This document shows positions 1 through 29,033 of a stretch of DNA of 29,033 nucleotides, piece after piece; within the stretch, counting starts at the first letter, position 1, and the number at the start of each line of letters is the position of its first letter. The stretch spans positions 1-29,033 of the IMG/VR virus record IMGVR_UViG_3300031965_000118; one strand, written 5' to 3'. The notes under the pieces are model-generated. The model worked only from the letters and a program-made list of their open reading frames with translations, made no database searches and was not told the origin of the DNA. The DNA comes from a virus. Lineage: Duplodnaviria > Caudoviricetes. A program made the position numbers and the translations under genes.

Positions 1-351
1 TAACGGGTTTCTATTAAATAAATCCTTTGAGCCGTCATTTCGGGCAAATAATTCTATGCGAGGCATATCGCCAACTAATTCAACAATCTTATCTCTTGCT
101 TCGTTGGGTTTTTTACTATGTTTAGTTTTCGGGGCAACAATAACTTGGGACACAGAATTACTCTTAACTAATTTATGGGCTTGTCCTTTTGTCGCCAACA
201 AACATACTTCTATATTGCTTTTAGTATAATAACCTATTCCAAATAAAGGCTGTTTATTAACTGGATTTATTTTTAACCAAGTAAAGGCAATCGTTTTATA
301 CTCAAATCCCCACGCCTTAATGACTTCCCGTGCCTTGTTTCTTCGTTCAAA
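1..351 (-). pseudogene. MT-A70 family adenine methyltransferase, C-terminal portion only (runs off window)
   Basis: Hand translation of 351->1: ...AREVIKAWGFEYKTIAFTWLK...GIGYYTKSNIEVCLLATKG...HSKKPNEARDKIVELVGDMPRIELFAR..., typical of the MT-A70 C-terminal half. In-frame TAA at 354-352, no start codon and no DPPW catalytic motif. Confidence 0.75.
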
Positions 352-361
352 TTAAGCTTTC

Positions 362-691
362 TCATGTTTTTTTTATTAATTTTAAAAATTTAATAGGAAT
401 TTTGAGTTTTCTCGCCCGGGCTATTTCTTTTTGTGTTCCTTTACTGTTCTCGCTATTCGGCAGGACCCAAATCTCGTCGCAAACTTCAAGCCAAGCCATG
501 GAGTATCGCTGATAGTCTTCTACTGTCAGGGTATTATCGTGAAACTGGAACTGGAAATCTAGCCATGGGCAGAATGGAATACCTCCGGCCCTTAGTATCT
601 CAACACATTTTTTTGTGCCGGCGCTGATATTGTTTAGAATATCTATGATATTGTTACCGCTGTAACTGCCGGCGACATAGATTCTTTTCAT
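362..691 (-). CDS. DUF4406/DUF1937-like (nucleoside 2-deoxyribosyltransferase-like fold) phage protein
   Basis: RIYVAGSYS...PFCP...WLEVCDEIWVLPNSENSKGTQKEIARA..IPI pattern; ATGA overlaps at both ends. Confidence 0.7.
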   Translation of the reverse strand: MKRIYVAGSYSGNNIIDILNNISAGTKKCVEILRAGGIPFCPWLDFQFQFHDNTLTVEDYQRYSMAWLEVCDEIWVLPNSENSKGTQKEIARARKLKIPIKFLKLIKKT

Positions 692-1446
692 AGTTTCCGT
701 ATATCCTTTTTAGTGAATTTTCCCCAGCGACAATTAATTTCTGGCGGACATTCCTGACAGACGCCTTTACCCAGTCGCTTGGTGAACTTAGGGTTCTGGT
801 CCAAATGTTTTAGTGTTGCTTTGATTATTTTTTCTTCGTGCCGGAATCTTCGCTGATCGACCTCATAAACCCCGAATTTCATCTTGGGTGTCTTATCAAT
901 AGCGATTATATAACATTTGAATTTCTTGATTCCCTTAATCCCAGCCTGCTTAATCAGCCAGCGGTAATACGCCATTTGAAAGTAATAACCATAGTCCTCT
1001 ACTGTATAATGGATTTTATCCAAATCCGCCGTTGTTTTAAGGTCAGCGATATAACCTATCCCACGCCTGATCCCGAAGTAATCCAGCATACCCTTATACT
1101 TATCAGTCATGATAATCGTCTGGTTATCCATCCAACTAAACGTTTCCATTACCGGCTGGGCTTTAATCTTGGCTGCCAGAGCCTCTATATTAGCCGACAT
1201 CGCGCCGGTTAGCTGGATTTTACCTTCTTCTCCGCTCCTTCGCTTAACTACCTCAAATTGAGCGTTATAGGCTAATCTGCCCTGTGTTATGAGACAGTCC
1301 ACGGCTTTGCCGACGGTAAAAGTATCGGTTGTTGGCGGCTGATACGACCGGTCAACATAAATAGCCTTATAGAGACCAGGACACTGGAGATAAGTTTTCA
1401 GGCCACTTTGCGAGACGCGGGGATCATTGTAATAATTATCTGACAT
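688..1446 (-). CDS. PD-(D/E)XK RecB/AddB/Cas4-like exonuclease with probable 4Fe-4S cluster
   Basis: SQSGLKTYLQCP, GMLD, DLKT, YYFQMAYY motifs and C-terminal CQECPPEINC. Start moved to ATG 1446 because the upstream extension in the ORF track lies inside a structured element. Confidence 0.8.
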   Translation of the reverse strand: MSDNYYNDPRVSQSGLKTYLQCPGLYKAIYVDRSYQPPTTDTFTVGKAVDCLITQGRLAYNAQFEVVKRRSGEEGKIQLTGAMSANIEALAAKIKAQPVMETFSWMDNQTIIMTDKYKGMLDYFGIRRGIGYIADLKTTADLDKIHYTVEDYGYYFQMAYYRWLIKQAGIKGIKKFKCYIIAIDKTPKMKFGVYEVDQRRFRHEEKIIKATLKHLDQNPKFTKRLGKGVCQECPPEINCRWGKFTKKDIRKL

Positions 1447-1461
1447 ATATTTTTTGACGAA

Positions 1462-1523
1462 CCGGGGGGTGAGAGATAGGCGAATGGCTCTCAAACGCCT
1501 AGCGGCTTTGCCGCGACCCCCGG
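1462..1523 (-). ncRNA. Putative structured cis-RNA (hairpin plus H-type pseudoknot closed by an outer helix)
   Basis: Perfect pairings: 1462-1468/1517-1523, 1470-1475/1488-1493, 1477-1482/1496-1501 (crossing), 1502-1506/1510-1514. Confidence 0.5.
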
Positions 1524-1534
1524 CTAGTCAAAGA

Positions 1535-1564
1535 AACCCAATCAAAGATTTCTTTGATTGGGTT
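1535..1564. terminator. Perfect 13-bp hairpin immediately after the SSB-like gene stop (terminator or processing site)
   Basis: AACCCAATCAAAG-attt-CTTTGATTGGGTT; TCTTT follows on the minus strand. Confidence 0.5.
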
Positions 1565-1963
1565 CTAAAACTTCAGGTTTTCAATCGCTTCTTTTTCGTC
1601 TTCAATGATCGGGCCGAGATATAATTTAATAAGTTTATACTTATTAAGCGTAGGGTTTTTCCTTGAGGCCCGTTCTTCCAGGAACTTGAATTTCAGGAGT
1701 TGCCCAATAACCGCTTGTTTCATTCCCGGCTTGAAACAGGCTCGTTCCCAGACCCTAATTGGCGTGCCGTCTTCTTGCTCAACGGTAAAGACCATTTCGG
1801 TTTTGCCGGAAATCTCGTTGGGGATACTGTCAATTTGAGTCAGTTTCCCTTTGATTTCCTGCCCAACTTTTTCCCACTTAATGATTTCTCCCTGTGACGC
1901 TTCCTCAAAATTATCGTCTGCCCAGGGATTATCAGTCGCTTTTTTCTTAGTATCGTCTGCCAT
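1565..1963 (-). CDS. Putative single-stranded DNA-binding (OB-fold-like) protein
   Basis: 132 aa from ATG 1963; beta-rich KWEKVGQEIKGKL...VFTVEQEDG...KFKFLEE pattern, acidic tail, next to an exonuclease (inference). Confidence 0.45.
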   Translation of the reverse strand: MADDTKKKATDNPWADDNFEEASQGEIIKWEKVGQEIKGKLTQIDSIPNEISGKTEMVFTVEQEDGTPIRVWERACFKPGMKQAVIGQLLKFKFLEERASRKNPTLNKYKLIKLYLGPIIEDEKEAIENLKF

Positions 1964-2040
1964 ATTGTTTTTTTTCCTTTCTATGTGCCAACGTGGGGGA
2001 TACCCTGTTTGGCTTAATGAATATTTTTTAGTTATAGAGC

Positions 2041-2220
2041 TCAAAATATATCCTCAAATTTACAATCTAAAACTTCAATTAGGATTTTGATTTTTTTTAA
2101 GGTCGGGGCGTTATATCCCTGCGCTATCTGGTAAAAAGTGGAATATGGGATGCCTGACTTATACGCCAGCACCGTCATATCCAGTTCATGCTTCTTAATA
2201 TAGGATCGTAGTTTTGTCAT
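2041..2220 (-). CDS. XRE/Cro-like helix-turn-helix protein (59 aa, missed by ORF track)
   Basis: Hand translation: MTKLRSYIKKHELDMTVLAYKSGIPYSTFYQIAQGYNAPTLKKIKILIEVLDCKFEDIF*, a canonical HTH_3 layout. Confidence 0.85.
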   Translation of the reverse strand: MTKLRSYIKKHELDMTVLAYKSGIPYSTFYQIAQGYNAPTLKKIKILIEVLDCKFEDIF

Positions 2221-2258
2221 AGAGGTGTGAAGATTTCTCCTGTCTCCAGGTGGTATTC

Positions 2259-2283
2259 AGGGAATTATATACAAAGTTACCCT
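2259..2283 (+). repeat. Inverted repeat, tnpB 3' side
   Basis: 25/25 match to the reverse complement of 3471-3495; contains the tnpB stop codon. Confidence 0.95.
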
Positions 2284-2400
2284 TGTGCATATCCGTGTTT
2301 CATAGACAACCGTTTCGTTCGCGCCGAAGCGCGAGCCAGAGCGTTCGTCTCCGCACCAAGCTGTTCCCCAGCTTGCTTGAGGATGTTTTTTGCCGCGTTC
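2260..2400 (-). ncRNA. Putative TnpB omegaRNA (reRNA) scaffold; 5' boundary approximate
   Basis: Overlaps the tnpB 3' end, as known for IS200/IS605 omegaRNAs. Minus-strand UCGCGC-UUCG-GCGCGA hairpin (2334-2319) and a GUAA-capped hairpin (2291-2266). Confidence 0.55.
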
Positions 2401-3434
2401 ACGTCCCTGTCATGTACCGCCTCACATCTCGGACACGTCCACTCTCTTGCGGAGAGCGGTAGGGACGGCATGACAAAGTAGCAAGATGAGCACATTTTGG
2501 AGCTGGGGAAAAACCGATCTATCTTGACCATCTTTCCGCCGTTCCATTCCTGCTTGTATCCGAATTGCCGGACGAGTTCTCCCCATCCGACATCGGCTAT
2601 TGAACGCGACAATCGCCTGTTTGCCATCATGTTCTTTACAGCCAAGTTCTCTAAAGCGATTATGGCGTGGTTCTTGCCGACAATCGCTTTTGAAACATGA
2701 TGCAAGCGGTTTTTCCTCTTGTTCGCGACCTTTAGGTGCAGACGCGCGAGAAGGATTTTTGCCTTCCTGCGGTTTGCGCCACCTTTCAATTTCCTTGAAA
2801 GATTCTTTGACGCCGAACGAATCCGCGCCAAAGAGCCGCCCAATGAACGTTCATTTTCGTGTTTCTCACCGTCAGATGTAACCGCAAGATGGTTCAATCC
2901 CATGTCAACACCAATACTGCCTTTCAAGCGCGGTGTTTTTCGTTTTTCTGTTGCTATCGTGGACGCCCACCAGTTACCGGCCGTATCTCTTGTCACCGTA
3001 AGCGTCCCCTCCCGTTTTGCTGGAAACGCACCACGGAAACGAACAGACACGCCATCCATGATGTTGACGTGGTTCCCGTTAATGCTCCAGCCCATAACCT
3101 TGCGCATTGATTGTTTGCCGTTCTTCTTGTGAAAGTTTGGAAAACGCGCTTGCTTTCTAAAGAAGCGATTATAGGCGACGTCAAGGCAACGGAGCGACTG
3201 CTGAAGCGGCTGGAATTGAACGCTCCGCATCCACTCGGTTTCGTGCCGGAGTTTTGTGAGTTCTTTGCTCATGGTGAGGTAAGTGATATTTTTCCCTGTT
3301 TCAAGATAGGTTGTTTTTTTCTTGTCGAGAAAGTAGTTATAGACGAACCGACACGCATCAATGTGCCGAAGTAGCACCTGTTTTTGCGAACAGCTAGGAT
3401 AGAGTTTTGCCCGGTAGCCACGAGTGATGGTCAT
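2277..3434 (-). CDS. tnpB: RNA-guided endonuclease TnpB (IS200/IS605 family)
   Basis: N-terminal HTH (YRAKLYP..Q...CRFVYN), RuvC-I GVDMG, RuvC-II ALENL, zinc ribbon CSSC/CPRC, RuvC-III HDRDVNAAKNI; catalytic residues intact. ATG 3434 preferred over TTG 3449. Confidence 0.95.
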   Translation of the reverse strand: MTITRGYRAKLYPSCSQKQVLLRHIDACRFVYNYFLDKKKTTYLETGKNITYLTMSKELTKLRHETEWMRSVQFQPLQQSLRCLDVAYNRFFRKQARFPNFHKKNGKQSMRKVMGWSINGNHVNIMDGVSVRFRGAFPAKREGTLTVTRDTAGNWWASTIATEKRKTPRLKGSIGVDMGLNHLAVTSDGEKHENERSLGGSLARIRSASKNLSRKLKGGANRRKAKILLARLHLKVANKRKNRLHHVSKAIVGKNHAIIALENLAVKNMMANRRLSRSIADVGWGELVRQFGYKQEWNGGKMVKIDRFFPSSKMCSSCYFVMPSLPLSAREWTCPRCEAVHDRDVNAAKNILKQAGEQLGAETNALARASARTKRLSMKHGYAQG

Positions 3435-3440
3435 GAATAC

Positions 3441-3469
3441 ATGATACAAAATCTATGTTTTTTTGTCAA
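3441..3469 (-). promoter_or_regulatory. Sigma70-type promoter for a probably leaderless tnpB mRNA
   Basis: TTGACA (3469-3464), 17 bp, TATCAT (3446-3441), 6 nt before ATG 3434. Confidence 0.7.
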
Positions 3470-3470
3470 T

Positions 3471-3495
3471 AGGGTAACTTTGTATATAATTCCCT
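3471..3495 (-). repeat. Inverted repeat, tnpB 5' side
   Basis: AGGGTAACTTTGTATATAATTCCCT, exact reverse complement of 2259-2283. Confidence 0.95.
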
Positions 3496-3522
3496 TTTTT
3501 TATTACATTGGGGACAGAGCAT
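3496..3522 (-). pseudogene. 5' stub of a small CxxC ORF (MLCPQCNKK) interrupted by the tnpB element
   Basis: ATG 3522 is coupled to the upstream stop (TAA-T-ATG); the reading frame meets the IR at 3495. Confidence 0.5.
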
Positions 3523-3523
3523 A

Positions 3524-3640
3524 TTATTCCTCCTCAATCATCGTGTCGCAGACCGGGCAGTAGCCGATCTCTTCAATATACCGGGCGTTATCAAGGTTTA
3601 TCGCCGGCTGATTGCAGCGGGAGCAGGTTGTGTCTAGCAT
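3524..3640 (-). CDS. Small zinc-binding protein (38 aa)
   Basis: MLDTTCSRCNQPAINLDNARYIEEIGYCPVCDTMIEEE*: two CxxC motifs, TAA-T-ATG coupling on both sides. Confidence 0.6.
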   Translation of the reverse strand: MLDTTCSRCNQPAINLDNARYIEEIGYCPVCDTMIEEE

Positions 3641-3641
3641 A

Positions 3642-3749
3642 TTAATCGTCTATTCTTAGTCCATTGGCCTCTCCCTGATACGCCTCTGCTTTATAATGAT
3701 TAGGAAACTTACTTAATTTTTCTATGTATTCAGCAATAGTTAAGCTCAT
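3642..3749 (-). CDS. Small hypothetical protein (35 aa)
   Basis: MSLTIAEYIEKLSKFPNHYKAEAYQGEANGLRIDD*; A-rich leader, downstream of a promoter, coupled to the next ORF. Confidence 0.5.
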   Translation of the reverse strand: MSLTIAEYIEKLSKFPNHYKAEAYQGEANGLRIDD

Positions 3750-3789
3750 ATTTTTTTAAGGTTTAGACAAAGGTGGAAAAGCTACTTCT

Positions 3790-3837
3790 ATCTTATATTA
3801 TTTTAAAACTCGTGTCAAGAGGACTGGCTGTGGATAA
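3790..3837 (-). promoter_or_regulatory. Sigma70-type promoter with upstream DnaA-box-like 9-mer
   Basis: TTGACA (3818-3813), 17 bp, TAAGAT (3795-3790); TTATCCACA at 3837-3829. Confidence 0.55.
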
Positions 3838-3844
3838 ATGATAA

Positions 3845-4420
3845 TTACGTGACTTTCAAAATATACCTTACGGCGTCCACGAACCCGAACCCCAGTATCT
3901 TCATCACGACATCAATGGCGTTGCTTGAAGTAGAACAGCTGAAACAATACGCGCCTCTGTCCCCCGGGTAAATCACCATACTGGGGTTTTTGTCGTCGTG
4001 GAAGAGACATCTGACCTTATGCCGGCTGTTGCCGCAGGCGATGGGGTTCTCCACCAGATGAAGACTCATGATGTCGGTCTCCCGCGCCTGCTGGATTTCG
4101 TTTTCGCCAACATACCGGTCGTTACGTCTTAGGTCCTGCGGCCAGCAAAGTGTCTCCAGCTGGAACTCAACGAGTTCCCGCTTCTTTTTTATCGGCTTAA
4201 GTTTCCAGTCAACCACCAGTTCCCTGAACCAAGTCAGGTCGTTTTCCGACGTTGATTCGGTCTCTATCAGAGCCAGGAGCGTTTTGATTCTGCCCGCTTC
4301 CGCCTGTAGCCAGTCCAGCTCGTCTTTCAGGTATTGTTTCCGGCAGTAGTCTTTTATCTCGGCCGGGATCGTTCTTTTGAATTCCCTAATGAGGGCTGTT
4401 AGGTGTTTTTGGTGGATCAT
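3845..4420 (-). CDS. CHC2 zinc-finger (DnaG zinc-binding domain) protein
   Basis: C-terminal CLFHDDKNPSM...YCFSC...NAIDVVMKILGFGFVDAVRYI; helical N-terminus; no TOPRIM domain. Confidence 0.85.
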   Translation of the reverse strand: MIHQKHLTALIREFKRTIPAEIKDYCRKQYLKDELDWLQAEAGRIKTLLALIETESTSENDLTWFRELVVDWKLKPIKKKRELVEFQLETLCWPQDLRRNDRYVGENEIQQARETDIMSLHLVENPIACGNSRHKVRCLFHDDKNPSMVIYPGDRGAYCFSCSTSSNAIDVVMKILGFGFVDAVRYILKVT

Positions 4421-4628
4421 TTTTTAGTCTTAATAATTCGTCGTATTGTTCTATCAGCTCTTTAGCACACTTAAATCCGCCATAGATATTGAACATTTCC
4501 CAGGTGATAACGATTTCATATACCCTGGAATCCGGGCTTGGCCGGACGGATGGTAAAACAAGATTCTTCCCGGCGTTTAATAATGGAAATGGATCAATTC
4601 CTCTCTCTTTCAGGAGATCGAGAATCAC
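4386..4628 (-). CDS. Hypothetical protein (possibly the 3' part of a frameshifted gene starting at 4729)
   Basis: 80-aa GTG-start ORF filling the operon gap. Confidence 0.4.
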   Translation of the reverse strand: MILDLLKERGIDPFPLLNAGKNLVLPSVRPSPDSRVYEIVITWEMFNIYGGFKCAKELIEQYDELLRLKNDPPKTPNSPH

Positions 4629-4737
4629 TTTCTTTTGTTTTGCTAGGGTGTCTGCCGTATCCCTCCCTGCCGCAATGGATCACCCAAGAGGTATCGGCTG
4701 TTCTCTAATTTAGTTATTGTTTTGGGCATTCCGTTAA

Positions 4738-6135
4738 CTAATAATTAAAATTTTGGTTAAGAACTTCTTTGTCTGGGTCAAGGGTGTCCTCCACGTCGTC
4801 CATACCCTCTCTTTTCCTAAGATGATAGACGCTCCCCCCGTGTTTTCTGGTTTCAGATTTAACACAGTCTTGAAGGCTGGATATATTTCGGCCGAACCAA
4901 ACTGTGGCTTTTGCCTTATAATTATTATTTTGGCACCAAACCTTATATTCATTAAAAAGGATTCCTGAAGAAATTTTATTGACCTTGCTCGGATCAAAAA
5001 TATAGTTCTCCCGAATGAACCTAATAACCGATGAACTATCCTCTTCCAGCCCCGCCATTTCCTCCAAGGACGCTCCTGCTTTCGTAAAAACATAATTATT
5101 TTTCTGTAATCTTTTTAATCCCTCCAGCATCCAGCCGATTATGGGCGCCTTTTCTTCTCTTAGCTTATATTTAAGCTGGGTGTCTCTTTCCTTCACCGAT
5201 TCCCTCGTCCGATAAAATGGAATGAGCTGTAGCCGCCGTTTCATTGCTTTGTCCAGGTTCGTGAATTGCGGCATTTCGTTTGTCGTTGAGATGAATTTAG
5301 CATACGGGTGAAACTCAAACGGCGGTTCGTTTTTCCTTTCCCCCTGGATTTGTTCCCCACTTATCATCGCTTTCCATTTATTGTCGTCGAATATTTTACT
5401 TGATTCTTCCGAACAAATATTGGCGATTTTACCAACCAAAACTGCTGTTCCAAATCTTGAGGTTAATTGCTTTAGTGTGGCTGAAGAGACCAGTTTTTCT
5501 CCAAAGGCATAAATTATAAACTCGGTCAGGGTTGATTTCCCTGAAGCGGTCGGCCCGCTAAAGAAAAACGCTTGCCGGCCGCCCTCGTGAATGGTAAATA
5601 AACTACCGCAAGCTTCCTGTAATAAATCTATCAGCTCTGGGTCTGTTTGATTAAAATCGTATTTTGAAACAAGTGATGTCTTTAAATAATTCTCAAAGTT
5701 CGGCATTGAATTATTAAAATCAACAATATTACAGTCAATGTATTTAAAACCAAGAATATTTGAATTGTCCGGAGAGTGGGGGGTTATCTCGTGGGTGTCG
5801 GTATTGTATAGGCCGTCATTGAAAGCAAAATAATTATGAGCGAGTTCAAAGTCGGTATGTTTGGGCGCTAAAATTTCTACAAAATAAGAAACTTCTTTTA
5901 AAAAATGAGAGGTGAGGCTAGAACAATCGTGTCCATCCTTTTTTAAAAAATTCAATAAATCACTCGCCAGTTCTTTGGGACCTAATTTTTGATACCAATT
6001 ATTTTTAAATTTTAAAATCCGATCCCAAGTTTCACAAAAAATTATCCCGGCGCTTCTATGAAGATATGCTTCGGCCAACCCGTTAGGTTTTAGTCCTTTA
6101 GTAGGAGTGTCCTTTGTTTTTTCCTGTGTTGACAT
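4738..6135 (-). CDS. P4/D5-family phage primase-associated SF3 helicase
   Basis: D5_N-like FNDGLYN, Walker A GPTASGKST, Walker B NICSEE, KAMISGE, TTNEMP, AMKRRLQLIPF and a C-terminal winged helix. Confidence 0.9.
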   Translation of the reverse strand: MSTQEKTKDTPTKGLKPNGLAEAYLHRSAGIIFCETWDRILKFKNNWYQKLGPKELASDLLNFLKKDGHDCSSLTSHFLKEVSYFVEILAPKHTDFELAHNYFAFNDGLYNTDTHEITPHSPDNSNILGFKYIDCNIVDFNNSMPNFENYLKTSLVSKYDFNQTDPELIDLLQEACGSLFTIHEGGRQAFFFSGPTASGKSTLTEFIIYAFGEKLVSSATLKQLTSRFGTAVLVGKIANICSEESSKIFDDNKWKAMISGEQIQGERKNEPPFEFHPYAKFISTTNEMPQFTNLDKAMKRRLQLIPFYRTRESVKERDTQLKYKLREEKAPIIGWMLEGLKRLQKNNYVFTKAGASLEEMAGLEEDSSSVIRFIRENYIFDPSKVNKISSGILFNEYKVWCQNNNYKAKATVWFGRNISSLQDCVKSETRKHGGSVYHLRKREGMDDVEDTLDPDKEVLNQNFNY

Positions 6136-6247
6136 ATCTCTATCACGGCTTCAGTGAACTACCTTTGAGCTAAAGACCCAAGGGCTTCCTGTTTCACAGC
6201 TTCATCTACTGATGACAGCTCCACAGGCTTTAAATCGTAGTCCCTAC

Positions 6248-6344
6248 GACTTCAATAAAAAACCCAGAGAATGAGGCAGGTCAGCTGACTTATGGCTGTC
6301 GGACTTGCGCCCGATCCTCAATCTCTGGATTCTTTATTGAAGTC
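6248..6344 (-). ncRNA. Putative structured leader RNA upstream of the helicase
   Basis: 29-bp stem 6248-6276/6316-6344. Two of three mismatches are G-U wobbles only on the minus strand; it encloses a UCGGGC-GCAA-GUCCGA GNRA hairpin. Confidence 0.55.
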
Positions 6345-6372
6345 CTTTACCTGATAATTAAATTATATTTTA

Positions 6373-6401
6373 AGAATAATCCTCGGCGGGATTTTAGTCA
6401 A
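6373..6401 (-). promoter_or_regulatory. Leftward sigma70-type promoter
   Basis: TTGACT (6401-6396), 17 bp, TATTCT (6378-6373). Confidence 0.5.
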
Positions 6402-6410
6402 GTGGAAAAC

Positions 6411-6454
6411 TTCTAATATACTCCCGCGGCCTTAGCCGTGGGAGTATATTAGAA
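6411..6454. repeat. 20-bp palindrome/hairpin with one G-T mismatch
   Basis: TTCTAATATACTCCCGCGGC-ctta-GCCGTGGGAGTATATTAGAA. Confidence 0.85.
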
Positions 6455-6469
6455 TTACCAAAAATACCC

Positions 6470-6805
6470 TGTGGAAAACTCCCCAATAATGAGCAAAAAA
6501 AAGGCTGTGGATAAACTGTGGAATGCGGGTGCAGTAAGAAAAATACTGCACCCGTTTTTATACTACTTATTTTTACTATTGTCAATTATTATACAATAAA
6601 AATAATGGTTTGTAAAATCTTCGGGTGCAGTAAGCAGTATGGGTGCAGTATTTTACCTCTTTACTGCACCCAAATTTATCAATAAACACGGGGGGAAACA
6701 ACCACTTGGTGCAGTAAAACAGTAAAAAGTGAATTCCTCCTTTTTGTAGAAAAAAGGAAAGTGTATATATATAAAGAATTCACTTTTTACTGCTTTACTG
6801 CACCC
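6470..6805. promoter_or_regulatory. Putative replication origin: GGGTGCAGTA iterons in both orientations plus DnaA-box-like sites
   Basis: Iterons at 6527+, 6544-, 6623+, 6641+, 6662-, 6707+ (one mismatch), 6796-. 29-bp IR 6708-6736/6776-6804. TGTGGATAA 6506-6514 and TGTGGAAAA 6470-6478. AT-rich spacers. Confidence 0.65.
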
Positions 6806-6861
6806 GATCAGGATTTTCGGTAGTCTTTTTTTTTGCAAATTTCCCCCCCCAATCAATCTGC

Positions 6862-6890
6862 TTGACAAGTTTTTAAACGCTTGCGAAAAT
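6862..6890 (+). promoter_or_regulatory. Possible rightward promoter for the packaging operon
   Basis: TTGACA (6862-6867), 17 bp, GAAAAT (6885-6890); imperfect -10. Confidence 0.35.
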
Positions 6891-7157
6891 GAAGATAGAA
6901 AAATCAAAATCATACCTATGTTAAAAATCCAAAAGCAGCCTCAAAATAATTTCTACTAATAAATTGTTTTGCGGTTGCTTTTTTTAGTTGGCTCCCGATT
7001 GGCGGCTTTCTTAAAAAGGTTAAGGGTCTTTGGGGCTAAGAGAATTTGGTTTCTTAGCCCCGCTAAGCCCTTTGTGGCTATGTGGGTATTAAAATCGTCC
7101 GAACGCCCCGCCTCGTTGATTGTGTGGCCTCTACAGTAACGCAAGCCTATCCCCTCT

Positions 7158-7790
7158 ATGTCAGACGAAACTCAAATAATAGAAAAACCGGCGATTGAGA
7201 TTGCCGACGGCTCAAAGCCGTTTGTGAATAATTTGAAATGGGAAATTTTCTGTCAGCTATATTCTCGGCATCCAAATTATTTAGGTAACGGCGCCGAGTC
7301 TTACGGTAAGGCGTGGGGGACGAATAACCTGAAAGCGATGTCAGCTGGTGGTTGGCGGTTATTAAAAAATCCTGAAATTTTACAAAGAGTCCAGTATTTA
7401 TTTAGCAAACATACTCTTAACGATGTTGTCGTGGACGGTGAATTGGCGTTTGTCCTTTTGCAAAGAGAAGAACTGTCGTCAAAGATGCAGGCGATTAAGG
7501 AGTATAACAAGATGAAGGGCCGGGTGATTGATAGGGTAGCTCATGAGATTGATGTCAATGATTTAATCGATAAGTTATATGAAATTAAACGAGACAACGT
7601 TGAAAGCCCTAAGCGACAAACAGTGGAGAGTAAACAATCTATACAAGATAATAAGCAAAAAGGGCAAGCTGACAACATACAAGCACAACGAAGTCCAGAG
7701 CCTGATAGAGAAAAACAGAACACAAAAGAACATAATCTTGAAGGCCCGGCAGATGGGAGTAACGACTTACGAGGTGATAGATTGTCTTGA
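7158..7790 (+). CDS. terS: Terminase small subunit
   Basis: KWEIFCQLY...GNGAESYGKAWG...SAGGWRLLKNPEI HTH pattern, directly upstream of TerL. Confidence 0.75.
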   Translation: MSDETQIIEKPAIEIADGSKPFVNNLKWEIFCQLYSRHPNYLGNGAESYGKAWGTNNLKAMSAGGWRLLKNPEILQRVQYLFSKHTLNDVVVDGELAFVLLQREELSSKMQAIKEYNKMKGRVIDRVAHEIDVNDLIDKLYEIKRDNVESPKRQTVESKQSIQDNKQKGQADNIQAQRSPEPDREKQNTKEHNLEGPADGSNDLRGDRLS

Positions 7791-9117
7791 TGATTGTTTA
7801 TTCAATAAAAATTTTAACGCTGTCATCATCGCTCATGAGATGAAAGCGCTGGAGAGTATTTTTAGAAAAGTTCAAACAGCTTGGAAAGAATTCTATTCTT
7901 GTGTTGGGGGACATATTGGATTCAGAGCTGATATGAGCCGGACGAATATGTTGTCGTTTAATAACGGATCGGTTATAAAGATCGCTCTTTCAAGTAGAGG
8001 CGAGACTGTCAGCCGATTACATATTTCTGAATTCGGAAAAATTTGCCGGCAGTATCCTTTGAAAGCTGAAGAGATTATTACGGGAGCGTTTCCGTCAGTG
8101 CCGGCTGACGGCCGGATAGATATTGAAAGTACCGCCGAAGGAGAAATTGGGTCGTTCTGCGATATGTTCTGGGAAGCGTGGGAGAGTAAATCAAATTTCA
8201 AAGCGCATTTCTTCCCGTGGCATATCTTTGACGAATACCGGACGCAAGCACAAATTATTGTTCCGCCTAAATTAAAAGAGTATCAAGTCCAGCATGATTT
8301 AGATGACGAACAGATCGCCTGGTATTATCTGCAAAGCCGGGAACTGAAAGATAAAATAAAACAAGAGCATCCCAGTACGCCGGAAGAAGCGTTTGAGTCG
8401 TCAGGATATAAAGTTTTCAATGTAGATATTTTAAATAAACGACTGAAGCGAGATATTGAGGATGGTGAGAGAATTGGGAAATGGATTTTTTACGAAGAGT
8501 ATCAGCCCAATCATCTTTACGCGTTAGGCGCCGACCCGGCAGAAGGTGTGGGTAGGGACAGTAGCGCGGCGCACATTATTGATTTCAGTTACCGGTTAGA
8601 GAACGGACAATTAAAACCAAAAATCGTCGGAGTATTTGAGGACAATAAAATCCAACCGGATATATTCGCGTATGAACTAAAACGAGGCGGGTCACGGTAT
8701 GGAGAATGCCTGATTGCTGTTGAGCGAAACAATACCGGATTAGCGGCGCTGACAGTTTTGAAAACTATTTATCAAAACATTTACACTGAAGTCAGGCGAG
8801 GATTGACGGAAGAAAAAGAAACAACGCGGCTGGGGTTCCTGACGACAACAGCGACAAAATCAACAATCATTAATAATTTATCAACGGCGATCAATGAAGA
8901 CGATATTCTTATTCCCGATAAGGCGACACTGAAAGAGCTGAAGATGTTTGACGAGGATCATTTGCGACAAATCCGTTACGATCCAAACCTTAGTCATCAT
9001 TTGGACAGAGTGATGAGTCTGGCGATAGCGTATGAGATGAGAAACTTCGTTGGGTTCGGACAGACAGTAGAGATGACCGAGCCGGTGATGAGCGATCCCT
9101 ATGCTACATTTAATTAA
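7579..9117 (+). CDS. terL: Terminase large subunit
   Basis: Walker A ILKARQMGVTT, Walker B LHISE, coupling motif IESTA, nuclease GADPAEG...DSS, VERNN and DRVMSLAIA. Confidence 0.92.
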   Translation: MKLNETTLKALSDKQWRVNNLYKIISKKGKLTTYKHNEVQSLIEKNRTQKNIILKARQMGVTTYEVIDCLDDCLFNKNFNAVIIAHEMKALESIFRKVQTAWKEFYSCVGGHIGFRADMSRTNMLSFNNGSVIKIALSSRGETVSRLHISEFGKICRQYPLKAEEIITGAFPSVPADGRIDIESTAEGEIGSFCDMFWEAWESKSNFKAHFFPWHIFDEYRTQAQIIVPPKLKEYQVQHDLDDEQIAWYYLQSRELKDKIKQEHPSTPEEAFESSGYKVFNVDILNKRLKRDIEDGERIGKWIFYEEYQPNHLYALGADPAEGVGRDSSAAHIIDFSYRLENGQLKPKIVGVFEDNKIQPDIFAYELKRGGSRYGECLIAVERNNTGLAALTVLKTIYQNIYTEVRRGLTEEKETTRLGFLTTTATKSTIINNLSTAINEDDILIPDKATLKELKMFDEDHLRQIRYDPNLSHHLDRVMSLAIAYEMRNFVGFGQTVEMTEPVMSDPYATFN

Positions 9118-9157
9118 AAAATTATTATTGTGGATTAATATCCATAACGAAAACCCT

Positions 9158-9403
9158 ATGGACACCAAAAAAATGAAAGAGAGAAAAGCAGAATTAGAAA
9201 ATGAGGCTAAAGATTTACATGAGAAGCGGAGTAAATTTTTAGATCAGATTAAATTAATTGACCGGCGGCAGGAACAAATCGCTGGCGCGTGTTATGAGAT
9301 TTTAAAATTAATTAAAGCAGAAGAGCCGGAAGAAGAAGCCGTGACTGAAGTGATGAAAGGCGACTTAAAAGAACCGGCGACTGTTAAGGACATTAATAGG
9401 TAA
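9158..9403 (+). CDS. Small coiled-coil hypothetical protein
   Basis: 81 aa from ATG 9158; charged heptad-like sequence. Confidence 0.6.
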   Translation: MDTKKMKERKAELENEAKDLHEKRSKFLDQIKLIDRRQEQIAGACYEILKLIKAEEPEEEAVTEVMKGDLKEPATVKDINR

Positions 9404-9407
9404 AACT

Positions 9408-9584
9408 ATGTCAAGCCACAAACATTATCATTGCGAGCATAAGAGTTTAATTCACTGCGTTTTAGGTAATATAGTTTATTGCACTGATTGCAAAGAGGAG
9501 TGGACAAAATATTATACCCCTTGTTGGGCTCCAGGTGGGAGTCCAAACGCTCCTTGGCATCCCACGAAGTGTTGTGGACATTAA
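9408..9584 (+). CDS. Small Cys/His-rich protein (58 aa, missed by ORF track)
   Basis: MSSHKHYHCEHKSLIHCVLGNIVYCTDCKEEWTKYYTPCWAPGGSPNAPWHPTKCCGH*; TAATG overlap with the next gene. Confidence 0.55.
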   Translation: MSSHKHYHCEHKSLIHCVLGNIVYCTDCKEEWTKYYTPCWAPGGSPNAPWHPTKCCGH

Positions 9585-10207
9585 TGAAAGAGGTTAAATT
9601 CTCTGAATTATGTCATCCAACAAGTAAGCAGGACGAGGCGTTTGTAGCTGTGAATGCTTATAAATATGTCCTTTATGGTGGAGCAATGGGGGGAGGAAAG
9701 AGTTTTTTCATCCGTTGGTGTTTATTAAAATTATTAAGGGAGTATTACCAAGCTGGTTTAACGGCTGATGAGAATGCTAAGGCTATAAAGGAGTTAAGCG
9801 GGGATGAAGAGTATCGGTATTCGGTAGCTGACCCGTCTATTTTTGCTAAGACGGGTCTGCCAGAGAGTATTGCTGATGTTCTAAGGCGTAACGGGATAGA
9901 TTGTTATCCCGGCAGTAATGACCGGATAGCTGGCTGGAATTTTGTCAGACAGTATTTAAGGACAGAGAAGTTAAAAATATTCACGACTTGTGTTAATACA
10001 ATCAGGACTATCCCTGAAATGCTGCACGATAGCTATAAGCCGGAGGATTTAGATACTAAGCTGGACGATCATGCGGCGGATTGTGCCAGGTATTTTTTAC
10101 AAACATTACGGGCGCGGAAAACTAAAGAACCTTTAACCGGGGCTAATCCCCCTACAACGGGGGGTACAATTTATCTAACGGAGAACTCAACTTGTGAACA
10201 TAATTAA
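9584..10207 (+). pseudogene. Second, internally deleted terminase large subunit (in-frame, 207 aa)
   Basis: N-terminal PTSKQ...VLYGGAMGGGKS Walker A joined directly to the nuclease C-terminal part (REYY...ADPSIF...NDRIAGW...DHAADCARY). Walker B and the first nuclease Asp are absent. Confidence 0.75.
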
Positions 10208-10212
10208 AACCT

Positions 10213-12243
10213 ATGGCCTCTAAACCGGCGGTTCAAATAACTAAAGACAGTATTGATGAAGCGATGCAAGCCTCGCCGCAGTTTAGTGATTTCAATAACG
10301 AGCAGAGAGAATACGCCCGGCTGATGTGGGCCGAGCTAGTCCGAATGCGGGATGAGCGACAACAGACACACGACGGGTTTGATGGGTTGACCCTTGAGCG
10401 GTATGTGGAGCTAAACGCTAAACGATCAAATACTTATATTCCGCCACGGAAAAATGTTAGCGATGACCGGCTGACAGCTGGATTGGCCAGAGAAAAACTA
10501 TTGGCCATAGCGTCGCATTTGAATCGCTTAAATCTTGAGCCGGAAGTTCACTCGTATAACAAAGACAACGACGAGGATGTGATTATTGGCCGGAGCCTGA
10601 CGCATGCTATCAGGAAATCACGGAAGATGGAAAACGATCAGGAAAAGAAACTGGCGCGGATATTTACATTATTGGAACAGGGGACAGTTTTTATTGAGGA
10701 GGGATGGCGGCCATCAACATTTACTAAAAAGAAAATTAAGAATAAGAAAAAACTTGATCCGGCCAAAGGATTTGAGGGACTTGATTGGATTGAGGAGACG
10801 AAGACTTTATATTCAGCCGAAAGCCAGTTAATTGGGATGGAGAATGTTTTTTTAGGGAACGCCTATGAGGCGGAAGCCAGTAAACAGACGAAATTATTTA
10901 CAGTTGAAATCAAATCGTTTGAGGAAGCAAAATCAATATTTCAAAAATGGGCGAATTGGAAATATGTTAAGCCCGGGCTAGCGACTGGCCTAAACGAGAC
11001 CAGTGAGACTTTGAGATATAGAGACTATACGTTAAACAATATTAAAAATGACGAAGTTGAAATTATTAAGTATCAGGATTGGTTGTGTGATGAGTATCAA
11101 ATCATTGTTAATGGAGTTTATATGTTGCCATTCGGGTTTCCCCAGCCGTGGGAGTGGGACGGAGGGAGCATCGCCTGGCAGATATACGAGTTAATTTCTC
11201 CCAGATTCGCTTACGGTAAATCGTTAATGTCAAAAGTTGGGATTGAGGATGACTTATTGACAGAACAGTTAAGGATGATGATGAGAAAGACTAAGCAGTC
11301 ATATAATCCGCCGGTGGCCAATACTAACAGCCGACGATTACCGCCACGGATATTTGACGCGGGAGTTATTTGGAACGGGATAGATGCCAATAAGATTAAA
11401 CGACTGATTGATCATCAGGGAGTAACCGGCTCGGAGGTTCAGATGTTTTCTATAATAAAAGATTTCATTGATGCTAAATCAATTTCACGGCTGGCACAGG
11501 GCCAACAGCCGTCACGACAGGCGACTGCGACAGAAATTTTGGAACTACAACGGCAAGCGCAGATTAATATTGGGCTGTCATTATTCTCGGTGATGTTATT
11601 GGAAAAGAAAATCTCGGAATTGAGAATGAATAATATTTTAGTTAATTGGACTAAACCGATTGATCAGGAGTTTGACGAGACCAGACAACGGCTGGTGAAT
11701 AAACATAAAACGATTGTGATTGATAACGCTAATGTTGGCGACAAGGAAGTAACGGAAAAAATTAAGTTTACCGATGAAGATATTGATTTCGTTAAGGCCA
11801 GAGAAATGTCAAAGAAAATGTTTGAAGAAGAACGGGCGGGAGGCGAAAAAGTTAAGACGGTAGTCATTTCAACGCCTATTTTAAGCAGACTAAAATACAG
11901 TCATCAGGTGACGATCGTGCCGACACAGGAAGAAAATGATAATTTAAATAAGATTTTATTGACTGAAGAATTCACGCAGGCGGCCAACATGTTCGGATTG
12001 GAAGCATTGAATGCTGATTTCTATAAACGGAAACACGCTAGGGTCTGGGGAAATAATGTTGAGGAAGCGTTTGCTCAATTAGGGGAACAGGCTAAGGAGC
12101 GGGTTTTAGAGGAAAAGATGATGGGTGGGGAGGTTGCTAAAAGAGGGGGTAATAAAGGGACGGCAGGAGTCCGGCGGGGGATGGCGGAAAGGCCGGAGAA
12201 AGAAATGGCTGAGGTTGGGATTGAAGAAATGGTAAGGAGATAA
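10213..12243 (+). CDS. Portal protein (P22-like)
   Basis: 676 aa following the terminase; AYGKSL..K, ISRLAQGQ...TATEI motifs typical of podovirus portals. Confidence 0.8.
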   Translation: MASKPAVQITKDSIDEAMQASPQFSDFNNEQREYARLMWAELVRMRDERQQTHDGFDGLTLERYVELNAKRSNTYIPPRKNVSDDRLTAGLAREKLLAIASHLNRLNLEPEVHSYNKDNDEDVIIGRSLTHAIRKSRKMENDQEKKLARIFTLLEQGTVFIEEGWRPSTFTKKKIKNKKKLDPAKGFEGLDWIEETKTLYSAESQLIGMENVFLGNAYEAEASKQTKLFTVEIKSFEEAKSIFQKWANWKYVKPGLATGLNETSETLRYRDYTLNNIKNDEVEIIKYQDWLCDEYQIIVNGVYMLPFGFPQPWEWDGGSIAWQIYELISPRFAYGKSLMSKVGIEDDLLTEQLRMMMRKTKQSYNPPVANTNSRRLPPRIFDAGVIWNGIDANKIKRLIDHQGVTGSEVQMFSIIKDFIDAKSISRLAQGQQPSRQATATEILELQRQAQINIGLSLFSVMLLEKKISELRMNNILVNWTKPIDQEFDETRQRLVNKHKTIVIDNANVGDKEVTEKIKFTDEDIDFVKAREMSKKMFEEERAGGEKVKTVVISTPILSRLKYSHQVTIVPTQEENDNLNKILLTEEFTQAANMFGLEALNADFYKRKHARVWGNNVEEAFAQLGEQAKERVLEEKMMGGEVAKRGGNKGTAGVRRGMAERPEKEMAEVGIEEMVRR

Positions 12244-12244
12244 T

Positions 12245-12679
12245 ATGGGATGGTTTTTAAAACATAAAATAGACAAGAAAATAATTAAGGAAATTTTAGA
12301 CGAGACGATAAAACATAACGGCTGTGATTGTCCGCTTAATATAGAAGACCAGTTGGGAGCGATTAATGTTAAAGTCAACCTTGACGGGCATGAGTCGGCA
12401 GTAAAGACGATAGACTATAAAAAGGAAGCGGATGTGTTATTGGGGATAGGAATGTTTGGGCAGGAGATAAAAGAGTATATTGCCGAACAGTTTCAGGAAT
12501 TGGCGTTGGAGAATGAGAAAGAGTTAGCAAAGATTATAAGAGGGAAGATTTACGGCGCCAGTGAGTTTTATGCCAGGATTAAAGCATACTCACTTGAATA
12601 CGAAGATTATTTAAAAGGATTAGGAAACAAAACTATTGATGTTTCGGGGGACGGAGAAACAATAGAGTCGGATCAGTAG
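12245..12679 (+). CDS. Hypothetical protein between portal and scaffold
   Basis: 144-aa ORF coupled to the portal stop. Confidence 0.7.
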   Translation: MGWFLKHKIDKKIIKEILDETIKHNGCDCPLNIEDQLGAINVKVNLDGHESAVKTIDYKKEADVLLGIGMFGQEIKEYIAEQFQELALENEKELAKIIRGKIYGASEFYARIKAYSLEYEDYLKGLGNKTIDVSGDGETIESDQ

Positions 12680-12742
12680 TTATTATTCGGGGAGTCGCTG
12701 ACCCCAGTTAATAAAAACAGTGGTTAAATAATAATTAAAAAT

Positions 12743-13420
12743 ATGCTAGATGAAAATTTGGATGATAACATAACGGATGATAAGGGAGACCCTGAAATTG
12801 AGAGTATGGAAATTGAAGATGAGTCGGGGGAAAAAGTTCAGGTCGTGAAGAAAGAGGCCCTAGAAAAATACCAAGCTGAATTAAAGACAATTATTGACGA
12901 GATGGGAAGTCAGGTTAAGACCCTAAAAACGGAGCTAGAAAAAGAAAAAGGGAAAGATAAGAACTTTAACAAATTAAGGAATCTCAAACTGTCGGAATTA
13001 TCGGAAGAAGAGAAAAAAGGACTGACGGAAAAAGAACAAGCGATCCTTGAAAAACAGGAGACGCTAGAGAACAGGATTCAAAGTTTTGAGGTTAGGGAGA
13101 AAGAGACATACAAAGACGAATCGTTACGGGAACTGGCGGTATTTGAAGAAGACGAGCGGAAAAAAGTTTTGGCTAACTTCAATCGGCTGACTGATCCGGC
13201 TTCTACCCGGGCGGAGATAGCCTCCAAGATGACTGAAGCGTATCGGATGACATACGGGACGACGCCGGGGACATCCGCTGGCGGACTAAACGAGGTCGTT
13301 CCGTTTTCAGGGAGCCGTGGCGCTGGGGGGAGGAAAGAACCGGGGTTTGCTGATACGCCACAAGGAAAAGCGTTAGCTAAAAAACTTAATCTAGGAATAT
13401 CAAAGGAGGCCAAAGAATAA
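12743..13420 (+). CDS. Capsid scaffolding protein (putative)
   Basis: Acidic N-terminus, long coiled coil, Gly/Pro linker and short C-terminal helix; position upstream of the capsid genes. Confidence 0.65.
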   Translation: MLDENLDDNITDDKGDPEIESMEIEDESGEKVQVVKKEALEKYQAELKTIIDEMGSQVKTLKTELEKEKGKDKNFNKLRNLKLSELSEEEKKGLTEKEQAILEKQETLENRIQSFEVREKETYKDESLRELAVFEEDERKKVLANFNRLTDPASTRAEIASKMTEAYRMTYGTTPGTSAGGLNEVVPFSGSRGAGGRKEPGFADTPQGKALAKKLNLGISKEAKE

Positions 13421-13421
13421 T

Positions 13422-13964
13422 ATGCCAACAACATTAAGCACAAAAGAACAGATGCCGGCTGATAATAAAAAAGAGACAGTTGAGATTAATAAAGAAGATT
13501 ATAAATCGCTTTTAAACCGGATCACTAAGCTGGAGAAAGGGATCGTTGACGATAGTATCCTTGACCGGCCGGCGGAACATTTTGTCGGGGTCAGAATGAT
13601 GGACGATAAATATGTCATTGATTACGGTAAGCCATTTGAAAAGATTACTATAAAGGGCGAGCCGGAACTATGGATTTATTTATTGTTACTGGACACAAAC
13701 ACTAACAAAGAAGAAAAAGTTGAGATTAGGTATCTTGAATTCATTAAAAGCCTCAAGCAGGTTAAAGCCAAAATCATTGAGAAAAGTGTTAAGGAAAAAG
13801 TTGAGACGCAAGGGTATGTTACCAAGAAAAATGTTGACGGATACAAAACAGTTGATACTGGAGTCAAAGTCCCAGCAAGGGTGATTTCACCAGAAGCCAG
13901 CTATCTTGTTGAGATAGAAGGTGTTGGGCATCAGCTGACATTAAAGGAAAAGGCGATTAATTAA
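13422..13964 (+). CDS. Hypothetical protein
   Basis: 180-aa ORF, coupled start. Confidence 0.7.
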   Translation: MPTTLSTKEQMPADNKKETVEINKEDYKSLLNRITKLEKGIVDDSILDRPAEHFVGVRMMDDKYVIDYGKPFEKITIKGEPELWIYLLLLDTNTNKEEKVEIRYLEFIKSLKQVKAKIIEKSVKEKVETQGYVTKKNVDGYKTVDTGVKVPARVISPEASYLVEIEGVGHQLTLKEKAIN

Positions 13965-13971
13965 AACAATT

Positions 13972-14376
13972 ATGTTTAATAGGGTTGAAAAGAAAATTAA
14001 AAAAGAAGAAAATAAACTGACATCTGAACGCAACGCGAGATGTATTCCGATAGCTAATAAAATTCTTAAAAAAATCGTGGAATGTGAGATCAAAGATAAA
14101 CCGCAATACGAATTATCAAAAGACTATAATCAGATAATCGTTGATATTATTCAGATTCTGTTGGACGAGGGAGCTAAGGCGCATGAGGTGAATTATATTT
14201 TGCAGTTAGTATTACTGCCAGTTGATGTGGTAAAGGAAACAGTCAGCAAAACACTTAATAAGCATTTATCCACAGCCGCGGATAATTTGTGGATAAAAGA
14301 AAGCGGGCGGAAGTATGAAGAGATACTTGTAATTGATATTGACCGGACACTTAAAACTGAAGCGATAGTCAAGTAA
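13972..14376 (+). CDS. Hypothetical protein
   Basis: 134-aa helical ORF in the operon. Confidence 0.7.
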   Translation: MFNRVEKKIKKEENKLTSERNARCIPIANKILKKIVECEIKDKPQYELSKDYNQIIVDIIQILLDEGAKAHEVNYILQLVLLPVDVVKETVSKTLNKHLSTAADNLWIKESGRKYEEILVIDIDRTLKTEAIVK

Positions 14377-14386
14377 TGGCGAATTA

Positions 14387-14531
14387 GGTGACTTAAATTA
14401 AAATTAAAATTTTAACTTGAGTCACTCATACTCGTTACATACTTTTTCGTTAAAAGTAATTGAGAAGCAAAGCTTCTCTATCCTTCGTAAGTTGTAATCG
14501 TCAAACAACTCGTGGTAGATAACCGCTGTAA
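14387..14531 (+). ncRNA. Multi-hairpin intergenic structure upstream of the capsid genes
   Basis: Five hairpins: 14387-14426, 14440-14458, 14462-14478, 14490-14510, 14512-14526. TTACA 14435-14439 can pair with TGTAA 14527-14531. Confidence 0.4.
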
Positions 14532-14556
14532 GTCTAATAATTAACCCAAAAAGATT

Positions 14557-14988
14557 ATGTCTTTTGTATTAGCAAAAGGCCGAGCTAGACTTGAGTGGTA
14601 TCCAAAGGTAGCGTCAACCGCTTTCACGAATGGAGCGCTCGTTTACGCTGACGGCAGCGGAGCTATTCAGCCGGCTGATTCAACATCAGGCGATCATATT
14701 GGTGTCATTCAAAAAACTATCGCTTCAACGGACAGTGATTATGCTGATACCACAATGGTTCCGGTGTTAGTGCCAGCTGACGATACTGAATGGGACGCCA
14801 CAGTCGCGTCCGGCACGGCTTTAACAACCGCTATGGTTGGCAATAGGTATGACTTAAGCGATTCGCTTGAACTTAATGTTGGAGCGACCGCGAAACAAGT
14901 CGTGACTGTCACGAAATTCATTTCAGCCACTAAAGCCAGAGTGAAGATCAATGCCATGATAGCCGTGGCCAATGTGGCAACCACCTAA
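14557..14988 (+). CDS. Capsid decoration/cement protein (putative)
   Basis: 143-aa Ala/Thr/Val-rich beta protein immediately upstream of the major capsid gene. Confidence 0.6.
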   Translation: MSFVLAKGRARLEWYPKVASTAFTNGALVYADGSGAIQPADSTSGDHIGVIQKTIASTDSDYADTTMVPVLVPADDTEWDATVASGTALTTAMVGNRYDLSDSLELNVGATAKQVVTVTKFISATKARVKINAMIAVANVATT

Positions 14989-15038
14989 AATTAATTTAAT
15001 TTTAGGCTCTTTAATTTTTAATCAACTAACCAATTCCT

Positions 15039-16067
15039 ATGGGATTACAAACAACCGGATTACTAAATACAGTTACTCTTTCAGAGTTTACTGATTTAGT
15101 AGAGAAAGAATTCGCTCTCAATCAGGAAATGGTGACGACTGGCAACGCTCAAAGGCTCTTCATTCTTGACGACATCACCGATCATACGGGCAACACCCGC
15201 AGATACGATGAAGTGGATACCGAAACATTCGGCAGCCTGAAACGGGAAGGTGAAGACGCCGTGAAAGCGAATGTCGGGATTGGGTATTCCAAGACCCTGA
15301 CACTAAAGAGAATTGCCAAAGAAATCGTCATCACTTTCGAAATGAGACGATACAATAAAGCTCCGGAAGTAGCTTCACAAATAACTTCTCTGGTTCATTT
15401 CTGTCCACAAAGAACAGAATTAGACCTGACGCACATTTTAACTTTCGCGTCAGCAACCTCATATACTGACATGGACGGTGAAAGTGTTACGACAACGACT
15501 GGTGACGGACTGGCTCTTTTATCAGCAGTTCATACCCTATCGTTTTCAAGTTCCACTTACCGGAACAGAGTGAATGGTGACCCTGTCTTTTCACAGGGTG
15601 GGCTGGAAGCGGCTGAAGAATTAGCCGTCACTAATGTTTTGAGTAATTTTGGCGAGAGACGAGTTAAGCGATTTAACGCTATTATTTCAGGCGACGATCC
15701 AACGACAGTTCGGGCTATTAGGCAGGTTTTAGAAAGCACAGCTGATATTGATGCCGCGCATGAAGGCGTTAAAAATGTTTACAACAGAAAATACGAGCAT
15801 GTTATTCTGTCGTATTTGGCAACGACAGCCACAGGTGCGCATGATTCAGCTAAACGGCGCTACTGGTTCTTAGCGGCAATCGGTCAAGGCCAGATGGGCT
15901 GGCAGGCGTATTTTGCTGTCAATGAGTATCCGAATTTGAAAGCTCCGGCTCCGGGAAATAATGGCGAAGATATTCACAACGATAACTGGACATACGGTGT
16001 CCGGTGTGGGTATGGAATCGTTACATTGAGCGGGATCGGACTTATCGGATCACTCGCGGCCTCTTAA
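15039..16067 (+). CDS. Major capsid protein (HK97 fold, Mu gpT-like)
   Basis: 342 aa; SLKREGED, AKEIVITFEM, DGLALLSAVH, YWFL and C-terminal DNWTYGVRCGYG pattern; synteny. Confidence 0.8.
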   Translation: MGLQTTGLLNTVTLSEFTDLVEKEFALNQEMVTTGNAQRLFILDDITDHTGNTRRYDEVDTETFGSLKREGEDAVKANVGIGYSKTLTLKRIAKEIVITFEMRRYNKAPEVASQITSLVHFCPQRTELDLTHILTFASATSYTDMDGESVTTTTGDGLALLSAVHTLSFSSSTYRNRVNGDPVFSQGGLEAAEELAVTNVLSNFGERRVKRFNAIISGDDPTTVRAIRQVLESTADIDAAHEGVKNVYNRKYEHVILSYLATTATGAHDSAKRRYWFLAAIGQGQMGWQAYFAVNEYPNLKAPAPGNNGEDIHNDNWTYGVRCGYGIVTLSGIGLIGSLAAS

Positions 16068-16125
16068 ACAACTAATGTGAGCTATGTCATATAGGACGGT
16101 GGTGGGCTCACAAGGATAAACAACT

Positions 16126-17115
16126 ATGTATAACTTAAATTCGAATTACGGCAAAGCTATGGCGGCCGGCCTACACAGTCTCGTGCCGGCGTTTGGCCGG
16201 GTCTTCATTGTGACAGCGTCAGGTGACGCTGGCGAGGAGAGATTCGACAGACTACAGCAAATGTTCCGACCCGACCCCAAAGGTCAGGTGCGGTTTTATA
16301 CTTCACTGGAGACAGCTTACGATGACGCGACTTCTAACAATAACGATATTATTCTGTTAGACGGCGACGGCACGCATACTGTTGCCAGCGGGATTACCTG
16401 GTCAAAAAACCGGGTGAATGTTATGGGAATGGACGGTGGCGACAGACTTATTCAGCAAGGCGCCAAGATTCAGTTAGCCACTAACACAGTTGATACGACG
16501 GCGACAATTACAGTCAGCGGTATCAGAAACTCGTTTAGGAATTTGAAAATTATGAACAGCGGTACGCATGCCAATAGTGTAGCGGCGGTTATTGGCAATG
16601 GCGACGAAGGCACATTGTGGAAAAACTGTACATTCCAGAAACTGTCGGATCTAGGAGAGACAGCTGTCTCGGATTTTGAATGCCGGTCAGATTCCTCGAG
16701 TTTTATTGACTGCGAGTTTGGGTTCTCCACTCTAGTTATCACGGCGGCCAGACGATCGTTGTGGTTCAAGGCGAGTGGCGCGACCCGGGCCAAAGATTGC
16801 CGATGGAGAAACTGTCGGTTCGTGGTCTGTAGTTCGTCAGCTACCTATAACTTTATTGATGTGGACACAACCGCCTCTTTGGCGTTCAGCACGATTTTTG
16901 ACAACTGTATCTTTGAAGCGGTTTTAACAAGCACCGGATCAGCGATTACTAACGCCGTTCAGAGTGTTTCAGGATTAGTTGAAGGCCAGATGAGCTTCAT
17001 TAATCCGGCGGCGTTCCACTGCACCAATTTCTGCGATACTGTCACCGATCAGGTCCACATTATCGGCCCGGTGCCAACAGGAGCAACGACTGGACTAGCC
17101 GTTGTCGCTTCTTAA
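16126..17115 (+). CDS. Right-handed beta-helix (pectin-lyase-like) virion protein
   Basis: YTSLETAYD..DIILL..GTH cap followed by repeated F/W-x-N/D-C-x-F rungs. Confidence 0.7.
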   Translation: MYNLNSNYGKAMAAGLHSLVPAFGRVFIVTASGDAGEERFDRLQQMFRPDPKGQVRFYTSLETAYDDATSNNNDIILLDGDGTHTVASGITWSKNRVNVMGMDGGDRLIQQGAKIQLATNTVDTTATITVSGIRNSFRNLKIMNSGTHANSVAAVIGNGDEGTLWKNCTFQKLSDLGETAVSDFECRSDSSSFIDCEFGFSTLVITAARRSLWFKASGATRAKDCRWRNCRFVVCSSSATYNFIDVDTTASLAFSTIFDNCIFEAVLTSTGSAITNAVQSVSGLVEGQMSFINPAAFHCTNFCDTVTDQVHIIGPVPTGATTGLAVVAS

Positions 17116-17134
17116 TCCTTAATTTCTTTCCTTT

Positions 17135-17296
17135 ATGACCCAGATTGAAAAAATTCATATTAATTGCCAGAGATGTTTAACGACTGGAATTATTAAAGGC
17201 GAGTCAGCGAATGAGATACAGAACGAAGACGAACCTTGTCCGGTATGTCTTGGCGATGGATATTTACCATGGGGAGAATTAAGAAAAGGAAACTAA
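17135..17296 (+). CDS. Small DnaJ-type zinc-finger protein (53 aa, missed by ORF track)
   Basis: MTQIEKIHINCQRCLTTG...CPVCLGDGYLPWGELRKGN*; CxxCxxxG and CxxCxGxG. Confidence 0.6.
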   Translation: MTQIEKIHINCQRCLTTGIIKGESANEIQNEDEPCPVCLGDGYLPWGELRKGN

Positions 17297-17301
17297 AAAT
17301 T

Positions 17302-17526
17302 ATGCCTAGAAAAAAGAAAACAGAAGATGTCCCAGTGGAAGCTAAGGAAGTCAAAGCTCCGGCAGTAGAGCCGATTAAGCCCAAAACGCTTAAAAAGATT
17401 GGTGGCGTGGCCACAGTATCGGAAGCTCCAGTCACGATTAATGGCAAACAGTATATCAAAGTTTGGCTGGCTGACGGAACGACAACGATCCTTACGCTGG
17501 AAGAACACTTAAAATTATCCAATTAA
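17302..17526 (+). CDS. Small hypothetical protein
   Basis: 74 aa from ATG 17302 (MPRKKK...); the longer TTG start would overlap the zinc-finger ORF. Confidence 0.6.
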   Translation: MPRKKKTEDVPVEAKEVKAPAVEPIKPKTLKKIGGVATVSEAPVTINGKQYIKVWLADGTTTILTLEEHLKLSN

Positions 17527-17546
17527 TTAATTAATTAATTGGCTGA

Positions 17547-17609
17547 ATAGATTTTATTTGGGAGAGGCGGGGGTAACTGATTAGTTGCCTCTCCTAAAAT
17601 GGAATTTAT
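17547..17609 (+). terminator. Long intergenic hairpin (terminator or processing site)
   Basis: GGAGAGGC 17561-17568 pairs with GCCTCTCC 17587-17594, extended by G-U-rich arms. Confidence 0.4.
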
Positions 17610-17631
17610 CTTAACTTAATTAAAAAAAAAT

Positions 17632-18897
17632 ATGTTATTAAAACGACAATCTAACATAAGCGATTTTAGAGGAATGCCGGTTGACGATAAAAGTTATTCC
17701 TCTTCAATCCAAACGATTAGTAGCGAAACCGTCCAATTATATTTCTGGGACAGTGGCACAAGGACATCGGATGCGGGAGAAGCCGCGGGAACAGTCGTGG
17801 AAGGCGTCTTAGCTTACGATAATATTAAAAACGAATCCGGGGCGATGCAGGGAACTGAATTAGATACCTCGCTGTCATTCACCTCAACTGCCTTAATAAC
17901 GGAAGTGCCGTTTCCTTATGATCGGGCGGAAGCAGTTGATGAAGCGGCTGGAACGAATAGGGCGACCGTGATAACTGGTGGATTTTCTAATGGTGATTAC
18001 TGCGTGGATTACAGTAAGGGGATTATTTACGGGAAGAAAACCTCAACCACAACGACATTAGCCAGCACGAGTTATAAGATTAAACAGGGTCAGACGGGTG
18101 GAACAAGCACACTAGCGGCCGATGTTAATCTTATAGAAGTTGGTGGCAACGCAGTCACGGCCGGAGCCGGCACCGTGGCGGCTGGCACGCCACGGATGAC
18201 TTTAGCCTCGGATGATCCGGCGGTAGTGGCGTTACAAATAATAGACGACTGGGATGAAACAAACAGAGCTGCCGTGAATCTAATTGCTAGTCAGGTAGCA
18301 ATTACTGGCGGAGCGGGAGCAGTAGCGGCTAATACGCCCAGAATGACTTTAGCCTCGGATGATCCGGCGGTAGTGGCGTTACAAATAATAGACGACTGGG
18401 ATGAAACGGATAGGGCGGCGGTTAATTTAATCGTCGGACAGGCCGGAATAGCTGCCGGCACGGGAATAGATGGCGTAACGGTGCCGAGAGTGAGTTTAGT
18501 GACTGACGTGGCATTACCAGCTGGGACGAATGCTTTGGGAACAGTCGGGCTGGATGCCACGACTGACGCCGTAGGGTTTGATACATTATTTGATGCTGAC
18601 GGCGATAATACGGCTCAAGCGGCAAAAGCGAATCCTGGGGTGTTATACGGCTTGAATGTTTATAATTCAAATACGGCTGACGCGTTTATTCAGTTATTTG
18701 ATCTGGCGATAGGCAGTATTACTGTTGGAACGACGGTGCCAAAACAGAGTTTCTTCGTGCCGGCGGCGGGATCGTATGATATACGATTTGACGTGCCGAT
18801 GGCGTTTGGGACAGAGATAAATTATGCCTGCACGACTACAGCAACAGGGAATGGGGACCCAATCGTGGGGTTGGCTGTAAACATTATGTATAAATAA
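17632..18897 (+). CDS. Virion structural protein with internal 49-aa repeat
   Basis: Thr/Ala/Gly-rich; PRMTLASDDPAVVALQIIDDWDET occurs twice; C-terminal beta domain. Confidence 0.65.
   Translation: MLLKRQSNISDFRGMPVDDKSYSSSIQTISSETVQLYFWDSGTRTSDAGEAAGTVVEGVLAYDNIKNESGAMQGTELDTSLSFTSTALITEVPFPYDRAEAVDEAAGTNRATVITGGFSNGDYCVDYSKGIIYGKKTSTTTTLASTSYKIKQGQTGGTSTLAADVNLIEVGGNAVTAGAGTVAAGTPRMTLASDDPAVVALQIIDDWDETNRAAVNLIASQVAITGGAGAVAANTPRMTLASDDPAVVALQIIDDWDETDRAAVNLIVGQAGIAAGTGIDGVTVPRVSLVTDVALPAGTNALGTVGLDATTDAVGFDTLFDADGDNTAQAAKANPGVLYGLNVYNSNTADAFIQLFDLAIGSITVGTTVPKQSFFVPAAGSYDIRFDVPMAFGTEINYACTTTATGNGDPIVGLAVNIMYK
18196..18407 (+). repeat. Direct repeat, 65 bp identical, period 147 bp
   Basis: 18196-18260 equals 18343-18407. 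Confidence 0.9.
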
Positions 18898-18908
18898 AAT
18901 AATTAATT

Positions 18909-18933
18909 ATTCAAAACCCGTAGGGTTTTGAAT
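18909..18933. terminator. Perfect 11-bp hairpin before the fibre gene
   Basis: ATTCAAAACCC-gta-GGGTTTTGAAT, ending 8 nt before ATG 18942; no U-tract, so function uncertain. Confidence 0.35.
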
Positions 18934-18941
18934 TAACAAAT

Positions 18942-21275
18942 ATGCCTTACACAATACCCAGATTAAAGGTTCAGGAGGAAGACGGCGCGCCGGCAACATA
19001 TCCGGTTATCCTTAAGTTCCCGAACGGGACACTAACGGATAACGGTGACGGCTCAATCAGCCTGGCGACTGGCGCTGGAGGATTAAGTAATGTCGTTGAA
19101 GATACGACGCCACAGCTAGGCGGCGATCTTGACCTGAACGGATTCAATCTTGATTTTCCCACGACACCTAATATTAGTGATGTCATTGACGACGACACAA
19201 TGGCGACAGCGTCAGCGATAAAGCTGGCCACTTCGGAAAGCATCAAGGCGTATGTTGACGCGCAGATAGCGACAGTTAATACATTGGCTGAAATATTGGC
19301 AATTGGGAATCTCACGGGCGGAACAGATATACTCCATTATGACGCCGTAAATGACGGGAATCCTGAATTTAGAATTGGATCAAGTGATCTCGAAGAACTC
19401 CATGTTCAATCAGTTTTTGATCTTGGAGCGGCAACATTGAATTATGTTCTTTTCACCACGGATGTGGCGTCAGTCGCGGCCGATAAGGGATTATACAGAT
19501 TCAATGTTGATGGCGCGGATATTTTAGATATTGATGACGGCGGAATAAATTTAGCGGCCTCAATGGGCATCTCAATCGCCGGGACAGATATTATTACTGA
19601 CGCTATTGGGACAGCGACACTATCCAATATTGACGCGCTTGACGCGACAACGGAAGGAACAATTGAAGCGGCGATTGATACCTTGGCGAATTTAGTTAGC
19701 ATTCAGAGTTTAACAGTTACACTGGCCGATGCTGGAGCCAACGCTATCTTCGGCTGGGACGATGTCGCCGGAGCATACGAGAATTTAACACAGGCAGAGG
19801 TGCTGGCGATTATTGGAGATTCGTCAGACACAGCCAAAGGCGTCGTTGAACTGGCGACAACGGCTGAAACAGAAACAGGAACAGACGCCACGAGAGCCGT
19901 TACTCCAGACGGATTGCATGATATGACGACATTATTAGGCGCGGCATGGTTCTTAGATGAAGATACTATGGTATCCGATAGTGCTGTAAAAGTCGCTTCA
20001 CAGCAGAGTATTAAGGCGTATGTTGACGCGCAAGTTGCCGGAGCAGACACATTAGCGGAAGTATTAGCCAACGGTAACACCACTGGCGGGACAGATATAC
20101 TCCATTATGACGCTGTTAATGACGGCAATCCTGAATTTAGAATTGGATCAAGTGATCTCGAAGAACTCCATGTTCAATCAGTTTTTGATCTTGGAGCGGC
20201 AACATTGAATTATGTTCTTTTCACCACGGATGTGGCGTCAGTCGCGGCTGATAAGGGATTATACAGATTCAATGTTGATGGCGCGGATATTTTAGATATT
20301 GATGACGGCGGAATAAATTTAGCGGCCTCAATGGGCATCTCAATCGCCGGGACAGATATTATTACTGACGCTATTGGGACAGCGACACTATCCAATATTG
20401 ACGCGCTTGACGCGACAACGGAAGGAACAATTGAAGCGGCGATTGATACCTTGGCGAATTTAGTTAGCATTCAGAGTTTAACAGTTACACTGGCCGATGC
20501 TGGAGCCAACGCTATCTTCGGCTGGGACGATGTCGCCGGAGCATACGAGAATTTAACACAGGCAGAGGTGCTGGCGATTATTGGAGATTCGTCAGACACA
20601 GCCAAAGGCGTCGTTGAACTGGCGACAACGGCTGAAACAGAAACAGGAACAGACGCCACGAGAGCCGTTACTCCAGACGGATTGCATGATATGACGACAT
20701 TATTAGGCGCGGCATGGTTCTTAGATGAAGATACTATGGTATCCGATAGTGCTGTAAAAGTCGCTTCACAGCAGAGTATTAAGGCGTATGTTGATACGGA
20801 GGTTGCGGGGGTTGGAGGGGGGAATAAGACCATATTTTTACCTGCTCAATATACTAAGGCGGCACAAGAAAGCTTTGTCTTCGAACAGCCGTCTGTTAAT
20901 TTAGCGGATGGTGTAACTGAAAGGGCTGCGGCTAACTGGACGCTTCCTGACAATTTTACAAGCATTACTTCCGTTGAAGCTTATTGGACGACAGGAAGTG
21001 CAACTGGTCCTGCTGTATTTGAGTTTAAATCGAGAGCTGTAGCATCGGGAGAAAACCTTGGTGCGGGAGGAAGTGCGGACAGTATTGCTTCAACAACCTA
21101 TGCTAATGGCGGGACAAATCTCTTAAATATTATCAATGTAACTGCTATGTCTGACGGTTTAACATTGACTGCTGGTGACTTGGTAAGTTTTATGTGTATT
21201 CGTTCAGGGGGTGATGCCAGTGATGATATAAGTGGGGTTGTTTCTTTCCTTGGATTTAGAATAGTTTATAGCTAA
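18942..21275 (+). CDS. Phage fibre protein with tandemly duplicated 256-aa module
   Basis: DTTPQLGGDLD, three SIKAYVD motifs, two KGVVELATTAET..GTDATRAVTP tail-fibre repeats. Confidence 0.75.
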   Translation: MPYTIPRLKVQEEDGAPATYPVILKFPNGTLTDNGDGSISLATGAGGLSNVVEDTTPQLGGDLDLNGFNLDFPTTPNISDVIDDDTMATASAIKLATSESIKAYVDAQIATVNTLAEILAIGNLTGGTDILHYDAVNDGNPEFRIGSSDLEELHVQSVFDLGAATLNYVLFTTDVASVAADKGLYRFNVDGADILDIDDGGINLAASMGISIAGTDIITDAIGTATLSNIDALDATTEGTIEAAIDTLANLVSIQSLTVTLADAGANAIFGWDDVAGAYENLTQAEVLAIIGDSSDTAKGVVELATTAETETGTDATRAVTPDGLHDMTTLLGAAWFLDEDTMVSDSAVKVASQQSIKAYVDAQVAGADTLAEVLANGNTTGGTDILHYDAVNDGNPEFRIGSSDLEELHVQSVFDLGAATLNYVLFTTDVASVAADKGLYRFNVDGADILDIDDGGINLAASMGISIAGTDIITDAIGTATLSNIDALDATTEGTIEAAIDTLANLVSIQSLTVTLADAGANAIFGWDDVAGAYENLTQAEVLAIIGDSSDTAKGVVELATTAETETGTDATRAVTPDGLHDMTTLLGAAWFLDEDTMVSDSAVKVASQQSIKAYVDTEVAGVGGGNKTIFLPAQYTKAAQESFVFEQPSVNLADGVTERAAANWTLPDNFTSITSVEAYWTTGSATGPAVFEFKSRAVASGENLGAGGSADSIASTTYANGGTNLLNIINVTAMSDGLTLTAGDLVSFMCIRSGGDASDDISGVVSFLGFRIVYS
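19323..20794 (+). repeat. Near-identical tandem duplication, period 768 bp
   Basis: 19323-20026 vs 20091-20794; four synonymous differences found by eye. Confidence 0.95.
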
Positions 21276-21290
21276 TAACTAAACAATTTT

Positions 21291-21578
21291 ATGTCCGACT
21301 TAAATCATCAAGACAAACTGTTATTAGAAAAAATAAACAATCTGCAAGAGACTGTCTCCAAAGGATTTGCCGGCGTGCATGCCCGGCAGGATAAGACTAA
21401 CGGCTATATTGATCGGCATTCAAGTGAGATTCGGTTACTGGAGATTTCTGATGAGAAATTGAGGGGATCGCTCAAAGAGATGAAGGTATCCAAACGATAC
21501 ACCTGGCTTTACAGCGCTATTTTAGGAATACTATTAAGCGTTATCGGCATCTTGGTCGGGATGCTACTTAAAAATTAA
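21291..21578 (+). CDS. Coiled-coil protein with C-terminal TM helix (holin/XhlA-like)
   Basis: ARQDKTNG coiled coil followed by hydrophobic WLYSAILGILLSVIGILVGMLL. Confidence 0.55.
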   Translation: MSDLNHQDKLLLEKINNLQETVSKGFAGVHARQDKTNGYIDRHSSEIRLLEISDEKLRGSLKEMKVSKRYTWLYSAILGILLSVIGILVGMLLKN

Positions 21579-21588
21579 CTCACAATAT

Positions 21589-21819
21589 ATGACAAATTTT
21601 AAAGTGGTTTTGTTATCTATGCTGAAGGACTCTAAGCCGGTTATTCTGCATACGTTGGAAGTTTTAATTATCGCTTTAGCGGTTTGGGGGATATTCAAGT
21701 TATTCGCTGTTGATTCCGGCAAAGTTGATGAAATTGTGACGGTTTTGATTATCGCGTTAGTTAAAGCGGCCCGATCGCTTGATTTCGTTCCGATTAACGA
21801 TTATGTCAACGAAAAATAA
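21589..21819 (+). CDS. Putative holin (two TM segments)
   Basis: 76 aa, two hydrophobic stretches, charged C-terminus. Confidence 0.5.
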   Translation: MTNFKVVLLSMLKDSKPVILHTLEVLIIALAVWGIFKLFAVDSGKVDEIVTVLIIALVKAARSLDFVPINDYVNEK

Positions 21820-21830
21820 GTATTAGGCTT

Positions 21831-21902
21831 ATGACGTTATTTTTGGCGGGATTTATTCTGGGGTATTATTTTAAGCGAATATTGTTATGGCTAAAACAAT
21901 AA
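21831..21902 (+). CDS. Possible 23-aa single-TM peptide
   Basis: MTLFLAGFILGYYFKRILLWLKQ*; T-ATG start, overlaps the protease start. Confidence 0.3.
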   Translation: MTLFLAGFILGYYFKRILLWLKQ

Positions 21903-22837
21903 AATTCAAAAATCACGGATTGCGGATAGAAGAAAGGCACGATCCTCGTGACTGGGTATTTGGTGGATATACGGGGATTGAGACTAGGATCAGGGTGCCG
22001 GACGGACAATGGGGCCAATACTTGCCGGTATTTGAACGGCAATCTAATCCGGGATTCGATACTTTTTCGTGTGTTTCATATTCTCTCCTGAACTGCGTGG
22101 AGATACTAATTAAGTGGGAGGCTGGGGTGGAACATAATTTCTCCGACCGATACCTGGCCACTAAAAGCGGAACTATTTGTGGTCGGGGGAACTGGATGAC
22201 GATTGTCGTTAATACTCTTTTAGAACACGGCGTGCCATTAGAGGCGTATTATCCGTTTTCCAAAGATGTAAAAACTTGTGAGGAATACTTTCAGTTCTTA
22301 ACACTTGAGCTTGATGCTCTAGCTGAGGATTTCACTGACAGATACAAATTACAATGGGAATGGTTATCGTTGCCTTTAAATGGACAAGCCACCTCGGCTC
22401 ATTTAAGAGGCCGGATGAAAGAGGCCCTAACGCAATCACCATTGCAGGCGGTTATTAATAATCAGACGCATGTCGTTACGGTTTATGGATATATTGATAA
22501 CGAGAAATGGTTTGTGTTTGATCAATATAAACCGGGAGTAACTGAGGTACCGTGGGAGTATGAATTTGGAGGGATAATGAAATTTAATTTAAAAGGAGAA
22601 GAACCTATGCCAATTATACAGATAGACAACAACACCCTCGTTCAATTAGTTGAGGGAGGGGGTGGGTTTGGGCTGGTGCTGGATAATAAGATAATTATTG
22701 ATGATTTGGATAAGATATTATCAAGTTTTATCGTCAGGAATAATGGTAAAATTGAGGGAAAAGTCAGAGCGTTACCGAAAGACACCTGGGATTCATTCCC
22801 AAAAATCAATCTTAAATTTGAGCCGGTTAATAATTAA
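21887..22837 (+). CDS. Papain-like (C1 family) cysteine peptidase, candidate lysin
   Basis: RQ...FSCVSYS (oxyanion Gln and catalytic Cys), NFSDRYLA..SGT..RGN, HVVTVYGY (His), WFVFDQY (Asp). Confidence 0.75.
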   Translation: MAKTIKFKNHGLRIEERHDPRDWVFGGYTGIETRIRVPDGQWGQYLPVFERQSNPGFDTFSCVSYSLLNCVEILIKWEAGVEHNFSDRYLATKSGTICGRGNWMTIVVNTLLEHGVPLEAYYPFSKDVKTCEEYFQFLTLELDALAEDFTDRYKLQWEWLSLPLNGQATSAHLRGRMKEALTQSPLQAVINNQTHVVTVYGYIDNEKWFVFDQYKPGVTEVPWEYEFGGIMKFNLKGEEPMPIIQIDNNTLVQLVEGGGGFGLVLDNKIIIDDLDKILSSFIVRNNGKIEGKVRALPKDTWDSFPKINLKFEPVNN

Positions 22838-22841
22838 AAAT

Positions 22842-22982
22842 ATGCCATTAACAAAAAAAGGGATTAAAATAAAAAAGGCGATGGTAAAGTCGTATGGCAA
22901 GAAACGAGGCGCGAGTGTCTTTTATGCCAGTGAACGGAAAGGAACGATTAAAGGAGTTGCTAAGAAGAGGAAGAAGTATTAA
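22842..22982 (+). CDS. Small basic protein (46 aa)
   Basis: MPLTKKGIKIKKAMVKSYGKKRGASVFYASERKGTIKGVAKKRKKY; ATG 22842 preferred. Confidence 0.7.
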   Translation: MPLTKKGIKIKKAMVKSYGKKRGASVFYASERKGTIKGVAKKRKKY

Positions 22983-22994
22983 TTTAAAATCTGT

Positions 22995-24218
22995 ATGGCC
23001 TTAACCGAAACAAAACTAATTGACCGGATCAATCGCCGGATACATAACGCTAAAGGCAAACTTGGCGGTGATACTGAAATGCGAAATATCCTCAATGACG
23101 CTTTGCGGTTCGTTCGGCTTGATATTGATTTGCCCGGTGCTAAACGGGTTGGGTCAAGTTTCCTAATCTTTGATGATGTTTTTGAGTATCCACTTCCTAG
23201 TGATATTGATTACGATAAGACTATTCAGATATTGCCAGAAGAAGAATCATTTAAAAACCAAATCTGGGAACGAGTGGCCTTAAAATATTTTCACACACTC
23301 CAAAACCCTATCTCGCCGGAATACGCCGAGAATAACTGGATACTGAATTCCTCAATGGACAGAACGGTCGAGGAGAACCGTAACCGGTTCGCGATTGATT
23401 TTGAGGACAGCGTGCCGTATATGTTATTGCGGAGCAATATCGGTGATCAGGGAAGCGCTCAAATCGCGTCCACCACCACGCCCACGGATGACGGAACTTG
23501 GACTGCCGGAGACGACGCCACTAATGTCAGAACCGATACTCAAACATTTAAGACCAACTCGTCCTGTGTAGCGTTTGATTCAGCCGGAGTGGCCACGGAT
23601 GTTAGTATCAGCAACAGTACCTTTACGGCAGTTGATTTATCCAGCTATGAGGATTTAGGGGTTTTATTCGTCTGGGTATTTTTACCCTCAACATTACCGA
23701 CAACGGTTACTTTATATTGGGGCAGTAGTGACGCGGCGTATTGGTCAAAAGCTGAAACTACCCGGCAGAACGGATTATCGTTTAAGGCTGGCTGGAATCT
23801 ACTTAGTTTTAACTGGGCTGAAGCGACAGAGACCGGCGCGCCTGATGACGAAAACATTGATTACTTAAAACTGACACTGACGAATTCAGCGGCAACGGCG
23901 TTGACTGAATATAGAATAGATAAAATCTACGCCCGATTAGGCCGGGAAATTATCTTAAAACATTACTCAAAATTTCTGGTGAAAAGCACTACTGGAACAC
24001 GGAAAGAGGAGTTTACCGCCAGTAGTGACACGACTATTTTGGAAGGACAAGAAGTTGACCTGATTATTGATAAGGGAGCGGAGATAGCGTCGGGGAATTT
24101 GAGGGAGTTAAAAGAATTAGGCAATCATCAGAATAATTATAATTATAAAAAGCAATTACTGGAGAGTAAGTTTCCAAGTGAGACGGATATTGAATCAATG
24201 ACATATTATAGAATGTAG
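22995..24218 (+). CDS. Head-tail adaptor-like protein with inserted beta-sandwich domain
   Basis: Helical N-terminus ..ILNDAL...EYPLPSD; central GWNLLSFNW...IDYLKL domain; synteny before the nozzle. Confidence 0.55.
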   Translation: MALTETKLIDRINRRIHNAKGKLGGDTEMRNILNDALRFVRLDIDLPGAKRVGSSFLIFDDVFEYPLPSDIDYDKTIQILPEEESFKNQIWERVALKYFHTLQNPISPEYAENNWILNSSMDRTVEENRNRFAIDFEDSVPYMLLRSNIGDQGSAQIASTTTPTDDGTWTAGDDATNVRTDTQTFKTNSSCVAFDSAGVATDVSISNSTFTAVDLSSYEDLGVLFVWVFLPSTLPTTVTLYWGSSDAAYWSKAETTRQNGLSFKAGWNLLSFNWAEATETGAPDDENIDYLKLTLTNSAATALTEYRIDKIYARLGREIILKHYSKFLVKSTTGTRKEEFTASSDTTILEGQEVDLIIDKGAEIASGNLRELKELGNHQNNYNYKKQLLESKFPSETDIESMTYYRM

Positions 24219-24222
24219 CTTT

Positions 24223-26241
24223 ATGCCCAAAGATAATTTTATTATCATCGATCAGTTCCGACAAGGCTGGCATCGGCGAGTTGATCCTTCACGCGTTCCG
24301 CTTGGTGGCTCAATAAAGTCAGTTAATATTCAGCTGACTTCCCGTGGCGGAATCGCTCCCCGGCCAGGAGAGACATTATTGGGAGCGAATAATACGACAG
24401 CAGCGGGAGTGAAATCGTTATACTCATTAAAGAAAAGTGACGGCACGAATATTCTGGTCAAATCATACAGCACGAAACTAGAATACTATAATAATAAAGC
24501 GACAGCCTGGTCGCTGCTGAAAGGGGGATATACCAGCGGACAAGTTTTTGGGTTCAAAGAACACAACATTAATGTTGACGCGGTTGATCTTTCGTATTTC
24601 TGTAACGCGGTTGAGCCGTATTCCCGCTGGGAAGGCTACGAAGCGACACTGGACGGCGCGTTAGCCGGAGCGGAGACGGCCGTCATAGTTGACACGACTT
24701 TGATTCCTGACGTGTATTACAGCGGGACAGCATCAGCCACCACGACAACGACAGTAACGATCGCCACGGCTGATTGGGCGACGGATATTTGGAACGATTT
24801 TTATGTCAGAATAACATCCGGCGCCAAGAACGGGTTTATTTCAAAAATTTCAGCAACGACCTCAACCCAAATAACATTCACGGCAATTAGTGGATTAAGT
24901 GGCACTCCGACATTTGAAATCAGACGACTGGCGGTGCCGGCGACGGGGACGCTAAGTTATAACGATCAGACGGTAGCTTACACGGCTGTCCCGCAAGACG
25001 ACAGGTTTACTGTCGGATCAGCTCATGCCGGAGCGGATGGCGCGGCGGTAACGGTTATGCCAACAGAATATCCTGAAAATCCAAGGGGCAATATTTTAGA
25101 GGCGCATTTGGACTCAATGTTAGTGGCGGGTGAGAAAAGTAAGCCCAGCACGCTTTCCCGAAGCGCGTTAGCTGACGCGACGGATTTCACTTTCAGCTCG
25201 CCCCGGTCAGCGCAGGAAGGTGATGTGCTTTATTTCCCATACGGTGGAAAAGCCATCACCGATGTTAAAGCCCAGGAAGACGCCGCTTATATCATAAAAG
25301 AAGACTCTATTGAATCGTTGCGATACACGCAGGACGGCTCGGATTTAGCGATTATTGATCCCGTGATTCAGGGCGCGGCTGTAGGGTCAAAATCACGGGC
25401 GTGGCGGAAAGGGAATGATATAGTGTTCGCCACGCCGGATAATAAGATCACGAGTATTGGAAGAATTTTAAATAAGGATACCCGGCCGCAAGCGTATGAT
25501 TTAGCCTATAATATCCGCCGGGAAATAGAAGACTATGATTTCGGATCGTTGGTTGGAATTGAGCATATTAACCGGACATACATTGCCGTCAAGTCTGTCA
25601 ACACGGCCACCAATAACGACCGGGTGCTGGTTTATAATAAAGACTATGATGCCTGGGAAGGATACTGGCCGGTGAGTATTGACGCGTTTGCTATTCATGG
25701 CGGGGACCTATACTACGGCGAAGCGTATACTCCCAATATCTATCAGACGGGAACGGGGATAAATAAAACCAAAGGCACGACGACTTATCCGATGAGTTGC
25801 GGTTGGCAGTCAGGATTCATTAATACCAGAGGATCGGGGTTTTATTTGAATGAAGTCAGCAGTCTGGCGGTGGAAGGATACATTACATCAGGAACGACGA
25901 TTAATTTTAATTTATATAAAGATTTCGCCAATACGGCATTCCAGCAATTATCTCTTTTAGGAAGCGAGACACAGTTCCAGGATAATGTCCCTGAATTCAG
26001 TTTACTAGGTGGCGATCCGCTGGGACTTGAACCTTTGGGAGTTAAAGCGATTATTGGCGCGGCAGACGAAGACGGCCGGCGTCATTTCATAGCGTTCCTT
26101 GATTTTCAAATGACGCAAGTAGAATATATTTCAGTTGAGGTCAGTAGTTCAGGTAAACATCAGGACTGGGAAATTATCGCGCTGGGATTGAATGCCACGG
26201 AAAATGTCTTTGAATCACAAGAAAAAATCAAAACAAGTTAA
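24223..26241 (+). CDS. Tail nozzle/tubular protein B-like (P22 gp10-like beta-propeller)
   Basis: 672 aa; NIQLTSRGGIAPRPG N-terminal motif, NDRVLVYN....W blades; synteny. Confidence 0.6.
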   Translation: MPKDNFIIIDQFRQGWHRRVDPSRVPLGGSIKSVNIQLTSRGGIAPRPGETLLGANNTTAAGVKSLYSLKKSDGTNILVKSYSTKLEYYNNKATAWSLLKGGYTSGQVFGFKEHNINVDAVDLSYFCNAVEPYSRWEGYEATLDGALAGAETAVIVDTTLIPDVYYSGTASATTTTTVTIATADWATDIWNDFYVRITSGAKNGFISKISATTSTQITFTAISGLSGTPTFEIRRLAVPATGTLSYNDQTVAYTAVPQDDRFTVGSAHAGADGAAVTVMPTEYPENPRGNILEAHLDSMLVAGEKSKPSTLSRSALADATDFTFSSPRSAQEGDVLYFPYGGKAITDVKAQEDAAYIIKEDSIESLRYTQDGSDLAIIDPVIQGAAVGSKSRAWRKGNDIVFATPDNKITSIGRILNKDTRPQAYDLAYNIRREIEDYDFGSLVGIEHINRTYIAVKSVNTATNNDRVLVYNKDYDAWEGYWPVSIDAFAIHGGDLYYGEAYTPNIYQTGTGINKTKGTTTYPMSCGWQSGFINTRGSGFYLNEVSSLAVEGYITSGTTINFNLYKDFANTAFQQLSLLGSETQFQDNVPEFSLLGGDPLGLEPLGVKAIIGAADEDGRRHFIAFLDFQMTQVEYISVEVSSSGKHQDWEIIALGLNATENVFESQEKIKTS

Positions 26242-26262
26242 TTAATTTTTTATCAAAAATAT

Positions 26263-28065
26263 ATGTCAACGCAAGTATATCCAAGTTCTCCACCAAAAAC
26301 TTTAGCAGTTGATTTAGCGTCAACTGATTCAACGATTATCGTAACCGATATAGAGGATTGGGGCGGAACAGATTTAACAACGGCTCATTTTCCCGGCGAT
26401 TATATTCCGGCGACTTTAATTAATGACGCTAAGACCAAGGTTGAATTTATTTTAATCACCGCTTCAACGATTACTTCAGCGGCCACGACTGGCGCGACGA
26501 TTTTCAAGCGGGGGCTGAAGTATTATGCCGAGGGAGTGACTGCCAGCGATCAGACTGAAGTAACGGCCAATAAACTTGACTGGACGGCTGGTGAAACGAA
26601 ATTATTGATTGGGACTAATCCGCCTAATTTCGTGGCGAAGTTTGCCAATAAGGATAACGCCGAAACTATCGCCGCGGTTTGGACGTTTACTAATCCGAAT
26701 ATCCCTAAAATAGATACATACTCCGCGCCGACTGCTGACACGCAGTTGGCCACGAAAAAATATGTTGATGATACAGCTACGGGATCAACTATTAATTATA
26801 AGAACGTGATCGTATCAGCCACGGCCGGTGAAACAGTCGCGGCCGGTGAAGCGGTATATTTTGATGAGACGGCCGATGAATGGTTGTTGACCGACGCTGA
26901 TACGGCCGCTAAATCAGAGAATATTGTTTTGGGGATAGCCCAGGGCGCGGGAACGGACGGGAACGCGATTACTGGTGGAGTCTTATTATTCGGACGGGAT
27001 GAGAATCAGACAGGGTTAATCGCAGGTGACAGGCTATATTTATCAGCCACAGCCGGAGCGATTGTTAATAGCGCGCCGGGTGGAGGTGCTAATGAGATCG
27101 CCATAGGACACGCTATTTCGGCCACTGTGATGGATTTTAACCCCCGATTTGATACTATCCCCACAAATAACGAAAAAGACGCTCTAGTGGGCGATTCAGG
27201 CACGCCATCGACTAATAATTTATATATTACGGAACTGGGATTACAGCGCTCGGTTGAGGTTTATGCTGTTGACGCTGAAGCCAGCGATACTTATGTGGTG
27301 ACACTTGATCCCGTGCCGGCGGCGTATGTGGCGGGAATGACAATAAGAGTTAAGTTCAATACAGCCAACACCGCCGCGGCCACGATTAATGTTAATGGTT
27401 TAGGGGCGAAGAATATAACAAAGAACGGCACGACAGCGTTGCAGACAGGGGATATTTCAGTGGCGCAAGTGGGAACACTTGTTTATGACGGCACACAGTT
27501 TCAGTTACAGGGAATAGCAAACACGTCCTTAACCGACGGGGGTGACGCGTCAGCGCTGCATACTCACAGTGATGCCAGTAGGCGACTGGCGACAGTTACT
27601 TCAGACATTACTATTACTAACACGACAGACGAGACTAATGTTATTAGTTTCAGTCTTGCCGGAGGATTATTAAGCACGGATAATGTTGTTAGAATTAGAC
27701 TCAATATTATCAATCAGTCATTGGGTGGCGGAGGGACTATAACTTTCGCGCTTAAATACGGGACAACGACTATCGCGTCTTTCGCGGGGATTACATCAAA
27801 TCCGACACTGGTTGACGGTGGATGGATAGAAGCGCATCTGATAGCGTCTGGGGCGACTAATACCCAGGAAGGATTTATTGAATGTATGTTGGTTGATAAA
27901 GATGCTGGGGCTAGCAATGTCGGGCCATATTATGAAAGTAATGTCGGAACAGCGACTGAAGATAGCACGGGAGCGCTAACGGTTGCCGTTACCGTCAAAC
28001 ACAGCGCCGCGTCTGCCAGTAACACCATAACAATAAGTAGTGGATACGCTGAACTCATTAGATAA
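26263..28065 (+). CDS. Tail fibre/spike protein
   Basis: ATKKYVDD, AGETVAAGEAVY...GIA, and ANTAAATINVNGLGAKNITK...YDGTQFQL motifs common in phage fibres. Confidence 0.7.
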   Translation: MSTQVYPSSPPKTLAVDLASTDSTIIVTDIEDWGGTDLTTAHFPGDYIPATLINDAKTKVEFILITASTITSAATTGATIFKRGLKYYAEGVTASDQTEVTANKLDWTAGETKLLIGTNPPNFVAKFANKDNAETIAAVWTFTNPNIPKIDTYSAPTADTQLATKKYVDDTATGSTINYKNVIVSATAGETVAAGEAVYFDETADEWLLTDADTAAKSENIVLGIAQGAGTDGNAITGGVLLFGRDENQTGLIAGDRLYLSATAGAIVNSAPGGGANEIAIGHAISATVMDFNPRFDTIPTNNEKDALVGDSGTPSTNNLYITELGLQRSVEVYAVDAEASDTYVVTLDPVPAAYVAGMTIRVKFNTANTAAATINVNGLGAKNITKNGTTALQTGDISVAQVGTLVYDGTQFQLQGIANTSLTDGGDASALHTHSDASRRLATVTSDITITNTTDETNVISFSLAGGLLSTDNVVRIRLNIINQSLGGGGTITFALKYGTTTIASFAGITSNPTLVDGGWIEAHLIASGATNTQEGFIECMLVDKDAGASNVGPYYESNVGTATEDSTGALTVAVTVKHSAASASNTITISSGYAELIR

Positions 28066-28082
28066 TAAAAATCTATAACAAT

Positions 28083-29033
28083 ATGCCCGAACAAAAAACC
28101 AACATAACCCCTGACAGCGACAATACTGTTTTGGCGACGGAGTTGCCAACAACATCTGAAAAGAGTCAGCTTGATTTGTCGCCGGAATCGGCCACTAAAC
28201 CGATTTATCAGACGCCGCAACAGGTGGCGGAGGTTCGGGCTGAAGTAGCGGCTAAACCTGAATACAGAATGTCAGCCCGGCCGGGTGAGCGGGATATGTC
28301 GGCCGAAGAAGAAAACCGGGCGAAGATGCTGGCCAGCGGCGTGATTTCCTCAACGACGCCGTCGCGGTTAGCGCAAGAGAAAGTTAATCTGTTCACTTAC
28401 GGCGTGGAAGCTCCCGTGTTCAGCGCGGCGATTACTTCCGATAGGTTCGCTGACGAAGTGGGTAAACAGAAAACATCGATTGATCAACAGCTGACAGATG
28501 TTCAGGGACAACTGGGGAAATTGGAAACTCCGGAATATAAATACTATGAGGATTACCGGCCAGAAATACAGAAAGAACGCGATTTGGCGAAAGATATTTA
28601 TGAGAGAACAAAAGAAACTATCCAGAAAGATTTTGAGGTGCGGCAAGAGGAGCAACGGATAACTAACCGGCAACAGACAGGGTTAGCGTCAAAACAACTG
28701 GCGCAAATGGGGGCGTATGGCCGGACAGGTAGCGGCATCTCGTTCATACAACAGGTGCAGGTTCAAAACGAGAGGGAGTTGACAAAGGTTCTTGTGCAGA
28801 AAGAAAAACTATTATTACAGGCCGACGCGGCGTATTTGAGTCAGGATTGGGAGATGTTGAATACTTTAATGAACGAATCTAAGGCGTTGACTGATCAGTA
28901 TAACGATATTCAGCAACAGATGTTTCAGGATCAAATCGCCAGTAACGATCAGTTAATGAAGCAGAACCGATTCGGCTGGGAAATGGAAGACCGGGCGATG
29001 GGCCGCATGTCGGGATTCATTGAAACGGGAATT
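28083..29033 (+). CDS. Probable internal virion/ejection protein (partial, runs off window)
   Basis: Open frame of 317 codons from ATG 28083 (MPEQKTNITPD...); Gln/Glu-rich helical sequence with LAQMGAYGRTGSG; follows the tail genes. Confidence 0.6.
   Translation, partial: MPEQKTNITPDSDNTVLATELPTTSEKSQLDLSPESATKPIYQTPQQVAEVRAEVAAKPEYRMSARPGERDMSAEEENRAKMLASGVISSTTPSRLAQEKVNLFTYGVEAPVFSAAITSDRFADEVGKQKTSIDQQLTDVQGQLGKLETPEYKYYEDYRPEIQKERDLAKDIYERTKETIQKDFEVRQEEQRITNRQQTGLASKQLAQMGAYGRTGSGISFIQQVQVQNERELTKVLVQKEKLLLQADAAYLSQDWEMLNTLMNESKALTDQYNDIQQQMFQDQIASNDQLMKQNRFGWEMEDRAMGRMSGFIETGI

Follow-up and report, generated by a model that had tools for sequence, protein, structure and literature searches.

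Positions 2260 to 3494 of the window, by which is meant the whole 29,033-bp stretch of DNA that was analysed, hold a 1235-bp cassette that is probably a tnpB-only unit inserted by an IS1595 transposase acting in trans, and whose TnpB is predicted to cut cassette-free sites in related phages. This reading draws on IS1595-type ends, an intact protein, the lack of a transposase of its own, covariation in a predicted guide RNA pseudoknot, and the presence of related cassettes at many different sites. A preliminary description of the same DNA had proposed a TIR-ended, non-autonomous tnpB element mobilised in trans, which is likely to be correct given the IS1595 ends, the missing transposase and a clade whose members often have paired repeats. 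The accompanying proposal that the system was undescribed had to be given up, since the ends are of the IS1595 family, and Altae-Tran et al. 2023 (PMC10691335) have already published both DDE-associated and solo TnpBs with inverted ends. The cassette is a transposase-less variant of a known arrangement, with IS1595-family ends and no new mechanism. What would be new is the phage-borne clade, the dinucleotide AT as a candidate TAM, and the observation that the target duplication and the left end are often missing.

The cassette and its tnpB gene

The window carries a tailed-phage gene set (terminase, primase, exonuclease and tail genes), and the sequencing runs are from soil. An inverted-repeat search of the window returned 343 inverted pairs, including a perfect 25-nt pair at 2259-2283 and 3471-3495; of the 25 longest, no other has 100% identity. 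Comparison with IS1595 elements, the ends of which start at GG, indicates that the repeat proper is 24 bp (2260-2283 and 3471-3494); with GG ends the cassette measures 1235 bp, and the 25th pair is flank. The perfect pair of terminal repeats in the preliminary description is therefore retained, but at 24 rather than 25 bp. A single contig of run X1, possibly the source of the sequence, contains the entire window, and both copies are covered by short contig pieces in run X3, which is from a separate study. One of the X3 pieces matches 2259-2310 (the last 52 nt) exactly before passing into a flank that is absent from the window, so that a right end almost identical to this one must be present at a different junction.

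The tnpB gene occupies 2277-3434 on the minus strand, with its ATG at 3434 and its stop codon, at 2277, inside the 2259-2283 repeat. The 385-aa product (PF12323, PF01385 and PF07282) has the HTH, OrfB_IS605 and TNB domains of TnpB/OMEGA proteins together with the RuvC D-E-D residues (D177, E262 and D344), plus two CxxC motifs and an intact C4 zinc finger. A sigma-70-like promoter sequence at 3441-3469 on the minus strand (-35 TTGACA, 17-nt spacing, -10 TATCAT; 11/12 matches) lies 7 nt before the ATG; three sites of such strength were found against 1.7 expected, and the tnpB site is a match to the consensus only. The gene can accordingly be described, as it was at the outset, as an intact tnpB between the inverted repeats, with catalytic residues present and a promoter-like site identified by consensus. 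A second promoter-like site (11/12), directed outward at 3463-3490 on the plus strand, overlaps the tnpB -35 box; it uses the TATAAT of the left repeat, and transcription from it would enter the upstream phage genes in antisense orientation.

Also as first described, the cassette appears to have no transposase. Scanning of 25 and 30 window ORFs for domain families revealed no transposase family other than TnpB, no IS1595 transposase match was obtained by tblastn against the window, and no zinc-ribbon/DDE transposase was matched in the window or in the loci of the TnpB clade considered below.

Relationship of the ends to the IS1595 family

The IS1595 family comprises transposons with passenger genes as well as transposase-less derivatives. 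The left repeat of the cassette (IRL, 3471-3494, minus strand) is of this family's type, being identical at 21 of 24 positions to the IRL of the IS1595 element L179 and at 22 of 24 to the ends of L198 and L241. The right repeat (IRR, 2260-2283, plus strand) holds the tnpB stop codon and would, in addition, encode part of the predicted omegaRNA, namely a loop, a 3′ arm and one strand of the pseudoknot. Ends in other viral and bacterial contigs share 21-23 of 24 positions with the window repeat and, where partnered, bound elements with an IS1595 transposase or short, gene-poor derivatives. With regard to terminal repeats, then, the cassette conforms to IS1595, showing 21-22/24 identity to the ends of elements with a PF12762/PF12760-type transposase; no transposase, as an autonomous IS1595 element would have, lies inside the window ends.

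The repeat was also sought in 401 genomes from the phylum to which G001 belongs, G001 being a Saccharibacteria-labelled genome with a member of the TnpB clade on its contig; two matches were obtained versus one for the reversed control. One of the two is directly upstream of an IS1595-family transposase, in a 2399-bp element that has both ends and a perfect 8-bp duplication, and whose left end is identical to that of the window at 21 of 24 positions. The three closest viral homologues of its transposase (61-74%) have the same repeat at 18-22/24, and 10 of 18 loci with related transposases have inverted ends and a duplication, which is of 8 bp in eight of them. The search covered the phylum of G001 and the viral collection, and the repeat may not be specific to that phylum. 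Scanning viral sequences for the repeat produced 24 stretches, of which 22 were examined, two being second views of the same element. A partner end was present in nine of the 22, six with transposase sequence and three as derivatives of 303-533 bp without transposase; a perfect 8-bp duplication flanks five of these nine, three have none and one is at a contig end. All nine lack tnpB. Taking together the non-tnpB elements with the window's type of repeat, a perfect 8-bp duplication was observed in seven of the 10 that could be checked, and the G774 element has identical ends and a perfect duplication. Passengers between IS1595-type ends include methylases and restriction-type genes. An element with both a transposase and a tnpB of the clade was not encountered among the elements examined, nor was a fused form, which is a weak test; the exact repeat had no match in viral contigs, and a degenerate right-end pattern had no match either. 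The profile of ends was built from ends chosen for their likeness to the window, such that the score of the window itself in that profile is circular.

The left ends differ from cassette to cassette, that of L092 resembling L213, that of L103 resembling L201 and that of L097 resembling L179, while the ends of L083 and L125 resemble, by eye, a second subtype of IS1595 repeat, that of L184, L185, L187, L191 and L192. Four transposase-less elements of the window repeat family were also noted (L225, L232, L233 and L214; 303-567 bp), the first three with perfect 8-bp duplications and L233 with an apparent methylase-like small frame.

The identity of the ends bears directly on the suggestion that the cassette is invertible, or a substrate for a recombinase of Xer, lox-like or IS607 serine type. 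Perfect inverted repeats without a duplication would suit such a role, and IS607 elements likewise have imperfect subterminal repeats and no duplication in the portion of the literature that describes their ends (PMC6188088). However, DDE elements flanked by 8-bp duplications terminate in this repeat, no recombinase was found near the clade loci, the clade is separate from IS607-end TnpBs, and tnpB is co-oriented with most neighbouring ORFs. Nor was an inverted joint seen in the contigs of four runs, albeit a weak test, with X2-X4 too thin for joints. Inversion, for which no support emerged, is therefore considered highly improbable. The Xer/dif and lox-like readings, which started from a resemblance to such sites, were set aside on the IS1595 match. 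A cyanophage isomer case concerns a 30-kb inversion and is not applicable (10.64898/2026.02.14.705889).

The TnpB clade, its predicted guide RNA and its junctions

Related loci were collected by motif scans, which returned 8 viral, 52 metagenome and 13 genome stretches, with one further locus from a phage collection. Removal of duplicates, fragments and distant matches left 23 near-full-length loci with 43-100% identity, the window included. A locus search with the single protein yielded one distant locus, and a search with an alignment yielded 79 generic tnpB loci, which were kept as controls. In a quick IQ-TREE search (65 rows, no bootstrap) the 23 loci form one clade with an SH-aLRT value of 100, apart from IS607-end and IS605-end controls. 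Only one of the 401 genomes of the G001 phylum encodes a protein of the clade, and the neighbours of clade loci are mostly phage-type genes. No transposase or resolvase family was detected in 75 neighbouring ORFs scanned (109 listed) around clade loci, compared with Y1 in 11 and resolvase in two of 28 ORFs scanned (50 listed) around control tnpB genes. No flanking protein is common to the clade loci among the 28 compared, fragments included.

An inverted match between left and right flanks scoring at least 15 was present at 6 of 21 evaluable clade loci versus 2 of 70 control loci, both of the latter due to IS605 hairpins; among 1470 null pairs the highest score was 16. The six clade loci fall in four sub-branches. 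In the phylogenetic placement called for in the preliminary description, the clade is thus one that is often flanked by paired repeats. Recognisable left ends are present at 8 of the 23 loci and absent from 15. Controls mostly have a left hairpin in direct orientation, whereas the cassette has TIRs and no Y1 gene lies beside the clade loci, setting them apart from IS200/IS605 and IS1341; the lack of a neighbouring resolvase and the separate branch in the tree set them apart from IS607. Pairing between guide and cleavage site of IS605 type was scored in 29 of 45 controls, a figure that is blurred by the choice of pattern and carries no weight. In one IS605-type control (L063, 2708-2870) a whole inverted guide RNA end was noted some 290 nt upstream of tnpB, and differs from the cassette repeat.

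The right end of the cassette appears to double as the end of a guide RNA. A predicted omegaRNA scaffold at 2259-2378 on the minus strand matches the clade profile from 2378 to 2259 (the window being part of that profile), has a fold z-score of -2.8, and has no match in Rfam. Its predicted terminal hairpin, with a GTAA loop, lies at 2261-2294 on the minus strand (-9.3 kcal/mol). The IRR spans the loop, 3′ arm and tail of this hairpin; the tail and a hairpin loop situated some 100 nt upstream have complementary sequences. That loop, at 2364-2369 on the minus strand, is predicted from covariation to form a pseudoknot with the last 5 nt of the IRR plus the first base of the flank (2259). At least four Watson-Crick pairs between loop and tail were obtained in 19 of 23 loci with their own partner versus 157 of 468 crossed pairs, where tails were chosen by eye and the counts ignore kinship. 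The covariation suggests that the predicted omegaRNA ends with this pseudoknot at the right end of the element. In 16 of 17 loci the flank begins with a T, which completes the pseudoknot pairing; the guide is therefore predicted to begin at the second flank base, which in the window would place it at 2241-2258 on the minus strand, in the right flank, its length being set by analogy with TnpB biology. The window contains no close second match to this guide, two matches having 3 mismatches in 16. A copy of a sister element that consists of the guide RNA alone, lacking both tnpB and a left end, was observed 625 nt downstream of the cassette in L099 (3907-4027), and possibly represents a second guide used in trans.

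Given this overlap, the left repeat could be thought to act as RNA, either as an antisense block to guide RNA folding in read-through transcripts or as a second, split guide that reads into the left flank. The left copy lies just upstream of the -35 box and is complementary to the hairpin loop, 3′ arm and tail, forming a duplex of -38.5 kcal/mol against -9.3 kcal/mol for the hairpin, which it would outcompete. Nevertheless, identical repeat types bound IS1595 elements without tnpB, and the pairing is thus explained without any RNA function; the mismatches do not favour sense-strand G-U pairs (16 versus 14 over 10 cases), and transcripts from the outward-directed site at 3463-3490 would begin past the repeat. 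There is, in our estimation, only a slim chance that the repeat has such a function.

Examination of the left junctions revealed an A at -9 and a T at -8 from the left end in all 8 two-ended cassettes versus 4 of 35 control ends (p = 3e-6), an association that was noticed post hoc, with ends of non-tnpB elements carrying the window repeat as controls; TA at -8/-7 is present in 6 of the 8. In the window the AT lies at 3502-3503 on the minus strand. The T would be the first base of the 8-bp duplication, and in the empty site AT would therefore immediately precede the predicted protospacer on its 5′ side, making AT, from these flank statistics, a candidate TAM. The same AT precedes a 12-bp direct repeat at L087, which has no left end. 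At L087, L097 and L103 the right junction falls within the apparent ATG of a downstream frame (419, 188 and 61 codons, respectively, the last two being minima because those frames extend to the end of the sequence).

Probable loss of the duplication, and comparison with known systems

As the preliminary description had it, the cassette is without a flanking duplication: the window junctions match at 4 of 8 positions, rather than showing the 8-bp target duplication of IS1595. This is not the trace of a plain IS1595 insertion, and the cassette is therefore referred to as IS1595-derived as opposed to a typical member of the family. Duplications are absent from 6 of the 8 two-ended cassettes, L083 keeping 7/8 positions and L125 a 6-bp repeat. 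Cassettes of the window type (0 of 6) differ in this respect from non-tnpB elements (7 of 10; p = 0.011), with p = 0.025 or 0.15 when all 8 cassettes are counted, depending on L125. The duplication is likewise missing from 3 of the 5 transposase-bearing phage copies that could be checked. Since L083 and L125 retain part of it, the duplication seems to have been lost secondarily, the likeliest course being that the right copy went after insertion, either through deletion of adjacent DNA or through inter-phage recombination. The probable left copy of the original duplication lies at 3495-3502 on the minus strand, with no right copy.

At L087, tnpB is situated between a tape measure gene and a tail gene. 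Its 12-bp direct repeat abuts the -35 box and copies the start of the tail gene, and the guide would match the cassette's own promoter region over 11 nt, behind AT. This repeat, together with the presence of a left end at only 8 of 23 loci, indicates that some copies reached or kept their sites without a left end.

No empty allele was found in the run contigs, in related phages or among homologues of the flanking frame; the CHC2 zinc-finger gene led to no related phages, and hence to no empty allele by that route, and a search for homologues of the frame to the right of L099 returned that frame alone. The insertion point, the TAM and homing are for this reason all inferred. Removal of the cassette in silico, which keeps a reading frame in the window and in L099, was discarded as a sign of precise insertion, having a chance of about 1 in 3, having used the 25-bp ends and being without the support of a homologue.

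These features would also fit a scheme in which the ends are IS1595 relics and copies now spread free of any transposase, as RNA-guided homing endonucleases, via TnpB cutting and phage recombination. The missing duplication in 6 of 8 two-ended cassettes, the 15 of 23 loci without a recognisable left end, the L087 repeat and the guide-RNA-only copy in L099, both of the latter without a left end, all point in that direction. Against this, both ends of the window cassette are perfect, the left ends of different cassettes match different IS1595 variants (L092/L213, L103/L201 and L097/L179), duplication-like repeats survive in L083 and L125, and transposase-bearing phage copies have lost the duplication as well (3 of 5 checkable). 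On balance the relic scheme appears unlikely. A shift in progress is offered tentatively, as less likely than not: the lineage may be moving from transposon cargo to free-standing RNA-guided homing endonuclease, with one-ended IS1595 transposition or right-end recombination deleting the duplication and writing a new guide, A|T junctions, in many cases the start codon of a phage gene, being selected for supplying both the TAM and the final pair of the pseudoknot, and the left end becoming dispensable. Re-programming of the guide would then be a normal step for these cassettes.

According to the preferred reading, insertion of a tnpB-only unit by IS1595 transposase in trans, an IS1595-type transposon, of a family rich in passenger genes here, would have captured tnpB, with its right end becoming the 3′ end of the guide RNA, and the transposase gene would then have been lost. 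Insertion would have generated an 8-bp duplication, and insertions at A|T would have been retained since the T finishes the pseudoknot pairing and AT acts as the TAM. Most cassettes would later have lost the right-hand copy of this duplication by adjacent deletion or phage recombination, altering the guide too, while TnpB would drive homing into cassette-free phages and the recognisable left end would have been lost at 15 of 23 loci. Homing against related phages, raised in the preliminary description, is retained here as the likely, inferred, task of TnpB.

The closest published counterparts are the DDE-associated TnpB branches DDE-1 to DDE-6, which have inverted terminal repeats and include solo TnpBs between the same ends; solo tnpB is thought to be mobilised in trans, and the tnpB 3′ end is near the transposon end, all as set out in parts of Altae-Tran et al. 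2023 (PMC10691335). The cassette shares the inverted terminal repeats and the position of the tnpB 3′ end, and probably also the trans mobilisation of solo tnpB. The supplement to that paper notes that in DDE-5 the predicted end is preceded, 8 bp upstream, by a TA motif, reminiscent of the AT at -9/-8 in the cassette clade. IS1595 goes unnamed in its main text and appears once in a list of profiles in the supplement, and loss of the duplication or the left end does not feature in its relevant passages (PMC10691335). The clade may already be contained in Table S1 or Additional files 10-11 of Altae-Tran et al. 2023. No paper pairing IS1595 with TnpB was found by title or by the start of its abstract.

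IS1595 transposons with passengers and their transposase-less derivatives (examples being L179, L217, L220, L241, L225, L232 and L233) have in common with the cassette the 24-bp repeat family, the GG start and passenger genes; the cassette differs in that its passenger is an RNA-guided nuclease with a scaffold formed from the right end, and in its lack of an 8-bp duplication. IS200/IS605 and IS1341 elements resemble it in TnpB fold, catalytic residues, a guide RNA over the 3′ end of the gene and a guide from the right flank, but have a TCA-N right end and a pair of hairpins in direct orientation, where the cassette has TIRs and a clade without Y1. The statement in the preliminary description that IS607 tnpB elements lack TIRs needs to be qualified, since it overlooked the imperfect subterminal inverted repeat attributed to IS607 elements in the corresponding part of PMC6188088. 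Fanzor proteins on eukaryotic TIR transposons, as presented in part of PMC3627910, are similarly TnpB-type nucleases captured by an unrelated cut-and-paste transposon; the cassette, unlike these, is prokaryotic and phage-borne, and its capture of tnpB was presumably independent. Free-standing phage homing endonucleases, as treated in part of PMC13565253, are also lone nuclease genes amid phage genes with predicted cutting of related phages, whereas the cassette is RNA-guided and has discrete transposon ends.

The phage-borne clade joins the few known cases of a prokaryotic RNA-guided nuclease on a DDE transposon, as a bacterial parallel of the Fanzor capture. A two-letter AT TAM, if real, would give a 385-aa nuclease a wide targeting range. 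Loss of the duplication (6 of 8) bears on two matters, how a guide that starts in the duplicated target is kept from matching the left junction of its own cassette, and how new guides are acquired by nucleases of this sort.

Elsewhere in the window, two inverted-repeat pairs of equal geometry (29-nt arms, 39 nt apart) were noted at 6248-6344 and 6708-6804, with several short GGTGCAGTA-type repeats from 6528 to 6804, upstream of a D5-like primase gene; the repeats at 6248-6804 are possibly a replication origin. A second, shorter ORF resembling the terminase large subunit (239 aa; 9488-10207) comes after the full-length terminase of 512 aa and an ORF of 100 aa, and looks like an internally deleted second copy. 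Finally, the tail-fibre-like genes contain a tandem 147-nt repeat and repeats spaced by 768 nt (18151-18444 and 19239-20833).
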